A stretch of 58,058 nt of DNA. Source: Patescibacteria group bacterium. Lineage in GTDB: Bacteria; Patescibacteriota; WWE3; JAMCXX01; JBBTUG01. Location of the stretch: NCBI GenBank assembly GCA_038063895.1, contig JBBTUG010000004.1, positions 1 through 58,058 on the forward strand, given 5' to 3'. Under the pieces are notes generated by a model. That model had not been told where the DNA came from, did no database searches, and saw only the letters and a program-made list of their open reading frames with translations. Below, piece after piece: positions 1 to 58,058 of this stretch; the stretch's first letter is position 1, and each line of letters starts with the position of its first letter. The position numbers were made by a program, and so were the translations under genes.

Positions 1-29
1 GAGCGGTTGGTATAAGATAAGATTAACGG

Positions 30-1601
30 ATGGGAATACGGGTTACATTACTGCCGCCTACGCTAAGAAACTCTAGTTTTCTTCTAATTTTTTTATTTTT
101 AGTATTTGTTTCCGCCGAAAAAGTTTCGGCTTTGGATTTCACTAGTTTACCGACGGACACTGTTTATTCCAGCCAGCAAGTCCGGACCGTTGATCTCGTT
201 CCGGCCCGAAATTCCTGCTTTACCAATAACACTAGTCCTGCCTCCAGCCGGAGTCGGGCTCTATATATTTCCAAGGCCAAGCTTCATAAAGACCCTTACT
301 ACGACGACTGGGGAACGGAAAAATATAAGTGGACTGCAGTAGGGCTTTATTTTGATTACCTGCCGGGCTTTGACTTTTCTTCGGTCAGATTATCGCTCTA
401 TCCGGCCATCAATCTTTATTTGGCGGAGTTCAGTAAGCCTCTCGTAAGCGACGTTACGGCGGATGCCGCCCGGACCCAAACAGTCAGCGTTGACGGGGAG
501 CCTAAGGCTTTACAGCTAATCTTTCCTTTTTACCGGGAATTTGATTTAGGCGGTGCGCCCTTTCAATTTAGCGAAGGTTTTTCTCCACAACCGGCGAACG
601 GAGTCGTTCTCACGATCAGCTGTTTTGGCAGTGAGAATCAGGCAGCCTCTTTTTGGGAGAGAGGTAGTGGTTCCGAAGGCATAGGACATTATAATTATTT
701 TGATCCCCTGACTAAAACGGTTCTCAACGTGAATCCTTACGACGCCAGAATCGCTTTCACTTTTTTCAGCGGCCACCCGACGGCCCCGTCTTATCCTCCG
801 GTTCTGTTTCTCCGTGAGGCCGGGAAAACCGCCGTTGTTTGGGATGAGCTGGTTGCGAAACTCGGTTATTCGCGGACTGACTATGTGGACCGGTTTGAGG
901 ATTTTGATGATAACTCAACTCTTACTACCCTATCCCAAAAACTGAAAACAAAGGTTTTATCGCTGGCGCAAAAAAATCTATCCGATTGGGGAGAGGGGAA
1001 AGTTGATTTGGTCGGATACGGTTTGGGAGGACTGGTTGCCGAGCGCTACCTTTTAGACAATCCGGCTGATCATCACGTCCGTCGACTGGTCACTATAGGA
1101 ACCCCCTTCAAGGGGACGGGTCGGATGGATTTTGCCGCTTTTACCCTCTCAAACAGCCCTTTGGGTAAATGGCTGGCGCAAAAATACCCTCAAGGTTGGC
1201 AGGACATCGTTTCTCCGTCATTTAATGCCATACATGCCGCCACTAAATCTCTGGCCGACGGCTTTCCGGATAAAACTCCGCCAAGTGATGTAGCTTACTA
1301 CGCACTCGCCGGTAATATCGAGGCCACTTACCAACAACCGCTATTTCATTTCCAAATTAATAAGCGCGAAGACTTAGGGGATCTCCTTATTCCCTTCGAC
1401 AGTCCCAGTCCCGGCTGGATACAAAGCGACAACTTTTATTCCTTTCCCCAGCCGGTTAAGTTCACGGGAAGTGTCGTGCAATCCTCTTCTTCGGTTTCCC
1501 TTCCTTTCAATACCGAAACGGATATTTCTCCTTCTCTGCACGGAAATCTTACCCAGAACCCGCAAATAATAAGTAGAATTAAAGAACTCCTTACTAAATA
1601 A
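30..1601 (+). CDS. Secreted alpha/beta-hydrolase (lipase/PGAP1-like) paralogue with degenerate active site
   Basis: There is an N-terminal hydrophobic signal/anchor (SSFLLIFLFLVFVSA). The C-terminal half aligns with ORF 1609-3291 (GKVDLVGYGLGGLVAERYL..LVTIGTPFKG vs GKVDLLGFSLGGVVARQYL..LITIGSPHQG). The nucleophile elbow reads G-Y-G-L-G (Ser replaced by Gly), and the HG oxyanion motif (LIHGLGG in the paralogue) is missing. Confidence 0.55.
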   Translation: MGIRVTLLPPTLRNSSFLLIFLFLVFVSAEKVSALDFTSLPTDTVYSSQQVRTVDLVPARNSCFTNNTSPASSRSRALYISKAKLHKDPYYDDWGTEKYKWTAVGLYFDYLPGFDFSSVRLSLYPAINLYLAEFSKPLVSDVTADAARTQTVSVDGEPKALQLIFPFYREFDLGGAPFQFSEGFSPQPANGVVLTISCFGSENQAASFWERGSGSEGIGHYNYFDPLTKTVLNVNPYDARIAFTFFSGHPTAPSYPPVLFLREAGKTAVVWDELVAKLGYSRTDYVDRFEDFDDNSTLTTLSQKLKTKVLSLAQKNLSDWGEGKVDLVGYGLGGLVAERYLLDNPADHHVRRLVTIGTPFKGTGRMDFAAFTLSNSPLGKWLAQKYPQGWQDIVSPSFNAIHAATKSLADGFPDKTPPSDVAYYALAGNIEATYQQPLFHFQINKREDLGDLLIPFDSPSPGWIQSDNFYSFPQPVKFTGSVVQSSSSVSLPFNTETDISPSLHGNLTQNPQIISRIKELLTK

Positions 1602-1608
1602 AATAAGA

Positions 1609-3291
1609 ATGCATCTAATTAAGTCTGGAAATAATATATTTGTTGTCCTCTCCCTTATCCTAATTACCCAAGTCTCCGGTCTGTTTATCCATCACCCATT
1701 CCCTATAATCCAACCAGCCCTTGCCGACACTCTCTCCGCCGCCGCTCCGGCGGGTCAGTCCGTCCTGGCCGCCCAAACAGATGTAGATACATCCGGCGCC
1801 TGTTACTCCAACTTCGGCCGGTCCTTCCTCCTCAATTGGCCATATGCTCTTGATTCCACCGCTGATTCCGTTCCTCTGTCCGGAATAGCCATCTATGTCG
1901 TCACCCGGGTAATGGCCGGCGGTCCCCTTGACCTTTCTAACTTTAGACTTGATCTAAGGCGGGGTCTGGAGCCCAGTCTGTCCGACCCCAGTCGGATTAT
2001 CTTCTCCTCCCTTGCCCCCTCCGGCTCAACTGTGGTCTATGAGTATGAGCAGGGAGTCAACAGTCTCCATACCTCCCTCCTCTACTTCACCTTCCCTTCC
2101 CCAATCTCTCTAAAGCGACCTGCCTACGGAAGAACCGCGGAAGACCGGTTCTACACTGGCTACCTCTCCTGCACCAACCCCTTCACCAACCCACCCCGTT
2201 ACCTCCTTCGGGAGACCGGAACTTACTGGGCGGGACTCTCCCGAATCTACCACAGTGATAGTAACGCCTATGGCTCGCCCACCTACACCGCTCTCAACCT
2301 CCTCTTTCTTACCCCCTCCACCACTTCTTCTTCCTCTCCCCAACAATGGAACAATGAAACCATGAAACAAGCTGTTCCCATCCTCCGTCCTCTAATCTTG
2401 ATCCACGGCCTGGGAGGTAAGCCGGACGACTGGATTAACGGCAGAACTAACTATCAAACCTACCTAAGAAGCCTAGGTTATCCCGACTCCTACCTCCACT
2501 ACTACTCCTATGGCTACAAGAATGGAGCCTACAACTACCAGGGGGACATCAAGGAGATAGCCTTGGGGTTAGAAGAGGCGGTTAATCGTCTGTCTAACCT
2601 ACATAAGAGTGAGGGAGGGGACGGGAAGGTCGATCTTCTCGGTTTCTCCCTTGGGGGTGTCGTGGCCCGCCAGTACCTCTCCACCCACCTGACCTCCCAC
2701 AAAGTCCATAAACTCATCACTATTGGCTCTCCACATCAGGGGGTGTGGGTTTTGTCGGCGGATCAGGCTGTAAAAGATATTCCTTTTGTTGGTCAGAAAA
2801 TAGAAAATGATTTAGCCACGCAAATAGTTAGATTAGTCAATAAAGATAAAATACAAAAACTAGATATTACTAGTGCAGCAGTCAAGCAAATCTATCCCGG
2901 TTCAGACTTTCTGAGTGGTTACTACGGAATTAATAAACGAGTACCACAAGATGTCGAATACGCGACGTTTTACGGAGATATTCATGCAGAAGTTAGACGA
3001 AAACTGTTTGATAGTCAGTTGTCCAAAAAAGTGAGTATCGGTGACGGCTTGATTATGCCAGAAAGTGCGTCGGGTGTACCTGGTGTAAGTCCTAGCAAAT
3101 ATGCATATAGCGAAAATACTGTCTTAGATCTAAAATTAGAAAAGACGGGAACGGGTTACGCTTTTGGTTTAGATCTGCCGAGCTTAGAATCGTTAAAGGC
3201 ATTCCATACTTATTTACTTGACCGGGGCGACCTTCGTAAAGATCTGGCTTGTTCCGCATTAGGGAAGAACGATGCATCTCTTTGCAAATAA
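1609..3291 (+). CDS. Secreted alpha/beta-hydrolase, lipase/esterase-like (intact GxSxG)
   Basis: N-terminal TM/signal segment. Motifs are LILIHGLGGKPDDW (oxyanion HG) and VDLLGFSLGG (GxSxG nucleophile elbow). It is a tandem paralogue of the upstream ORF. Confidence 0.65.
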   Translation: MHLIKSGNNIFVVLSLILITQVSGLFIHHPFPIIQPALADTLSAAAPAGQSVLAAQTDVDTSGACYSNFGRSFLLNWPYALDSTADSVPLSGIAIYVVTRVMAGGPLDLSNFRLDLRRGLEPSLSDPSRIIFSSLAPSGSTVVYEYEQGVNSLHTSLLYFTFPSPISLKRPAYGRTAEDRFYTGYLSCTNPFTNPPRYLLRETGTYWAGLSRIYHSDSNAYGSPTYTALNLLFLTPSTTSSSSPQQWNNETMKQAVPILRPLILIHGLGGKPDDWINGRTNYQTYLRSLGYPDSYLHYYSYGYKNGAYNYQGDIKEIALGLEEAVNRLSNLHKSEGGDGKVDLLGFSLGGVVARQYLSTHLTSHKVHKLITIGSPHQGVWVLSADQAVKDIPFVGQKIENDLATQIVRLVNKDKIQKLDITSAAVKQIYPGSDFLSGYYGINKRVPQDVEYATFYGDIHAEVRRKLFDSQLSKKVSIGDGLIMPESASGVPGVSPSKYAYSENTVLDLKLEKTGTGYAFGLDLPSLESLKAFHTYLLDRGDLRKDLACSALGKNDASLCK

Positions 3292-3616
3292 ACAAAAACT
3301 AATATTAACTGTTGTTTCCGCCGTATTATTCTGGACACTATCAAACATTGGTTATAAGGTTGGGGTAGATTTTGGACTTACACAAATGTACCACAATTTC
3401 GGTGAACCTCGAGATCTATATCCGGTGCTATTTTCATTGGTAATGGTGTTCACAGGATATTTTATTGGATTCCTAGGAATAATAATTACTTGCATCCTCA
3501 TGCACCAGATCGGACGGAGGACGAAGGTGGCGGTGGGGAAGCCGACTTTCTACGGATTTCTCCTTTATCTCCTAACTCTCCTTATCATAATCCTCAACTT
3601 CAACCGCACTCACTAA
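3272..3616 (+). CDS. Small integral membrane protein (hypothetical)
   Basis: 114-aa ORF with 3-4 hydrophobic helices. It overlaps the 3' end of the hydrolase gene by 20 nt. No recognisable family. Confidence 0.35.
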   Translation: MHLFANKQKLILTVVSAVLFWTLSNIGYKVGVDFGLTQMYHNFGEPRDLYPVLFSLVMVFTGYFIGFLGIIITCILMHQIGRRTKVAVGKPTFYGFLLYLLTLLIIILNFNRTH

Positions 3617-3726
3617 AACATCCCTCTAACTACTGACTAAAAATTGAAATTGCTTGTAGACAATTGGCATCCGATCGAACAGCAATAGTCTATTTCGGAA
3701 ATAGGGTTGGTTTTTAACTTTCTTCG

Positions 3727-3770
3727 CACTGAAATCTAATCAAGCTATAGCAGGGTGTAGTTTCAGTTAC
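3727..3770 (+). repeat. Copy A of a 44-nt hairpin repeat family (cactgaaat..aaGCTATAGCagg..gtagtttcagtta)
   Basis: About 36/44 identical (hand alignment) to 57944-57987. ACTGAAA/TTTCAGT arms enclose a perfect GCTATAGC palindrome. It lies between convergent genes and is followed by ctttttattt. Confidence 0.7.
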
Positions 3771-3773
3771 TTT

Positions 3774-4412
3774 TTATTTCTTAGTTAGTGTTTCTTTGAG
3801 GGAAAGCGCTTCCGGATAATCGGGTTTTAGCCGTAACGCCTCATCCACTAATTTTATAGCCTGATCCCCCTTTCCGTATCCGGCGAAGACCAAGGCAGTG
3901 CTATAGCGGACATGGGCTTCCGTCGGTGAAAGTACCAGCAATGTTTGGCCAAGGCTTTTGGTAATTTCTTCAAACGCGGGATAATAAAGGGAGAGAGAAT
4001 AGTAGGTTTTCAATAAAGCTTTAAGAGTTAAAGAGTTCCGCGGGTTAAGTTCAATTGCTCTGCCCGCCTCCCGTCCGGCGTTGCGCGCCAGAGTTTGGGA
4101 TTGTTTAATCATCTCGGGATCTTCCTTCACCGCCAAACTTTTAATGGACAGGTCGGCTAAAAGGGCGGCGTATTCACGGTGGTAAAGAGGTTCGAAGGGA
4201 TTAAGGCGGGTTGCCCAGAAAAGCTCCCGTTCCGCCGCCTGATAGTCGCCGATGCGCCGGTCGGCTAGAGCGCGGGTAAGAAAAACATCCGCCAGGAACA
4301 TACTTAAAAAGGCGGTAAAAACAGACACTGCGAGAGTGGGCACTAAAACTCGAAGGAACCGGCTTTGGCGGTCCGATAATTTAACTTCCCAAGTTTCACG
4401 GTTGGTTTTCAT
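3774..4412 (-). CDS. TPR-repeat protein with N-terminal membrane anchor
   Basis: TM segment (VLVPTLAVSVFTAFLSMFLADVFL) followed by TPR-like repeats (..AIELNPRNSLTL.., ..ALRLKPDYPEAL..). It overlaps the upstream O-antigen-ligase-like gene by 17 nt. Confidence 0.6.
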   Translation of the reverse strand: MKTNRETWEVKLSDRQSRFLRVLVPTLAVSVFTAFLSMFLADVFLTRALADRRIGDYQAAERELFWATRLNPFEPLYHREYAALLADLSIKSLAVKEDPEMIKQSQTLARNAGREAGRAIELNPRNSLTLKALLKTYYSLSLYYPAFEEITKSLGQTLLVLSPTEAHVRYSTALVFAGYGKGDQAIKLVDEALRLKPDYPEALSLKETLTKK

Positions 4413-5757
4413 TTTTAGATTCTATTAAATTGCCGCACGCAGTAGTTAGGACCGGAAACAGCCAGAAGAGAAGGGAGGTCGGGACCACCGACCAGCCGAA
4501 GAAGTTAGTCACCAAAAGTCCCACCCACCCGCTGAAAAAAGAGGCTTGAATGGTTCTAGTTCTCGCGTTTTTAGAAAGACTTTTGGTAAAAGATAAGGCG
4601 AAGGCGCCCGTTAAGATTAGGTAGGCCAGCAGGCCGGCTGTTCCCCGGTCAACCCAAATGTCGATATAGTCGTTGTGAGCTTTATTGTAGAGAAAGTCCC
4701 ACTCCGAGGTCTGATTCAGTTGGGCCGGACGGTAGGGTAAGAACGCGTAGGCAAAAGTTTCCGGACCTGTTCCGATAGCAAGCGCTTTTGGGTTTTGGCG
4801 TAAAAGCTCCAGGGCCCCCCGCCAGACGATAACCCGTATTTTCATTGTGTCACCTTCGTATTCAACCGGCCTTGCCTCCGCCGCATAAACGGCGAAAGCG
4901 GCCGCGTGGAGTTGTTTAAAGAGGCTATTCAGCCGGGCGGAAAAAATTCCCGGTTGGCTAACGGCAATAAGGGCGCAAACAGACATGGCTACGAATAACA
5001 GGATCAGAGAACGCCGGCTTAGCTTCCGGCAGCCGACGAGAAAAAAAATACTCAGGGCGGCCGCCATTCCGATCAGCCCGGAAAGAGAATAGGTAAACCA
5101 GAAACCCGAAAAGATTACGATTACGGTGATCATTCTTACCCCTGCCTCCCACCGATTAAGTGGCTTGATCACCAGCAGAGCCAGGCTTAAGGGAAAGATC
5201 ATTGTTAAAAAGGCGGCTAGCCAGTTTGGTTGGCCTAAAGAGCTGAAGACGCGGGCGGAACTATCCTGCACCCACTGACCCTTTTGGTAACCGAAATGCT
5301 GGGCGACGGCAAAGAGAGCGACTAGAAAGGCCGACAAAATTAAAGAATTTACCAGCCCCTTAATTAAATTCGGGTTTTCTTTTAGGCAAGTGGCGAGAAT
5401 ATAGGTAAGTGCCACGAAGCCTACGACTGAAAGAAGTCCGCCGTTAAAGCGGGAGTAATAACCGAAGATAGAGGTGTACCAGTCGACGGAAAACAAAGTG
5501 GAGATAAAATAGGAAATTAGAAAGATAATTATCGGAAGGTCCAGCTTGGTTCTGGCAATTTCAATTTTCCGACTCTTCGCGCTCCGGAAAAGAAACATGG
5601 CGGTGGCAGCGGTGGCGGCGAAATACACCAAATACATTTTGGGAAATTCGAACAACTCGTGCGTTTGGGCGGTGTAAAACAGGGGCGTGAGAAAGATTAG
5701 AATCAGAAGAAGAGCTTCGAGCCCGTGGGCTTTGGTTGACGCTAATTTTACCGGCAT
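4396..5757 (-). CDS. O-antigen ligase / Wzy_C-family polytopic membrane protein
   Basis: About 10-12 hydrophobic helices, with a periplasmic loop followed by NKAHNDYIDIWVDRGTAGLLAYL, which is typical of O-antigen ligase-like proteins. Confidence 0.65.
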   Translation of the reverse strand: MPVKLASTKAHGLEALLLILIFLTPLFYTAQTHELFEFPKMYLVYFAATAATAMFLFRSAKSRKIEIARTKLDLPIIIFLISYFISTLFSVDWYTSIFGYYSRFNGGLLSVVGFVALTYILATCLKENPNLIKGLVNSLILSAFLVALFAVAQHFGYQKGQWVQDSSARVFSSLGQPNWLAAFLTMIFPLSLALLVIKPLNRWEAGVRMITVIVIFSGFWFTYSLSGLIGMAAALSIFFLVGCRKLSRRSLILLFVAMSVCALIAVSQPGIFSARLNSLFKQLHAAAFAVYAAEARPVEYEGDTMKIRVIVWRGALELLRQNPKALAIGTGPETFAYAFLPYRPAQLNQTSEWDFLYNKAHNDYIDIWVDRGTAGLLAYLILTGAFALSFTKSLSKNARTRTIQASFFSGWVGLLVTNFFGWSVVPTSLLFWLFPVLTTACGNLIESKNENQP

Positions 5758-5798
5758 GGTAATCTATATTCGTCGTAAACATTGGATAAAGTCAAGCT

Positions 5799-6347
5799 AT
5801 GAGAACCAACCTGCCGCGGCTGTTGTTCCGCCAAACGATCTATCCGGTTTTATTCATCCTAACCGTTAAGTTTGCCAGTGTCTTTTTTCTCGTTAGAGCC
5901 TTTAATTTTGAATATCAATTGACCGGCGCCGGGATCCTTTTCTCCTCTTTCGGAGATTTCCTGAAGATCAACACTTATTCCTCATTACTGATGCTGGGGG
6001 CGGTCTTCTTAGGCCTTGCTTGGGCAATTTTCCAGGCCCATTATCTTCACGCCACCCACCTTTCCCCCGATCTTTCCCGCCGCCTGGCTGGTCTTGGGGT
6101 CACTTCTTTGATTAAGTCTTCGGTTTATCCCCAGGCCTCGCCGTGGCTTGGCTTGGCCTGGCTGTCCGCCGGCTATTTTTTTCTGGAAAACTATCTCGGT
6201 CTGACGGCTGCCTGGCTGTTGTGGCTTGCCTTGCCGGGTTGCCTGGTGTCAACGTGGCTGTTGCTTTGGGATGCTGAAAGAGAGATTAATGTGACGGTCG
6301 AGGAAACAGTGGAAATTAGAATTGAGGCAACCAATGAAGCCATTTAA
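5799..6347 (+). CDS. Integral membrane protein (hypothetical)
   Basis: 182-aa ORF with several hydrophobic helices. No family recognised. Confidence 0.35.
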   Translation: MRTNLPRLLFRQTIYPVLFILTVKFASVFFLVRAFNFEYQLTGAGILFSSFGDFLKINTYSSLLMLGAVFLGLAWAIFQAHYLHATHLSPDLSRRLAGLGVTSLIKSSVYPQASPWLGLAWLSAGYFFLENYLGLTAAWLLWLALPGCLVSTWLLLWDAEREINVTVEETVEIRIEATNEAI

Positions 6348-6828
6348 ATATTTTTCCCATTTTGGCTACCTGATCCTGACGGCGGCATTTTTGCTGACGC
6401 CTTTTTTGGCCATTCACAACCTGTTGGGTTTTTCCGGAGAAAAAGATTTGCCCACCGGAGCAGTTCTTTCGGCTGAAAGTACGGCTTTTAACCGCTACCT
6501 GCGTTATTTGAACAGTCAGCCGAGGACCGGATCGCGGGAGACCGTTTCGGTCTATGTTTTTCCGGGACAGACAACTTCCTACCGGAATATCTATCAGGTG
6601 AAAAATACAAAGTCCGGTCCTATGCAGTTACGGTTGACCGACGTACGGATTAACTCTTTGGCGGAACCGGATATTAACGCCGTATTCTATTTTGCCGATA
6701 AGCCGGTAACCGGTCCGGTGACTTTATCCGCCGGAGAGCGCCTGCCGGTCAGTTTGCAAGTCACCGCCTCTGTCGCGCTTAAGGAACCGTCCCCGGTGGA
6801 GATCTCCTTTACCCTGGAAATGGAATGA
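6322..6828 (+). CDS. Membrane-anchored/secreted hypothetical protein
   Basis: N-terminal TM helix followed by a beta-rich soluble part. It overlaps its neighbours on both sides, consistent with operon coupling. Confidence 0.35.
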   Translation: MRQPMKPFKYFSHFGYLILTAAFLLTPFLAIHNLLGFSGEKDLPTGAVLSAESTAFNRYLRYLNSQPRTGSRETVSVYVFPGQTTSYRNIYQVKNTKSGPMQLRLTDVRINSLAEPDINAVFYFADKPVTGPVTLSAGERLPVSLQVTASVALKEPSPVEISFTLEME

Positions 6829-7406
6829 CACCCCTTTTGGCGAAAGTTATTTCCCGGCTGTTTGACCTGTACACCTGGTCGGTTGTTATCAACGTTTTGG
6901 CTCTGACCCGGACCGACCTCTCCCGTCCGCAATTTATTTTCTTGGGGCTGTCTTTGTTCCTGCTGGAAGTTATCTTTCCAGTCGCCTTATTTATTATTTT
7001 TCTGAAAAAGAAGCTGATTACCGATATTGATCTTACCCAGCGGCGCGAACGGCCTCTGTATTTTTCCTGTCTTTTTCTTCTAGCAGCTTTAGGCAGTTTG
7101 TTGGGATACGTCGTCGGAACAAGACCGTTTTTTCTTATTCAGCTGGTGGAGTTGTTTCTGATCGGGGGGATGACTCTTATTACTTTATTCTGGAAAATTA
7201 GCGGACACATGATGATTAACGCGGCGGGAATCTTCTTCCTCAACTACTTCTTCGGGTGGCAATACTGGTGGTTGTTTTTCCTGCTTCTGCCCGTCGGCTG
7301 GTCGCGGTGGTACCTGCACAAGCACGACCTTTGGCAGCTACTGGCCGGGGCGCTTTTGGGACTCTCAATTCCGACAGTAGTTCTCAAGGTTTTCGGTTTA
7401 TTCTAG
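6825..7406 (+). CDS. PAP2-like membrane phosphatase (tentative)
   Basis: Polytopic membrane protein. The C-terminal SRWYLHKHDLWQLLAGALLG resembles PAP2 motif C3 (SRxxxxxHxxxD), but imperfectly. Confidence 0.4.
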   Translation: MTPLLAKVISRLFDLYTWSVVINVLALTRTDLSRPQFIFLGLSLFLLEVIFPVALFIIFLKKKLITDIDLTQRRERPLYFSCLFLLAALGSLLGYVVGTRPFFLIQLVELFLIGGMTLITLFWKISGHMMINAAGIFFLNYFFGWQYWWLFFLLLPVGWSRWYLHKHDLWQLLAGALLGLSIPTVVLKVFGLF

Positions 7407-7506
7407 TTACCGGAATGCCGTTTATCAAACTAGCTGCATCACAATTCCTACGCGACCGCTGATGATTTGTGATGTGGAGAAAACGACATCCGTTATTCCT
7501 TTGCCG

Positions 7507-8430
7507 CTAGTCACCGAGTCCATAAATAATCGTCAGAACGGCGAAACCCCAAAGTGCGACGCTGACTAAAAGCGGCTTATCGGAAAAAATAACTCTCTCC
7601 GGCGATTCGCCTTCTTTCTTTTCGTAAATGATGTAGAGATAACGGGCAACGCTATAAATCGCTAACAGGATAGTCAACATCATCCACTTCGGCCGGGCCA
7701 GGCTGGGGGGCAGAATCGTCGCGAGAAAGGGCACATAAGCTTTGGAAGAGACCTGGAAGGTAAAAAGAGCATAAGTAATAATGGCAAAAGACGCGGACAT
7801 CGAGATCATTGAATCGAGCAGCGTATCCGGATAATGTTTTAAAGTTTCCCGGGTCTCATTCGGTAAGTGATAAGCCGCCAAAAGCGTCCGCTCACTCCGC
7901 CGTTTACCAAAAGCCAGAAGCAGGGAAACGCCGATGGTCGTCAAAACCAGCCAGGAGGAGAGGGAGACATGAATTGCCAGAGAACCGGCATAAAAGCGGA
8001 GGATAAATGCGGTGGCGACGGTTAACGCATCCACGATAATCATCCGCTTGAGAAAAAAGCTGTAGCTGATTTCCAGGATCACAAAAGTCAGGCTGATGAT
8101 GAAAAAATAGCGGTCGAGTGAAAAAGACCAAGACAGCCCCAGCACTAAAAGAATTAGGGCGGTGAGGCGGGCCGTATTTACACCGACTTTCCCGGCCGCC
8201 AGCGGGCGCATTTTTTTGAACGGGTGGAGGCGGTCCTTGTTAATATCAACCAGATCATTGATCAGGTACATCGAGGAGGATAAACAGCAGAATATTATAA
8301 AAGCCTTGGTGGCCTGGGTAAATTGCTGGTAATCGAAAAGCGATCCCCAAAAAAAGAGGGCGCCGTAGAGGCTGACATTCTTTAACCACTGACGAGGCCG
8401 AAGGGCTTTAAACAGATAAAAGAGTGTCAC
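7507..8430 (-). CDS. UbiA-family prenyltransferase, decaprenyl-phosphate phosphoribosyltransferase-like
   Basis: The N-terminus ALRPRQWLKNVSLYGALFF and the aspartate-rich motif NDLVDINKDRLHPFKKMRPLAAG are characteristic of the polyprenyl-phosphate 5-phosphoribosyltransferase branch of UbiA. About 8 TM helices. Confidence 0.75.
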   Translation of the reverse strand: MTLFYLFKALRPRQWLKNVSLYGALFFWGSLFDYQQFTQATKAFIIFCCLSSSMYLINDLVDINKDRLHPFKKMRPLAAGKVGVNTARLTALILLVLGLSWSFSLDRYFFIISLTFVILEISYSFFLKRMIIVDALTVATAFILRFYAGSLAIHVSLSSWLVLTTIGVSLLLAFGKRRSERTLLAAYHLPNETRETLKHYPDTLLDSMISMSASFAIITYALFTFQVSSKAYVPFLATILPPSLARPKWMMLTILLAIYSVARYLYIIYEKKEGESPERVIFSDKPLLVSVALWGFAVLTIIYGLGD

Positions 8431-8461
8431 AAATGTATTTTAGCAGAAAACGCCGTTCCGT

Positions 8462-9934
8462 TTAATTTTTCTTCCGCAGTTTAATCAGCGAAGAAAACTG
8501 GGTTTCGTCCAGATTAGCCAGAATAAGAATTAAGGCTGCGACCGTGCCGCCGGTTAAAAGTGAAAGCGGTAAATCTTTTTCGGAGGAATAAAGAGCGATA
8601 AGTCCGAGAAAACCGGTGATTACCCAGTAAAAAACCGCCACCCGCCGTTGACTCCAGCCCAAATCCAGCAGCTTGTGGTGGAGATGGCCCCTGTCGCCCC
8701 AGACCGGGGACTGACCGCGCCGGATCCGCCGGACCACCGCGAAAATAGCATCCAGCGTCGGGACGCTGAGGATCAGAATTGTCACGCTTATTTTGGCGAT
8801 CGACAGGATGGCGAGGGCGGCTAACACCAACCCGAAGGCCGTGGCGCCGAAACCGTAAAGCATTTTTGAGGGGTGCCAGGTAAAGGGCAGCGTTCCCAGG
8901 ATAGCTCCGGCGGCAATAAAAGAAAAAATGACGGCATAAAGTTGGTCAGGGTTTCCCAGGATTATTCTTTCACCTAGTATTCCGATGACGATCGCCGTGA
9001 TAAAAACGATTCCGGGAAACTGGCCGTCAACCCCATTGCTCCAGGAAAGCATATTCATTAAGGCCGCCCCCCAAAGAACAGTCAGTAAATCCCCGGGGAG
9101 ATAAAAATGACGTAAGCCGAAGAACTGAAATTTAAGATCAGTCCAGTCGAGAGGGATAATGCCGTCGAGAGGATTGCCGATGTAGGTGATGTGGACCCCC
9201 GCTAAAACGACGATGGTAAAAGCGGCGATTTGGGAGAGAAGCCGAATATAAGGATTTAAATCGTACTTATCATCAATTAGACCAACCACCGTCATCAGGC
9301 CTCCGGCCAACAGGACCCCGTAAAAGGTGCTTGACGGCGGGACAAACAGAAACGTAGTTAAAATTAGAGCCAAAAAAGCCGGTAAGTTACCTGCCCGCGG
9401 AGTCGGCTTTGAAAGCAGCATTCCGGGATGATTGTGCGTTTCCGGATTATCAATCAGTCCCCATTTCTTGGCCAAAGAAAGAGTCGGGAAAGTAAGAAAA
9501 AAGGAAAAAATGAAAGCCAGGATGAGGGGAAAAATGAATCTTTCCTCCAGCAGGGCAGGAACGGTACCGGGAGCGGAGACGAGGCTGACAACCCGGTAAA
9601 GAGAAAAGCCTAACAGCAGCGTGATCATCAGGTTGAGTAGTGTAAAAAGTTGCGCCAGAATCTTTTCCCGCCGGCGGAGGAACATTTCCGTTAGGAGCAG
9701 GTTGGTAAAGAAGGATAATAATAACAGGAGCGGGAGGACCGCCAGGATGGAGCGATCCGCAAGTTGGGCAACTCCCCAAGGCAGGGTGTACCACAACGGG
9801 ACGAGTGGCGGCAGGTATCCGAATTTTAAGATCAGAAAAGCGGTGCCAGCGATAAAAACCGTTCCGGCAATGAGGAATTGCAACGCCAGAAACCTTTCTT
9901 TAAAAATATAGACCTCTTTACTCAGAATCAGCAT
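8462..9934 (-). CDS. Glycosyltransferase family 4 (MraY/WecA-like polyprenyl-phosphate sugar-1-phosphate transferase) with N-terminal membrane extension
   Basis: Motifs are GLIDDKYDLNP and NMLSWSNGVDGQFPG, with a HHKLLDLGW C-terminal region. About 150 extra N-terminal residues form added TM helices. Confidence 0.75.
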   Translation of the reverse strand: MLILSKEVYIFKERFLALQFLIAGTVFIAGTAFLILKFGYLPPLVPLWYTLPWGVAQLADRSILAVLPLLLLLSFFTNLLLTEMFLRRREKILAQLFTLLNLMITLLLGFSLYRVVSLVSAPGTVPALLEERFIFPLILAFIFSFFLTFPTLSLAKKWGLIDNPETHNHPGMLLSKPTPRAGNLPAFLALILTTFLFVPPSSTFYGVLLAGGLMTVVGLIDDKYDLNPYIRLLSQIAAFTIVVLAGVHITYIGNPLDGIIPLDWTDLKFQFFGLRHFYLPGDLLTVLWGAALMNMLSWSNGVDGQFPGIVFITAIVIGILGERIILGNPDQLYAVIFSFIAAGAILGTLPFTWHPSKMLYGFGATAFGLVLAALAILSIAKISVTILILSVPTLDAIFAVVRRIRRGQSPVWGDRGHLHHKLLDLGWSQRRVAVFYWVITGFLGLIALYSSEKDLPLSLLTGGTVAALILILANLDETQFSSLIKLRKKN

Positions 9935-9940
9935 CGTTAT

Positions 9941-11392
9941 TTAAACCTTTTCCGTTATCCGGTAGCCGAGGCGCTTACCCAACAGTAGGTGCAGGTGCGC
10001 ATCCAGACCGGGAAGGGCCCCGAGAAAAAATCCGACCGCCGGCATCAGAATCCACTCCAGCAGTTGGAGAAGCCGGAATGGAGCGGAGGGTTTCTGCTCC
10101 GCCGGCCGTTGGCGGAAATCGACATAAATCATTACCAGTAGGAACATCAGACAGAGCGTTAAAATTAGGGAGGAAATTTTCGGTAGCTGCTGACCGAGAA
10201 TTGTTTGGGAAAAGCGGGGGTTAAGAATCAGGGGCAGATTGGCGCCGAGGGTAATAATGATCCAGTTAACCGGCCAAAAAAGATGATCAAGGACCACTTT
10301 CGACACCCTAATGGTTTTATCCCAAAAAGGAATTTCCGGGCTCTTTAGCCACCAGTTAATAATCAGCGGATCGTCGGAAACGCCCCAAGCCCAGCGTTGC
10401 TGTTGCAGGTACTGATTTTTTATGGTTTTAAACAGTCCGGTGGATTCGGCGGCGTCCAGGCTGACGGGCAAAAAGAGCGGTTCGACTTCCACCGTTCCGG
10501 CGAGTTTAAAGTAGCACTTAAAAAAGATCCGGTAATCTTCGGGAATGACATCCGTGTCCCAAAAGCCGACTTCCTTAAGCATTCTTAGGCTTAAAGAATA
10601 AGTGGAGATATTGACGAGGCGGTCGCGGCGGGAAAGCTGGGCGATTTGCCAGACGCTGTTGACGATGGCAACAATCCTGGCGGGGGAGGGAATGCGGGCG
10701 ATATTGTTGTAGAAAACCAACGCTCCCTGCCAAAAACGGCGGTAGCGGTTGGGGTTGGTCAAGAAAGCGTAGGTCAGATAAGAAAAGTACTGAGGGTGGA
10801 GAACGGCGTCGCAATCGGCGGTAGTCACGGTGACGAAGTCAATGTCAATTCCCAGTTGGCGGATTTTCTCATCGGCCCAGACGCCGGCGTAGGCCTCATT
10901 GCTCGATTTGCCGATCACCTCACCGGGTTTTAACACATGCCGGGTGTAAAAGAGATTCGGCAGGGTAGCGCTGAATTCTTTTTGCAGCGACTCAGCTTTT
11001 TCGCCGGCCCCTGCTTCCCGTTCTTCCATCGCCAGCACCACCAATAACCGTTCTTTCGGGAAGTTTTGCGCAGACAGCGAAGCGAGAGTCCGGCGGAGAA
11101 TGGAAACCGGCTCATTAGCGTTGGGAATAATCACGAGGTGGTGAACTTTTTCAAAGTCCGCCGCCATTTTAGCTTTCGTCAGCCAGTCAATCTTTTTGCT
11201 TTTTTCAATCTGCCGGTGGGAGTTAAACGCGGCCGCGGCGGAAGCCGCTGATTTGTAAAACCAAAGGATATCGAAAGCAAGGATAAGATAAGCCACGAGA
11301 TCGGGTATGATTAAGCTGCCCCAAAAAGGAAATAGGATAAAATTTATGGAGAGCAGACCGATAGCGACCTCCAGAAGCCTAATTAAGGACAT
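9941..11392 (-). CDS. Membrane glycosyltransferase family 2 (processive, cellulose/chitin-synthase-like)
   Basis: GT2 signatures are present: VIIPNANEP, TADCDAV, a DTDVIPEDYR-type acidic motif, and QQQRWAWG (QxxRW). Flanking TM helices. Confidence 0.7.
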   Translation of the reverse strand: MSLIRLLEVAIGLLSINFILFPFWGSLIIPDLVAYLILAFDILWFYKSAASAAAAFNSHRQIEKSKKIDWLTKAKMAADFEKVHHLVIIPNANEPVSILRRTLASLSAQNFPKERLLVVLAMEEREAGAGEKAESLQKEFSATLPNLFYTRHVLKPGEVIGKSSNEAYAGVWADEKIRQLGIDIDFVTVTTADCDAVLHPQYFSYLTYAFLTNPNRYRRFWQGALVFYNNIARIPSPARIVAIVNSVWQIAQLSRRDRLVNISTYSLSLRMLKEVGFWDTDVIPEDYRIFFKCYFKLAGTVEVEPLFLPVSLDAAESTGLFKTIKNQYLQQQRWAWGVSDDPLIINWWLKSPEIPFWDKTIRVSKVVLDHLFWPVNWIIITLGANLPLILNPRFSQTILGQQLPKISSLILTLCLMFLLVMIYVDFRQRPAEQKPSAPFRLLQLLEWILMPAVGFFLGALPGLDAHLHLLLGKRLGYRITEKV

Positions 11393-12946
11393 GTGGCTGC
11401 TATTTTAGCACTTTTTGGCCGATGTTTCTTGACGGGACCTGTCCTCTTTGGGAAACTAAAACTGGTGATAAAAAAACTGTCTTTCCTGAGTCCCACTTTC
11501 TTTTTATTATTGTCTGCCGTCCTTGCCGTTATTCTCCGTCTGCCCAGCCTTTTTGATCCCTACTGGTATGTTGACGAGGGGGTTTACTTAACGGGAGGAC
11601 AGATAATCCGCAAAGGATTAACTCTTTACCGCGACTTTTACGATAATAAGCCGCCATTAATCTACTTCGCCGCGGCGCTGGCCCCGGATCAGTTTTGGTG
11701 GCGCCTGTTGGGAATTGTTTTAGCTCTTTGCGCAGTTTACCTTTTTTACCGGTTGGCCAAACTTCTTTTAAAAAATTCCCGGGCCGTTTCCGTGGCCACG
11801 GTTCTTTTTTCGCTCCTTTGGAACCTGCCTTATCTTGAGGGGCATACGGTTAACGCCGAACACTTCTTTGTTCCCCTCGGTTTCCTGGCCCTGCTGTTCG
11901 CCCTTAAGAAAACTGGTCATCTTTCTCGTGATCTGATCTTTTCCGGGATTCTGTTCAGTTTGGGCTTTTTGTTTAAATTTCACTCCTTCTTTGATCTTCT
12001 CAGTCTGGCTTATTTCTGGCTGTTGCTGCGGGAACCTAAGCTTTCCTTCTCCTATCTTTTTACCACTGTAAAAAACCTCCTGCTGATCGGATTGGGGTTT
12101 GCCGTTCCCCTGATTTTGAGTGTGGTTTATTTTTTCTTTCGGGGGGAGCTGGCCGGGTATTGGAAAGCGGCCTTTGCGGGTAACTTCGATTACGCCGTCC
12201 GCTGGCGCCCGATACTACCCTCTTTTCTTATGGCTCTGGGGGCTGAGACAATGAAGGGGCGGTTACTTATCCTCGCAATTATTTTAGTTGGGCTTTTCTT
12301 CCTGCGGAAAAAATTCAGTCCGTCAGCGTTGTTTATTTCCGTCTGGCTCTTATTTAATTTATTCGGAACGCTTCTTTCGGGGCGCGAGTATCCGCACTAT
12401 CTTTTGACCTCCGTGCCGCCAACGGTCCTTCTTCTCAGCCTGCTTTTTTTTGGCTTGTGGCGGGAGCGGGGACTGGCCCTGAGTTTTATTGGGTTAGTGA
12501 TTGGGTCCATTTTGGCCTTCCATTTTTATTTCTATCCGTCATTGTCGTACTACTCTAATTTTATTTCCCTGGTCCGCGGACAAGAAAGCCGGTTCACTTA
12601 CGCCCAAAATAATTTCGGCTGGACGACCGGGCGCAATCTTCAGATTGCCGATTATATAAAACAGCGGACCGTAAAAACTGACCGGATCTTTATTCTGTCC
12701 GATCAGCCGCACCTCTACGCTTTGACGGACCGGATCCCAGGCGTGCCTTATCTTTTTATTTTTCAGATGAACGACTTGCACCGGGAGGAAGTAGCGATGA
12801 AAACTCTGCAAGAAAACCCACCGAAAATGATTGTGACTTTTGCGGACGAGCCCCGAACCTTGCCGGGCTTTACTGATTTGCTTGCCAGCCGTTACCAGCT
12901 TTCCACCTCAATTAACGACGCCATCGTTTATGAGTTGACGGACTGA
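11393..12946 (+). CDS. GT-C fold glycosyltransferase (GT39 / ArnT / PMT-like)
   Basis: Polytopic membrane protein with the first-loop motif YWYVDEGVYL..YDNKPPLIY, typical of ArnT/PMT_2 enzymes. The start is uncertain: the ORF abuts the divergent GT2 start with zero spacer, and GTG at 11465 is an alternative. Confidence 0.6.
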   Translation: MAAILALFGRCFLTGPVLFGKLKLVIKKLSFLSPTFFLLLSAVLAVILRLPSLFDPYWYVDEGVYLTGGQIIRKGLTLYRDFYDNKPPLIYFAAALAPDQFWWRLLGIVLALCAVYLFYRLAKLLLKNSRAVSVATVLFSLLWNLPYLEGHTVNAEHFFVPLGFLALLFALKKTGHLSRDLIFSGILFSLGFLFKFHSFFDLLSLAYFWLLLREPKLSFSYLFTTVKNLLLIGLGFAVPLILSVVYFFFRGELAGYWKAAFAGNFDYAVRWRPILPSFLMALGAETMKGRLLILAIILVGLFFLRKKFSPSALFISVWLLFNLFGTLLSGREYPHYLLTSVPPTVLLLSLLFFGLWRERGLALSFIGLVIGSILAFHFYFYPSLSYYSNFISLVRGQESRFTYAQNNFGWTTGRNLQIADYIKQRTVKTDRIFILSDQPHLYALTDRIPGVPYLFIFQMNDLHREEVAMKTLQENPPKMIVTFADEPRTLPGFTDLLASRYQLSTSINDAIVYELTD

Positions 12947-12954
12947 ATTATTTT

Positions 12955-12983
12955 CGGCGGGGGAAGAGTTTGAGGGAGGTGTC
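12955..12983. repeat. Left direct repeat flanking the TA cassette (relic metG 3' end)
   Basis: cggcgggggaagagtttgagggaggtgtc matches 13572-13600 at 26/29 positions. On the minus strand it reads DTSLKLFPRRK-stop. Confidence 0.8.
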
Positions 12984-12989
12984 CGCTGT

Positions 12990-13244
12990 CTACTGATAAA
13001 CCTCCCGGCGGTGGCCGATCTTAAGAATAACAACCCTTTTTTTGGCCTTATCCAAATCAAAAATTATCCGGTAGTTGCCGAAGCGATAGCGATATTCACC
13101 CAGGTCAGAAGAGGCAAGTTTTTTACTTAATCCTAGCGGGTTGGTTTGTAATTTTTCTAAGGCCTTTCTAAGTTTCTTTTGGACTACGTGGTCGAGCTTT
13201 TTAATATCCCTTACAGCGTGGGGAGTGTAAACGAGTTCCAGCAT
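12990..13244 (-). CDS. relE: Type II toxin, RelE/ParE superfamily
   Basis: 84 aa, basic, with a ..YRYRFGNYRIIFDLD..VVILKIGHRREVY pattern typical of RelE/StbE toxins. It overlaps the upstream antitoxin gene by 1 nt. Confidence 0.8.
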   Translation of the reverse strand: MLELVYTPHAVRDIKKLDHVVQKKLRKALEKLQTNPLGLSKKLASSDLGEYRYRFGNYRIIFDLDKAKKRVVILKIGHRREVYQ

Positions 13245-13501
13245 TAAACTTCTCCGAAGAGTTTCTTGTGCGTCAGGAAGTTCCCATCTTTGTACTCCCG
13301 TCGCGCCTCCCTGATGTCTTTCAAATAACTGGAGGAGGTCTTGGCCAGCATATCTTCGAAGGTATCAATATTCACCAGCGCGGAAACGGGCTTTCCCTTC
13401 CGGGTTACGACCATAAATCCCTTCTCCTCGGAAAGGGTGTCGATGATTTGGGAGAGGTTCTCCCGGAGTGTCGCAGTTTGGATAACGGTGGGATTAGACA
13501 T
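13244..13501 (-). CDS. Type II antitoxin, Phd/YefM family
   Basis: The TVIQTATLRENLSQIIDTL..VVTRKGKPVSALVNIDTFEDM pattern matches Phd/YefM. I chose the internal Met (MSNPT..) as the start; the longer ORF extends to 13549. Confidence 0.75.
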   Translation of the reverse strand: MSNPTVIQTATLRENLSQIIDTLSEEKGFMVVTRKGKPVSALVNIDTFEDMLAKTSSSYLKDIREARREYKDGNFLTHKKLFGEV

Positions 13502-13561
13502 TACTCCTAAAGTGTACATAACTAGAGTACAGCTGTCAAGTACTGCCATCGATGGCCCTGT

Positions 13562-15079
13562 TCAAGGGGATCGCCGGGGGAAGAGTTTGAGAGAGGTATC
13601 TAGAGCAGTCCCGCTTTTTAAATTCGTCCAACTGTTTTTATCCAACGGCCGGTCCACCGATAAGGCTTCAACTTTTAACGCGGCCGCGATCCGGCGGGAA
13701 GTCTCGGGCAGAAATGGATAGATTAGCCAGGCCAGTTGGTGGACGCCATCCAATAATCCGAAAATCAGATAATCAACTTCCTCTTTTTTTCCTTCTTTAA
13801 TCATTTGCCACGGTTTGTTCTCTCCAATGTAATTGTCCGCAGCGCGGATATAATTCCAGATTGTTTCCAAAGCCTGGGCGGTGTTGAACTTATCCAAGGC
13901 GGTGTTGCGGTCCTGTCCTGCTTGTTTCCAGGTGTACGATACCGGACCAATCCGCAGCGGATGTTGGTCCTGGTTCTTGGTAATCGCCGGAACTTGGCCG
14001 CCTGTATATTTTTCCGCCAATCCTAAAACTCGGGCCACGTGGTTGCCCAGGCCGTTAACCAGTTCGCTGTTATAAACCTCCTCAAGTTTATTTAGCGCCA
14101 AATCCGTATCGTCAACCAGCGGCCCGTAGCGGAGAAGATAATAACGGATAACGTCAACGCCGTATTTTTCGGTGAGCTCCGTGGGGCGGATAACATTGCC
14201 GCGGCTTTTACTGATTTTTTCACCGTTGAGGCTGAGAAAACCGTGACCGTAAACTGTTTTCGGCAGGGGATAGCCGGCCGACTTCAGCATCGCGGGCCAC
14301 AAGAGGGAATGCCAGCGGACGTTGTCTTTGCCGACGAGGTGTAAATCCGCCGGCCAGAAACCAACTGGAGCGCCGGTTAGGTAATTGATCAAAGCGTCGA
14401 ACCAAACGTAGATGACCTGGCCAGGATCGTCGGGGACGGGAATACCCCATTTTAAGTTGGCCCGGGAAACGGGAATGTCCTCTAGTCCCGACCCGATGAA
14501 GGCCATCATTTCCGTCCGGCGGGCTTCAGGCTGAATAAATTCGGGGTGTTCATTAATGTAATCTTTCAGGAAGTTGGCGTACTTGCTCCAGCGGAAAAAG
14601 TAATTTTTCTCGAGAATTGTTTTCAGTTCCCGGGTCGGGTGCAATAAACATTTGCCGCTCGTTAGCTCCCGGACCGTTTTGTAGGATTCGCAGCCGACAC
14701 AATAGAGGCCTTTGTATTCCCCGAAATAAATATCCCCAAGGTCTTTAGCCTTTCGCCAAAAGTCACTGACCATTTGTGCGTGGTCGGGGTCGGTGGTATG
14801 GATAAAGCGGTCGTAAGAAATATTTAAAGCGTCGAGCTGTTTTTGATCTGCAGCGGAAATATCGTCCACAAATGATTTAGGATCTTTCCCGGCTACTCCG
14901 GCCGCCAAAGCGCTGGTTTCGCCGTACTCGTCCGTGCCGGTTAAGAAATAAACCCTTTCACCGAGGGCTCGGTGGTAGCGGGCGAGCGTGTCCGCCAATA
15001 TTTTTTGGTAGGCATGGCCGATGTGGATGACATCATTGGTGTAATCAATAGCAGTCGTGACGTAGAATTTTTTGCCCAT
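13562..15079 (-). CDS. metG: Methionine--tRNA ligase
   Basis: HIGH motif (VIHIGHAY), KMSKS motif (KISKSRGNV), and a Cys knuckle (CVGCESYK..GKCLLH). Full-length class I aaRS architecture without the C-terminal Trbp111 domain. Confidence 0.95.
   Translation of the reverse strand: MGKKFYVTTAIDYTNDVIHIGHAYQKILADTLARYHRALGERVYFLTGTDEYGETSALAAGVAGKDPKSFVDDISAADQKQLDALNISYDRFIHTTDPDHAQMVSDFWRKAKDLGDIYFGEYKGLYCVGCESYKTVRELTSGKCLLHPTRELKTILEKNYFFRWSKYANFLKDYINEHPEFIQPEARRTEMMAFIGSGLEDIPVSRANLKWGIPVPDDPGQVIYVWFDALINYLTGAPVGFWPADLHLVGKDNVRWHSLLWPAMLKSAGYPLPKTVYGHGFLSLNGEKISKSRGNVIRPTELTEKYGVDVIRYYLLRYGPLVDDTDLALNKLEEVYNSELVNGLGNHVARVLGLAEKYTGGQVPAITKNQDQHPLRIGPVSYTWKQAGQDRNTALDKFNTAQALETIWNYIRAADNYIGENKPWQMIKEGKKEEVDYLIFGLLDGVHQLAWLIYPFLPETSRRIAAALKVEALSVDRPLDKNSWTNLKSGTALDTSLKLFPRRSP
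13572..13600. repeat. Right direct repeat flanking the TA cassette (functional metG 3' end)
   Basis: cgccgggggaagagtttgagagaggtatc. On the minus strand it encodes the MetRS C-terminus DTSLKLFPRRSP-stop. Confidence 0.8.
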
Positions 15080-15121
15080 AAAGATATTTTACACAATTAA
15101 GGGAACAATGTACTATGAACG

Positions 15122-15475
15122 TTGATGCGCTATAAAATTCTAGGGTTTATTAACCTAGCGCTTGGTCTGCTTCAAAGCGGGTTGCTTTTAGTCTACTATT
15201 TTATTGTAGTTCCAAAATTGATGAGGGTGTACCAAGATTTTGGTACGAGAACACCGCCGGATCTGAACCTCACCTATCGCCTGTTGCTAATTATATTGCT
15301 ACTGGGTTTGGTTAATCTGTTGTGTGCCCTCGCAACCCTCTTTTTCCCACGTAAGCTAACCTTTTGGTTAGGGGTCACAGTAGCGGGGATTTCTCTCCTA
15401 GTTTTTGGCTCTTACTTGGGGCTGGTCACATTCTCCGTCCTTCTTCCAATTTACAGTCTCACTTCTAAATTTTAA
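15122..15475 (+). CDS. Small integral membrane protein (hypothetical)
   Basis: 117 aa with 3 hydrophobic helices. No family recognised. Confidence 0.35.
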   Translation: MMRYKILGFINLALGLLQSGLLLVYYFIVVPKLMRVYQDFGTRTPPDLNLTYRLLLIILLLGLVNLLCALATLFFPRKLTFWLGVTVAGISLLVFGSYLGLVTFSVLLPIYSLTSKF

Positions 15476-15546
15476 AGATAATCACATTCAACTCGGTTAT
15501 CAGTGCACATTTTAGCTGTAGCACTTGATCTCCCCCCATGAATAAA

Positions 15547-15598
15547 TGTCAACAAAATATGTACGATCGTACATCAAAAGTTGACAACGCTTTTTATT
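15547..15598. terminator. Compound palindrome, probable bidirectional terminator between convergent genes
   Basis: Outer arms TGTCAAC (15547-15553) / GTTGACA (15580-15586) enclose a perfect 16-bp palindrome ATGTACGATCGTACAT (15559-15574). It is followed by acgctttttatt, and a T-rich tract is also present on the other strand. Confidence 0.5.
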
Positions 15599-15652
15599 CG
15601 GCGGTAATCAGTGTAATAAAGGGTAAATTCGCTGACTGACGGTAGATAATAT

Positions 15653-16039
15653 TTAGTGTTTCTGCATGAAATAGACTTCGGCGAAGAAAGCGGCCAGGAT
15701 CAGCAGGAAAAAGTTAAGAGCGGAAAAGGCTCCCAGGACTTTTAAACTGGCCGTGACAGTTACCACTCCGGAAAGGATTCCGCCCCGGCGGAAACAATGA
15801 CTGAGGACGGATCCGGCATTGACATAACTGTGGTGGACTTGGGCCTGATGGTAAGCCAGCTTATAAAGCACCATTGTAATAACGGCGGCGAGGGCGAAAT
15901 AAAAAGAAGCGAGAAAGAAAATATTGTGGACGATTTTATCGGGGGGTAAATGGGTTAGGGTATAAATCCAAACGCCCCAACCAAGTAGGGCAGCGACGGC
16001 AACAGTGGTGATGAATTGTGAATTATGATTCGGTCTCAT
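15653..16039 (-). CDS. Integral membrane protein (hypothetical)
   Basis: 128 aa with 4 hydrophobic helices. Confidence 0.35.
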   Translation of the reverse strand: MRPNHNSQFITTVAVAALLGWGVWIYTLTHLPPDKIVHNIFFLASFYFALAAVITMVLYKLAYHQAQVHHSYVNAGSVLSHCFRRGGILSGVVTVTASLKVLGAFSALNFFLLILAAFFAEVYFMQKH

Positions 16040-16085
16040 TAAGATAGCGGAAACGGCCCGTGTCTAGTATTATAGAAAAGAGACG

Positions 16086-17252
16086 ATGTCTTTACAAACC
16101 CTTGCCCTCATCCTTATTGTCCCCGCCGTTTTCGGTCTATTCTTTTACCTTCTCAGCCAGATGCTGAATAAACTGTCCGCGTCCCAAAGAATGGATTTCG
16201 AGAAACTTAAAACCGATCTTGACCTGCAGCGGGACAGTTTACGCGAGGCAACGCAGCACCAAAAGTTTCTTCTGGATTCCTTAAATACAATGCGTGGCTC
16301 TTTAGACAAAAACCTTCTGGGGGTCCAGGATCAGCTGCAAAAAGGCAACCTGTCGCTGGGCCAGAGGCTGGACAACGCGGCCCGGGTGGTACAGGAAGTC
16401 AGTAAAGGTTTAGGTGGTTTGAGTGAGGCCACGAAAAGAATTCTGGACGTCGGAAAAGATATTTCGGGCCTGCAGGAAATTCTCCGTTCCCCGAAACTTA
16501 GGGGCGGCTTGGGGGAGCTTTTTCTCGGCGACCTCCTCGGCCAGATCTTTCCACCCGCCCACTTCAGCTTACAACACCGCTTCAAAAGCGGCGAAACCGT
16601 TGATGCCGTTATTAAGCTGGGAAAAAATCTGGTCCCCGTGGACGCGAAATTTCCATTGGAAAATTTTAAGCGGCTGGTTGGAGAGACGCCGACGGAGGAG
16701 GAACGAACCGTCAATAAGAAAAAATTTATTGCCGACGTGAAAAAGCATATTGATGCGATCGCGGACAAGTATATCCTGCCGGATGAGGGCACTTTCGATT
16801 TTGCCTTAATGTATATTCCGGCCGAAAACGTTTATTACGAAATTATTATTAAAGACGAGGCGATTGATACGGACAAAGGCTTACTGAATTATGCCTTTAC
16901 TAAGCGGGTTATTCCCGTGTCGCCCAACAGTTTTTACGCTTACCTGCAAACTATTCTCTTGGGACTTAAGGGCATCCATATCGAAGCCCGGGCGCAGGAA
17001 ATCCTACAAAGTTTAGGCCGCCTTTCCGGGGACTTCCACCGTTTCCAGGATGAGTTTGAAATTGTCGGCAAGCATTTAAATAATACGAAAACTAAGTACG
17101 AAGAGGCGGATAAACGGCTGGCGAAATTTACCGACCGGCTTCAATTGCTAACCGGAACCGCGAACCTTCCCAACGAAGAGGAAGAACGGGAAAAGCTTGA
17201 AGCAAAAATAATTGAAGAAGCTCCTCCGTCAGGAAGACTGCCCCTGGATTAA
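16086..17252 (+). CDS. rmuC: DNA recombination protein RmuC
   Basis: N-terminal TM helix plus coiled coil, then the RmuC core: LRSPKLRGGLGELFLGDLL..VDAVIKL..VPVDAKFPLENF..MYIPAENVYYE. Confidence 0.85.
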   Translation: MSLQTLALILIVPAVFGLFFYLLSQMLNKLSASQRMDFEKLKTDLDLQRDSLREATQHQKFLLDSLNTMRGSLDKNLLGVQDQLQKGNLSLGQRLDNAARVVQEVSKGLGGLSEATKRILDVGKDISGLQEILRSPKLRGGLGELFLGDLLGQIFPPAHFSLQHRFKSGETVDAVIKLGKNLVPVDAKFPLENFKRLVGETPTEEERTVNKKKFIADVKKHIDAIADKYILPDEGTFDFALMYIPAENVYYEIIIKDEAIDTDKGLLNYAFTKRVIPVSPNSFYAYLQTILLGLKGIHIEARAQEILQSLGRLSGDFHRFQDEFEIVGKHLNNTKTKYEEADKRLAKFTDRLQLLTGTANLPNEEEEREKLEAKIIEEAPPSGRLPLD

Positions 17253-17264
17253 TTACTAATTGTC

Positions 17265-20168
17265 GTGGTCACCGAAGAACTTGAGCTGAATAAATCCCAA
17301 AAAGATGCGGTTAACTTTAACGAGGGGCCGGTTTTAGTTATTGCCGGGGCCGGAACGGGAAAAACACGGGTGATTACGGAGCGCATCCGCCGTCTGATTC
17401 AGGAGGAAAAGGCCCTGCCTTCGGAAATTTTAGCCCTGACCTTTACGGAAAAGGCCGCGGCGGAAATGCTGAATCGACTCGATACCGTCCTGCCGCTCGG
17501 GTATGAGGAGCCTTGGGTTTCGACTTTTCATGCTTTTGGGGAGCGGTTACTCCGCCAGGAAGCGCTTGAGGTCGGTCTAATTCCGGATTACCAGCTAATG
17601 ACCGCCGCGGAGAGCTGGCTATTTTTTCGGCAGCACCTCTTTGAATTTGATCTCAACTACTACCGCCCACTCGGCAACCCGGGAAAATTTATTGCGGCCA
17701 TTCTGACTTTATTTTCCCGTTCTCAGGACGAGAGTGTTACCCCGGAAGAGTTTATGGCTTGGGCCGAAAAAGAGAACAGAGAACGGATGAACGGAGAAAC
17801 GGACGAAAAAGGAAAATGGCTGGAGTTGGCCGCCGCTTACCAAAAATACCAGCAGTTGAAGGTAGAGGCGGGACGTCTGGATTTTGCCGATCTGTTATCC
17901 TGGACGGTCAGAATTTTTAATTCCCGTCCCGCGATCCTGAAAAAATACCGGGAACAGTTTAAATATATCCTGCTGGATGAATTCCAGGACACCAATTATA
18001 TCCAATACCAAATAATTAAATTTCTTGCCCCGGCGGAACAGTCACCAAACCTAATGGTGTGCGCGGATGACGACCAGTCTATCTATAAGTTCCGGGGGGC
18101 GTCTGTCGCCAACGTGCTGGAGTTTAAGACCGATTACCCGTCTGCGAAAATTTTAACTCTGACCGATAATTACCGCTCCCGCCAACCGATTCTTGATGCC
18201 GCTTACCGCCTCATCCAAAATAACAATCCCGACCGTCTGGAAGAAAAACTGAAAATCAGTAAAAAACTGTACTCCCGGATCGAATTTGTTCCAGATGCCG
18301 GCAATTCTGCGGCCTTGAATCTGATTGTTGCCGGAACGGCGGAGGAAGAAGCCGCGGGGGTTGTGGAAAAAATTGCCGAGTTGGTCGCCGCTCCCGAGAG
18401 TTCCTATACTTGGAAAGATTTCGCAATTTTGGCCCGGGCCAACAGTCACTTGGAACGGTTCGTCACAGCGTTACGGGCGGCGGGAGTGCCCTACCAATTA
18501 CTTGGTAATCGGGGACTTTACGACCAGGAGGAGATCCGGGTATTAATCGCGGCATTACGAATACTGGGTGGAAAAGGCGATGACGTGGCTTATTACCAGT
18601 TGCTTAACTCTCCGGGTTTGGTGGTGAGTCCGGCTCTCGTCAGCGACTTACTAACCCAAAGTTACCGCCGCCGCCTGCCGCTTGAGCAGGTTTTAGCCGA
18701 ATACGTCCTGGGGGATAAGGCGGAACAGGGCCTGGTTGCGCTTGTTAATCTGATTACCAAACTTCGGGGTGAGGTCAGCCGGAAGCCAGTTACCCGTCTC
18801 TTCTACGAATTTATTTCTACCTCAAAAATTATGGCCCCGCTGTTGACGGAAGAAACCTTGGAAAATCAGTTGAAAATCCAAAACATCAATATCTTTTTTA
18901 CGAAGATCCGGCAATTTGAAGCGGAAAGCCGTAACCCGACGTTGTTTGATTTTCTTGACTTCCTGGACCTGTGTTTGGACGCCGGCGAGAATCCGGCTCA
19001 GGCGGAAGTGGAGGATATTGATACCGTCAGTTTGCTCACCGTCCACGCGGCCAAGGGACTAGAGTATAGAGTGGTCTTTCTGGTCAGTCTCACTTCCGAC
19101 CGTTTTCCCACCCGTGAGCGGAATGATCCGATCCCCCTGCCGGCGGCGCTAGTTAAGGAGACTTTGCCGGAAGGCGACGCGCACCTGGAAGAAGAGCGGC
19201 GGCTTTTCTACGTGGCGGTAACAAGAGCTAAAGAACGGCTCTACTTGTCGCTGGCGAAAACATACGGCGGGGTACGGGAGAAAAAACCGAGCGGCTTTAT
19301 TTCAGAACTTGGTTTAACGGTAGCGCTGCCGGAAAAATCCACTAAAAAAAACGGGGAGTCGATCAGTTTTCTGAACCAAAGCCAGTCCTTCCCTCCGGAA
19401 TTAATTTCTTCAAGAGGACAAACGATACCCGAGCTGAAATCAGTTTCGTATTCCCAGCTGGAAACTTTTTCCCAGTGTCCTTTAAAATATAAGTACCGTT
19501 ATATCCTCGGATTATCGGGGGAACCCTCCCATGTGCTCGCTTTCGGGCAGACGATTCACCGGACCCTGCGGGATTTTCACCGCCCGGAGATATTAAATCA
19601 GGAAAAAGGCGGTTTACCGAGTTTACTGGAAATTTACGGGCGCCAGTTTTTAGGCGAAGGTTACGAGAGTCAGGAGCACCGGGAACGCCGGTTTCTTCAG
19701 GGCCGGGAAATTTTAGAAAATTATTTTAAGAAGCACCAGGATCTTCTCACCGTACCGGTTTTTCTCGAACAGCGTTTTCGGATTCGGCTGGGGGACATTG
19801 CACTTGTTGGGTCAATCGACCGGGTGGACCGGAGAACGGACGGGACTTACGAAATTATTGATTATAAGACCGGAGAAGGACGGGAGCAAAAGGAGGTTGA
19901 CCGGGATGCTCAGCTCTCAATTTACGCACTGGCCGCCGCCGAAGACTTAAAAATCACGGCCGATCGTCTTTCTTTATATTTTATTGAATCGAATAAGAAA
20001 CTGACCACGAGCAGATCCACCGAAAGTCTTTTGGAGAAAAAAGAAGAACTGCTGGAAACAGTGAATGATATCCGGAGCAGCGCTTTTCCGGCGAAAGTCT
20101 CACTGCTTTGCCGTTACTGCGAATTCCGGCCTCTTTGTCCTGAGTACAAGTTGAGTTTAAACTTATGA
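17265..20168 (+). CDS. UvrD/Rep-family helicase fused to a C-terminal PD-(D/E)XK (Cas4/AddB-like) nuclease
   Basis: Walker A (AGAGTGKT), DEFQD (motif II) and further UvrD motifs. The C-terminal IDRVDR..YEIIDYKTG nuclease motif is followed by a CRYCEFRPLCP cysteine cluster. GTG start. Confidence 0.8.
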   Translation: MVTEELELNKSQKDAVNFNEGPVLVIAGAGTGKTRVITERIRRLIQEEKALPSEILALTFTEKAAAEMLNRLDTVLPLGYEEPWVSTFHAFGERLLRQEALEVGLIPDYQLMTAAESWLFFRQHLFEFDLNYYRPLGNPGKFIAAILTLFSRSQDESVTPEEFMAWAEKENRERMNGETDEKGKWLELAAAYQKYQQLKVEAGRLDFADLLSWTVRIFNSRPAILKKYREQFKYILLDEFQDTNYIQYQIIKFLAPAEQSPNLMVCADDDQSIYKFRGASVANVLEFKTDYPSAKILTLTDNYRSRQPILDAAYRLIQNNNPDRLEEKLKISKKLYSRIEFVPDAGNSAALNLIVAGTAEEEAAGVVEKIAELVAAPESSYTWKDFAILARANSHLERFVTALRAAGVPYQLLGNRGLYDQEEIRVLIAALRILGGKGDDVAYYQLLNSPGLVVSPALVSDLLTQSYRRRLPLEQVLAEYVLGDKAEQGLVALVNLITKLRGEVSRKPVTRLFYEFISTSKIMAPLLTEETLENQLKIQNINIFFTKIRQFEAESRNPTLFDFLDFLDLCLDAGENPAQAEVEDIDTVSLLTVHAAKGLEYRVVFLVSLTSDRFPTRERNDPIPLPAALVKETLPEGDAHLEEERRLFYVAVTRAKERLYLSLAKTYGGVREKKPSGFISELGLTVALPEKSTKKNGESISFLNQSQSFPPELISSRGQTIPELKSVSYSQLETFSQCPLKYKYRYILGLSGEPSHVLAFGQTIHRTLRDFHRPEILNQEKGGLPSLLEIYGRQFLGEGYESQEHRERRFLQGREILENYFKKHQDLLTVPVFLEQRFRIRLGDIALVGSIDRVDRRTDGTYEIIDYKTGEGREQKEVDRDAQLSIYALAAAEDLKITADRLSLYFIESNKKLTTSRSTESLLEKKEELLETVNDIRSSAFPAKVSLLCRYCEFRPLCPEYKLSLNL

Positions 20169-21010
20169 AAATCGGAGCGCACGTTTCCATTGCCGGAGGT
20201 TTAGAGAAATCAGTATTGAGAGCGAAAGAAATCGGCGCGGAAACAATCCAAATTTTCGGCTCCCCACCGCAAACCTTCAAGACGCTGATTTTCGCTGATG
20301 AATCTCTGGCCGATTTTCGCCGGTCTGTAAACCAATTGGGGATCGACTCGGTGTTTTTTCACGGAATTTACCTGATTAACCTCGGGACAGATAGGAAAGA
20401 TTTGCTGGAAGCCTCAATCAACTCTTTAGTCCACTACCTAAATTTAGCTGAAAAGTTAGGAGTGGGGGGAGTGATATTTCATTTAGGTAGCCACAAGGGG
20501 AGTGGGTTTGAAGCCGTCAGGACGCAAATAATTACGGCTCTGAAAACTATTTTAGAGAGATCGGAGGGCAGTAAGCAGCTGATTTTAGAATCCAGCGTCG
20601 GGCAGGGCGGAAGTATCGGCTCCCGCTTCGAAGAGTTGGGCTTTTTTGTTAAGGAATTGAAAAGTGAAAGGCTGAAAATTTGTTTGGATAGCCAGCACCT
20701 TTTCGCTGCCGGTTACCCGGTTCACGAGTTGGTCGGGCTGGACGAAACTTTGGCTAAGTTCGACAACCTGATCGGGTTGGATACCTTGGTTGCCTTCCAT
20801 CTGAATGACTCGAAAGTTCCTTTTCTTTCTTTCCGCGATCGGCACGAAAATATCGGAGAAGGGTACATTGGTCGGGCAGGAATCGGAAATATAATCAACC
20901 ATCCGAAACTATCCCACCTGCCTTTTATATTGGAAACCCCCGGCTTTTCCGGCAATGGGCCGGACCTGAAAAATATCGAAATCGTTAAAAGTCTTGTAAA
21001 ATATACTTAA
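20165..21010 (+). CDS. nfo: Endonuclease IV (deoxyribonuclease IV)
   Basis: MKIGAHVS.., FHGIYLINL, HLGSH, and the HLNDSK..RDRHENIGEG metal-binding motifs of the Nfo TIM barrel. Confidence 0.9.
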   Translation: MKIGAHVSIAGGLEKSVLRAKEIGAETIQIFGSPPQTFKTLIFADESLADFRRSVNQLGIDSVFFHGIYLINLGTDRKDLLEASINSLVHYLNLAEKLGVGGVIFHLGSHKGSGFEAVRTQIITALKTILERSEGSKQLILESSVGQGGSIGSRFEELGFFVKELKSERLKICLDSQHLFAAGYPVHELVGLDETLAKFDNLIGLDTLVAFHLNDSKVPFLSFRDRHENIGEGYIGRAGIGNIINHPKLSHLPFILETPGFSGNGPDLKNIEIVKSLVKYT

Positions 21011-21913
21011 ATGAACTGGGTTTTAATCACTCTTTCCGCCACCTCTTTGTGGGCGGTGGGCAACTACATTGATAAGTTTGTCATCGACAAACATTCTCGG
21101 GGCTTGGGCGGATTAACTATCTATTCGGGTTTGGCCGGGTTTATTATCAGTTTGATTCTATTCCTGATCTTTGCGAAAAATCCCCAGCCAATGCCCGCTC
21201 GAGAAGCGGCGCTTACTCTCTTTTCTGGATTTCTCCTTCTGCTCTACATCCTCCCTTACTTTAAGGCGATGAGCGAGCGGGAAGCCTCGGAGGTGGTTCC
21301 GTTGTTCCAACTCATCCCTTCTATCGCTCTAGTTTTATCTTTTTTCCTAATCGGTGAAAAAATCGACCGCGGGCAGCTCCTTGGCCTTCTTTTGGCGATG
21401 ATTGGTTCGGTGACTATCAGTACAACTAGAGTTCAGGGAATATTTCGGGTTCACTCGTCACTTTTTTACATGGCTCTTTCCTCAGCGATGTTTGCCCTCT
21501 CCATCGTCCTTTTTAAATTTATTTATCTGCAGACCGACTTCTGGACAACCTTAATGTATACCAGTGCTGGATCGTTACTGGCCGCCTTAACACTCAGTCT
21601 TTATCCGCCCTACCGGGGGCAATTTTTCCAGTGGTTGAGGTTACTACCCTCACCAGTGGGAGGGGTGATGATCTTAAATAGCACGCTGGGCCGTCTGGCT
21701 CAGGGACTCTTTAATTTTGCCACGACTTTGGCACCAGTTTCACTAGTGGCGGCGGTCGATTCCACCCAACCGGCTTTCGTTCTAATTTACGGAGTTTTCC
21801 TGACGCTCTTTTTCCCGAAACTGATTAAGGAGGATATTTCGGTCGGCAACCTTTTTAAGAAAGCGATTTCGTTAGCATTTTTGTTCGCCGGAGTTTACCT
21901 AGTCAGCCGTTGA
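21011..21913 (+). CDS. EamA/DMT-family transporter
   Basis: About 10 TM helices arranged as two EamA-like halves. The start codon directly follows the nfo stop. Confidence 0.65.
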   Translation: MNWVLITLSATSLWAVGNYIDKFVIDKHSRGLGGLTIYSGLAGFIISLILFLIFAKNPQPMPAREAALTLFSGFLLLLYILPYFKAMSEREASEVVPLFQLIPSIALVLSFFLIGEKIDRGQLLGLLLAMIGSVTISTTRVQGIFRVHSSLFYMALSSAMFALSIVLFKFIYLQTDFWTTLMYTSAGSLLAALTLSLYPPYRGQFFQWLRLLPSPVGGVMILNSTLGRLAQGLFNFATTLAPVSLVAAVDSTQPAFVLIYGVFLTLFFPKLIKEDISVGNLFKKAISLAFLFAGVYLVSR

Positions 21914-21964
21914 TGAGTGATCACGGATAAAGAATCTTTTTGACAAAATGCCACTGAAGTACTT

Positions 21965-22888
21965 ATGATTAGTAAGGAATATATGCCTGTGATTAACTGG
22001 ATAAAAAGTAACAAGTTTGCCGCCCTCTTAGTCCTTGCTTTAGGAATTCTTCTTTTGAAAGACCCTGTGTTTTCACTCTTTTCCGCCCGTTCCCAAACGG
22101 CCTCCTATTATGGAGGTGGGCTGATGCCCAAAAGCGCTGGGTTTTCAAATAGTGTCGGCCTAGCCCTGCCGGAAATGACGTCCCCGGCCTATCGGGAGGC
22201 GGCGCCAACTACCGACGTCGCCAGCCGAATGGTTGTCCAGGAATCGTCGTTATCCCTTTTAGTGAAAGACGTCCGCCAAGTTCTCACCGCGGTGAAAAGT
22301 AAGATTGAAAGTCTGGGCGGCTATATGGTTAACAGTTACCTTTCCTCTCCGGAGCAAGCTCCAACCGGACAACTTACCCTTCGAACACCACAGGAAAAAC
22401 TGGAAGAATCTTTAGTCTTTATCCGGGCTCAGGGGGTAAAGGTTGTTTCTGAGAATCTTTCCGGAACGGATGTGACCGATCAATTTGTCGACAATGCGGA
22501 AAGGCTGAAAATATTGGAGGGCAATAAGACTCGGTTCGAGGAGATTATGAAGAAAGCGGAGAAAATCGAAGACATCCTGCGGGTGCAGCAGGAGATTTTT
22601 GGTCTGCAGGGCCAAATCGAGGCAATTAAGGGTCAGCAAAACTATCTGACCAAGACTTCCGAAATGTCCCGCCTGACCGTTTATTTCTCGACTGATGAAT
22701 TAGTTCTGCCCTACGCTCCGTCCGACAGTTGGCGCCCGGAGGTAATTTTTAAACAGGCAGTTAGGAGTTTACTGAAGACCGGGCAGAAGTTAGGAACGGT
22801 GGCTATTTGGCTGGCGGTCTATATGGTCGTCCTGGCTCCTATCCTATTGATAGCTTTTCTTCTCTTCCGAAAGTTCCTCCGAAGATAA
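21965..22888 (+). CDS. DUF4349-like membrane-anchored protein
   Basis: N-terminal TM, a central coiled region (FVDNAERLKILEGNKTRFEEIM..ILRVQQEIFGLQGQIEAIKGQQNYL), and a C-terminal TM. This is the architecture typical of DUF4349. Confidence 0.55.
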   Translation: MISKEYMPVINWIKSNKFAALLVLALGILLLKDPVFSLFSARSQTASYYGGGLMPKSAGFSNSVGLALPEMTSPAYREAAPTTDVASRMVVQESSLSLLVKDVRQVLTAVKSKIESLGGYMVNSYLSSPEQAPTGQLTLRTPQEKLEESLVFIRAQGVKVVSENLSGTDVTDQFVDNAERLKILEGNKTRFEEIMKKAEKIEDILRVQQEIFGLQGQIEAIKGQQNYLTKTSEMSRLTVYFSTDELVLPYAPSDSWRPEVIFKQAVRSLLKTGQKLGTVAIWLAVYMVVLAPILLIAFLLFRKFLRR

Positions 22889-22918
22889 TAGGTATTAACG
22901 CCACGAATTTCCTTCACG

Positions 22919-22936
22919 CCTGCCTGCGCAGGCAGG
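22919..22936. terminator. GC-rich perfect palindrome between convergent genes
   Basis: CCTGCCTGCGCAGGCAGG forms a 7-bp stem with a GCGC loop. There is no clear U-tract, so the call is tentative. Confidence 0.4.
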
Positions 22937-22977
22937 AATAATCCACGAATGATTAGCGGCGTTGTTTCTTATTAGAG

Positions 22978-23475
22978 CTACCTAACCCACAACTGCAAAT
23001 CGGATTCTTTGTAATCGGCGTTACTATTCCCGGTATCGCAGCCGTACGTCGGTTTTTGCCGGACGGGCCCCAAACGGCTTTGGCAGAAAACAACCCAGCG
23101 CCCGTCGGTGGTAGTTCCTGTCCCGGATTCACCCGGGTCACCTTTTTCTCCTTTTTCCCCTTGCGGACCGATTGGCCCGGCCGGGCAGGTATTACTACAA
23201 TTCGCAGCGGCGGTTGTACCGCTGGCGGTGGCAGTAGGATTAGAAAAAAAGAGCTTATCCGTTATACTCTGGTCGCCAATTCCCCGTCCACCGGCCGGGG
23301 AGGGGGTGGGAATTGAATATACAGGAAGTGGGTTGGATAGGGTTTGGTCGGAGATACTTTTTAAATCCCGAAGATCAAAATACAAAAAAATGATAACTAC
23401 TGATTGGACAGCGAGGAACAGAACGAGAACAGTTACCGGAGCATATTTCTTTAGGGCAGAGAGAAAATCCTCCAT
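22978..23475 (-). CDS. Membrane-anchored collagen-like (G-X-Y) repeat protein
   Basis: N-terminal TM helix, a Pro/Thr-rich linker, then an uninterrupted GPIGPQGEKGEKGDPGESG Gly-X-Y tract and a Cys-containing C-terminal module. Confidence 0.5.
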   Translation of the reverse strand: MEDFLSALKKYAPVTVLVLFLAVQSVVIIFLYFDLRDLKSISDQTLSNPLPVYSIPTPSPAGGRGIGDQSITDKLFFSNPTATASGTTAAANCSNTCPAGPIGPQGEKGEKGDPGESGTGTTTDGRWVVFCQSRLGPVRQKPTYGCDTGNSNADYKESDLQLWVR

Positions 23476-23597
23476 ACAAAATTATTCTACCACGCTCTTG
23501 CCAACTCAACCCGAGAGACCCGAGTTGTCTTTTGTTATGGGGTGTGATAGGTTATAGGCTGATACGGCTCAAAGAAAGCCTACTAAGGAGGGACTTT

Positions 23598-25103
23598 ATG
23601 GATCTTACCTTTTTAACCCCTCTTGTCCGAGAAGTGGCGGCAAGAGTTATGAGAGAAGAGGGGGCTCCCTTGTTTTTTGATCGTCAGATTGATCAGACCC
23701 CGCTTATTAATCGTGCCTTTTTATGCGCGTACGACGCTGTCTTTAGGTCGGTGTCTTATGAATCGGGGCTGATGGAACGTGTCGCGGCGGAAGTTCTTAC
23801 CCTTCTAGCCAAAACGGTCGGGGCTTTGTCGTGGGGAATACGGCCTTTTGTGGCTGCCGATTCGTTGCTCCTGCTTCCAGGCGAGCAGCTCGGTTTGGAA
23901 ATCGGAAGTACCTACGGGTTGTTCGGTTTCACCGCGGATGGTGCGGCGATGATCCCGGGTGGTTTTATGGACCGGCGCCAAGACCCAATGGGCGATACCA
24001 TTCGGGAGCTGATTGAAGAGGTGCTTCCTGGTAATAATCCCGGCGATATCGTCCCGCGGCTGGTGGTGGCGGAATCAAGTGCTTACGCCCGAGCCCTTTC
24101 CCGTTATCGTCAGAGTGGGTTACAGGTTATCTCCGCGCTGGTGTTATGCACACCGCGACTGGGCGCTACAATAAAGCCTCGGGCCGCTTCGGATAACACC
24201 GGATGGAAATGGCTTCATTTGTTTGAACCCAATGGAACTCCGGACTTTAGCACGATGAGTGGTTATGTTTGGCGTGATGATCACTTCGCGGTTATTGCCC
24301 GTCTGCTCCGCCAGGCCGGTGCTTTCAGTCAACGCCAAAGATTTCAAAGGAACGGTGGTTCCGAGATCCTACGATACTTGGAATCCCTTCCGGAAATCCC
24401 GTTGGTTGTGACTGGCTATCGACCAACTCCGGAAGCGGAAGGGAAGTATACCTTTCCCCGGACTTACAACGTTCAGCTCGCCGAAAAATTGGTAGCGGCG
24501 TTGTTGGCTGAATATCACGTGGGAGCGGCGAAGGCTAATAAAGTCGCCGAAGACTTGGTTGGGGAATTAGTAGCTATAGGGTTCCTTCCGTACTTTGACG
24601 GCCCAGACCCAACGGTGGACGGGGTTGTCGTCGGTTCGGGTGCCAACGCTAATAAGATTCTGCTGTTGCGGGATGACCAGGGGAAGTATTTTCTCCCGGG
24701 AGCAGTAGTGCGCCACGGGGAAACGGTCTTGGCAGCGTTACAGAGAGGACTCTGGGCGAAGGCAAAGATGGATGCGGCTCCCTTGCATTTTGCCGGTCTC
24801 GCGCCCGAATGGCCAACCATCGATGGTCAGGCGGTTTTGCGCGATCCGCGCGGAACTAGTGCCGACTTTCTCTTTATATTGCTGGCCACTTCTCCAGCGG
24901 ATACCACGGCGGATCACCTTTGGCTTCGATTGTGGGATGATCATGGTTCTCCCAACCCTGACCTGGTGAAGCTAAAATTCCGTTATCACCACGGTGAGGT
25001 TTTGGATAAAGTGATGAGGGATATGGTTGCGCAAATGATCTACTCACCGCTTGGTTCGGAGACCTTGCAGGAAGCCGTTTCGCGACGAGGGCTAATCATT
25101 TAG
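23598..25103 (+). CDS. Tandem Nudix-like domain protein (function unknown)
   Basis: I chose the ATG preceded by aaggaggg. Box 1, IPGGFMDRRQDPMGDTIRELIEEV, retains REUxEE. Box 2, LPGAVVRHGETVLAALQRGLWAKAKM, retains GET but has lost the REUxEE glutamates. Confidence 0.45.
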   Translation: MDLTFLTPLVREVAARVMREEGAPLFFDRQIDQTPLINRAFLCAYDAVFRSVSYESGLMERVAAEVLTLLAKTVGALSWGIRPFVAADSLLLLPGEQLGLEIGSTYGLFGFTADGAAMIPGGFMDRRQDPMGDTIRELIEEVLPGNNPGDIVPRLVVAESSAYARALSRYRQSGLQVISALVLCTPRLGATIKPRAASDNTGWKWLHLFEPNGTPDFSTMSGYVWRDDHFAVIARLLRQAGAFSQRQRFQRNGGSEILRYLESLPEIPLVVTGYRPTPEAEGKYTFPRTYNVQLAEKLVAALLAEYHVGAAKANKVAEDLVGELVAIGFLPYFDGPDPTVDGVVVGSGANANKILLLRDDQGKYFLPGAVVRHGETVLAALQRGLWAKAKMDAAPLHFAGLAPEWPTIDGQAVLRDPRGTSADFLFILLATSPADTTADHLWLRLWDDHGSPNPDLVKLKFRYHHGEVLDKVMRDMVAQMIYSPLGSETLQEAVSRRGLII

Positions 25104-25112
25104 TTGACTAGC

Positions 25113-25150
25113 AACGGACTGTTGAGATTTTCAACAGTCCGTTTCATTTT
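25113..25150 (+). terminator. Rho-independent terminator
   Basis: Perfect 13-bp stem aacggactgttga / tcaacagtccgtt with a 5-nt loop, followed by tcatttt. Confidence 0.8.
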
Positions 25151-25154
25151 ATAA

Positions 25155-25188
25155 TTGACAAGAGTCAAATCCCGTGTTAGTTAGTGTA
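25155..25188 (+). promoter_or_regulatory. Candidate operator/promoter box pair upstream of nadD-pncB (shared with the nrtR upstream region)
   Basis: TTGACAAGAG (25155-25164) and TTAGTTAGTGTA (25177-25188) are both repeated exactly at 27738-27747 and 27750-27761. TTGAC-aaga-GTCAA is also an inverted repeat here. Confidence 0.45.
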
Positions 25189-25228
25189 TTAAATACAATT
25201 TTAGGTCATTTAATTTGGCCCTATAGCG

Positions 25229-25257
25229 TTGACCACCCATGCTTTTTATGCTACAAT
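25229..25257 (+). promoter_or_regulatory. Sigma70-like promoter for nadD-pncB
   Basis: TTGACC, 17 nt spacer, TACAAT, with a TGc extended -10. Confidence 0.5.
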
Positions 25258-25303
25258 CCAACCACCTGCCTCGCCTTTATTGGCGCGGTTTTTTTGTTAG
25301 GAG

Positions 25304-25954
25304 ATGGAGGAGGGTATGAACTCAAAAAGCAGGACGAGGCTTACGATCGCTTTAGCCGGTTCAGCGGTGGATCCGTTTCACTTAGGACACCTGGCCTTAC
25401 TGGCTGCACTAATGTCGATGGATTTCGACATTATTTATTGGGTAGTGTCCGGGGCTCGGAAAGGTAAGATACCGAGAGTCGGTCCGGACGACCGGGTGAC
25501 GATGACGCTTCTGGCCATTCCGAAAAAGTGGTTGCTTAGTCTTTGTCCGCGGTTGAAGATTGTCTTCATCGACGCCTACGGCCGCAACACACCGACTATT
25601 ACCTGGCTGCGGCGATTGCATCGTTGGTACCCGGCCGCGGAAGTTACCCTGGTTACCGGCGCCGATTCGGTTTGCGGTGGACCGGACGATCTCAAATACT
25701 GGGATGCCGGGGCTCAGATCTACGAAAAGTGGAAGGTTTTGGTTTTTCCGCGCGTCCACTTTGCTGGAGTAAGAAAGCTCCGGAAAATTTTGAAAAACCG
25801 CCCGAATTTCTCGGTGGTCGACACGGTTTTACCGGACGTGGCCAGCCGGGAAATTTGTACGCGGATTGGTTTAGGGAAGAAACGCTGGACGCATTTGGTT
25901 CCACGTCCTGTGGCACTTTTTATTAAAAGAAACCACCTGTACGGAAACAGGTGA
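25304..25954 (+). CDS. nadD: Nicotinate-nucleotide adenylyltransferase (NadD-like)
   Basis: GSAVDPFHLGH ((H/T)xGH motif), RVTMTLLAI, TLVTGADS, and DVASREICTRI (an ISSTxIR-like motif). It is colinear with NadD. An alternative start at 25316 has better SD spacing. Confidence 0.75.
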   Translation: MEEGMNSKSRTRLTIALAGSAVDPFHLGHLALLAALMSMDFDIIYWVVSGARKGKIPRVGPDDRVTMTLLAIPKKWLLSLCPRLKIVFIDAYGRNTPTITWLRRLHRWYPAAEVTLVTGADSVCGGPDDLKYWDAGAQIYEKWKVLVFPRVHFAGVRKLRKILKNRPNFSVVDTVLPDVASREICTRIGLGKKRWTHLVPRPVALFIKRNHLYGNR

Positions 25955-25990
25955 GCATTCAACAAAGGTCAAAATTGACCGAGGAGGGGT

Positions 25991-27631
25991 ATGAACAACT
26001 TTGCCGCGCATTTTTTTCGTGGTGACCGCTACCATTATGTGATGGCGGATTGGGCCTTGTGGCTCTGGGAAGTTCTTGGTTTGCAGAGAAATAATCGAGA
26101 TACTTGGGTACGTTTCTATGCCACGGAGCGCAAAGTTCCTTACGCCGTCGCGCTCGGACACGAGCAACTCTTTCAATCCCTAATAGGGCATCCGCTTGAC
26201 TACCCGCGTCAAAGGTTTCTTGCTGATGACAAAGCAGCTTTAACGCGAGTGGCGAGTTTGCTTCGTCAGCCCTACGCAGGTGAAGTTCGGATGCTGCCGC
26301 CCGCGACACTTTATTTCGCCAAACAGCCCATTCTGGATGTGCATGGTGACTTCGCACAAGTGCAAATGGGCGAGGTTCCGATTGAGCACGTTCTTGATCT
26401 TTTCGGAACTTTCGCTTTCTACGCTTTGGACATCAAGCTGGCCAGCGCCGCCGCCGATCAACTGTGTGGGTTCGACCTAGCGGATGCGGTTGACCTGGAT
26501 CAGAAACGGGCATTAACCGGTCGTCCTTCTCTGTCGAACTTTGCTTTGCGGCGACTCGGAGACCCTTTCCGTTCCCTCGTCGCGTCGGAAGTGTCCCAAG
26601 TTTGTGGCTGGGACGATACCAGTGACGTCGAAGCCGGTTTTGAGACGGATACCCCGACTATGGGTACACACGCCCATTACGGCGTCCAACTCGCTAAAGG
26701 GTTGATGCAATATCTACTGAGGGCTGGAAAGGTGGATGGCCTTTTTGACGAAAAGGAAAGGCCGAAGCATTTCCAGCGCTGGATGTTTGAAACTTGGCTG
26801 GACAAGCACCCTAACGGTACAACTCTTTTGGTTGATACCCTTGATCTGAAGTTAGGGTTACGGCATGCCGTTGAAGCGGCGAACAGTTCGCCAGCTCGCA
26901 GAAAGGCGTTGAAGTTTGTTCGTGTGGACTCTCGTTATCCGCCGGCAGCCGCTCTTTACGCCCGCCGGTTCTTGGACGCGAACGGTTTCAGTGACGTGGG
27001 CGTAATTGTCACCGGTGACCTGGACGCGGCGATGCTACGAGTGATGACCCGATTGGGTTTGGTTTTCGGTGGCCGAATTACCTATCTGATGAACGGGGTG
27101 GGGATCGGCACGAAGTACGGTGTTGAATTCAACCACGTGGCCGGAGCCATCTTCAAGATGACGGAATGTTTTGGTATCCCAACCGGAAAACTTTCCGACA
27201 GCAAATCAACCTTTCCCGGTTGGTTGCAAGTCCGTCGTTTCTCTAACGCGATGGGGATAATCACGCGTCAGGATACTGTTTTGCAAGATGAGCCAGTTCG
27301 CTTACTCCCCGGCGAATACTACGCGGTTGATCTTCTAGAGCCGTTCTACGGTGGAAGCGGAGTGGGGGTGGAAATGAAGAACCCGCTAACCATCAATGAG
27401 AAGCGTACCTTCCTGTGGGAACAGATTTTCCGGCTCCAATTGCCCATTGCGGAGTTTGCCAGAGAGCGAGTTGGCATCAGCCCGGCATTGAAGGATTTGA
27501 TGGCTACCCTTGCCAATGACGCGATTGATCTAAATGAGACCGGCGTCGTTTTCCCGGTGGAAGAATACGATGAGTGTTGGCTCGAAATTCGTGCGGCTGA
27601 AGAAAGGCTGGGAATTTCGACCAAGTCTTGA
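25991..27631 (+). CDS. pncB: Nicotinate phosphoribosyltransferase (PncB/NAPRT family)
   Basis: N-terminal GDRYHYVMA (D.Y..tM), MGTHAHYGVQ (phospho-His motif GThAH), LVDTLD, VRVDS, VTGDLD, GVGIGT, and KLSDSKSTFPGWLQVRR. These motifs are colinear with NAPRTases. Confidence 0.8.
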   Translation: MNNFAAHFFRGDRYHYVMADWALWLWEVLGLQRNNRDTWVRFYATERKVPYAVALGHEQLFQSLIGHPLDYPRQRFLADDKAALTRVASLLRQPYAGEVRMLPPATLYFAKQPILDVHGDFAQVQMGEVPIEHVLDLFGTFAFYALDIKLASAAADQLCGFDLADAVDLDQKRALTGRPSLSNFALRRLGDPFRSLVASEVSQVCGWDDTSDVEAGFETDTPTMGTHAHYGVQLAKGLMQYLLRAGKVDGLFDEKERPKHFQRWMFETWLDKHPNGTTLLVDTLDLKLGLRHAVEAANSSPARRKALKFVRVDSRYPPAAALYARRFLDANGFSDVGVIVTGDLDAAMLRVMTRLGLVFGGRITYLMNGVGIGTKYGVEFNHVAGAIFKMTECFGIPTGKLSDSKSTFPGWLQVRRFSNAMGIITRQDTVLQDEPVRLLPGEYYAVDLLEPFYGGSGVGVEMKNPLTINEKRTFLWEQIFRLQLPIAEFARERVGISPALKDLMATLANDAIDLNETGVVFPVEEYDECWLEIRAAEERLGISTKS

Positions 27632-27645
27632 TTACGCAACCTGCT

Positions 27646-27679
27646 CATACACTTGCATTCAGGTGTATGGGCAGTTTTT
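27646..27679 (+). terminator. Possible terminator after pncB
   Basis: CATACAC / GTGTATG 7-bp stem with a 10-nt loop, followed by ggcagttttt. Confidence 0.45.
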
Positions 27680-27737
27680 AAGAGCGGTTCACTTTCAGGG
27701 AAGGTGGAAAGTTCTTAGAAACCGGTTAAAAAAACTC

Positions 27738-27761
27738 TTGACAAGAGGATTAGTTAGTGTA
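27738..27761 (+). promoter_or_regulatory. Candidate operator box pair upstream of nrtR
   Basis: TTGACAAGAG and TTAGTTAGTGTA are identical to the boxes at 25155-25188. Here they are spaced 2 nt apart instead of 12 nt, a difference of one helical turn. Confidence 0.45.
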
Positions 27762-27777
27762 AATATTAAACAGTAAG

Positions 27778-27786
27778 TGTTATAGT
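27778..27786 (+). promoter_or_regulatory. Extended -10 (TGTTATAGT) placed 7 nt before the nrtR ATG (leaderless-type promoter)
   Basis: A TGn-TATAGT hexamer ends 7 nt upstream of the ATG at 27794. No Shine-Dalgarno sequence lies in between. Confidence 0.45.
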
Positions 27787-27793
27787 TACACGT

Positions 27794-28480
27794 ATGAAAA
27801 AAACGGGTGCCAAACAATTTACGGAGATTCGTGGTCCGGCTCTAGCCGTGGACGTTGTCGCTTTTACCGTCAAGGACGGTGTTTTCCAGGTACTTCTGCT
27901 GAAAGCGAAGACTGCGCCGGCCACCAATAAATGGGTTTTGCCTGGTGTGTTCGTGGGCCTTACGGAAACGCTAGATACAGCGGCTAAGCGGGCACTCCAA
28001 ACTAAAGCCAATATTGATATTAATTACCTAGAACAGCTTTATACCTTCGGTGAGGTTGGTCGCGATGATCGCGGGCGGGTGGTGACCTCCGGCCACTATG
28101 CCCTGGTCGATTATAAAAAATTCGACTTAAGGACTCCCGCGTCCTACGCCGAGATCGGGTGGTTTCCGGTCGATAAACTCCCGGTTACCGGCTATGACCA
28201 TAAGGAGATTATTAAGGCCGCCGTCACGCGGATCCGCAACAAACTGCAGTATTCCAACGTTGCGGTCCACCTTCTGCCGCCGGTCTTTACTTTGACGCAA
28301 CTTCAAAGGGTTTATGAGGCGGTTTTGGCCAGACCTTTGGATAAGCGTAATTTTCGTCGGAAGGTTCTAAGTTTAGGAGTGATAAGGGTCGCCAACGGAA
28401 TCGAGGAAGCAGCGGCGCACCGACCAGCCAGATTATTTAGATTTGTCACGAAGAAATACCAGGAAATCGAGCTGGTTTAG
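27794..28480 (+). CDS. nrtR: NrtR-family Nudix-related transcriptional regulator
   Basis: The N-terminal Nudix fold has a degenerate box (LPGVFVGLTETLDTAAKRALQTKANI). The C-terminal winged-helix domain carries the NrtR-typical LDKRNFRRKVLSLGVI. Confidence 0.75.
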   Translation: MKKTGAKQFTEIRGPALAVDVVAFTVKDGVFQVLLLKAKTAPATNKWVLPGVFVGLTETLDTAAKRALQTKANIDINYLEQLYTFGEVGRDDRGRVVTSGHYALVDYKKFDLRTPASYAEIGWFPVDKLPVTGYDHKEIIKAAVTRIRNKLQYSNVAVHLLPPVFTLTQLQRVYEAVLARPLDKRNFRRKVLSLGVIRVANGIEEAAAHRPARLFRFVTKKYQEIELV

Positions 28481-28547
28481 GGTTTGCATTATCCTATATT
28501 AGTTGTACACTGGCAAAGCTCTAATAAAGTTAAAATAAAGAAGGAGT

Positions 28548-28595
28548 CAAGACCTCTGCCGCAATTATTTGCCGTAGAGGTCTTGGTTTCTTTTT
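28548..28595 (+). terminator. Rho-independent terminator after nrtR
   Basis: caagacctct / agaggtcttg 10-bp stem followed by gtttcttttt. Confidence 0.7.
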
Positions 28596-28713
28596 ATGGA
28601 AACCGGGAAGTCCTTTGACAACTGAAGTTACGGTTATTTAGCGTTTTTCGTTTGCCCTTATTGCCCCGTCTTGGGGCATTAAGCTTGTAGTTATCTTATC
28701 AGGAAGGAGGGTT

Positions 28714-29526
28714 ATGGTTAAAAAGCTTCCCTTTGTGGTTAGGGATGGCAGCGTCCCGGGAGCGGATCACGTGGCGAAAGCACGTAATTGCCAAGACGGC
28801 AAAGGCTGGCGGCGGATCATAGTCAACGACAAAGAGTACCTTGTTGCTGCTTGTTCGGACGGCTGTGGATCTGGTCTCCACACGGAGGTCATCGCCAGTT
28901 TACTCCCGTTGTATGTGATCGGTCAGATCGGTCACCTCCTAACCTTTGAGACACCGGTCCTTAGTGTCCCGGCGGCTCTCTACGCCCACGTTTTGGCGTA
29001 TCTCGAGTTTCAGTGGAAGAACATTCCCTTTAGTTCGAGAAAGGAGCTCGTTGATTTCATTAAGAACTACCTCCTCGCCACCCTCTACGGTTTCATAATT
29101 GGCGATGAGGACTCGGTGCTTTTTCACGCGGGACGAGGATACACCGTGGTTAACGGTGTTGTGGACGCAATAGAGCACCTGCAAGGTGATCCTTACCCCG
29201 CTTACCATTTGGTTCCGCGCTCTGACTGGCAGGAGCCAAGTATGGTGTTGCCCCGGAGTTTTACGGTGGTTTCGCTGAAAACAGCGAACATCTTTAACTT
29301 AGGGGTAGCCACTGATGGGGCGATGGGAACTTTGCCCGGTGGAAAGACTGGGTTATTGCTTCCCCGCCTTTTGGTCGATGCATTTACTGGTGAGTCAGGA
29401 GTTCAGCGCTGGCTGAATCTCATCAATGGGCCGCGCAATCCTCATCCCGAGGACGGCACCTTTGCCGATGACACGACGGTGATCCTAGCCGAGCGGATCG
29501 AGGAGGCGGTTGATGACAACAGCTAA
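28714..29526 (+). CDS. PP2C-like Ser/Thr protein phosphatase (PP2C_2 type, PphC/YegK-like)
   Basis: Strong SD (ggaaggaggg). The motifs GADHVAKARNCQDGKGW and VAACSDGCGSGLHTEV, plus a later GVATDGA, match the G.sH...pcQD / aDGaGS / DG signature of bacterial PP2C_2 phosphatases. Confidence 0.6.
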   Translation: MVKKLPFVVRDGSVPGADHVAKARNCQDGKGWRRIIVNDKEYLVAACSDGCGSGLHTEVIASLLPLYVIGQIGHLLTFETPVLSVPAALYAHVLAYLEFQWKNIPFSSRKELVDFIKNYLLATLYGFIIGDEDSVLFHAGRGYTVVNGVVDAIEHLQGDPYPAYHLVPRSDWQEPSMVLPRSFTVVSLKTANIFNLGVATDGAMGTLPGGKTGLLLPRLLVDAFTGESGVQRWLNLINGPRNPHPEDGTFADDTTVILAERIEEAVDDNS

Positions 29527-31540
29527 TCCTGCGCCACTTACCAGAGTTGTCGTTAACAATCATCTGGTGACTGTAACTGCTAAGGATGTCCTCGGTAACC
29601 CCGGAGGACAAGGAACGGTCTATAAGGCGATGGTAATGCCCCCGGATCACGTCGGCACCTCGGCAACAACCTACAGGGTCCGCGTTCCACAAGGACGTAC
29701 TGCCGGTAAATTTAAGGCCCTGAAGATTTATCATGTCCCGCCGGGGAACCGAATGCAAAAGAAGTTACCCGAGTTGGTTCGGGTGCTTACCGGCTTACCA
29801 GGGGAATACGCAGACGAATGTGTGTCGCCGGAAGATTTGGCTTACGATCCCGCGGACGAAACCGTGGTCGTGGGTTTTGCTATGCGTCTGCTCGAATCCG
29901 GTTTCAATGTTTGGGAAGCTTTGTTCAATCGCAAGTTCCGCGAAGCGAGCGACGTGACAACGCGGGACGTGCTTGACCTGTCGATTCGACTGGCCAAGTT
30001 GCTCGATGTCTTACACCAAGCGCCAACGCCGGTTCGGATCGGTGACCTTAATCCCCGGAATGAGCTCTATAAAACACTGCGGGGGTTAATGCTGGCGTTG
30101 ATCGATATGGATTCCGTCCAGATTGGTAACTTCCCCTGCGAAGTGGCGACGGAACGTTTCCTGAATCCCAGGCTTTTTGGTCAAGATCTCAGCAGTCGCC
30201 CCCTCTTCACCGACGAGGACGACTTCTACTCTTTCTGGGCGCTGCTGGTAAACGCGGTGCTCCTAGCCCACCCGTACGGTGGCTCCTACCGAGCTATCCC
30301 AAAGATACCGGGGCGGGCAACCGCACGGGTATGGTTACTCGACAAACGGGTGGTCTTTCCGGTAAATGCGTACCCGCCGACTCTTCTGACAGACGAACTT
30401 TTGCATGTTCTGGAGGAAGTGTTTGCGAAGGGGCATGTCGTCAGGCCGGAGGTCGGAATGCTCGAAGCCTATCGCGACTCTCTTCTTGGCTGTCCGACTT
30501 GCGGGCTTTGGTATCCGGCTCATTTAAAAGAGTGCCCGGGTTGTCAGGCCATCAATCAGGCCGTTCGGCGCCTCGGCGCGGCTCTGAAGGAGATTATGGC
30601 GACAGAATTGTTGACAGTGGGAGGTCCCATTCTTTTCTACCGGGTGATTGGGACGACCATCTATGCTATTTCGCGCGAGAGGGGCCAGGCAGTGCTCTAC
30701 ATCAAAGAATCACTGGCAACTGCGCGACGAATAACTCTCTTTCAAGCGGAAAAAGAAACCCGCTACGAAGTTTTTGATCACTACCTAGCTGTCTGCAAGG
30801 ATAGCTACGCGGAGCTGGCGGAGATAGCAATTTACGATATCTCCGGCAGCAGTCCGGTATTCGTGACGAAGACGGCTACCGAGAACTTTGCCGGCCATCG
30901 GGCTCTGTTCCGTGGTTCGAGAGACTACCTTTATCGAGCCTACGGGGGGGTTATTTACCGGGGCAGCATCCAGTTCGGGAATGTTTTAGTTGAGTCGGCA
31001 GTCGGGCAAGCGACGCCGCACCAAACCTGGTTTGATGCGGATGCGACTTCGGCCACCGCCTGCGGCTTCTCCCGCATCTTCCGTCAGTATTTCTGGTTTC
31101 TGATTCGCGATCGGGGTCAAGACACTCTTAACCTCACGGAATTGGATGACGGGGAATCACTGCTTGATCAGTGCGTGCGGTTTTCACAATCCTCTCTGCT
31201 GATTATGCGGCGGACGGAGATTCGCGGAGTTGAGAATATGCGGTTGGATGTTGTCGCCAGGGCGACAGCTAAGGTGACGAGTTCCCGCCGAGTGAAATTA
31301 TCTGACTCGCCACACCTCGAAAACCTCCATGCCGCTTCCTACGGTCGGGGGATAGTATTGGTTCCGACCGACGACGATGGGATAGTAGCTGAGGACGTTG
31401 CCACCGGAAGCCAGCGGATATTTGCGGAAGCAAAACCGTTTGTGGATGCTGGCAGTGTAATCAACTTGTTCGAAGATGGTATCTTGGTCCGTTTTGGCCC
31501 CAAGGCCATCAAACTTGTTTTAGGGCAAAAGAATCCCTAA
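29510..31540 (+). CDS. Ser/Thr protein kinase-like protein (YegI / TerY-P type) with Zn-ribbon and beta-rich C-terminal domain
   Basis: Gly-rich loop (GNPGGQGTVYKA), Lys (FKALKIYH), catalytic loop (IGDLNPRNELY), a DFG-equivalent (LIDMDSVQ), and CPTCGLWYPAHLKECPGCQ. About 330 C-terminal residues have a repetitive beta-strand character. It overlaps the phosphatase gene by 17 nt. Confidence 0.6.
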   Translation: MMTTANPAPLTRVVVNNHLVTVTAKDVLGNPGGQGTVYKAMVMPPDHVGTSATTYRVRVPQGRTAGKFKALKIYHVPPGNRMQKKLPELVRVLTGLPGEYADECVSPEDLAYDPADETVVVGFAMRLLESGFNVWEALFNRKFREASDVTTRDVLDLSIRLAKLLDVLHQAPTPVRIGDLNPRNELYKTLRGLMLALIDMDSVQIGNFPCEVATERFLNPRLFGQDLSSRPLFTDEDDFYSFWALLVNAVLLAHPYGGSYRAIPKIPGRATARVWLLDKRVVFPVNAYPPTLLTDELLHVLEEVFAKGHVVRPEVGMLEAYRDSLLGCPTCGLWYPAHLKECPGCQAINQAVRRLGAALKEIMATELLTVGGPILFYRVIGTTIYAISRERGQAVLYIKESLATARRITLFQAEKETRYEVFDHYLAVCKDSYAELAEIAIYDISGSSPVFVTKTATENFAGHRALFRGSRDYLYRAYGGVIYRGSIQFGNVLVESAVGQATPHQTWFDADATSATACGFSRIFRQYFWFLIRDRGQDTLNLTELDDGESLLDQCVRFSQSSLLIMRRTEIRGVENMRLDVVARATAKVTSSRRVKLSDSPHLENLHAASYGRGIVLVPTDDDGIVAEDVATGSQRIFAEAKPFVDAGSVINLFEDGILVRFGPKAIKLVLGQKNP

Positions 31541-31561
31541 GAAAGCAAAGGAGGAAAGGTT

Positions 31562-32563
31562 ATGCGTGCAACAACTGCAGCAACGACGCGGCCGGATTAT
31601 TTACCGCCCGCGAGCTTTTATGATGATTCGATGGTCCAGACGAAAACCAAGGTCGACGCCACGATGGCGTTGGACACTGCCTGGCAATGTTATCGTGGTA
31701 TCTGGCAGCCGGCGGCTGTGGACACTCACAAGATTGCCTATGTCCACATCGATGATCAGTACTGCTTTATGGATGATGGCGAGCTCCCTGTCCCGGGGTC
31801 CTACGGTGACATCATGGCCGAGACCCATCTCACCTATCGTTTAGGTGGAAAAGTCAAGACACATGTCTTGACCGGGGACCAACATCCTCCACTCGCAATC
31901 TACTTTCCCGAGTGGTGGTTTGCTGGAAAGGACTGGACTGACGATTACGGTCACAAATATCGTCGAGGGGAGCGCCCCTTGGACAACACCTTGATTCCTC
32001 TCGAAGCGATCGATGACGGGCGTTGGGTAGCGAGATTTGAGACAGCCTGGTCTCACAGCTACCCCGCGAGGTTAAAAGCGGACGGGCGCCAACCACTCAT
32101 GGTTTGGGCGCATCACGGGCACGAGGGTACCCACAGTGCCAATATCGTCGCGGTGTTGATGGAGGCGATCTTGGTTTGCAGTTACGGGCGGATGACCAAG
32201 CCGATCTTTATCGGGAAAGGACGGTCTTCAGTCTCGGAACATTTTAGTCCCCTGGAGTACGAAGTGCCCATTCCCGGCGTTCCACAGCTAAACGAGCGTC
32301 AGTTGCAGGTTCTGGAGGAGCATGATGAGATTTGGATTTCCGGTCGTGCTTTATCTCACTGCGAGATGGCGTATGTGCGGACGCTCGTCAAATATTTCGG
32401 CGTCAAGGATCCCGGGGTGTTGAAGCGGGTAAAGATCCTGATGGATACCACCCACTCCGTCGTGGTTCCGGGCATTGATTTTCACGGAATAGCGCTACAG
32501 CAGTTCGAGGACTGGCGCAAACAATATGGCATCGAGTTGCTGAACAGTACGGATCTTGATTGA
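31562..32563 (+). CDS. pncA: Nicotinamidase / isochorismatase-family cysteine hydrolase (PncA-like, with insertion)
   Basis: Colinear with PncA: AYVHIDDQYCFMDDGELPVPG (catalytic Asp), LTGDQHPP (D-x-H metal site), VWAHHGHEGTHSANI, IGKGRSSVSEHFSPL (Lys; cf. KG..vDsYSaF), and IWISGRALSHCEMAYV (catalytic Cys). SD is aaaggagg. Confidence 0.65.
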   Translation: MRATTAATTRPDYLPPASFYDDSMVQTKTKVDATMALDTAWQCYRGIWQPAAVDTHKIAYVHIDDQYCFMDDGELPVPGSYGDIMAETHLTYRLGGKVKTHVLTGDQHPPLAIYFPEWWFAGKDWTDDYGHKYRRGERPLDNTLIPLEAIDDGRWVARFETAWSHSYPARLKADGRQPLMVWAHHGHEGTHSANIVAVLMEAILVCSYGRMTKPIFIGKGRSSVSEHFSPLEYEVPIPGVPQLNERQLQVLEEHDEIWISGRALSHCEMAYVRTLVKYFGVKDPGVLKRVKILMDTTHSVVVPGIDFHGIALQQFEDWRKQYGIELLNSTDLD

Positions 32564-32648
32564 TGTTTCTCTCGGAGGGTGTGGTTCGACTCTATGCAAT
32601 ACGGATGCGGACCACACCCGCCCAAATACGAAAGGAGGGCTTTTTATT

Positions 32649-33539
32649 ATGGGAGCAAGTAACAAGAGTGTCGCGTCGGGGAAACTTACGATGGCTGATG
32701 CCAAGGTCGCTTTATCCAAAGCCGTGACAGAGCATCATGCCTTAAGCCAGGATATGGCAGATCAGGTTATTGCCAATCTGGACAACTGTGGCATCGACGA
32801 ACTTGGGTTGTCGCCAGCAACGCTTGGTGGCTCCATCGCCACGATCCTGGTCTTTGTGGCCGACGGAAGTGGCTCGGTGGAACAGGTGCAGGACATTATC
32901 CTGGCCCAGTTGAACGAGATGCTGGATGCGTTGAAGGGTGCAAAGGGTTCGGAAGTGGTGACGGTGACGCTGATTCGTTTCAACCATCAGGTCGTCGTGG
33001 TCTTTTCGAACAAACCGCTAGACAGTATTCAGCAACTGACAACGGCGGAATACTTTGCTTCGGGTGGTACGGCGTTTTTTGACGCCTGCGCGATGGGTAT
33101 CTCCAATGCCCTTGCATTCGAGGAGGTCCTGATCCAGAGTGGCTACACCACCGAAGTGCTCTTCCTCGCGGCGACTGATGGGGCTGACCGTGACTCGCGG
33201 ACTGCGACGGCGCAGACTGTCAGCGAGATGTTTGCCGAAATCCGCAAGCGGAAACGGACCTGGTATGCCGTTATGATCGGTCTTCACACCTGGGAGCAGG
33301 TGGATTTCAAACAGGTTGGTCATAACTGCGGTTTTGAACAGGTGGAAGAAGTGACACTGCCGCAAATTCCAGCGGACGCTTCGGCTGCTGACGCGAAACG
33401 TATTCGTTACGAATGTGAACACAAGCTCCGCCAATTGTTCAGCCGCGTGTCAAAGTCAATCATTCGCCAGTCCCAAGCGCACATTTCGGGTGGGAATGTT
33501 GGCAACACTGTCGGTGGGGGCTTCTTGGATGTGACGTAG
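32649..33539 (+). CDS. von Willebrand factor A (vWA) domain protein, TerY/YegL-like
   Basis: I chose the start at the ATG after aaaggaggg. The MIDAS site is complete: VFVADGSGS (DxSxS), GGTAFFDA (Thr), LAATDGADRDS (Asp). Confidence 0.75.
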   Translation: MGASNKSVASGKLTMADAKVALSKAVTEHHALSQDMADQVIANLDNCGIDELGLSPATLGGSIATILVFVADGSGSVEQVQDIILAQLNEMLDALKGAKGSEVVTVTLIRFNHQVVVVFSNKPLDSIQQLTTAEYFASGGTAFFDACAMGISNALAFEEVLIQSGYTTEVLFLAATDGADRDSRTATAQTVSEMFAEIRKRKRTWYAVMIGLHTWEQVDFKQVGHNCGFEQVEEVTLPQIPADASAADAKRIRYECEHKLRQLFSRVSKSIIRQSQAHISGGNVGNTVGGGFLDVT

Positions 33540-33563
33540 GATAGGAGAAAGACAACTTTTCGC

Positions 33564-33606
33564 AAGGTGCATACTGTTTTCGGACAGTGTGCACCTTTTC
33601 TTTTTA
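33564..33606 (+). terminator. Rho-independent terminator closing the island
   Basis: aaggtgcatactgt / acagtgtgcacctt 14-bp stem (one G-U pair) followed by ttctttttat. Confidence 0.8.
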
Positions 33607-33613
33607 TCGCTAT

Positions 33614-33642
33614 TTGTCTTATAGTTGGTAAGTTGCTATAAT
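33614..33642 (+). promoter_or_regulatory. Promoter with extended -10 for the RRM gene (leaderless-type)
   Basis: TTGTCT, 17 nt spacer including TGc, then TATAAT. The hexamer ends 6 nt before the ATG at 33649, and there is no SD. Confidence 0.5.
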
Positions 33643-33648
33643 ATAAAT

Positions 33649-33930
33649 ATGGAAAAGAAACTTTACGTCGGCAACCTGCCGCGGAGTTGCCGGGAAATGG
33701 ATATTGAAATATTTTTTACCCAAGCCGGTAGGGTCGACGCGGTCCAAATCATAAAAGATAAAGAGACCGGTGAGTCACGGGGGTTTTGTTTCGTGGCGAT
33801 GGATACCGAAGACGGGGCCTTAAAAGCGCTCCAGACTCTCCGTGGTGTGCCTTTCAAAGGCGAGCCCCTGATTATTAAAGAGGCTGTTCCCCAGGAACCC
33901 CGTGGCAAGCGCCCTGGGTTTGAAGCCTAA
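33649..33930 (+). CDS. RNA-binding protein with RRM domain
   Basis: RNP-2 (KLYVGNLP) and RNP-1 (RGFCFVAM). About 93 aa. Confidence 0.85.
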   Translation: MEKKLYVGNLPRSCREMDIEIFFTQAGRVDAVQIIKDKETGESRGFCFVAMDTEDGALKALQTLRGVPFKGEPLIIKEAVPQEPRGKRPGFEA

Positions 33931-33954
33931 TCGAAATCTTCTGTTAGAATAGCT

Positions 33955-34773
33955 TTGATGGCGACTCTGTTAACCGCAATTTTTTTCGGGATTGTCCAAG
34001 GCCTCACCGAGTTCCTTCCGGTTTCCTCAACCGCTCACTTAATCCTTTTGGAAAAGTTTCTTCATCTTTCCCCATCCGTCTTCGGGCTGTCTTTTGATGC
34101 GGCCTTGCACCTCGGGACGCTGCTGTCACTACTGCTTTACTTTTGGACAGACTTGCTGCGGCTAGTCCGTTCCTTCCTGAATGATCTTTGCCATTGCCAA
34201 ATCAAAACCCCCGAGAGCCGCCTGGTTATCAGCCTTATATTTGCGACGGTTCCGGCCGCAGTTTTAGGTTTTCTCCTGGAGAAAAAAATCGAGACGGTCT
34301 TCCGCGATCCGGCTTTGATTGCTTTGGCCCTGCTTTTTGGCAGCCTTATTTTTTATCTCGCAGAGAGGTTTTCAAAGATAACTTTGAGGCTGGAGAATCT
34401 TGGGACCGGGCGGAGCTTAGTTCTCGGTTTCTCTCAGGCCCTAGCCCTTATTCCCGGTATTTCCCGTTCCGGAATTACCGTGAGCGGCGGTTTATTGTTG
34501 GGAGTCTCCCGGGCCGAATCGGGGTATTTCGTTTTTCTGCTTTCCATCCCCATTATTTTTGGGGCCGGTCTCAAAAGTCTTTTTGATGCTTTTAAGGATG
34601 GGGTGCTGTTCCATTCCGGCGGTACTTTTATAGTCGGCTTTGCCGCGTCCGCCATTACCGGCTACTTTGTGGTGAAATACTTCCTCGCCTTCCTCAAGAA
34701 TAATTCCCTAACGGTTTTTATCTGGTACAGAGTTTTCCTCGCGTTATTGGTTCTATTTTTTATGGTAAGATAG
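33955..34773 (+). CDS. uppP: Undecaprenyl-diphosphate phosphatase
   Basis: BacA/UppP signatures: GLTEFLPVSSTAHL and PGISRSGITVSGGLLLG. 8 TM helices. Confidence 0.9.
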   Translation: MMATLLTAIFFGIVQGLTEFLPVSSTAHLILLEKFLHLSPSVFGLSFDAALHLGTLLSLLLYFWTDLLRLVRSFLNDLCHCQIKTPESRLVISLIFATVPAAVLGFLLEKKIETVFRDPALIALALLFGSLIFYLAERFSKITLRLENLGTGRSLVLGFSQALALIPGISRSGITVSGGLLLGVSRAESGYFVFLLSIPIIFGAGLKSLFDAFKDGVLFHSGGTFIVGFAASAITGYFVVKYFLAFLKNNSLTVFIWYRVFLALLVLFFMVR

Positions 34774-34782
34774 TAAATAGAA

Positions 34783-35475
34783 ATGGTTACCGCTGTTATT
34801 TCCTGTCACAACGAACACGAACGGGTAGGAGCTGTTTTAGACGTGGTGACTAAAGCGAATATGGTTGACGAGGTGATGGTTGTTGATGACGGAAGCACGG
34901 ACGGAACCGCGCAGTTAGTTGCCGATCTTTATCCCTCCGTTACTCTTGTACGGCACGAAACCAACCACGGGAAAGCCGCCGCGATGTGCACCGGGGTGGA
35001 GCGGATGAAAGGCGACATTGTCGTCTTTATCGATGCCGATCTGCAGAATTTAAAAGTCGAGCATATTGATAATTTAGTCCGGCCGGTAGTAGATGGCAGC
35101 GCGGATATGTCCGTGATGCTTCGGGGCAACGCCCCCTTTCTTTACCGAAAAGTTTTCCATTCCGATCCGGCGATTTCCGGCGAACGCTGTCTGCGGAAGG
35201 CCGACTTTTTGGAGATCCGCCAACACCACCCCGAACTACCGACAGTCCACTATGCGATTGAAGTCATTATTAATGATTATTTTATCTATCTGAAAAAGAA
35301 TGTCGTGGTGGTTGTCGCGCCGGGCGTGGACCAGTTCTATAAAGAACAAAAAGAGGGGTTTATTAAAGGCTTCGAAAAAAATCTTAAAATGACGACCAAT
35401 ATATTACGCAACATCGGCGTCCGGAAATACCTGCAGCAGCTCTCGGTTTACAGCCACATTCCCGTTAAAGAGTAA
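34783..35475 (+). CDS. Glycosyltransferase family 2 (polyprenyl-phosphate glycosyltransferase-like)
   Basis: VISCHNE, VVDDGSTDGT, and VFIDADL (DxD). Confidence 0.75.
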   Translation: MVTAVISCHNEHERVGAVLDVVTKANMVDEVMVVDDGSTDGTAQLVADLYPSVTLVRHETNHGKAAAMCTGVERMKGDIVVFIDADLQNLKVEHIDNLVRPVVDGSADMSVMLRGNAPFLYRKVFHSDPAISGERCLRKADFLEIRQHHPELPTVHYAIEVIINDYFIYLKKNVVVVVAPGVDQFYKEQKEGFIKGFEKNLKMTTNILRNIGVRKYLQQLSVYSHIPVKE

Positions 35476-35573
35476 TTTTCCCGTTATGGAAATTAAAGAA
35501 GCTTTTGCGGAGAAACTTGCTCCCCGCCGCCGGCTGTCCTTTTGATAACAGATCCTCCGCTCCACTGTTGAGT

Positions 35574-35603
35574 TTGACACATATCGACGCCGTTCTATAT
35601 AAT
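35574..35603 (+). promoter_or_regulatory. Sigma70-like promoter of the arsR-suf operon
   Basis: TTGACA, 18 nt spacer, TATAAT. The -10 ends 9 nt before the ATG at 35613 and there is no SD. Confidence 0.5.
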
Positions 35604-35612
35604 GGCGTGGCA

Positions 35613-35888
35613 ATGAAGAAAACCTTTAAAAACGGCTGTCCCCGCTGCTTTCGGGCTCTTTCGACGGATGTCCGAGCCAAAATCATTGATCTCCTGGCCT
35701 CCGGGACGGAGCATACCGTAACTGATATTGTTGCTCATTTCCGTCTGACCCAGCCGACCATCTCTTACCACTTATCGGAATTGGAAAAAACCGGGTTACT
35801 GACTTCCCGCATCGACGGGCGTTTCGTTTTTTATAAACTAAATCTATTTTGCAAAGAGGATAAAGAACGATGCCTGCTCCTTCGTTGA
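35613..35888 (+). CDS. ArsR/SmtB-family transcriptional regulator (likely suf operon regulator)
   Basis: wHTH region (RAKIIDLLASGTEHTVTDIVAHFRLTQPTISYHLSELEKTGLL). Cys pairs at the N-terminus (CPRC) and C-terminus. It lies immediately upstream of sufC. Confidence 0.75.
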   Translation: MKKTFKNGCPRCFRALSTDVRAKIIDLLASGTEHTVTDIVAHFRLTQPTISYHLSELEKTGLLTSRIDGRFVFYKLNLFCKEDKERCLLLR

Positions 35889-35895
35889 AAAGCTT

Positions 35896-36657
35896 ATGAA
35901 GAAACCCGTCATACCCCTTTTAGAAATAAGAAACCTCCACGCGGGAATATTGGACAAGGAAATTCTCCAGGGTGTCAACCTGACTGTCAACGCGGGGGAG
36001 ATCCACGCGATTATGGGGCCCAATGGTTCCGGGAAAAGCTCTCTGGCCTACACGTTGTTAGGGCATCCCGGTTACCTCGTGACCGGAGGGAAGGTGTTAC
36101 TTAACGGAAAAAACATTTTAAAAATGTCCCCGGACGAGCGGGCCAAAGCCGGGCTATTTTTAGCCTTCCAATATCCGGTGGAAATTGCCGGGGTAAGTTT
36201 GTGGAATCTTCTGCGGACGGCTTATTCCGCGGTTCACGGTCCGGTCTCTTTCAGTGACTTAAAAACCAAAGTCAACGAGCGCTCCGCCGAGTTAAAGATG
36301 GACCCGGCTTTTCTCACCCGTTCCGTGAACGAAGGTTTTTCCGGCGGCGAGAAAAAGAAAGCGGAAATTCTACAGCTGGCGGTCCTTCAGCCACTGGTGG
36401 CGGTTCTCGACGAAACCGATTCCGGACTGGATATTGATGCTTTAAGAGATGTGGCCGAAGGAATTAATCTTCTTCTAAAAAGCCGGCCCAACCTCTCAAT
36501 AATATTGATTACCCATTATTTTCGGATCTTAAAATACATCCGCCCGGGCAAAGTCCACGTATTCGGTGAGGGAAAAATTATCCGCTCCGACGGACCGGAG
36601 CTGGCGACGGAGTTGGAAGAGAAGGGGTATGGGTGGACAAATGTCTTCAACCGATAA
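35896..36657 (+). CDS. sufC: Fe-S cluster assembly ATPase SufC
   Basis: Walker A (GPNGSGKSS), the ABC signature (FSGGEKKK), and Walker B ([12 protein letters not shown]). Confidence 0.95.
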
Positions 36658-38050
36658 ACAGCTAAGAAATATCAAGAAAAACTACCAATACGGCTTTCAT
36701 ATGCCCGCCCGTTCGGTCTTCAATACCGGTGTCGGACTAAACGCCGGGGTGGTGGCGGAAATCTCCGGCCGGAAAAAGGAGCCAGCGTGGATGGCACAAC
36801 AGCGCCAGAAGGCTTTAAAACTCTTTTACGCGAAACCTTTTCCCGCCTGGGGTGGTGATTTATCGCAAATTAATTTCGATTCCATCTGTTATTACTTGGA
36901 GCCGACCGACAAGCTCGAGAGCACTTGGGAAGCGCTCCCGAGTGAAATTAGACGGACTTACGATAAGTTAGGAATTCCGGAAGCGGAAAAGAAGTATCTT
37001 TCGGGAGTCAAAGCCCAATACGAAAGCGTCGTCGTCTACGGTTCCCTAATGGAGAGTCTGAAGAAAAAAGGAGTTGTATTTTTAGGGATGGACGAGGGGT
37101 TAAAAAAATTCCCTGAACTGGTCAAGGAGTATTTCGGGACAATAATTCCGGCCGGGGATAATAAGTTCGCCGCCCTAAACACCGCTGTGTGGTCGGGAGG
37201 CAGTTTCATCTATATCCCGAAAGGAGTGAAAGTCGAATTCCCTCTGCAGGCTTACTTCCGGATCAACGCTGCTAATATGGGTCAGTTCGAGCGGACTCTA
37301 ATCATTGCTGACGAGGGCAGTTTTGTCCATTATGTCGAGGGTTGCTCCGCGCCAATTTATTCGACGGATTCTTTACACTCGGCGGTGGTGGAGATTCTGG
37401 TGAAAAGGAAGGCTAGGGTCCGTTACACGACCATCCAAAATTGGAGCACCAATGTTTACAATCTTGTTACCAAAAGAGCGAAAGTGCTGGGCGATGGAGT
37501 GATGGAGTGGGTTGACTTCAACGGCGGTTCAAAACTAACAATGAAGTTTCCAAGTTGTTATCTGATGGAGCCGGGGGCGCACGGAGAAGTGCTGTCTTTA
37601 GCCTTTGCAGGTGCAGGGCAACATCAAGATACGGGTGGGAAAGCGGTGCACTTCGCACCCAATACCACTTCCCGGATAATTTCGAAGTCCGTGTCTCTGA
37701 ATGGCGGCCGGACATCTTATCGCGGCCTGTTGCAGATTAATCCGGGCGCCAAGGGCTCAAAATCAAAAGTCGTTTGTGATGCCCTGATTCTTGATTCAAA
37801 GAGCCGCTCCGACACTTATCCGACAATGAGGGTGGACGAGAATGATGTCACGGTCGAGCACGAAGCGACCGTGTCGAAAGTGGGGGAAGATCAGCTTTTC
37901 TATCTGATGAGCCGCGGTTTATCCGAGGAGAGTGCCTCGTCCCTGGTGGTTTCTGGCTTTGTAGAACCTATTGTTAAGCAGCTACCACTGGAGTACGCGG
38001 TTGAGCTAAACCGTCTGATCGATCTGCAGATGAAAGGCTCGGTGGGTTAA
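36641..38050 (+). CDS. sufB: Fe-S cluster assembly scaffold SufB
   Basis: Highly conserved SufB core ([15 protein letters not shown].., [19 protein letters not shown].., TIQNWS.., SYRGLL.., [21 protein letters not shown]). I chose the start at the ATG overlapping the sufC stop. Confidence 0.95.
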
Positions 38051-38055
38051 CTAAC

Positions 38056-38727
38056 ATGGGTGAGAAAGTACTACTAACCGAAAAAATACTGGACTTGGAC
38101 AGGGGCCGGACTTTGCTCGATTTTTGTAGGGAGGAGGAGACGGAGATTATTTTAGGGACTCGGGAAAACCTGACCGTGGTTCTGCTTCCCCGTGCTATCG
38201 CGACCAGAAAAAAGTTGACCGTTTATTTAAAAGGCGATGGGAGCCGGGTGGAGATTTTGGGTTTGGTTGTGGGTGGGGAGGGCGAGGAATATCAACTTGA
38301 TATCCGGACTATTCACCAAGGTCTGAATACCTCCGCCCATGCCATAGTGCGCGGAGTTCTTTTTGAGAGCAGCCGGCTAAATTTTTCGGGAATGATAAAA
38401 ATTGAGAAAGGGGCAAATAAAACCCTGTCTCTTTTGGAAAACCGGGTTTTGGTTCTTGGAGAAGCCGCCAAGGCCAATTCTCTCCCTTCCCTCGAAATTG
38501 AGGCCGATGATGTTAAAGCCTCTCACGCGGCCACCATCGGCCGGGTTGACGCGGCGGCGTTGTTCTACTTGCAATCACGCGGTCTTTCGCGTCAAAATGC
38601 AATCAGTCTGCTCTCTGAAGGATTTTTCGAGCCGATTTTGAGAAAATTGGCCGGAAGCCAGATGGTAAAGGAGGTGCGTCAACAGATATGGCGGAGTTTA
38701 TCAAAGCAATTGAAGAAAAAAAACTAA
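38056..38727 (+). CDS. sufD: SufD-like protein (short form)
   Basis: Only the C-terminal beta-helix part of SufB/D is present (IEADDVKASHAATIGRVDAAALFYLQSRGLS). At 223 aa it is much shorter than the usual length of about 430 aa. Confidence 0.7.
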   Translation: MGEKVLLTEKILDLDRGRTLLDFCREEETEIILGTRENLTVVLLPRAIATRKKLTVYLKGDGSRVEILGLVVGGEGEEYQLDIRTIHQGLNTSAHAIVRGVLFESSRLNFSGMIKIEKGANKTLSLLENRVLVLGEAAKANSLPSLEIEADDVKASHAATIGRVDAAALFYLQSRGLSRQNAISLLSEGFFEPILRKLAGSQMVKEVRQQIWRSLSKQLKKKN

Positions 38728-38996
38728 GTGAGGGGATAATGGTTCCGGTTATCGTCCTTGGCCAGTCGCTCGGTCTTGTGAAAAAATACAACCGGTATTT
38801 CGCTTTTGAAAATAATTGTACCCACGCCGGGTGCGCTCTTTCCGAAGGGCTTCTCGAAGACCTGGAAGTGGAGTGCCCGTGCCACGGAGCGCGATTTAAT
38901 ATTGAAAGCGGTGAAGTTTTGGCTTTACCGGCCACGCTTCCGATTAAAACCTATCCCACAAAAGTGGCTAATGGTTTCGTAATGGTCGAAGTCTAA
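38688..38996 (+). CDS. Rieske [2Fe-2S] ferredoxin-like protein
   Basis: CTHAGCAL and CPCHGARF, the two Rieske cluster-binding boxes. Confidence 0.8.
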   Translation: MAEFIKAIEEKKLSEGIMVPVIVLGQSLGLVKKYNRYFAFENNCTHAGCALSEGLLEDLEVECPCHGARFNIESGEVLALPATLPIKTYPTKVANGFVMVEV

Positions 38997-39009
38997 TTCT
39001 AATTACATA

Positions 39010-40236
39010 ATGTTTAATGTAAATACAGTTAGAGAAGATTTTCCTATCCTGAAAAGGATAATTAACGGTTACCCGCTTGTTTATCTGGACAATGCGGCGA
39101 CTTCGCAAAAGCCCCGCTCTGTGATTGCGGCCATTGTTGATTACTACGAAAACCACAATGCCAATGTCCACCGGGGTGTTCACACCTTATCTGAAGAAGC
39201 CACGAAGCTTTATGAAGAGAGCCGGAGCCGGGTGGCGGAATTTATCAACGCCAAACAGCCTGAGGAGATTGTCTTCACAAAAAATTCCACCGAGGCTATT
39301 AACCTCGTCGCCTTCTCTTACGGATCAGTAAACCTGAAAAAGGGCGAGGAGATATTAATTTCCGAAATGGAGCACCACAGCAATATTGTTCCGTGGCAGT
39401 TGTTGGCGGAAAGAACCGGGGCCACTCTTAAATTTCTACCATTTAATCAGGACGGCGGCCTTGAAATATTGAATCTCAAAAATCACGTCTCAAACAGAAC
39501 AAAAATCGTGGCCTTAACGCATGTCTCTAATTTTTTCGGAACCATTAATCCGATTAAGGACATTGTTAAAATTGCGCATAGGACCGGCGCGATCGTCTTA
39601 GTGGACGCGTCGCAAAGCGCTCCGCACCTTCCTTTAGATGTCCAGGATCTCGATTGCGATTTTATGGCTTTTACCGGGCATAAAATGCTGGGTCCGATGG
39701 GAATCGGGGTTCTCTATGGCCGAAAATCCTTGCTGGAAAAAATGCCGCCGTTTTTAGGCGGCGGGGATATGATCCGGACAGTGACTTTAGCAGGATCCAC
39801 CTGGAACGATGTTCCCTATAAGTTTGAAGCCGGGACCCCTAACGTTGAAGGGGCCGTCGGTCTTTCGGCAGCGGTTACGTATCTGCAACAATTCGATAAT
39901 AATGAAATTCAGGATTACGAAACGGAGTTAATCGGATACGCATTGAGTAGGCTGAAAGAAATTGACAGCGTTACGATTTACGGTCCGCCAGCCGGGCAAG
40001 AGCGCGCGGCCCTGGTTTCCTTTAACCTGAAAGGGGCACATCCTCACGATGTTGCCACGCTACTCGACCGGGAGGGCATTGCGGTCCGTTCCGGCTATCA
40101 TTGTACGATGCCGGCTCATTCCCGTCTTAATATTCCGGCCTCCGTCCGGGCCAGTTTTTATTTTTATAATACGAAAGAGGAGATTGACCGGCTAATAGGG
40201 GCGCTTATGAAAGTTAAACGGGTTCTTGGAAAATAG
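39010..40236 (+). CDS. sufS: Cysteine desulfurase SufS
   Basis: Class V aminotransferase group II: HHSNIVPWQ, FTGHKMLGPMGIGVLYG (PLP Lys), and RSGYHCTMP (catalytic Cys). Confidence 0.95.
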   Translation: MFNVNTVREDFPILKRIINGYPLVYLDNAATSQKPRSVIAAIVDYYENHNANVHRGVHTLSEEATKLYEESRSRVAEFINAKQPEEIVFTKNSTEAINLVAFSYGSVNLKKGEEILISEMEHHSNIVPWQLLAERTGATLKFLPFNQDGGLEILNLKNHVSNRTKIVALTHVSNFFGTINPIKDIVKIAHRTGAIVLVDASQSAPHLPLDVQDLDCDFMAFTGHKMLGPMGIGVLYGRKSLLEKMPPFLGGGDMIRTVTLAGSTWNDVPYKFEAGTPNVEGAVGLSAAVTYLQQFDNNEIQDYETELIGYALSRLKEIDSVTIYGPPAGQERAALVSFNLKGAHPHDVATLLDREGIAVRSGYHCTMPAHSRLNIPASVRASFYFYNTKEEIDRLIGALMKVKRVLGK

Positions 40237-40239
40237 GTT

Positions 40240-40608
40240 ATGGATATATATCGCGAAGAAATATTGGAGCATTACCGGAACCCCCACAACTTCGGGACTC
40301 TCCCGGGGGCGGATTCATCGGCGGAAGAAGCCAATCCGCTGTGCGGCGACAGTTTAAAGTTATTTGTAAAGCTGGCGGGAAAGGGGCAGGATAAAACCGT
40401 GGCCGACGTCTCTTTCCTCGGCGTCGGTTGTGTTTTAAGCACCGCCTCCGCTTCGATGTTGACCGATTTAGTTAAAGGCAAGACCCTGAAAGAAATAAAG
40501 GCGTTAAAAAAAGAAGACCTGCTGGGACTGCTTGGCGCTGTAGTTGCTCCCGCCCGTCTCAAATGCGTTTTACTCTCTTTAGAGACCCTCCGCAAAGCTC
40601 TCGCTTAA
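40240..40608 (+). CDS. sufU: SufU/IscU-like Fe-S scaffold / sulfur acceptor
   Basis: NPLCGD, GVGCVLSTASAS, and a C-terminal RLKCVLL. These are the three conserved Cys positions of SufU. Confidence 0.85.
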   Translation: MDIYREEILEHYRNPHNFGTLPGADSSAEEANPLCGDSLKLFVKLAGKGQDKTVADVSFLGVGCVLSTASASMLTDLVKGKTLKEIKALKKEDLLGLLGAVVAPARLKCVLLSLETLRKALA

Positions 40609-40616
40609 ACTTTTGA

Positions 40617-40642
40617 AATTATAACTCGATCGCGTTATAATT
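40617..40642. terminator. AT-rich inverted repeat between convergent genes
   Basis: AATTATAAC / GTTATAATT 9-bp arms with an 8-nt loop. Confidence 0.4.
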
Positions 40643-40691
40643 ACAAGAGGGCACCACCTCGACTCACCTTCGGCAACTGCAGTTATGTCAA

Positions 40692-41081
40692 TCAGTCCAA
40701 CTGAATATGCTCTAGGTGTACGCTTCTAGGGAAGATCGTTTTAAGTTCCTCCGGTGTAACCCAGCGGAAATTCGTATGCTCCCAACTTACGGTTACCTCG
40801 CCGGTAACGTAATCACCTACCACTAATATTTCAAGCGACCATTTACCCCGATAAGGCATAGCCCAAAGGGCGAGCAGTTTGGTAACTTTAATTTCGATAC
40901 TGGCCTCTTCTTTCGCCTCGCGACTGGCGGCCGCAAATGGCTGTTCACCATAGTTAATACCGCCGCCGGGTAAGTCCCAACAACCGGGGTCTTCTTGATC
41001 AATCTCAGCTCTTTTTAGAAGAAGATAGAGATTATCTTTCTTGACGAGGATATGGATACCAGCGCAGAAAGTGTTTTCCAT
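40692..41081 (-). CDS. Nudix hydrolase (canonical box)
   Basis: GGGINYGEQPFAAASREAKEEASI matches GX5EX7REUXEEXGU. I chose the internal Met (MENTF..) so that it does not overlap the upstream gene. Confidence 0.8.
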   Translation of the reverse strand: MENTFCAGIHILVKKDNLYLLLKRAEIDQEDPGCWDLPGGGINYGEQPFAAASREAKEEASIEIKVTKLLALWAMPYRGKWSLEILVVGDYVTGEVTVSWEHTNFRWVTPEELKTIFPRSVHLEHIQLD

Positions 41082-41101
41082 CTTATGGTTTGCTTCTTGT
41101 T

Positions 41102-42076
41102 TTACATTTGAATTAGACTCTCCAACCAAGAAATGCGTTTGTTTCTTCGCTGCCACCAAATATCTTCCCAGACGTAGTGGATGGCCAGGTTTTTCCACCG
41201 ACCCCACCTGTTGAAAAACCGGAGCATTGTCGGGACCGGAACCAAGTTCTTCTCGTAATCCCTATTAAAAAAGATCTTGGTGTAGATTTTCTGCTCCCAA
41301 GGGGAAATGTGTTTTAAGTAGTCCCAGTGGTGAAAGACGTCAAACATAATATAGCCAACGGAGGCCGGGCCGATACCGTAAAGGGAAAGAAGCGTTTTTT
41401 CCTGATCCTGCGTGGGTGCCTGTCTCAACTTCAGTTCGTCAATTTCCCCGCGGGCGAAGGCTTGCGAAACTTTAAGCAGAGATTTGGCCCGGTACCCCAC
41501 TTTTAGCGCCCGTAGTTTCTCTTCCGTGGTGGAGGCTAAAACTGCAGGCTCCCAAAAGCCCCAGAATTGTTGCTTATCAAACTCCAGCCGCGTGCCGTAA
41601 TTCTCAAAGAGATTCTGCATCATTGTAACACTTCTTTTGACGGTGGCGTTTTGCAGAACAATGTCGATGATAAGGTATTCGTAAAGGGAGCCAGCGTGCA
41701 TCGGGCGCAGACCGAAAAACTTTTTGATGAGGGGTTTAAGGAGGCGGTCGCCGCCGACCTCGCGATAGAAGGAGGAAAGATCAAGATCAAGGCTAAAACG
41801 CCAAACGACCTCTCTTTTAAGGGCGGTCGGAAAGTCGGTGGTAAGAGGCCGGGAAGAAAAGATTTTTATCCCGACCTTGGGTTTTCCTGCCGTTCCCGCG
41901 TTTTCAAAAATTAAGCCCAGCTTTTGTCCCTGCCAAAGAATCGTTTGCCACCTTCTCCCCGTCTCCCATTTAGTGTCCGCGGTGGGAAAATGAGCTGGTT
42001 TAAAAAAGGTGGAATCGAAATGGAAAGGAGGGGTGGGTGTAATTTCTAACATTTCTTTATGTTTAAGTTTTGTCAT
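41102..42076 (-). CDS. HhH-GPD superfamily DNA glycosylase (AlkA/Ogg-like)
   Basis: Helix-hairpin-helix motif LLSLYGIGPASVGYIMFDVF followed by an Asp-containing loop. The N-terminal AlkA-like domain is present. Confidence 0.65.
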   Translation of the reverse strand: MTKLKHKEMLEITPTPPFHFDSTFFKPAHFPTADTKWETGRRWQTILWQGQKLGLIFENAGTAGKPKVGIKIFSSRPLTTDFPTALKREVVWRFSLDLDLSSFYREVGGDRLLKPLIKKFFGLRPMHAGSLYEYLIIDIVLQNATVKRSVTMMQNLFENYGTRLEFDKQQFWGFWEPAVLASTTEEKLRALKVGYRAKSLLKVSQAFARGEIDELKLRQAPTQDQEKTLLSLYGIGPASVGYIMFDVFHHWDYLKHISPWEQKIYTKIFFNRDYEKNLVPVPTMLRFFNRWGRWKNLAIHYVWEDIWWQRRNKRISWLESLIQM

Positions 42077-42079
42077 GGC

Positions 42080-42913
42080 TTAGTCGATCTCCGCAAGTAA
42101 GGGGTAGTGATCCGAGGTCTTGTCAAAGAGCCTTCCTTTGAGAACTTCCGTCGTTTTAACCTTCAAATCCGAGGAACAAAAGATGTAATCAATTCTGGCG
42201 AATAACGGCAGTTTGAGGGGATGGCTGGGTGTGAAGGCGGTGGGGGCAGGCTCTTTCTTAGCGACATCTTGAAAACCGGCGGAAAGAATTAATGGAACAA
42301 CTTCCGCCCGGGAAAGTTCTTTGGCGTAAGTACTTAGATAAGGGAGAGTGTTCTTGTCGATCGTTGGATTACTGTGCAGAAAGAGCTCAAACCGTTCTTT
42401 GGTCTGTTGTACTTCTTGAGGAGGGAGAGTGTTGAAGTCGCCTAGTAAAATAGTGGGAACCTGTTGATCTACCTCACTAAGTAGAGTGCGGGCTTGTTCC
42501 AGACGTGTGTTTTCGTCCAGGTCGGTGAAATAAACGGTAAAAACATCTAGCAGTGCCCGGTCTCCCCAAGTCATTCGCGTCTTTAGGCAATTGCGGGTTT
42601 TTAGCCTTACCGTAGAAAACTTCTCTACCGGCAGGTTGGTTAGAAACGCCACTCCGCCAAACCGGCGGTCAGGATGATCTTTGTCGAGGTCTTCCAGATC
42701 AATGCAGAAAGCGCAGCGATAGTCGAAGATCTTCTGCAGATCCTCGGGGAGGAAGGTGCTCCTCCAGTGAAAAGTGTCCACTAGTCCGAGGAAATCCGCG
42801 CCGATCGTCTTGAGCGCTTGTTTCAGCAAGGGCAGTCTCTCCGGTGTTTTGGGAATGGAGGAGGAGTAGTTCCCAAAGCCGCCGCTCATGATGTTGTAAG
42901 TTGCGATTTTCAT
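42080..42913 (-). CDS. Endonuclease/exonuclease/phosphatase (EEP) family protein
   Basis: MKIATYNI.., LLGDFN, and a C-terminal SDHYPL. Confidence 0.75.
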   Translation of the reverse strand: MKIATYNIMSGGFGNYSSSIPKTPERLPLLKQALKTIGADFLGLVDTFHWRSTFLPEDLQKIFDYRCAFCIDLEDLDKDHPDRRFGGVAFLTNLPVEKFSTVRLKTRNCLKTRMTWGDRALLDVFTVYFTDLDENTRLEQARTLLSEVDQQVPTILLGDFNTLPPQEVQQTKERFELFLHSNPTIDKNTLPYLSTYAKELSRAEVVPLILSAGFQDVAKKEPAPTAFTPSHPLKLPLFARIDYIFCSSDLKVKTTEVLKGRLFDKTSDHYPLLAEID

Positions 42914-42919
42914 AAGACT

Positions 42920-43858
42920 TTATAAATTGAACTTAAAGAGGAATTTAATGAGCGGGTTGTAGTATTTCGTATAGGAACCAGGGTAGGTAGACTCGACCCC
43001 GCAAAACTTGGACTTAAACACTGATAAACTTCCCCACCGCCGGCTGATCTTAAAACGGGGATCGGCAATCCCGCCCAGATCCAGCAGATTACAGTCCCGT
43101 TCCTTCGCCATCTTAATCAGCTCCCAAACGACTAGGTACTGTGCTAACAGTTTTCGGCCGACGATGGTAGCGGCGGCATATTCGTAGTAGGCCGTTTTTC
43201 CGGAAAAGATTACCAGAGATCCGCTTAAATATTCGTCTGGACCGAACCGCGCGAGGATAAAATATCCCTTATCTTTAAAAGCGAGAACTTTTGCCTCCAA
43301 TTCCCGGCGGGGCGGAATCCAAAAGCCTTTTTCCTGACCGGTACTTTTAAAGATTTTGTAAAAAGACTGCAAGCGCTTTGGTGTTAAGATAGCGTCGTTT
43401 AAGGGGATTACTTCGATGGTGATGCCGTTCCGTTCCGCTTTTCGGATGGAGTAGCGGGCATCCTTAGAGAATTTATTCCAAAGCTCGTCTAAACCCGGTT
43501 TTAGATCTACGGAGACAATTTTGGTCGGACAAAGCGGCCAGTTATCCCGAACGTACCCGTTGGCTAACAGTACTTTCTCCTCCGGTCCGCCCTCCGCCGA
43601 CTCTACTTTAATAAATAAGGCCCGCCGTCTTTTGGCTAACTCCTCCAGCTGGCCGAAAGGAACGAAAGCCGGACGCATCGTCTTAACAATTGATCCGAGG
43701 AAAGGAAGATTCTTAATAAACACCCGGCAAACCTCGCCTTCTCCGTTTTCCAGGAGTTCAATTTTCCATCCCAGCCTGGACATAAACTCGGCCCACTCCG
43801 GGGTCTGGTGCAGATCGGTCGCTGTATTCATCTTTTGAGCGCTTTCAGGAAGAGCCAA
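42920..43858 (-). CDS. FemAB-family peptidoglycan interpeptide-bridge aminoacyltransferase (paralogue 2)
   Basis: Length and pattern are typical of FemX/FemAB (..FIKVE.., ..YYEYAAAT..KLLAQYLVVWELIKMAKERDCNLLDLGGI..). It is paralogous to the upstream ORF. Confidence 0.7.
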   Translation of the reverse strand: MALPESAQKMNTATDLHQTPEWAEFMSRLGWKIELLENGEGEVCRVFIKNLPFLGSIVKTMRPAFVPFGQLEELAKRRRALFIKVESAEGGPEEKVLLANGYVRDNWPLCPTKIVSVDLKPGLDELWNKFSKDARYSIRKAERNGITIEVIPLNDAILTPKRLQSFYKIFKSTGQEKGFWIPPRRELEAKVLAFKDKGYFILARFGPDEYLSGSLVIFSGKTAYYEYAAATIVGRKLLAQYLVVWELIKMAKERDCNLLDLGGIADPRFKISRRWGSLSVFKSKFCGVESTYPGSYTKYYNPLIKFLFKFNL

Positions 43859-44763
43859 CGGAGCTTATCCGCCTTGGTTATTAAAGGATAGAGCAGGGGA
43901 TTAATGACCAAGTCAAAGGTCGGTGTAAAGTTAATGACTTTTCCCCCGAAGCCCAGTTTAAAGCGGGTGAAGCCGTACCAGGGATCCTCCGGATCCGTGC
44001 AGGCCCCCCACATATCGAAAATTCGGCAGCCGATTTTTTTCCCGAGCTGTATTGCTTCCCACATTAAAAGGCTGGAGGCCATCAGTTGCCGGTGTTCGTA
44101 ATCAGAGCCGCCGTACGGGTAGTAAAGCGTTTCGCCGTAACGGAAAAGCATCCAGGCGGCGATGGTTGTATCCGGTTCCCGGCTGTCGGATTGGTTAGAA
44201 ATTTTCGCTAAAAGCAGGTAAGCCATTCCTTCCGGATGTAGGGATTTGAAGACGGTTTTGTAATAAGAGTCGGGATGGAGAAAAAACTTTTGCCGGGCGG
44301 CTGTTTCTTTCTGCAGTCTGATAAATTCCGCCACATCTTTTTCGCCTTCGGCCAGGACAACCCGAACCCCTTTCCGCTGGGCCAAATTGAGATTATATCT
44401 GGTTTTCGGATGCATAGAGGCCAGTAACTCCTCTGCGGTCGCAGTCAACTCTAATAAAATTGTTTGGGGGGCGAAGATAGCTTTCGACGGGCGGCAATTG
44501 CTAGGAGTCGGGTATGTTCCGGCTATCGCGTTCGGTTCGATTTTTATATATAGGCAGTTGTTTCTTTGCCCGGCCAGGTACAAGGCTTTATAGTCTATCT
44601 GATCAGGATCAGTCCTGGGGGCATAGCCGATTGACCAAGGAGTTTTGGGGATCCGGTGGACCGTGAATTGCACTCCATTGGCTTGGATTGCCGGAGTGCC
44701 CATCAGGGTTTTAAACTGTCCCCATTGTCCGCTTTGGCAGATGTGTGGTGTCAAGGAAGGCAT
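43828..44763 (-). CDS. FemAB-family peptidoglycan interpeptide-bridge aminoacyltransferase (paralogue 1)
   Basis: QSGQWGQFK.., YIKIEP.., TLYYPYGGSDYEHRQLMASSLLMWEAIQLGKKIGCRIFDMWG. Confidence 0.75.
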   Translation of the reverse strand: MPSLTPHICQSGQWGQFKTLMGTPAIQANGVQFTVHRIPKTPWSIGYAPRTDPDQIDYKALYLAGQRNNCLYIKIEPNAIAGTYPTPSNCRPSKAIFAPQTILLELTATAEELLASMHPKTRYNLNLAQRKGVRVVLAEGEKDVAEFIRLQKETAARQKFFLHPDSYYKTVFKSLHPEGMAYLLLAKISNQSDSREPDTTIAAWMLFRYGETLYYPYGGSDYEHRQLMASSLLMWEAIQLGKKIGCRIFDMWGACTDPEDPWYGFTRFKLGFGGKVINFTPTFDLVINPLLYPLITKADKLRWLFLKALKR

Positions 44764-45545
44764 AATTTATATAATTTCAACCACTCTTCTCCCGTTAGCG
44801 TGGCCGGCCGCCGTTCCCGGTCAACCCCGCCTTTAATTAATATTTCACTCGGAAAGGCTTTATTAATCATCTGGCGCGGGTGGGAAAAACCGCGATGGAG
44901 GAAGTGGCTCCATTTAACCGCATCGAGCATTTCTTTTCTGTTATCTGTCTTCGGTTCCAGCCTGATGATGGCTCCGTCTACTTCAGGGACCGGAAAAAAG
45001 TCTTTCCGCTCAACAGTGGTTATCAGTTTAACATCCACGAAGTACTGGACAAAATTGGAGAGGTAATTCGCTCTTGGAGGCTTTGCCGTTAACTTCTCGG
45101 CCACCTCTTTTTGGATAAGCAAAGAGGCAATTTTCCACCACGGGCAATTAATAATCTGATGAAGGAGGGGCGAAGTTATTTGGAAGGGAAGGGATCCAAC
45201 AATCTTATCCGCGACGTTATCCTTAGTAAAAGCATGGTAACGGAGGTAGTTGAGGATATCATCATTAATTATTTCGACATTCGCTGAATTTTTTAAATTA
45301 TAGCGGAGGATCGGGATAAGATCGCGGTCAAGTTCAACGGCGATAACCCGTTTCCCCCGCGCCGCCAGCTGCTCGGTGACTTTGCCTGTACCCGGGCCAA
45401 TCTCTAAAACCGTGTCATCCCGCGTAACATCGGCCGCGCCGACAAGCGTGTCCACCACGCAATCACTGGTTAAAAAGTTTTGCCCAAAATCCTTTTTCGC
45501 TTTTATGGTAGTAAATATATATCTGTCCATCGGGCGCTCCACCAA
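44751..45545 (-). CDS. rsmA: 16S rRNA (adenine1518/1519-N6)-dimethyltransferase
   Basis: KKDFGQNFL, VLEIGPGTGKVT (SAM motif), and GSLPFQITSP. Confidence 0.9.
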   Translation of the reverse strand: MVERPMDRYIFTTIKAKKDFGQNFLTSDCVVDTLVGAADVTRDDTVLEIGPGTGKVTEQLAARGKRVIAVELDRDLIPILRYNLKNSANVEIINDDILNYLRYHAFTKDNVADKIVGSLPFQITSPLLHQIINCPWWKIASLLIQKEVAEKLTAKPPRANYLSNFVQYFVDVKLITTVERKDFFPVPEVDGAIIRLEPKTDNRKEMLDAVKWSHFLHRGFSHPRQMINKAFPSEILIKGGVDRERRPATLTGEEWLKLYKLCLP

Positions 45546-46225
45546 CCCTCCTTAACATTATCAAAACCCAGATCAATTTTATCGCCTTTTATCGCGCCCC
45601 CGATATCCCCCGCCACGGCCACGCCGTACCCGGGGATGCAAATCCGGCTGTAAAGAGGAATAACCTTTGGGTCCACGGCGACGGTTCCATAGCCGGCGGG
45701 CAGTCCCGTATAAGTAACTCCGAGGCAGCCTTTACAGTATTTATCATAGGACGTGGCCCAAACCCGCATCCGGCCGTAATAATCGACCCGGCCGCAACGG
45801 GCGAATTCGCCGGTCCGGATTGTTTTTTCCTTGCCTAAGGAAATTATTTCCTCCTGGGGTTTTTTTACCACTACGCTATTAACAAGCCTCCGTCCGGTTT
45901 CCCGTCCGTACCAGTATGCGACTTCAAAGACCTCTTCCCGCTGTCCGTCCTCGCCTTTTTGTTTCGTTTCTTTTTCTCCCCACTCTACTCCGGGATCATC
46001 TTCGTAACGCACCGAAAAAGGAATGGCCTTTTTGACTACCTCTTGGAGAGTCTTAAATTCCGACTTTGTTTCCGGGCTCTCGGCCGCGGCGAGAAAATCA
46101 GATCTGACCGCGGGAGTAGTAGCTTTCTTATCCTCTGCCGAAAGAACGGAAGGAGCCCCCTGCCTTACTATCGCGGCGCCCACCAAAACCGAAAGAAATA
46201 AGCCTAATGCTATTTGCCGTTCCAT
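45503..46225 (-). CDS. Secreted G5 + 3D domain protein (cell-wall associated, MltA/RlpA-fold)
   Basis: Signal peptide, a G5-like segment (VRYEDDPGVEWGEKETKQKGEDGQREEVFEV), and a 3D domain (GTVAVDPKVIPLYSRICIPGYGVAVAGDIGGAIKGDKIDLGF). Confidence 0.7.
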   Translation of the reverse strand: MERQIALGLFLSVLVGAAIVRQGAPSVLSAEDKKATTPAVRSDFLAAAESPETKSEFKTLQEVVKKAIPFSVRYEDDPGVEWGEKETKQKGEDGQREEVFEVAYWYGRETGRRLVNSVVVKKPQEEIISLGKEKTIRTGEFARCGRVDYYGRMRVWATSYDKYCKGCLGVTYTGLPAGYGTVAVDPKVIPLYSRICIPGYGVAVAGDIGGAIKGDKIDLGFDNVKEGWWSARWTDIYLLP

Positions 46226-48133
46226 TTAGATATTATTCCGGGATTGGAAATCGATTAAGTCCGCCGGAATTTCGCTGAGGAAACGCGAGGGCATGTTGGC
46301 TTGCCGGGAGCCGAAAAGCAACCGCCGCCGGCAAAAGGTCAGATAAAGCAAATTTTTGGCCCGAGTAATCCCGACGTAGCACAGCCGCCGTTCCTCCTCC
46401 AGCTCGGATCGTTCCAGCAGAGAACGGGAGTGGGGGAAGAGACCCTCCTCCAGGCCCGAGAGAAAGACCACCGGAAATTCGAGCCCCTTTGCGGCGTGCA
46501 AAGTCATCAGGACAACCCGATTTTGATCCGACTCATTCTTAACCTTCCGCCCGTTTGGCAAAGTCTCCTGCTGAATTAACGTCACGTTTTCTAAAAAGTC
46601 GGTCAGGACCGGAAACTCCTCGGCGACGGAGCGGAGCTCTTTAACATTTTCCATTCGGCCAAGGCCTTCCTCCGTACCGTCATCGAGGTCCTCGAGATAG
46701 CTGGTGGCCGTAAGGATTTTATCGAGGATTTCCAGCGTCGGGTGCTTGGCAATAAACTCAGAGTCTTCCCCCAGCGTCTTTTCCAACCAGACCTGGAAGG
46801 TAAGCTTCTTCCTCTTGCCGATTTTTTCCAGCCGTTCCAGACTGACGGAGTCGTGGGGATTTTGCACTAGCCGGAGGTGGGAGAGAACATCTTTAATTTC
46901 CTTCCGCTCGTAGAAACGGGTTCCGCCGACGATGGTGTAGGGCAGACCGACCCGGAGTAAGGCTTCTTCCAGCGGGCGGGATTGAGCATTTGTCCGGTAC
47001 AGAACCGCGAAATCGGATAGATGGCTGTTTATTTCCCCGACTCGGCGAACTATCTCCTCGACGATAAAATCAGCCTCATCCGTTTCGTCCACTGTTTCCC
47101 GGACCGCGACTTTTTCCCCGTCCGTGTTTTCCGTCCATAAATCTAAGGCGAGATGGGTCGAGTTGCGTTCAATAATATTTTTTGCGGCTTTAATAATATT
47201 TTTACTGGAACGGTAATTTTGGGAGAGATTGTAGATCCTGGCGGTTGGATAGTCTTTTTCGAAGTTGAGGATGTTGCGGTAGTTAGCCCCCCGGAAACTG
47301 TAAATTGCCTGAGCCATGTCGCCGACAACGAAAATGTTTTTGTGCTCTTCGGCGAGAATTTTACTGAAGCTATACTGGGCCATATTAGTATCCTGGTACT
47401 CGTCAATTAAGATGTATTCAAATTGACGGTGGTACTTTTCCAGAGTCCTCTCATCCTCCTTAAAAAGCCGGACAGTTTTAAGAATTAAATCATCAAAGTC
47501 GAGAGCTCCGTTTTCGGTCAAAATCTTTTCGTACTCGAAAAAAACCTTCGTTGCCTGTTGTTGGAAATATCCGGCGGCGTACGGGGCAAACATTTTGGCG
47601 TCCAATAACTCATTTTTGGCACTGGAGATTATTGAGGCGACGGCGGACGGCGAAACCTTACTATCAGGCAGGTTTATTTTTTTTATTGCTTGGCGGATGG
47701 CGGAGAGGGAATCCGACTCATCATAAATCGTAAAGCTTGGACTCAAACCGAGAGCGTGCGCCTCACGACGTAAAATTTTAGCGCAGATCGAATGGAATGT
47801 CCCGAGCCAAGGGAGTCGGGTGATCGGAGAATTGGTTAATTGGGTAATTGGCGGGACACTTACCTTATTATCTGATTCTCTGATTCTCTGATTACCTAAA
47901 TCTCCAAGAAGCCGGCTGACACGCTCCCGCATCTCGCCGGCAGCCTTATTGGTAAAAGTTACGGCGAGGATATTTTCGGGCAAAACTCCTTTGTTTTCGA
48001 TCAGGTTGGCGATCCGGTGGGATAAGACCCGGGTTTTGCCGCTGCCGGGACCGGAGATGACTAGAGCGGGACCGGTTTCGTGCTCAGCCGCCGCTTTTTG
48101 TTCGGGATTTAGACTTTCGAGAAGATTTGCCAC
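46226..48133 (-). CDS. pcrA: ATP-dependent DNA helicase PcrA/UvrD
   Basis: GPGSGKT Walker A, TFHS, IDEYQDTN, FVVGDMAQAIYSFRGA, NYRS, TLHAAKGLEFPVVF, and RRLCYVGITRAK. There is a small insertion after motif Ia. Confidence 0.9.
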   Translation of the reverse strand: MANLLESLNPEQKAAAEHETGPALVISGPGSGKTRVLSHRIANLIENKGVLPENILAVTFTNKAAGEMRERVSRLLGDLGNQRIRESDNKVSVPPITQLTNSPITRLPWLGTFHSICAKILRREAHALGLSPSFTIYDESDSLSAIRQAIKKINLPDSKVSPSAVASIISSAKNELLDAKMFAPYAAGYFQQQATKVFFEYEKILTENGALDFDDLILKTVRLFKEDERTLEKYHRQFEYILIDEYQDTNMAQYSFSKILAEEHKNIFVVGDMAQAIYSFRGANYRNILNFEKDYPTARIYNLSQNYRSSKNIIKAAKNIIERNSTHLALDLWTENTDGEKVAVRETVDETDEADFIVEEIVRRVGEINSHLSDFAVLYRTNAQSRPLEEALLRVGLPYTIVGGTRFYERKEIKDVLSHLRLVQNPHDSVSLERLEKIGKRKKLTFQVWLEKTLGEDSEFIAKHPTLEILDKILTATSYLEDLDDGTEEGLGRMENVKELRSVAEEFPVLTDFLENVTLIQQETLPNGRKVKNESDQNRVVLMTLHAAKGLEFPVVFLSGLEEGLFPHSRSLLERSELEEERRLCYVGITRAKNLLYLTFCRRRLLFGSRQANMPSRFLSEIPADLIDFQSRNNI

Positions 48134-48161
48134 ACCTCATCTTACCATTTAGAGAGCCGAT

Positions 48162-48190
48162 TTGACTTATAGCCTAGAGTATGCTATAAG
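48162..48190 (+). promoter_or_regulatory. Sigma70-like promoter with embedded inverted repeat, upstream of the LysM protein gene
   Basis: TTGACT, 17 nt spacer, TATAAG. The spacer and -10 region contain CTTATAGC-N9-GCTATAAG 8-bp inverted arms. Confidence 0.5.
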
Positions 48191-48256
48191 AATCTAGTGC
48201 TCCACAGTTAGGGCAAGTTCACAGAAAAGATCCTATCTTATAGAGGAGGTGTGCCA

Positions 48257-49444
48257 ATGAGCACCCAAAAGCACGTTTTACTGTTTTTGGCCGCGGCTTT
48301 AGCCGTTGGTCTTATGGTGGTTTTTCCGGTTTCGCTCGCTACGGCGGCCGAACCGAATCAGCTGGTGCTGATGAACGCCACGCGCGCGCAGTGGGACGAG
48401 AGTCCTGTGCTGGTCTGTGTGAAAACTGCGGATCAGAAGCCGGTTCCCGGTGCGGTCATTTCTGCGACCCTGACTTTATTCAACGGTCAGACGCGGGAGT
48501 TGACGACCGGAAGCGATGGCTGTACGGCGATTACGATTGCCGGATGGCTGTCCAAGACATCCGAGGCGAATGATTTCGGTGTCTTGGTTTTGAAAGCCGA
48601 TCCCTCAGTGACAATGGAGATGGTCGTCACTGTTAAGGGTCCGAAGCCGGACGTGACCGGATGGGTATCGGGCATGGATGTCTTTTACTCCATGTTCGGA
48701 ACGAATCCCGAAGCCGCTAAGTGGGCGCGGGATAACGCCATTGTGTTTGTCCAAGTGGCGCACCCGGCACTCGCGGACTTCCGGCGGTATGAAAACGACG
48801 GAGCCTTGTTGCCTGTCGGGACGCCGGTGAAGATGTATGGAGTCACAAATGACTTCAAATGGGCGAAGGTTGTCGTTCAATCGCCCGGCTGGTCAAAGAA
48901 CTATGTTTGGTTCCCGGTCGGGGCATTGTCCGACAAATGGCCATTCCCGCCGGCGAATGTGGCTCAGGCGGATACCACGGGTTATGTTCCCGGGACGCCG
49001 TGGAACTGGACGGAGGGGATCAACCCAGAAATTGGCGCGGTCAACGCGACCGGCCAGACAAAGTTCCACGTCCGGACGAAGTTTTCGGAGATTCCGGAAG
49101 ACGAATTTTTGAACCAACGTCGGACGTATGGTCGTGAGTTGCCGGTGAACGAAGCGGTTACAGTAAACTCTGTGACCTCCGACGGCGCGTGGGCGAACAT
49201 CCAGCACGCGAAAGATGGCCCGCGTTACTTCTTGCCAACCAGCGTTTTGTCGCCGGGTTGGACTGATTCAGTGAAGGGCAAAGCGCAAGTGAACTACACG
49301 GTGAAGCGCGGCGATACTTTAGGCGGCATTGCCAAGCACTTTGGTTTGACCGTGAATGACCTGGTTAAAGCCAATGGGATTGCGAATCCCAACCTGATTA
49401 TTACCGGTCAGGTTTTGGTTGTACCGGCGCCTTTGGCGCCTTAG
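48257..49444 (+). CDS. Secreted cell-wall-binding protein (Ig-like + 2x SH3b-like + C-terminal LysM)
   Basis: Signal peptide ([24 protein letters not shown]) and two SH3_3-like segments. The C-terminal LysM is [44 protein letters not shown]. The SD agaggagg precedes the ATG at 48257. Confidence 0.7.
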
Positions 49445-49460
49445 AATTAACTTGCACTAA

Positions 49461-49670
49461 TCCGTCTTCCGATTCGGAGGACTAGGGGAGTTCCTACATC
49501 CTTGACGCACTTTATCAAGGAAATCCGCGAAGCCTTTTCACTCAGACGAAAAGGCGGAAACGGATTACCGAAGCAGCCCTCAGACGCTGTCATCGGTTGG
49601 TTGACGGACTTATAATCCCGAAACCATGTGGGGAAACCCCGAAACTTAACTCCCAGGACCGGAGTTGAGC
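49461..49670. ncRNA. Candidate structured non-coding RNA (class and strand unresolved)
   Basis: There is no credible ORF. The closing helix GGGAGTT (49486-92) / AACTCCC (49648-54) encloses at least three tight hairpins. Two of these (49532-49555 and 49567-49597) display the same loop, CTCAGAC. A GAAGCAGCC string (49570-78) is reminiscent of SRP RNA helix 8, but the rest does not fit convincingly. Confidence 0.3.
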
Positions 49671-49936
49671 GCACGAAAAGCAATAATCAATTTTTTCACA
49701 TATTCTGCCGCCGTCTGAGAGATTTCCTAAAGGTCCAAAGGAAATCTGGTGGAAGAAGTGAAAAAGAAAAAAATCAATCGTCGCTGTAAAGTAGCTAGGG
49801 TACGTGCACGGCGATTTTTTTTGATTATCACTTAGCGAGCAACGAGCTTAGTGAGAATCAATCCCGTTAATCCCGAAGGGATTTATCGGGATGTGCGGGG
49901 ATGCCAGTTGACCATTCTTCCCATCCTGACAAAGTC

Positions 49937-49945
49937 TGCTATAAT
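49937..49945 (+). promoter_or_regulatory. Extended -10 (TGCTATAAT) 9 nt upstream of the trx ATG
   Basis: A TGn-TATAAT consensus with no SD between it and the ATG at 49955. Confidence 0.5.
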
Positions 49946-49954
49946 CAATTCGTA

Positions 49955-50224
49955 ATGCTAAAGCTTATCGATTTTCATGCTGAATGGTGTCCCCCCTGTA
50001 AGTTGATGGCTCCGATTATTGCCGAGCTCGAAAAAGAATACGCCGAAAAGGTTATTTTTGAGAAAGTTGATGTTGATCACAACAGCGATCGTTCGTCCCA
50101 TTATGGTGTTTTATCGATCCCCACTTTTGTTTTGGAAAAAGACGGTCAGGAAATTGAACGCCTGATCGGCGCCCGGCCCAAGGAGGAATTTGTCTCCTTA
50201 TTTCAAAAACACCAAACAATCTAA
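49955..50224 (+). CDS. trxA: Thioredoxin (WCPPC active site)
   Basis: LIDFHAEWCPPCKLMAPI and SIPTFVL (cis-Pro loop). The active site is CPPC rather than the canonical CGPC. I chose the internal Met downstream of the promoter. Confidence 0.9.
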   Translation: MLKLIDFHAEWCPPCKLMAPIIAELEKEYAEKVIFEKVDVDHNSDRSSHYGVLSIPTFVLEKDGQEIERLIGARPKEEFVSLFQKHQTI

Positions 50225-50310
50225 AGCCCCCGTATTTGTACCGAAAAATGTTTATTGACAACTTTTCCGCCGTTCTATTAGACTTTATTTGATACCGAAA
50301 ATAAGGCGAA

Positions 50311-50860
50311 ATGGAACTCATCTTCGAGGATAAGAAAAGAAGAATAATTAACGGAAAAGAAGAATTCAGGTTCTTCAGTTCTTCCTGTTTACATTTCATT
50401 AGGCTCATCGCTAGAGCTAAGAGCGAAAAACAGTTAGGACCAAACGTAACCGATGATGAAGACTTAACTATTGAGATCGACGGAAAGATGTATCCGAAGT
50501 TAGAAAATCCAGCCCGCCTTTCCGGATATTATGCAAGTCGGCAATCAAGATGATCCGGCATTGCATGTACTAAATAATGATGGAACGAGACCGACGGAGT
50601 ACGAAATGTTTAATGGTAAGGAAGAGGTATTGAACTATCGAGATACGGCTAAGGTGACGTCTTCCTATGACAGTATTCACTGGGGTATTCGTTGGCTATA
50701 TCATAGAGCCCAAGGCATTAGTGTTGATAGGAGGCAGGTTTGGCATTCCTGGCATACGGCCATCTCACGTTACGGTCCGGGCACCGACTCATATGTGAGT
50801 CAAATTTGGAATTTGTATAAATATGGAAATAATCCCGAAGGCGGGGAGACCCTATTTTAA
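50311..50860 (+). pseudogene. Possible frameshifted/remnant gene; distal part resembles the C-terminal end of a lytic-transglycosylase (SLT) domain
   Basis: Two overlapping ORFs lie in different frames (50311-50553 and 50504/50531-50860). The second contains YDSIHWGIRWLYHRA..WHTAISRYGPGTDSYVSQIW, comparable to the SLT pattern NI..G..YL.. / AYNAGPG.V. No catalytic E-S motif is seen. Confidence 0.3.
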
Positions 50861-51656
50861 GTTATGGCTCTCCGTTATTATAATTTTCTTTGCAGCCTCT
50901 ATCATTTCTTTTCGTCTCAATAATGTAACGAGGGAATCCGAAAAACCCCAGTATCCTTCAATCTCCCGCAAAATAAAATATCTAGACCTGGGTTTGGAAG
51001 ACAAGCTCGTGAAGGAGGTAAGACACGCGGTGTCGGGCTTCAACGAAGACAGCTGGCCGAGTATCTACGCCAGACTCGAACGAGTCAGGCAGAGGTGTCG
51101 GGAAGGGAATTGCGACCCTGAGGTTTTCTTTAATGACCAGCTTGATTTCCTAGCTGATGAACTAACCGAGGATCACTTTATTCAGGCCGGAGTTACTTTA
51201 GGAATTATCTATGGCGGTAATTGGAAGCTAGAGGACCTTGACGGTGACGGTTCGAATGAGGTAATTGTTCTCCAAAGAGATGCGTTAAATGTTAGTTATA
51301 CTTTGCTGAAAGTTTTTAATTTTTATAAAGAGGTTCGAAGATCTGATTATAAGATGTTCTTAGGATACTTCTCTTCTCCCAACTCCTCTGGAGGAGGGAC
51401 GTTGCCTATTGATGTCAAAGATTTAGATAGTGACGGCCTCTCTGAAGTTCTTACATACGTCAGCTCTGGTCGGGGCGGGGCGGATCTTTACGTCTTTAAA
51501 TATCAGGATAGTAGCCGTTTGGATTTGATTTATAAAAAGGATGATGTTGACTACCCGAAATACACTTTTACTGATGTGGGTAAGGATGGAAGTGCGGATA
51601 TTGTGATCGAAGGGTTTCGGGGCGGTATCAAAGTCAGAGAATCGATAACATTATAA
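50823..51656 (+). CDS. Membrane-anchored FG-GAP/VCBS-like repeat protein
   Basis: N-terminal TM, then three Ca-binding-type repeats (DLDGDGSNEVIV, DLDSDGLSEVLT, DVGKDGSADIVI). Confidence 0.5.
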   Translation: MEIIPKAGRPYFKLWLSVIIIFFAASIISFRLNNVTRESEKPQYPSISRKIKYLDLGLEDKLVKEVRHAVSGFNEDSWPSIYARLERVRQRCREGNCDPEVFFNDQLDFLADELTEDHFIQAGVTLGIIYGGNWKLEDLDGDGSNEVIVLQRDALNVSYTLLKVFNFYKEVRRSDYKMFLGYFSSPNSSGGGTLPIDVKDLDSDGLSEVLTYVSSGRGGADLYVFKYQDSSRLDLIYKKDDVDYPKYTFTDVGKDGSADIVIEGFRGGIKVRESITL

Positions 51657-51707
51657 ATACGAAGCCTTTTTGATGACAAGACTTAAATTTTGCATTAGAA
51701 TAAGTAG

Positions 51708-52757
51708 ATGCCAATAAGAATTGCTATCAATGGTTTCGGCCGTATCGGCCGTTGCGCCCTGAAGCTGGCTTTGGAGAATCCGAAGCTGGAGATCGTAGCG
51801 GTTAACGATCTTTCCCCGGCGCCGGTTTTAGCTCATCTTCTAAAGTACGACAGTGTTTACGGGCCCTTCGACAAGGAAGTCGGAAGTGAGGGAGGTTTAA
51901 GCGAGAAAGAACATTTTCCGACTACAGGTGCCGGTTTCTTAATGGTGGCTGGCCGCCAAATTGTAGTTCTGGCCGAAAAAGACCCCTTAAAACTTCCCTG
52001 GAAAGACCTTAAAGTTGACGTCGTTTTGGAATGCACCGGACGTTTTACGAAAAAAGAAGAAGTCTCACTTCATCTGCAAGCCGGCGCCCGACGGGTAATT
52101 CTTTCTTCTCCGGGAAAAGATGGGGTGCCGACATTCTTGTTTGGTGTTAACGAAGACGACTACCGGGAGGAAACGGTCGTCTCCAACGCATCCTGTACCA
52201 CTAATTGTATTTCCCCGGTAGCCGGGATATTGGAAGAGAAATTCGGGATTCAAAAGGCGATGATGACCACCATTCACGCTTATACCGCCGAGCAGAACCT
52301 GGTTGACGGCGCTCCGCCCTCACTGCACAAGGATTTACATCGAGCTAGGGCCGCCGGGGTCAATATTGTTCCGACCACGACCGGAGCGGCGAAAACAACC
52401 GGGGAAGTTATTCCGGGTTTGGCCGGGATTTTCGACGGACTGGCTGTCCGGGTGCCGGTGGTTTGCGGTTCGCTTTCCGATTTTACCCTGCTGTTGAAAA
52501 AGAAGGTTACGGTAGACGAAGTCAATAAAGCTTTTATTGAAGCCGCCGAGTCCGCCCGCTACCGGAAAATAGTGGCCGTCTCTCCCGAGCCCTTAGTGTC
52601 CACCGATATTATAAAAAATCCCCACTCAGCAATTGTCGACCTAAGTTTAACCCGGGTGGTTGACGGTGACTTAGTGAAAGTAGTGGCGTGGTACGACAAC
52701 GAGTGGGGTTACTCTAACCGGCTGGTTGAGCTGGCGGTGCTGGTTGGGGCTCAGTAA
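51708..52757 (+). CDS. gap: Glyceraldehyde-3-phosphate dehydrogenase, type I
   Basis: INGFGRIGR Rossmann motif, the active site SNASCTTNC, and WYDNEWGYS. Confidence 0.95.
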   Translation: MPIRIAINGFGRIGRCALKLALENPKLEIVAVNDLSPAPVLAHLLKYDSVYGPFDKEVGSEGGLSEKEHFPTTGAGFLMVAGRQIVVLAEKDPLKLPWKDLKVDVVLECTGRFTKKEEVSLHLQAGARRVILSSPGKDGVPTFLFGVNEDDYREETVVSNASCTTNCISPVAGILEEKFGIQKAMMTTIHAYTAEQNLVDGAPPSLHKDLHRARAAGVNIVPTTTGAAKTTGEVIPGLAGIFDGLAVRVPVVCGSLSDFTLLLKKKVTVDEVNKAFIEAAESARYRKIVAVSPEPLVSTDIIKNPHSAIVDLSLTRVVDGDLVKVVAWYDNEWGYSNRLVELAVLVGAQ

Positions 52758-54618
52758 CTTTTGGCGCGACCGTTCCGGGAATTTCAAAACTCGCTTTCTC
52801 CTCTGCTCTCTGTTTTTCATCAGCCGCTTTTTTGGCCATTATTTCCGCCGGCTTCGTGGTAACTAAAGTGTGCTCATCGGGCGAGGCAACAACTTCGATG
52901 GCGACGTGGTTCGGGCCGGCAAAGAATAAACCTTCCCCGACACGGGCCGAAAGAAGTAAGCGTTTTTCCCCTTCGGATAGATTGAACGCTTTCGCGACCG
53001 CTTCAATTGCCGCCGGGTGCTGTTTAAAAAGAATCTGGATGGAGGAGTTGGTGACAATGGCTTTGCCGAAATCGGAGTTAAGAAAATCTTCCACGTCCTG
53101 GGTAATGGTGGTTAAGCCCAAATAATATTTCCGGGCGCGTTTGGCTATCGAGTAAATAAAAGTGGCCGAATCGGGGTAGCGCATTAAGTACCACGCTTCA
53201 TCAATAATCAGCAGCCGCCGGCGCATATCCCGCTTTACCCGGGTCCAGATAAAATCCAGAATGATGAACATCGCCACCGGCCGCAATTGGTCCTCTAAGT
53301 CGCGGATGGAGAAAACCGTAAAGGTATTGTGGATGTCGATGTTTGACTGCTGATCGAAAATCCCCGCCAGTGACCCTTTCACGTAACGTTCCAGCCGGTC
53401 AGCCAGTCCCCGGGCCTCCTTCTCCTCCATCCCCAGTAAGACTTTATAAAGGTCTTCCATAATCGGGGGTTCGTTCCGTTGCGTGGTCGGATCCGGAGTT
53501 ATTCCCTTCATTTTGTAGGTGGCGAGTAGGGCCCGATCCAGCATCGCTTCCTCCGTCGCGGTTATCGGCCCGAAAATAATTTTAAACAGCGCATGCAGGG
53601 ATTGGAGTTTTAGCCCCAGTTCGTTTTCCCCTTCTTCGTAAATTCCGGACAGGTCAAACGGATTAATCCGCAGCGATTCATTAATGGAGAAACTGAGATA
53701 TTCACCGCCGATGGCCTCCGCCAAAACTTTGTACTCCGCTTCGGGGTCAACCACGATGATCTCCGTGCCGAACATTAAGGACCGTAGGGCTTCGAGCTTA
53801 ATCGCGTAGGATTTGCCGCTGCCTGATTTGGCGAAGATAACGGCGTTGGCGTTTTCCAATGAAAAGCGGTCGAAGATGACGAGTGAGCCGTTGTTCAGAT
53901 TAATGCCGTAGAGGACCCCCTCGTTGGCCGTCAGTTCGGACGAGGTGAACGGGAAGGTGGTTGCCAGCGAGGTAGTATCCATATTCCGGGAGATATAAAG
54001 GCGGTCGTTGCCTAAAGGAATGGTTGATTTAAAAGCGTCTTCCATTTGCAGAGTTGCGTGCTTGGAGATAATCAGCAGTCCGCCGAGAGTGGCCTCGACC
54101 CGTTTCGTCACTTCGTTCAGCTCCTCCAAAGACCGAGCCGGGATCGTAATGTAAAACGTGAATTGGAAGAAGCGCTCGACTCCTTTCACCAACTGTTCCT
54201 GCAGGGAGCGGGCATCCTCGAGCGCGGCCTTGACGGAAGGATCTAGGACCTTGCCTTTTCGCATATCCTCGTCAATTGTTGCTTCCATCTCGGCGATTTT
54301 TCTTTTTAAATCATCCAAAATAGTGTGGGCGCCGACGGGATAGTAGTACATCGACAGGTCCAGCGAGTGGTCGAAGTTAATGATTGGGGAAAGCCAGTTG
54401 GCGCCGACGAAACGCGGGTAGCCGGCGATAAACAGCGTCCGGAAATAACTTTCGCCGATTTTTAAGTAGTCAAAATCAACCTCCAGCGCGGCCGGAGCGA
54501 TAATATCCTTCACGCTGGTTAAGCCTTGCGCGAATTGATTAACTTCGTGGGCAGTGGCCGCCGAAGGCGCCCCTTGTTTGTCGGCCGCCGGATTTTTTTT
54601 ATTTCCAAAAATTGACAT
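52714..54618 (-). CDS. virB4: VirB4/TrbE-like type IV secretion ATPase (middle + ATPase domains)
   Basis: IAPAALEVDFDYLKIGESYFRTLFIAGYPRFVGANWL (Gram-positive VirB4 middle region), Walker A (AKSGSGKSY), and Walker B (RLLIIDEAW). I chose the ATG at 54618 (GGGAG SD) just after the upstream stop. The 3' end overlaps gap by 44 nt. Confidence 0.8.
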   Translation of the reverse strand: MSIFGNKKNPAADKQGAPSAATAHEVNQFAQGLTSVKDIIAPAALEVDFDYLKIGESYFRTLFIAGYPRFVGANWLSPIINFDHSLDLSMYYYPVGAHTILDDLKRKIAEMEATIDEDMRKGKVLDPSVKAALEDARSLQEQLVKGVERFFQFTFYITIPARSLEELNEVTKRVEATLGGLLIISKHATLQMEDAFKSTIPLGNDRLYISRNMDTTSLATTFPFTSSELTANEGVLYGINLNNGSLVIFDRFSLENANAVIFAKSGSGKSYAIKLEALRSLMFGTEIIVVDPEAEYKVLAEAIGGEYLSFSINESLRINPFDLSGIYEEGENELGLKLQSLHALFKIIFGPITATEEAMLDRALLATYKMKGITPDPTTQRNEPPIMEDLYKVLLGMEEKEARGLADRLERYVKGSLAGIFDQQSNIDIHNTFTVFSIRDLEDQLRPVAMFIILDFIWTRVKRDMRRRLLIIDEAWYLMRYPDSATFIYSIAKRARKYYLGLTTITQDVEDFLNSDFGKAIVTNSSIQILFKQHPAAIEAVAKAFNLSEGEKRLLLSARVGEGLFFAGPNHVAIEVVASPDEHTLVTTKPAEIMAKKAADEKQRAEEKASFEIPGTVAPKVTEPQPAPPAQPAG

Positions 54619-54625
54619 GTTCTTT

Positions 54626-55309
54626 CTAACTCCCGACTGACGGCTCAATAAAATACGACGTGTATTCGGCGGCGGCGATCCGGAACTTTTGCTCCCGGGA
54701 GGAATCGGGGTTGTAAATGTCGTAGAAAAGTTCGACCAGTTCTTGGGTTGTGAGTTGCCGGGCCTTAAGTCCCACCTGGTTGATTTGGGAGATTGTCTGT
54801 TCTTTTTTCGGTTTTAACTGAATTTTCGCTTTGGCCAAAACCTCCTTGACGTTAAAATGCACGGCGGAAGGTTTGCCTAAAATTAAAGCGAGCGGATCGA
54901 AAGCGGGGGCCGTTATCGTGATTTCCTGGTAGGGCAGAACGATGTAGAAACGTTTGTCCAGAACTTCATTTTTCGAAATCAGCTCAGTAATGTATTTGCG
55001 GTAGCTCTTAATTTTATCCTTCAAAAAAGGGTTAGTCTGTTTTCCTTCCATCTCCATCAGCCGGTCAAGGTAGATCGTAATATCCATTTTTTTCGTCCGG
55101 ATAACTACCTGGATCGGGAAAGAGAGTGAATTCAAGAAGTGGCCGTAGGAGGCAATCATCGCATCCTGCTCCATTTCTGACAGCAGGTCAAAGTTAAAGG
55201 AAGTCGTCTCTAAAACCATTACGACGGCGGCGTTTTTTAAAACTACCAAGTCGTCTAAGATGTCTTCAATGTCGAGATGTTCCTGGGTACTGGCTTTAAT
55301 CTCACTCAT
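54626..55309 (-). CDS. VirB4 N-terminal-domain-like protein (split from the ATPase)
   Basis: TQEHLDIEDILDDLVVLKNAAVVMVLETTSFNFDLLSEMEQDAMIASYGHFLNSLSFPIQVVIRTKKMD matches the N-terminal module normally fused to Gram-positive VirB4/TrsE-type ATPases. Confidence 0.45.
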   Translation of the reverse strand: MSEIKASTQEHLDIEDILDDLVVLKNAAVVMVLETTSFNFDLLSEMEQDAMIASYGHFLNSLSFPIQVVIRTKKMDITIYLDRLMEMEGKQTNPFLKDKIKSYRKYITELISKNEVLDKRFYIVLPYQEITITAPAFDPLALILGKPSAVHFNVKEVLAKAKIQLKPKKEQTISQINQVGLKARQLTTQELVELFYDIYNPDSSREQKFRIAAAEYTSYFIEPSVGS

Positions 55310-56955
55310 ACGCTTACCTCGCTGATAAATTCAATCGGTTCCAAAGCCGAGCCGGTGATATTCACGGTTATTATATCAAAAGATTCCTTTTCTTTACTGA
55401 CCGCCACCGAATAGCGCCCATTTGAAAGCGGGGTAGCGATAATAAATTGTCCCAGCCCGTTGGTTTTTAAAGCCCTAACCGGTTCATTATTCTCATCCTT
55501 GACGATGACCACCGCCCCTTCGAGCAACTCGCCATGCCCGTCCTTTACGATCCCGTTGATGACGTTCGGCGCGTCCTTAATCAGCGGCTCGATTTTTGCC
55601 CGCGGCGGGGCTGGAGGCGGGGCGAAACGCTGTTGAAATTCCTGTCCCCGGGCGGCGGAGGCGGAAATGCCGGCGCGCATCTTTTCCAGTTCCGACTGCA
55701 ATATTTTCATTTTCTCCTCCGCCTCGACCTTGTCGCGGGCAAGCTGATTTAGGCGCTGTTCCTGCTCCTTAAACTTTTCGCTGTACTGGACGTTTTTCGT
55801 TGAGACTTCCCCCGCGTAAAGTTTCATCTTGTCCAGATCGGTTTCCGCTTTTTTAATCTCGCCTGCCACCGAACTTTTCTGATTCTGGATTGCGTTTAGG
55901 GTTGCCCGGTAACGGGTATCAATCTCATTCAGCCGGTTTTCCGGCGGCGGGGGCGGGGCTGTGGGGCTTGGAACTCCCTGCAATCCTGTTATCAGCCTCC
56001 CCGTCCGGGTCCGCAGAGGGCTGCCGGCTTTGGCGGTATTGTAAGCGGTTAATACCGGAGCCCTAGTGGGGGGTTTCTCTTTTTTTATTTCGGCCATCCG
56101 CTGATTTAACGCTTCCAGCTGTTTTCTTAGGGCTTCTTCCCGTTCCTGCCGGGTTGGCTCGGGTATCACCGAGGGGGCTTGGGAAACCCTCGGCTTTTCC
56201 GGAGCGTTAAGGCTGACTTCTCCCCGAACCGGTGCAATTCGGTTCTCGACCATCGCCGCCGCGGACAGCTTCCGGCCGACGCGGGTGTTGGTAATCGGCG
56301 CGATATACCCGCTCCCGGTGGGCATAGAAATTATCGGGGCCCTAGCATAAGAAACTTCGGTGGCCAGATTTAGTTCTCCGGTCGGACGACGCATAGTCTC
56401 GTGCGCGGTGTAGACGGGTTTAATCGGGGGCGGAAGATTAGCCGGGGCGGGTCCCCGCAGAGGCTCAAGCCCTAACCGGCGCATAAACTCCAGCTCTTTC
56501 CGGTCTAACTCATTCAATTCTTTTTCCTCGACCGGCTGTTGCAGATGGCGGAGATACTCGGTTAGACGGGCCCGGTCTTTGACCGGGGTGGTTGCTATTG
56601 CGACCGGCCGGTACTCGAAGAAGAAAATGTCCGGCGGGGTGGGAACTTTGAGCCAGACCCGCTGGGTTGGAGAGGTGACGGCGGTCACAAAGTGAATAAC
56701 CCATTTATCGAAAGATTGGTTTTGCATCGGCATAAATGCCGCGGCCAGGCCGAGGAGGGCGATCGTGATACTGACGGGGTAGCGGATAAACGTGGGCGAG
56801 CCGGAACTGTAGAGCAGATAGGCGATAATTCCCGCGACGGCAACGTAAATAAACTGGCGTAGCGTCAGCTCACCGACGAGTTTAAATTCGACGCCGAGGA
56901 CGTTTTGCGGAATCGGATGTTGCTTGTAGGTTGACTGAATAGTATCGTCCGACAT
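55306..56955 (-). CDS. PrgI/VirB3-like membrane protein fused to coiled-coil, Pro-rich and carboxypeptidase-regulatory-like domains
   Basis: N-terminal IPQNVLGVEFKLVGELTLRQFIYVAVAGIIAYLLY (PrgI-like), long coiled coils, and PPPPP tracts. The C-terminal GIVKDGHGELLEGAVVIVKDENNEPVRALKTNGLGQFII is a beta-sandwich motif. Confidence 0.5.
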   Translation of the reverse strand: MSDDTIQSTYKQHPIPQNVLGVEFKLVGELTLRQFIYVAVAGIIAYLLYSSGSPTFIRYPVSITIALLGLAAAFMPMQNQSFDKWVIHFVTAVTSPTQRVWLKVPTPPDIFFFEYRPVAIATTPVKDRARLTEYLRHLQQPVEEKELNELDRKELEFMRRLGLEPLRGPAPANLPPPIKPVYTAHETMRRPTGELNLATEVSYARAPIISMPTGSGYIAPITNTRVGRKLSAAAMVENRIAPVRGEVSLNAPEKPRVSQAPSVIPEPTRQEREEALRKQLEALNQRMAEIKKEKPPTRAPVLTAYNTAKAGSPLRTRTGRLITGLQGVPSPTAPPPPPENRLNEIDTRYRATLNAIQNQKSSVAGEIKKAETDLDKMKLYAGEVSTKNVQYSEKFKEQEQRLNQLARDKVEAEEKMKILQSELEKMRAGISASAARGQEFQQRFAPPPAPPRAKIEPLIKDAPNVINGIVKDGHGELLEGAVVIVKDENNEPVRALKTNGLGQFIIATPLSNGRYSVAVSKEKESFDIITVNITGSALEPIEFISEVSV

Positions 56956-57018
56956 TTGGGCAGTTTCTTTTCTTAGATTAGTTTAACACGGTACGAAAGG
57001 GAGGGGGAATATCAGCTT

Positions 57019-57056
57019 CTAACTGAAACTACTTAAAGCTATAGCCGAAGCTACTT
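57019..57056 (-). repeat. Copy C (inverted orientation) of the GCTATAGC hairpin repeat
   Basis: The minus strand reads agcttcgGCTATAGCtttaaGTAGTTTCAGTTAG. The left arm CACCTGAAAAC overlaps the last codons of the PaaX-like gene. Confidence 0.65.
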
Positions 57057-57062
57057 TCATAG

Positions 57063-57854
57063 CTACTTTGTTTTCAGGTGTCTTCTAAGAAGTTGATACG
57101 CCTTTTTTCCTGGCCAATCGTTCGGAAGCAGAGGGAAAGGCAATTGCGGATCGTCGGCGAGGATGGAATAAAAATCAAAGATCATCTCGGCTTTATCAGT
57201 CTTATTCCGGTGCCGATAGCTTTCGATAAAATTAGAGTATCTCTCGCATAAATCCTCGAGTTGATAAATCCTAGTCAGCAATTCCTTGAGATCTTCCCCG
57301 CCGATATGGCCGTCTTCGCCTAGATTGGAGATAAGGACCTCTCCGTTTAAATTAGCTTTTTCGATAAATTCGCGAAGCACCTCGGTTGGATTGTAGGGAG
57401 TGAGGTAAACACTATCCTGCAGTTTTCCGCAATGAATTTTCAGAAGATGAGAGCGGAGGCGCTCCCGGTCTTTTTTTGATTCCTCTCCGACATCGTAAGT
57501 TACAAGGTAGAGTCGCCCATCCCAAACCCGTCGACTTTCGTAAAACGGGTAAATGCTTTTTAGCCGTTTAATTCCCGCTTCGGTAATCAACGGTTTGTAG
57601 TACACTTCTTCTTTTATGGTTTCCACGAGGCCCTTTTTCTTGAGGCTGAAGAAAGCCCGTTCGATAGTTGAGAAGTTAAGTTCTTTTAAGTCTTGTTGAG
57701 CAGCATAGAAGGCCGAATAGGCGCCTCTCGAGGTTGGCGAATTAACCATTATTTCGAGGCCGAAGTAGAACTGGAAAAGGACCAGATCCGTCGTTCTTTT
57801 TAGCAGCCCATGGCTAAATTTAGCGATCACTTCAGCCGTTTTTTGCTTATCCAC
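57063..57854 (-). CDS. PaaX-like transcriptional regulator (wHTH + Cas2-fold middle domain)
   Basis: N-terminal wHTH-like region, then WDGRLYLVTYDVGEESKKDRERLRSHLLKIHCGKLQDSVYLTP (PaaX/Cas2 ferredoxin-like fold) and a helical C-terminus. GTG start, with TACAAT 7 nt upstream. Confidence 0.55.
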   Translation of the reverse strand: MDKQKTAEVIAKFSHGLLKRTTDLVLFQFYFGLEIMVNSPTSRGAYSAFYAAQQDLKELNFSTIERAFFSLKKKGLVETIKEEVYYKPLITEAGIKRLKSIYPFYESRRVWDGRLYLVTYDVGEESKKDRERLRSHLLKIHCGKLQDSVYLTPYNPTEVLREFIEKANLNGEVLISNLGEDGHIGGEDLKELLTRIYQLEDLCERYSNFIESYRHRNKTDKAEMIFDFYSILADDPQLPFPLLPNDWPGKKAYQLLRRHLKTK

Positions 57855-57873
57855 TTAACTGATTGTATGAAAT

Positions 57874-57908
57874 AAGCTTCGGCTATAGCAAGGGTAATTT
57901 TCAGTAAT
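57874..57908 (+). repeat. Copy D of the GCTATAGC hairpin repeat, overlapping the PaaX-like gene promoter
   Basis: aagcttcgGCTATAGCaagggtaattttcagtaat. It shares AGCTTCGGCTATAGC with copy C in inverted orientation, so the two flank the PaaX-like gene. Confidence 0.6.
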
Positions 57909-57943
57909 ATTGTTGGGGAAATTGGGAAGTGACGCAGAAATAA

Positions 57944-57987
57944 CACTGAAATTAAAGGAAGCTATAGCAGGAGGTAGTTTCAGTTAG
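57944..57987 (+). repeat. Copy B of the 44-nt hairpin repeat
   Basis: cactgaaattaaaggaaGCTATAGCaggagGTAGTTTCAGTTAg. It has the same length and arms as copy A at 3727-3770. Confidence 0.7.
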
Positions 57988-58058
57988 ATATAGACTGTAC
58001 ATAGGAGGGAGGAACTGGTTTGGAAGGCTATATCCGATAGTCAGAATGGTATAATAGT

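Follow-up and report, generated by a model that had tools for sequence, protein, structure and literature searches.

The window, a stretch of 58,058 nucleotides from a Patescibacteria group bacterium (contig JBBTUG010000004.1), harbours a four-gene cassette encoding a PP2C-type phosphatase, a Ser/Thr kinase, a PncA-type nicotinamidase and a vWA protein. This tetrad is probably a switch on NAD recycling without earlier description, since the cassette recurs, mostly next to genes of NAD recycling and in many cases under NrtR; in the literature we found no description of a PncA/NrtR-linked form of the triad. We infer that the biochemical function of the locus is NAD replenishment or sensing and, judging from the sequences, assign a probability of about 0.5 to a more specific reading, namely that a phosphorylation-gated nicotinamidase controls Preiss-Handler NAD+ recycling. 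An earlier note on this DNA had described a 10-kb island of eight genes. Mantel correlations (see below) show instead that the real unit is the PP2C-kinase-PncA-vWA core, to which NrtR, PncB, NadD and NadE are looser accessories.

The eight ORFs (g1 to g8) lie consecutively on the + strand between positions 23598 and 33539, as the earlier note had it, and all features reported in the following share this orientation. Likewise, every family assignment made there holds in profile searches, a structure model and conserved residues. The region falls into four transcription units, delimited by terminators. Three of these terminators had been recognised and stand: an intrinsic terminator after g1 (25113..25143; 14-bp stem, then a T-run), a strong hairpin terminator that separates the tetrad operon from nrtR (28538..28595; 27-nt arms, 78% complementary, then a T-run) and an intrinsic terminator closing the tetrad operon (33564..33597; 15-bp stem, then a T-run). 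A fourth, after g3 (27641..27674; 15-bp stem, then TTTTT), had been overlooked. The hairpin in front of the tetrad is also kept in L012, a syntenic relative.

The first tetrad gene, g5 (28714..29526), encodes the phosphatase; its match to PP2C_2 is weak alone (0.0043), its relatives carry PF13672, and 84 homologues retain D28, D49-G50, D201-G202 and D252-D253, with metal-binding Asp residues among them. For the product of g6 (29510..31540) a Pfam search gave no match, and its C-terminal domain has neither a Pfam nor a PDB sequence match. The AlphaFold2 model (pLDDT 86) consists of an ePK-like Ser/Thr kinase, a Cys4 Zn-ribbon and a C-terminal beta-propeller; Foldseek matches the kinase domain to those of TLK2, WNK3 and AAK1, and the propeller to those of clathrin-NTD and Lis1. 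K72, D179, N184, D199, C328, C331, C342 and C345 are conserved in 91-94 homologues. The nicotinamidase is encoded by g7 (31562..32563), which alone finds no Pfam family, Isochorismatase included, and whose AlphaFold2 model, built from 5 sequences, is unusably poor (pLDDT 49). Profiles of its family (A3, A8) have nicotinamidases as their sole PDB matches, which keeps g7 among the PncA-like proteins where it had been placed before, and D64, K219, C267, D106, H108 and H185 do not vary among 77 tetrad-linked homologues. Members of this subfamily measure ~330-360 aa and possess an N-terminal extension and a ~60-residue insertion relative to canonical PncA. Finally, g8 (32556..33539) encodes the vWA protein (PF00092 1.6e-5; phrog_7371 1e-18), whose complete MIDAS, claimed earlier, was confirmed as D103-x-S105-x-S107, T172 and D208; these positions and S299, S301 and S306 of a Ser-rich C-terminal tail are conserved in 65-66 homologues. 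Across the tetrad, the catalytic residues are thus close to invariant.

Linkage was surveyed in loci retrieved through the kinase only, 38 of which extend at least 3 kb to each side; at 50% identity, the kinase family as such falls into at least 1,318 clusters. The PncA-like gene accompanies the kinase in 34/38 loci, the whole tetrad in 32/38, and further NAD/ADP-ribose genes (PncB, NrtR, NadE, NadD, ADP-ribosylglycohydrolase, Macro) in 25/38, PncB being the commonest accessory. Co-conservation of the two halves of the region is thereby borne out. The order is PP2C-kinase-PncA-vWA or its permutation PncA-vWA-PP2C-kinase, and the same order is found in dozens of loci down to ~22% kinase identity. 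In a few cases (L064, L067, L079), a PP2C-kinase pair occurs with neither PncA nor vWA, which weighs against the favoured reading. The tetrad proteins co-diverge (Mantel r = 0.80-0.90; kinase-PncA 0.87, kinase-vWA 0.90, kinase-PP2C 0.89), whereas correlations are weaker for the accessories (0.44-0.64; NrtR 0.64, PncB 0.44). Compared with L012, the kinase is 91% and the PP2C 90% identical, while all flanking proteins are less so (48-87%), which we read as purifying selection in a housekeeping setting. An extra short canonical PncA occurs in several related loci (L046, L047, L052, L083) and a second long paralogue in L001; there, a plain salvage role of the tetrad enzyme may be redundant because of the second PncA.

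Upstream of the tetrad, g2 (25304..25954) encodes a NadD-like nicotinate-mononucleotide adenylyltransferase (TIGR00482 6.5e-16; 58.9 bits, under the curated cut-off of 112 bits) with a PFHLGH motif and 77% identity to its L012 orthologue. The adjacent g3 (25991..27631) is a divergent NAPRTase, with NF006696 (3e-33) and TIGR01513 (2.5e-29) scores both under their cut-offs and a match to PDB 2f7f at 3.5e-6; profile searches thus leave it in the family to which it had been referred as PncB-like. BLASTP detected no similarity between g3 and the NAPRTase at the same position of L012; in comparison with this genome, pncB has been exchanged in situ. NrtR, a Nudix-related repressor of the ADP-ribose-responsive family, is encoded by g4 (27794..28480; NF050029 1.3e-48, at 165.6 bits under the 400-bit equivalog cut-off; NrtR_WHD 6.3e-23; NUDIX 1.6e-7). 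NadE had been said to lie outside the window and, indeed, an HMM trained on NadE of related loci found no match anywhere in it. The remaining gene, g1 (23598..25103), opens mechanically at TTG 23532, but its likely start is ATG 23598, preceded by AAGGAGGG. The label 'tandem Nudix-like' is plausible, given a Nudix fold in the C-terminal half (Pfam NUDIX 5e-5, residues about 361-449), which resembles the NrtR Nudix domain, a Nudix-box-like GFMDRRQDPMGDTIRELIEE in the N-terminal half (residues 144-163) and a weak internal repeat. No homologue of g1 was found among 101 loci, and it is missing from the syntenic L012 too; it is a lineage-specific accessory, specific to the source contig and outside the conserved module.

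NrtR-type boxes in the window precede nadD-pncB and nrtR only. Upstream of nadD-pncB (25155..25201), a promoter-like TTGACA (25155-25160) is followed by the box TTAGTGTATTAAATACAATTT (25181-25201), and the 12-mer TTAGTTAGTGTA has exactly two copies in the window, one here and one before nrtR. The nrtR promoter region (27738..27794) has its TTGACA at 27738 and tandem boxes at 27754-27774 (weak) and 27774-27794 (TAAGTGTTATAGTTACACGTA), which equal in spacing and layout the tandem boxes of L001 (975-1015); nrtR appears to be autoregulated, as in known NrtR regulons. In the leader of the tetrad operon (28619..28713), a -35-like element (TTGACAACTGAAG), which L001 and L012 also possess, is accompanied by a small GC hairpin (GCCCCGTCTTGGGGC) and by an RBS; a scan of this leader that allowed up to 3 mismatches detected no NrtR box. 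This and the strong terminator that parts the tetrad from nrtR weigh against the favoured reading as far as the window is concerned. Across related loci, NrtR-type operators stand upstream of the PP2C-first tetrad operon in 30/74. AGTGT-N7-ACACT boxes number 94 in 1.22 Mb, versus ~35 in shuffles, and 45/94 are located no more than 400 bp upstream of PP2C. These predicted boxes agree with the NrtR consensus given in PMC2330246, a palindrome of 21 bp around a GT-N7-AC core.

The closest known system in composition is the TerY-P triad of a TerY-like vWA, a PP2C phosphatase and a Ser/Thr kinase with Zn-ribbon (Anantharaman, Iyer & Aravind 2012, as presented via PMC10542128/PMC11090510). The tetrad shares these three protein types, including a Cys4 Zn-ribbon that follows the kinase's catalytic domain, a full MIDAS and a PP2C_2-type phosphatase, but shows no match to the available (PADLOC) TerY-P models. 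It adds the nicotinamidase as a fourth co-evolving core gene between kinase and vWA, its kinase bears the extra propeller, and its orders (given above) differ from the vWA-PP2C-kinase of L020 and L021. Moreover, the genes with which it is associated are NrtR and NAD genes instead of ter genes or restriction systems. NrtR regulons with pncA, pncB and nadD, in turn, are established (Rodionov et al. 2008, PMC2330246), examples being nrtR-pncA-pncB-nadD-nadE in Clostridium acetobutylicum and nrtR-nadD<>pncA-pncB-nadE in Pseudomonas, and they share with our loci the clustering of these genes and 21-bp GT-N7-AC palindromes that overlap promoters. By contrast, pncA in the window shares an operon with kinase, phosphatase and vWA, in many relatives this signalling operon is itself preceded by NrtR boxes, and the regulon entries available from PMC2330246 contain no such signalling genes. 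A further parallel are the phage NAD+ reconstitution pathways NARP1, NARP2 and NARP3 (PMC13464706), likewise gene sets, in part phage-borne, that restore NAD+ from breakdown products. As outlined there, these use Adps/Namat, Nampt/Nmnat or PnuC/NadR, whereas the tetrad loci encode nicotinamidase, NAPRTase, NadD and NadE (Preiss-Handler) with a dedicated phospho-switch; the window, moreover, is cellular chromosome, and a counter-defence role would here be putative. Canonical PncA/Pnc1 (PDB 1ilw, 2h0r, 2wt9, 3pl1) shares with g7 the Asp-Lys-Cys triad, the Asp/His metal site and the DxQxDF and W-x-x-H motifs, but measures ~180-235 aa as against ~330 aa in g7, which has the N-terminal extension, a large insertion and no Pfam match alone.

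Three other readings were considered. The tetrad could be a conflict system, serving cells as anti-phage defence or phages as counter-defence, in which the phospho-switch would respond to infection or to a loss of NAD+ and the nicotinamidase would act as effector, either by rebuilding NAD+ via nicotinate in a Preiss-Handler-type reconstitution or by removing nicotinamide, which would starve an opponent's Nampt- or Namat-type pathways or relieve inhibition of Sir2/ART effectors. The cassette does occur in two huge-phage genomes, in IMG/VR contigs of 194-436 kb and inside an Aenigmarchaeota genome, in a mobile element or island with sigma70 and ParB, a distribution that points to conflict rather than housekeeping. 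ADP-ribosylglycohydrolase, Macro, Nudix and LSDAT/SLOG genes are among its neighbours, and accessories turn over fast (pncB swapped in place, g1 inserted). Furthermore, TerY-P-like modules are reported both as stand-alone defence and as partners of restriction systems (in the account of PMC10542128), and phage NAD reconstitution is an established theme (PMC13464706, as available). However, PADLOC matched none of the window proteins, defence-model searches with the kinase family returned only generic kinase models, weakly, and the families surveyed beside the cassette include no NADase, TIR, SIR2 or nuclease effector. In the source lineage, the tetrad occupies a fixed chromosomal site amid housekeeping genes and is better conserved than its neighbours. 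We consider a role in phage-host conflict less probable than the favoured reading but a serious alternative.

Alternatively, the PncA-like protein might sense a ligand, or act as an amidase on some other amide of pyridine or nucleotide type, with its state read by kinase, vWA and PP2C and the NAD genes merely co-regulated neighbours. The distinct long subfamily with its extension and insertion, the failure of g7 alone to match Pfam Isochorismatase and the canonical short PncA at some loci would agree with this. Yet catalytic triad and metal ligands are fully invariant, the significant PDB matches are all nicotinamidases, the commonest accessory, PncB, consumes exactly the predicted product, nicotinate, and stand-alone Firmicutes relatives of the long subfamily reside in ordinary contexts; we regard this explanation as unlikely. 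Hardly credible at all is a fortuitous adjacency of an ordinary NrtR-pncA-pncB-nadD salvage cluster and an unrelated TerY-P-type triad. The four transcription units and the NrtR boxes restricted to nadD and nrtR in the window would allow it, but the neighbourhood survey contradicts it: the proteins co-diverge, and the same order, with PncA between kinase and vWA, is repeated down to ~22% kinase identity in dozens of independent loci, so that the adjacency is far beyond chance.

For the phosphorylation-gated nicotinamidase that we favour, we would propose the following signalling direction, phospho-target, substrate and physiological trigger. Sirtuins, ADP-ribosyltransferases or NADases would cleave NAD+ into ADP-ribose and nicotinamide. 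ADP-ribose would relieve NrtR repression, in the window of nadD-pncB and nrtR, with possible read-through to the tetrad, and in many relatives directly of the tetrad operon. The nicotinamidase would convert nicotinamide to nicotinate, which PncB and NadD would carry on to NaAD; NadE, adjoining the cassette in other loci, would be encoded elsewhere in the source genome. The nicotinamidase may be gated, in its activity or its assembly, by the kinase/PP2C pair; the vWA protein would serve as the phospho-target or as an adaptor that depends on its MIDAS. The entry of nicotinamide into recycling would thus be set post-translationally, and, as we propose, therefore also the level of nicotinamide, an inhibitor of sirtuins and ARTs.

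The eight same-strand genes at 23598-33539 of the window had been read in an earlier note as an island joining NAD salvage and turnover to a signalling triad; comparative genomics supports that interpretation but narrows the unit to a conserved core of only four genes, encoding a PP2C phosphatase, a Ser/Thr kinase, a long PncA-like protein and a vWA protein (hereafter the tetrad). Among 5.8 billion clustered proteins, the close relatives of the long PncA-like protein number only four, and their contigs retain the gene order of the window; the related locus L001 (49% identity) reads NrtR-PP2C-kinase-PncA-vWA. A larger set of loci was retrieved via the kinase alone and therefore constitutes a sample without bias towards PncA. 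It consisted of six loci from IMG/VR and, out of 400 from JGI metagenomes, the best 80. These were scanned with iterated HMMs on six-frame open reading frames (ORFs), and the counts refer to the 38 loci in which the kinase has 3 kb or more of sequence on either side. PP2C is present in 36 of the 38 and vWA in 35, a PncA-like gene lies within 4 kb of the kinase in 34, and the tetrad is complete in 32. The dominant order is PP2C-kinase-PncA-vWA, with a circular permutation (PncA-vWA-PP2C-kinase) in six loci; the classical order vWA-PP2C-kinase occurs only in L020 and L021, both of which lack PncA. Furthermore, when the four proteins are compared across 49 complete loci, their pairwise-identity matrices are correlated (r = 0.80-0.90; 0 of 200 permutations reach the observed value), and such correlated divergence at median identities of only 30-40% indicates that the four genes have been inherited together over a long time. 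Recurring neighbourhoods and co-divergence exclude a chance adjacency of the NAD genes and the signalling triad.

The kinase, with its zinc ribbon and propeller, is the signature of a large, uncharacterised family: at E <= 1e-30 we found at least 1,318 representatives of 50%-identity clusters, the best 150 of which are all full length. In two PP2C-kinase loci without PncA and vWA (L067 11720-12937 and L079 7510-8733) a protein of about 405 aa without Pfam match is encoded directly 3' of the kinase and may be an alternative output module. The Firmicutes relatives of the long PncA were also considered as carriers of the triad, which was ruled out, there being no triad genes in their loci. These stand-alone proteins, which belong to the long PncA subfamily of the window protein (L004-L009, from Firmicutes MAGs and Paenibacillus naphthalenovorans; about 27-32% identical to the window protein), are encoded in ordinary housekeeping contexts, e.g. 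next to polA and fpg in L004.

Judging from the alignments, the active sites of the PncA-like protein, PP2C and kinase, together with the zinc ribbon and the MIDAS, are under purifying selection. Searches with single sequences of the kinase and the PncA-like protein against Pfam, NCBIfam and the PDB returned nothing useful; the PncA-like protein alone has no match in Pfam or the PDB, and only two of eight relatives match PF00857. Family profiles built without canonical PncA, however, match only nicotinamidases in the PDB (1ilw, 5e-10), as does a profile built from tetrad members only (best 2h0r, 1.3e-9). Asp64, Lys219 and Cys267, along with Asp106 and His108, align with the canonical PncA triad and metal site, and these residues do not vary in 71-76 of 77 homologues, with truncated ORFs accounting for the others; an AlphaFold2 model from a five-sequence alignment was unusable (pLDDT 49). 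The AlphaFold2 model of the kinase (pLDDT 86) yielded Foldseek matches to eukaryotic-type (ePK) Ser/Thr kinase domains, with K72, D179, N184 and D199 conserved, and its C-terminal 310 residues match seven-bladed propellers such as the clathrin N-terminal domain and Lis1. The propeller is seen by fold search only, sequence-profile searches of this domain against the PDB and Pfam having found no match; between it and the kinase domain lies a conserved Cys4 ribbon (residues 328, 331, 342 and 345). The match of the window phosphatase to PP2C_2 is weak (0.0043), its relatives match PF13672, and the metal-binding Asp residues are invariant across homologues. Finally, the vWA protein matches PF00092 (1.6e-5), and the full MIDAS (DxSxS, T, D) is conserved in 65-66 homologues. 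A Ser-rich C-terminal tail is also common to the vWA homologues, with S299, S301, S306 and Q307 present in more than 95% (residues 299-307, window 33450-33475), and we infer that the three serines are candidate phospho-acceptors, i.e. target sites of the kinase.

All eight ORFs of the island proved real when the window was checked, and the family assignments of the earlier note were backed by profile searches, for the most part at the level of the family and with scores under the curated cut-offs. The NadD-like protein, for example, matches TIGR00482 (6.5e-16) at 58.9 bits against a curated cut-off of 112.45 and contains a PFHLGH motif of the (H/T)xGH type. Similarly, the NAPRTase-like protein matches PDB 2f7f (3.5e-6) and, as its best NCBIfam model, NF006696 (3e-33), where its 115 bits lie below the equivalog cut-off of 503, which denotes homology at family level only. 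NrtR has the expected architecture, Nudix-like in its N-terminal and winged-helix in its C-terminal domain (NUDIX and NrtR_WHD, 6e-23; NF050029, 1e-48). In the tandem Nudix-like protein a profile search placed a Nudix fold at residues 361-449; this C-terminal fold is similar to the NrtR effector domain, and a RELIEE Nudix box is retained in the N-terminal half.

The terminators reported previously are present (at 25113, 28538 and 33564), but a fourth had been missed, a strong terminator-like hairpin after pncB (27641-27674) with a 15-bp stem followed by TTTTT. The latter makes nrtR a separate transcription unit, and the four terminators together therefore delimit four units: the tandem Nudix-like gene, nadD-pncB, nrtR, and the tetrad. 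The G+C content of the island is slightly raised (0.52-0.54 versus 0.46-0.50 in the flanks). The other genes of the window are housekeeping genes (MetRS, GAPDH, KsgA, SufBCDS/NifU, UvrD helicases, FemAB, RmuC), and the window belongs to a cellular bacterial chromosome; Rfam and tRNA scans of the window gave no match. Immediately upstream of the island, on the minus strand (22978-23475), lies an ORF for a 165-aa protein that has a hydrophobic segment in its N-terminal part and, as a short G-x-y run of collagen-like type, GPIGPQGEKGEKGDPGESG.

The genomic link between the tetrad and NAD metabolism extends beyond the window. In the neighbourhood survey for which the earlier note had called, at least one further NAD or ADP-ribose gene was found within 10 kb in 25 of the 38 kinase-retrieved loci (PncB in 16, NrtR in 13, NadE in 12, NadD and ADP-ribosylglycohydrolase in 6 each, Macro in 2), and the co-divergence of these accessories with the kinase is less tight (NrtR r = 0.64, PncB r = 0.44) than that within the tetrad. 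Published NrtR operators are 21-bp palindromes that lie in target-gene promoters and have a GT-N7-AC core (PMC2330246), an architecture that is fitted by the 21-bp palindrome wTAGTGT-N7-ACACTAw found in the loci. With at most one mismatch, AGTGT-N7-ACACT occurs at 94 sites in 1.22 Mb as compared with about 35 in shuffles, and 45 of the 94 are situated within 400 bp upstream of a PP2C gene, regions that amount to about 2.4% of the sequence. An NrtR-type site precedes PP2C in 30 of 74 loci, including the shared spacers of divergent nrtR-PP2C pairs, and NrtR is therefore predicted to control the tetrad operon in many lineages.

In the window itself, NrtR-type boxes are located before nadD-pncB (25181-25201) and before nrtR (27754/27774-27794), and directly upstream of PP2C none was found at up to three mismatches. 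Here the tetrad operon possesses a conserved -35-like element of its own, and a strong hairpin stands between nrtR and the operon. In L001, the homologous tandem boxes are found in the interval from nrtR to PP2C, with the same spacing from TTGACA as in the window, so that operator placement has shifted between close relatives. The element TTGACAACTGAAG is conserved in the tetrad leader (window 28619-28680; L001 1050-1090; the syntenic relative L012 about 9130-9190), which also retains a small GC hairpin that reads GCCCCGTCTTGGGGC in the window and CCCCGTTTGGGG in L001; these elements may represent a promoter and a leader structure, and the leader has no Rfam match. Just 3' of the nrtR stop codon (window 28481-28520), the stretch TATATTAGTTGTACACTGG (TATAAGAGTGGTACACTG in L012) resembles the collapsed remains of two paired NrtR half-sites, and it may be a relic of the operators present at the same position in L001.

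Several tetrad loci encode a second PncA, which is a long paralogue in L001 (5974-6990, minus strand) and of short canonical size in L046 (6309-6950), L047 (6518-7267), L052 (14974-15747) and L083 (14303-14929); an ordinary PncA may therefore not make the tetrad enzyme redundant.

L012, on a 160-kb contig of NCBI assembly GCA_041643115.1, shares synteny with the window to either side of the island (DUF4349 to RRM, BacA, GT2 and Suf genes). Identities between the two are 91% for the kinase, 90% for PP2C, 86% for NrtR, 77% for PncA, 76% for vWA and 77% for NadD, and 48-87% for the flanking proteins (SufB 87, SufC 72, SufD 56, UvrD 63), the lowest value in the syntenic block being the 48% of the 165-aa protein upstream of the island. 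The tandem Nudix-like gene and its terminator (23598-25143) are an insertion specific to the window contig, and the gene has no homologue in L012 or among 101 fetched loci. Between the 77%-identical nadD and the 86%-identical nrtR, the NAPRTase slot (window 25991-27631; L012 6471-8126) is occupied by proteins without BLASTP similarity to each other, and it looks as if pncB had been replaced in place by a distant homologue. Beyond this lineage, tetrads are also found in two published huge-phage assemblies, LR745208.1 (200000-235000) and LR756511.1 (108000-145000), with genomes of 485 and 595 kb, and in IMG/VR contigs of 194-436 kb. Both assemblies have PncA and vWA followed by PP2C and kinase; the two pairs of LR745208.1 stand about 2.8 kb apart, the ORFs in between having no Pfam match, and its kinase adjoins a Nudix gene, a nucleoside 2-deoxyribosyltransferase-like gene and ParB/GmrSD_N-like genes. 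An Aenigmarchaeota MAG (JACQII010000016.1, 4900-21100) harbours a tetrad island inside the archaeal chromosome, between exosome/L37ae genes on one side and SBDS/proteasome genes on the other. Its order is sigma70-ParB-PP2C-kinase-PncA-vWA-LSDAT (two copies)-NAPRTase-radical SAM-NadE-Nudix, the sigma70 is of bacterial type and PPK2 is also encoded, so that the island looks like a mobile NAD module that has integrated into the genome of a DPANN archaeon. Given its occurrence in phages, in an archaeal island and in syntenic chromosomes, the module is thus mobile and, in places, stably resident.

Among described systems, the tetrad resembles the TerY-P triad, which, as summarised in PMC10542128/PMC11090510, comprises a TerY-like vWA protein with MIDAS, a PP2C and a Ser/Thr kinase with a C-terminal zinc ribbon. 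The tetrad likewise combines a MIDAS vWA with a PP2C in the same operon and a Zn-ribbon kinase, but, compared with the triad as presented there, it has the nicotinamidase as a fourth core gene, a beta-propeller added to the kinase, and PP2C-kinase-PncA-vWA or PncA-vWA-PP2C-kinase instead of vWA-PP2C-kinase as gene order. None of the eight window proteins matches PADLOC-DB v2.0.0 at E <= 0.01, on the assumption that the library includes TerY-P models, and 32 kinases of the family gave weak matches to the PD-T4-6, MkoA and Stk2 models only. Clustering of nrtR, pncA, pncB and nadD is shared with NrtR regulons, although the classical ones, in the regulon entries taken from PMC2330246, are without signalling genes. 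By contrast, the phage pathways NARP1, NARP2 and NARP3 consist of Adps and Namat, Nampt and Nmnat, and PnuC and a NadR-like protein, respectively, according to PMC13464706, and none of the enzyme families named there is among the Pfam/NCBIfam matches of the eight window proteins. We found no description of this nicotinamidase-linked cassette in the literature searched, where a brief mention in the original 2012 TerY-P paper is possible; the survey of NAD-ADPr systems in viruses by Iyer (2022) contains no PP2C or PncA term. The tetrad is best described as a switch of the TerY-P-like kind into which a nicotinamidase is built and which is embedded in regulons of NrtR and NAD genes.

From the components, conservation, linkage and operators observed, we propose a phospho-target, signal and substrate as follows. 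NAD+ cleavage would release nicotinamide and ADP-ribose, the latter being the ligand of NrtR (PMC2330246), and derepression would supply more salvage enzymes and, in many lineages, more of the tetrad. The tetrad nicotinamidase would convert nicotinamide to nicotinate, from which PncB, NadD and NadE would continue, and kinase and PP2C would set its activity. In this scheme the MIDAS vWA would serve as a substrate or an adaptor, and the propeller would be the domain for input or docking. To this reading, a phosphorylation-gated nicotinamidase module tied to an ADP-ribose/NrtR circuit, we assign a probability of roughly one half. Alternatively, the long PncA-like protein could be a sensor or act on another amide, in keeping with the extra segments of its family and with the short canonical PncA also encoded in L046, L047, L052 and L083, but we consider this decidedly unlikely.

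NAD+ depletion and reconstitution are central to the conflict between phages and their hosts, and a role of the tetrad in this conflict, as defence or counter-defence, would be compatible with the gated nicotinamidase, since it would use the same biochemistry. Such a role is suggested by the carriage of the tetrad on phages and mobile elements, by its ADP-ribose-processing neighbours and by the status of TerY-P-like modules as defence systems (PMC10542128), but the window proteins have no PADLOC matches, no obvious toxic effector was found in the families surveyed and the context in the window is one of stable housekeeping genes; we regard it as the chief rival reading, possible but doubtful. 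Rather unlikely, in its full breadth, is the view of the tetrad as a widespread, undescribed device that is induced by ADP-ribose via NrtR, detects NAD+ cleavage and gates Preiss-Handler reconstitution of NAD+, and that cells (bacteria and DPANN archaea) as well as huge phages use in conflicts over the NAD+ pool. If true, the tetrad would in effect be a fourth, regulated route of NAD+ reconstitution, and a bacterial enzyme of NAD salvage would for the first time be seen under Ser/Thr phospho-control.

These comparisons define a family in which a predicted nicotinamidase is hard-wired to a kinase/phosphatase/vWA switch, often under the ADP-ribose sensor NrtR. With only four genes and clear active sites, the tetrad offers directly testable predictions. 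In many organisms with reduced genomes, NAD salvage is the only source of NAD. Should the proposed mechanism be true, bacterial NAD salvage would have its first post-translational switch, a TerY-P-like module would be assigned a function, and a candidate Preiss-Handler-type route of NAD+ restoration would be added in huge phages.

Follow-up and report, generated by a model that had tools for sequence, protein, structure and literature searches.

We identified a four-gene cassette in which a TerY-P-type triad (Ser/Thr kinase, PP2C phosphatase and vWA protein) is joined to a long-form nicotinamidase. Having established which genes it contains, their homology and fold, the conservation of residues and of the cassette, and the operator association, we propose that it is a nicotinamide-salvage module that ADP-ribose induces and a phospho-switch gates, a reading to which we assign a probability of roughly 0.5. 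It draws on the identity of the enzyme, the homology of the triad, the conservation of the cassette with the adjacency of its gene pairs, and the association with NrtR operators, as well as on NAD/ADP-ribose accessory genes, the nadD-pncB-nrtR genes of the window (the whole 58,058-nt stretch of DNA analyzed) and the housekeeping synteny of host copies. We found no description of the four-gene module in the searchable literature.

As originally predicted, the cassette consists of four co-directional open reading frames on the + strand: a PphC/YegK-like PP2C phosphatase (28714..29526; 270 aa; Pfam PP2C_2 E = 0.004, below cut-off), a YegI-like Ser/Thr kinase bearing a Cys4 zinc ribbon and, at its C-terminus, a domain of ~320 aa (29510..31540), a long-form nicotinamidase assigned by family profile and fold (31562..32563; 333 aa), and a TerY/YegL-like vWA protein with an intact MIDAS (32649..33539; Pfam VWA E = 1.2e-5). 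The operon closes, again as predicted, with a single strong intrinsic terminator just past the vWA stop (33564..33597, + strand), a 15-pair stem followed by the T-run TTCTTTTTAT. The kinase frame opens at TTG 29510 and so overlaps the PP2C gene by 17 nt; translation more probably begins at the following codon, ATG 29513, given that a 91%-identical homolog (P0006, 675 aa) starts there. For the vWA frame, a TTG at 32556 is a possible start, but its homologs are called from the position that corresponds to 32649.

Comparison of family profiles with the E. coli proteins by hhalign bore out the assignment of the triad to the YegI/PphC (YegK)/YegL type. The kinase profile matched YegI at 99.6% probability (E = 2e-23; BLASTP E = 6e-11), the PP2C profile matched PphC at 97.0% probability (E = 8e-11), and the vWA profile matched YegL at 93.6% probability (E = 2e-7), in an alignment that takes in the Ser-rich C-terminal tail that the two proteins have in common along with the MIDAS. 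Pfam Pkinase matched 10 of 39 kinase family members, and every PDB match of the kinase profile was a Ser/Thr kinase. Across 70-85 homologs, kinase residues K72, D179, N181, N184, D199 and D201 are conserved; K72, D179, D199/D201 and S202 are the aligned counterparts of K39, D141 and the DSD-S loop, which are essential in YegI, and the two kinases also share the unusual D-x-D-S loop replacing DFG and a zinc ribbon that follows the kinase domain. The C-termini differ, YegI carrying a two-pass membrane segment and a helical region, whereas the window kinase is soluble-looking and its ~320-aa domain gave no profile matches, has no internal repeats and is not conserved in gut-phage versions. The E. 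coli locus, moreover, contains no nicotinamidase, NrtR or NAD genes.

Similarly conserved (70-85 homologs) are the vWA MIDAS residues D72-x-S74-x-S76, T141 and D177, with an invariant C-terminal serine cluster (S268, S270, S275), and, in the phosphatase, D28, D49-G50, D201-G202 and D252-D253, the metal-binding Asp being invariant. The claim that all catalytic residues are intact thus stands for the kinase, the vWA MIDAS and the nicotinamidase, but not fully for the phosphatase, in which an Asp conserved in 96% of the family is Arg141 in the window and in loci L005 and L001 only. Because this clade-specific change, previously overlooked and also distinguishing the protein from PphC, replaces so conserved a residue, the eraser of the proposed switch may be impaired or altered in the window lineage.

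The identification of the 333-aa protein as PncA-like, with a D-K-C triad and a D-x-H metal site, gained support from its family profile, model, fold search and conservation. The best seven PDB matches of the family profile (A2) were all nicotinamidases (Pnc1, E = 1.4e-22), and the AF2 model (pLDDT 96.5) likewise returned nicotinamidases as its best Foldseek matches (TM-score to target 0.75-0.80), at 11-17% identity to the solved enzymes. The triad (D64, K219, C267) and metal site (D106-x-H108, H185) are conserved in 70-85 homologs, at a level of at least 98%. An insertion of about 60 aa had been estimated relative to E. coli PncA; extra residues are indeed present, and that estimate was only approximate in size and position, since by count the protein is extended by 54 aa at its N-terminus, has 45 aa inserted internally between the DxH and W..H motifs and carries ~21 more residues, 120 in total. 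We considered whether the protein might be an isochorismatase-family amidase for a non-nicotinamide substrate, such as a modified pyridine carboxamide or another small amide, making the NAD+ link indirect. Such a role would be compatible with the lack of any Pfam, NCBIfam or PDB sequence match for the window protein alone, with its low identity to solved nicotinamidases and 120 extra residues, and with the carbamoylsarcosine, maleamate and biuret amidases found in the same family. However, those amidases come lower in the fold-search list, the best sequence-profile and structural matches are nicotinamidases, the genomic partners are NrtR, PncB, NadD and ARH, and the Asp/His/His metal site is invariant. 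In nicotinamidases this site coordinates the pyridine nitrogen, as in the structures of Pnc1 and PncA, and most other amidases of the isochorismatase family are not known to have it. We regard a different substrate as improbable.

The nicotinamidase gene had been described as inserted into the triad, which proved wrong. Our surveys recovered the complete cassette in 164 loci from at least 8 bacterial phyla, DPANN archaea and ~70 phage contigs; all four genes are held by 72 of 86 kinase-anchored loci, most of the remainder being cut by contig ends, and the nicotinamidase is thus a near-constant member of this kinase subfamily's neighborhood. PncA and vWA are adjacent in 147 of the 164 loci and PP2C and kinase in 132, both pairs holding together despite permutation into two recurrent gene orders, with PncA-vWA-PP2C-kinase the order in many lineages and phages. 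Recurrence of these four genes together at 164 independent loci far exceeds what chance would produce. Adjacency by accident, or a lineage-specific insertion lacking functional coupling, has nothing in its favor beyond the earlier "insertion" framing and is ruled out by these surveys, leaving it a negligible probability. Judged by sequence and model, none of the three outcomes held to speak against the original prediction was found: the protein looks like a nicotinamidase in its fold, homologous triads carry the gene, and the kinase appears catalytically competent.

Nicotinamidase-anchored loci hold the full cassette in 70 of 80 viral cases and in 12 of 29 metagenome loci (adequate flanks). 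As 14 of these 29 long nicotinamidases stand alone, and some gut-phage variants have kept PncA and lost PP2C and kinase, the enzyme is not strictly dependent on the triad. Its survival of kinase loss also weighs against a doubtful alternative in which the nicotinamidase is mainly a sensor or ligand-processing input, nicotinamide binding or turnover activating a kinase whose substrates lie outside the cassette. This idea is close to the original suggestion that the enzyme is the source of the sensed ligand. It would accommodate the N-terminal extension and 45-aa insertion, confidently modeled and conceivably interaction surfaces, the large extra kinase domain of no assigned function, and the fact that no substrates are known for YegI. 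Against it, the at least 98% conservation of triad and metal site argues that turnover, not just binding, matters, and its location beside PncB and NadD is in keeping with the product having a metabolic role.

That metabolic context, overlooked in the original prediction and in our view decisive, comprises the nadD, pncB and nrtR genes directly upstream of the cassette and a family-wide association with NrtR operators. A divergent NadD-like nicotinate/nicotinamide-mononucleotide adenylyltransferase (25304..25954, +; NCBIfam TIGR00482 E = 6.5e-16, below the family cut-off; 77% identity to its L005 ortholog) is followed by a divergent PncB-like nicotinate phosphoribosyltransferase (25991..27631, +; NCBIfam NAPRTase models E = 3e-33, below cut-off) and a terminator (27641-27674). 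In L005, the gene at the pncB position (551 aa, between nadD and nrtR) has Pfam NAPRTase_N and scored 1026 bits against a profile built from two sequences, those of the window and L005. NrtR itself (27794..28480, +), which joins a Nudix-like ADP-ribose sensor to a winged-helix DNA-binding domain, matched Pfam NrtR_WHD (E = 6e-23), NUDIX (E = 1.6e-7) and NCBIfam NF050029 (E = 1.3e-48); its Nudix box looks degenerate by sequence, with RALQTK instead of REUXEE.

Upstream of nadD lies a predicted NrtR operator, TAGTGTATTAAATACAATT (25182..25200, no strand assigned), the sole match with at most 2 mismatches to TAGTGT-N7-ACACTA in the 58-kb window, flanked on one side by a terminator (25113-25143) and on the other by a promoter-like site (25229-25257). 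Its form agrees with the published operator, a palindrome of 21 bp built around a GT-N7-AC core, from which ADP-ribose releases NrtR (PMC2330246). Two tandem weak NrtR-like sites (27755..27793, no strand assigned; 3 mismatches each, starting at 27755 and 27775) overlap the nrtR promoter region, near a promoter-like site at 27738-27767; in L005 the orthologous site reads TTAGTGTAAATATTACACTGT, with 1 mismatch, and the 12-mer TTAGTTAGTGTA occurs only in this region and upstream of nadD. Between nrtR and the PP2C gene, RNA folding gave a strong hairpin followed by a U-run (28538..28595, +; -34.5 kcal/mol, z = -7.3, 0 of 200 shuffles folding as well), which is kept in L005 and L006 and is probably a terminator or attenuator. 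Because this element separates nrtR from the cassette, and the search for TAGTGT-N7-ACACTA found no site before the PP2C gene in the window, we infer NrtR control of the window cassette from its relatives only.

Among those relatives, cellular copies usually adjoin NrtR, and an operator lies near the first cassette gene (-350..+60; background 0.07 sites per kb) in 56 of 87 cellular loci, namely 40 of the 47 that have nrtR next to the cassette and 16 of the 40 that do not. Phage copies lack it entirely (0 of 73), so the module also operates independently of NrtR. The accessory genes of the cassette all belong to NAD/ADP-ribose metabolism: ADP-ribosylglycohydrolase occurs in 18 loci, being added in cyanobacterial copies, and PncB in 4 kinase-anchored loci (window-clade profile) and a further 6-locus PncB-type cluster. 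NrtR-regulated salvage operons such as nrtR-pncA-pncB and pncB-nadD-nrtR (Rodionov et al. 2008, PMC2330246) resemble this arrangement in the repressor, the GT-N7-AC operator beside pncA, pncB and nadD, and the ADP-ribose inducer. They differ in having a short canonical PncA rather than a 300-350-aa long form within a TerY-P triad, and PMC2330246 makes no mention of kinase, PP2C or vWA genes in NrtR regulons.

In the salvage module that we favor, the triad would be tied obligately to the nicotinamidase. The cassette would in cells belong to the NrtR regulon, and accumulation of ADP-ribose, a product of NAD+ cleavage, would draw NrtR off its operator and allow expression, as follows from published NrtR biochemistry. 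The nicotinamidase would convert nicotinamide, the other cleavage product, into nicotinate, which in the window would pass directly to the neighboring PncB and NadD for resynthesis of NAD+. Kinase and PP2C would act as an antagonistic writer/eraser pair setting the phosphorylation state of the vWA protein, with the invariant C-terminal serines as candidate sites, or of the nicotinamidase, and this state would control whether a PncA-vWA complex is active or assembles. We put forward such phospho-gating purely as a hypothesis.

The phage-borne copies, also overlooked previously, raise the possibility, tentative in our view and overlapping with the salvage module, that phages and hosts use the cassette primarily as a weapon in their conflict over NAD+, with the triad as an infection-sensing switch. 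On the phage side it might recycle nicotinamide from NAD+-depleting immune effectors via host PncB-NadD-NadE, in the manner of NadV-based pathways, or relieve nicotinamide inhibition of phage ADP-ribosyltransferases; on the host side it could deny nicotinamide to phage NAD+-reconstitution pathways. Besides the high share of viral loci with the full cassette, L174 is a bona fide phage in which terminase, portal and head-morphogenesis genes flank a cassette adjoining RNA-repair accessory genes (Ro60/TROVE-like protein, RNA ligase, Thg1), and huge phages of 460-595 kb likewise encode the long nicotinamidase. TerY-P modules occur in CoCoNuT type II/III-A systems and, in TerY-P-like form, as a stand-alone antiphage system (Gao et al. 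2020, as summarized in PMC11090510), and have been proposed as phosphorylation-dependent switches on variable effectors (PMC11090510). These systems share the vWA protein, PP2C and Ser/Thr kinase with C-terminal zinc ribbon, but their partners are nucleases, helicases and McrBC components in place of a metabolic nicotinamidase, and NrtR regulation is not reported for them; the validated antiphage system, as summarized, has an OB-fold after the kinase, which profile searches did not detect in the window kinase. For NadV/NadM, NAD+ salvage by phages is an established form of counter-defence, and ADP-ribosylglycohydrolase and NrtR-type regulators are proposed hallmarks of ARG-centric, anti-ADP-ribosylation host systems (Iyer et al. 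2022, PMC9503650). Those modules, which include phage NadV with NadM or NadR, resemble the cassette in acting on NAD+ cleavage products and in their Nudix ADP-ribose sensors, ADP-ribosylglycohydrolase and accessory vWA. The cassette, however, enters by the deamidation (Preiss-Handler) step rather than by NadV, its phosphatase is a PP2C rather than rhodanese-type, calcineurin-like, HD or HAD, and PncA, isochorismatase, PP2C and TerY have zero mentions in that survey. Further points count against conflict as the primary role: host copies keep a stable housekeeping synteny instead of lying in variable defence islands (at least 12 Pseudanabaena loci; nadD-pncB in the window), the cassette has no toxic effector domain, and a nicotinamidase would lower nicotinamide, a natural inhibitor of NADase effectors, which is not obviously helpful to a phage. 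PADLOC gave 0 matches for the window proteins, a comparison made uninformative by the E. coli PphC and YegL controls, which also gave none.

Together, these data indicate that a little-understood kinase/phosphatase/vWA trio is nearly always accompanied by a nicotinamidase, an enzyme of vitamin-B3 recycling. With an ADP-ribose-sensing repressor present in cells and absent in many phages, the trio would gain a concrete job in NAD+ recycling.

Four genes on the forward strand form the cassette in the window: a PP2C-like gene at 28714-29526 (270 aa), a kinase-like gene at 29510-31540 (676 aa counted from TTG), the gene of the 333-aa long-form nicotinamidase at 31562-32563, and a vWA protein gene at 32649-33539 (296 aa). 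All four open reading frames of the original prediction were present, the PP2C and kinase frames overlap, and the single terminator thought to end the operon was located past the vWA gene as a hairpin of 15 pairs with a T-run (33564-33597), closing the cassette unit. For the kinase, the ATG at 29513, which adjoins the TTG, is the more likely start, because the same start occurs in P0006, a homolog with 91% identity. Family libraries were nearly blind to three of the four proteins when searched singly: the PP2C alone matched PP2C_2 at E=0.004, under the Pfam cut-off, the kinase alone gave no Pfam match and nothing usable in NCBIfam or the PDB, and the 333-aa protein matched nothing in Pfam, NCBIfam or the PDB (searched with phmmer), even at E≤10. 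With single-protein searches nearly blank, the domain calls of the original prediction needed testing.

Since the 333-aa protein gives no direct PF00857 match and no sequence match to a solved nicotinamidase, its family membership rests on profile and structure. A word-indexed search with this protein returned four relatives, whereas an exhaustive profile search with E≤1e-3 as its limit yielded 1,698 cluster representatives, most of them of 260-350 aa; just 32 of 95 family members matched PF00857 (Pfam Isochorismatase). In an alignment of 95 representatives, D64, H108, H185, K219, G261 and C267 were invariant and D106 nearly so, and D64, K219 and C267 were at least 98% conserved across 75 cassette copies. 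The invariant columns hold the Asp-Lys-Cys triad and an Asp/His/His metal site (D106, H108, H185) whose residues fall in segments aligned to the DWHP and WPxHC motifs of Pnc1/PncA; in nicotinamidases, this metal site binds the pyridine nitrogen. The seven best matches of the family profile in the PDB were all nicotinamidases, with yeast Pnc1 at E=1.4e-22 and the enzymes of P. horikoshii, A. baumannii, M. tuberculosis and Leishmania among the others. An AlphaFold2 model built on the 95-sequence alignment reached a pLDDT of 96.5 and a pTM of 0.92, superseding an unusable model from 5 sequences (pLDDT 49), and displayed an isochorismatase-like alpha/beta fold. The top PDB matches in Foldseek were again all nicotinamidases (2wta, 3v8e/2h0r, 1ilw, 3r2j and 9u8m; E 2e-12 to 1e-8), with target-normalized TM-scores of 0.75-0.80 for four microbial or protozoan enzymes and 0.51 for the Drosophila enzyme, 9u8m. 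Together, these data identify the 333-aa protein as a long-form nicotinamidase with predicted activity, and bear out the earlier call of a PncA-like protein with an intact triad and metal site. The extra sequence relative to E. coli PncA (213 aa) is also real, although its description as a single insertion of roughly 60 aa was wrong in detail: of the 120 additional residues, 54 extend the N terminus, 45 sit between the metal-ligand motifs DxH and W..H, and about 21 are found elsewhere.

The nicotinamidases of the window clade carry a further insertion of ~13 aa at residues 120-132, KDWTDDYGHKYRR, which is absent from other cassette copies. At residues 184-189, after the metal-binding His, the sequence in this clade is HHGHEG, compared with (Y/F)H(C/S/A)MLG in most homologs. 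In L001, a locus of the same clade, a second, diverged long nicotinamidase (5974-6990, minus strand; 338 aa, sharing 30% identity with that of the window) lies convergent and just 3' of the cassette. Rosetta-stone fusions of long nicotinamidases involved no cassette partner; those seen were a tandem duplication (P0014), a nicotinamidase-ADH fusion (P0078) and fusions to an uncharacterized domain of ~230 aa. The latter, N-terminal and without a Pfam match, recurs in five proteins (P0025, P0057, P0083, P0108 and P0151), and its conserved motifs include GRIIRG, ATWDN and FLYFT.HLRELY.GDG.

The remaining three proteins were assigned by comparing family profiles with those of the E. coli YegI, PphC and YegL proteins. 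The kinase profile matched YegI across the kinase domain and zinc ribbon (hhalign 99.6%, E=2e-23), the PP2C profile matched PphC (97.0%, E=8e-11) and the vWA profile matched YegL (93.6%, E=2e-7), in agreement with the proposed triad of vWA, PP2C and Ser/Thr kinase; the E. coli yegI-pphC-yegL locus differs in having no nicotinamidase gene. BLASTP likewise aligned the window kinase with YegI over the catalytic loop, the DFG-equivalent and the zinc ribbon (E=6e-11). Pfam Pkinase was reached by 10 of 39 kinase homologs (best E 5.5e-11), and, apart from the Nop10 zinc ribbon, which the ribbon of the kinase matched, the weak PDB profile matches were all to Ser/Thr protein kinases; the zinc-ribbon cysteines C328, C331, C342 and C345 were invariant. 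YegI depends on K39, D141 and an unusual D-S-D-S loop that replaces DFG (bioRxiv 10.1101/819920), and K72, D179 and D199-M-D201-S202 of the window kinase, which align with these essential residues, were 100% conserved in 83 homologs. For the C-terminal ~320 aa of the kinase, Pfam and PDB profile searches detected no relatives and no OB-fold or other domain; this region is unconserved in gut-phage versions. A beta-propeller was rejected for it, as profile self-comparison revealed no internal repeats and neither the PDB nor Pfam gave a match.

The original prediction that all catalytic residues are intact held for the kinase, the nicotinamidase and the vWA protein, and only in part for the phosphatase. 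In the vWA protein (Pfam VWA, E=1.2e-5), MIDAS residues D72, S74, S76, T141 and D177 were invariant, as was a C-terminal cluster of S268, S270 and S275 that is common to YegL and that we regard as the best candidate for a phospho-acceptor. PP2C homologs carry PF13672 with invariant metal-binding Asp residues. Position 141, in the GDG motif, is Asp in 81 of 84 homologs (96%) and in E. coli PphC, and Arg in the window, in L001 and in L005, another locus of the window clade. We take this Asp to help bind a third metal ion in PPM phosphatases, so the phosphatase of the window clade may be altered or inactive. At position 159 this clade has Asp, where 91% of homologs have Asn.

We then asked how widely the four genes occur together. 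A kinase-anchored survey covered the best 80 of 305 confirmed GTDB species-representative relatives and 6 viral loci, with cassette genes scored by custom HMMs on six-frame open reading frames. All four genes were present in 72 of these 86 loci, and most of the others stop at contig edges. The nicotinamidase gene, originally described as inserted into the triad, is instead part of a conserved cassette. The nearest genome to the window was GCA_041643115.1, and the closest GTDB relatives in this survey were Anaerolineae MAGs with 30-35% identity. Among the best 80, hosts belonged to the Chloroflexota (Anaerolineae), Cyanobacteria, Myxococcota, Patescibacteria, Planctomycetota, Elusimicrobia and Acidobacteriota, together with one gammaproteobacterial MAG and two DPANN archaeal MAGs. 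The database survey that had been suggested for triads containing an isochorismatase-family gene thus found many, the four-gene arrangement being kept in at least 164 loci. Two gene orders recurred, PP2C-kinase-PncA-vWA and PncA-vWA-PP2C-kinase. Because PncA and vWA (immediate neighbors in 147 of 164 four-gene loci) and PP2C and kinase (132 of 164) stay adjacent, the arrangement suggests that the cassette is made of two sub-modules. In a reciprocal, nicotinamidase-anchored survey with a 10-sequence query, 12 of 29 metagenome loci with at least 3.5 kb on each side held the complete cassette and 14 held a stand-alone gene. The long nicotinamidase is therefore more widespread than the cassette, and the kinase subfamily hardly ever occurs without this enzyme.

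Recurrent additions to the cassette are genes of NAD/ADP-ribose metabolism. In at least 17 cyanobacterial loci, PP2C and kinase are separated by one or two genes for ADP-ribosylglycohydrolase (PF03747, E=1e-37), and such a gene is also found in one Anaerolineae cassette locus; PncB stands beside the cassette in CPR, Elusimicrobia and archaeal loci.

Together with the glycohydrolase genes, several others break up the cyanobacterial cassettes (L019-L074; examples of these extra genes, glycohydrolases included, are L033 6401-7950 and 11156-11668, L019 9898-10503 and L042 10540-11240). Ten loci encode a ~200-aa protein without a Pfam match and with an E-x-K motif of PD-(D/E)XK-like type; an OGFr_N-domain protein (PF04664, E=6e-33) and what is probably a PIN/antitoxin pair are the other additions. 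In the related locus L004, an RRXRR-domain gene (PF14239, HNH-like; 6333-7388) between kinase and nicotinamidase looks like a selfish insertion, and a 604-aa protein without a Pfam match is encoded 5' of the PP2C gene.

A regulatory connection to NAD+ metabolism is indicated by the genes and sites around the cassette. Immediately upstream of it in the window lie divergent nadD (25304-25954) and pncB (25991-27631) genes and nrtR (27794-28480; PF21906 E=6e-23, NUDIX E=1.6e-7), which encodes the ADP-ribose-sensing repressor with its Nudix-like and winged-helix domains, and the close relative L005 has the identical order nadD-pncB-nrtR-cassette. Of the 86 kinase-anchored loci (best 80 of 305 plus 6 viral), 43 had nrtR no more than 7 kb away from the kinase; the gene shared the cassette strand in most lineages and was divergently oriented in cyanobacteria. 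ADP-ribose frees the NrtR repressor from its published operator, a palindrome of 21 bp built around a GT-N7-AC core (PMC2330246), and a fitting palindrome is found at cassettes, TAGTGT-N7-ACACTA. Scanning for this form with up to 2 mismatches from -350 to +60 of the first cassette gene, we found a site in 56 of 87 complete cellular cassettes, against a background of 0.07 sites per kb. The site was present in 40 of the 47 cassettes with an NrtR gene within 9 kb, in 16 of the 40 cellular cassettes without one, and in 0 of 73 phage-borne cassettes. With these predicted operators, the cassette family is tied to NAD+/ADP-ribose by regulation and not by position alone.

In the window itself, the 58 kb hold a single operator match with up to 2 mismatches, at 25182, 5' of nadD, and two sites with 3 mismatches (27755 and 27775) precede nrtR. 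Because the 233-bp spacer between nrtR and PP2C yielded no NrtR operator site, we infer NrtR control of this cassette only from relatives, among them L001, which has an operator in the same spacer; in the window, this control may work by read-through or may have been lost. The spacer contains a hairpin with a U-run (28538-28595; -34.5 kcal/mol, z = -7.3) that is kept in L005 and in a further related locus, L006. An Rfam scan of the locus gave one spurious sub-threshold match on the terminator hairpin and nothing else, hence no NAD+ riboswitch.

Several smaller features accompany this region. Right after the nrtR stop, at 28478-28510, a palindrome-like sequence, TTAGTTGTACACTGG (L005 equivalent AGTGGTACACT), presents NrtR half-sites at compressed spacing and could be a decayed operator or the site of another factor. 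The putative 5' UTR of PP2C contains a small hairpin, GCCCC-GTCTT-GGGGC (28663-28677), with a promoter-like TTGACA ~40 nt 5' of it; its counterpart in L005 and L006, GTCCC...GGGAC, differs by one compensatory base-pair change. Immediately 5' of nadD, a 523-aa open reading frame (23532-25103, plus strand) ends at a strong terminator (25113-25143). It encodes a C-terminal Nudix-like domain (PF00293, E=5e-5) with an apparently degenerate Nudix box and an N-terminal ~370 aa without a Pfam, NCBIfam or PDB match; it is missing from the otherwise syntenic L005, where a DUF4349 gene and a gene of 158 aa occupy this position. Table 1 of the NrtR regulon study lists nrtX-nrtY, a two-gene operon under NrtR control whose function is unknown, for Streptomyces, Frankia, Kineococcus, Proteus and Hahella (PMC2330246).

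The reading best supported by the observed gene content, homology, fold, conservation and operator association is that the cassette is an ADP-ribose-inducible nicotinamide-salvage module. Cleavage of NAD+ would release ADP-ribose and nicotinamide; from the published biochemistry of NrtR we infer that ADP-ribose, sensed by the repressor, would induce the cassette, and the nicotinamidase would turn nicotinamide into nicotinate, supplying PncB and NadD. We hypothesize that either the vWA Ser tail or the nicotinamidase is switched between phosphorylated and unphosphorylated forms by the kinase and PP2C, and that the phosphorylation state gates a PncA-vWA complex.

The main rival, which overlaps with the salvage reading, assigns the cassette a role in phage-host conflict over NAD+, and draws on the abundance of phage copies. 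In IMG/VR, 70 of 80 nicotinamidase-anchored loci had kinase, PP2C and vWA, 64 of them in the order PncA-vWA-PP2C-kinase. L174 is a genuine phage, with the cassette between the large terminase gene and genes for an SPP1-type portal and Mu-F head morphogenesis. On gut-phage contigs (L174 6352-7830; L229 3990-7863 and 10180-11145), a Ro60/TROVE-like DUF2828+DUF7788 vWA protein (phrog_850) precedes the cassette, and L229 also encodes an RNA ligase and a Thg1-like tRNA-His guanylyltransferase 5' of it. The GenBank phage matches were all uncultivated: one fragment of a human-gut phage, and three huge phages with genomes of 460-595 kb. In a few gut-phage variants, PP2C and kinase have been lost and PncA is kept with a truncated vWA. 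Between its PP2C and kinase genes, L229 also encodes phrog_29668, a protein whose function is unknown. The antiphage activity reported for TerY-P-like modules (PMC11090510) also speaks for this rival. In the stand-alone antiphage TerY-P-like system of Gao et al. (2020), the kinase is fused to an OB-fold, and none was detected in the C-terminal half of the window kinase. Host copies of the cassette, however, sit in stable housekeeping synteny, which speaks against a classical defense island. PADLOC matched no window protein, and since the E. coli PphC and YegL controls were likewise unmatched, this blank result is silent on defense-system membership.

In its most far-reaching form, the conflict reading makes the cassette an unrecognized arm of the NAD+ arms race. 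Phages would use a phospho-switch-gated nicotinamidase as a third way of reconstituting NAD+, in which deamidated nicotinamide enters the Preiss-Handler pathway of the host, and cells would use the cassette under ADP-ribose/NrtR control to recover from or exploit NAD+ cleavage. We consider this rather unlikely as it stands; if true, it would provide the first defined effector and the first defined inducing signal for the TerY-P triad.

The TerY-P/YegIKL triad, which E. coli also has, was recognized by comparative genomics in 2012; TerY-P was reportedly defined in that year by Anantharaman et al. Full-text literature searches gave no account of the cassette, and a mention in that defining paper is possible. 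The NrtR regulon study describes pncA, pncB and nadD operons and no kinase, phosphatase or vWA genes (PMC2330246). The fullest available survey of NAD+/ADP-ribose systems in viruses shares the theme, describing ARH-centered systems with NrtR-type regulators and a vWA chaperone, but contains zero mentions of PncA, isochorismatase, PP2C or TerY (PMC9503650). We rate the cassette as a TerY-P triad with a defined metabolic effector, of predicted nicotinamidase activity, and a defined regulator.

The cassette gives the triad an enzymatic partner, the nicotinamidase, and a transcriptional input, NrtR and hence ADP-ribose, and its carriers include the cultivable Corallococcus, Myxococcus and Pseudanabaena; the function of the triad is therefore directly testable. 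The cassette is common on phage contigs, human-gut and huge phages included, and would bring a regulated step of nicotinamide deamidation into current views of how NAD+ is depleted and rebuilt when phages and bacteria are in conflict.
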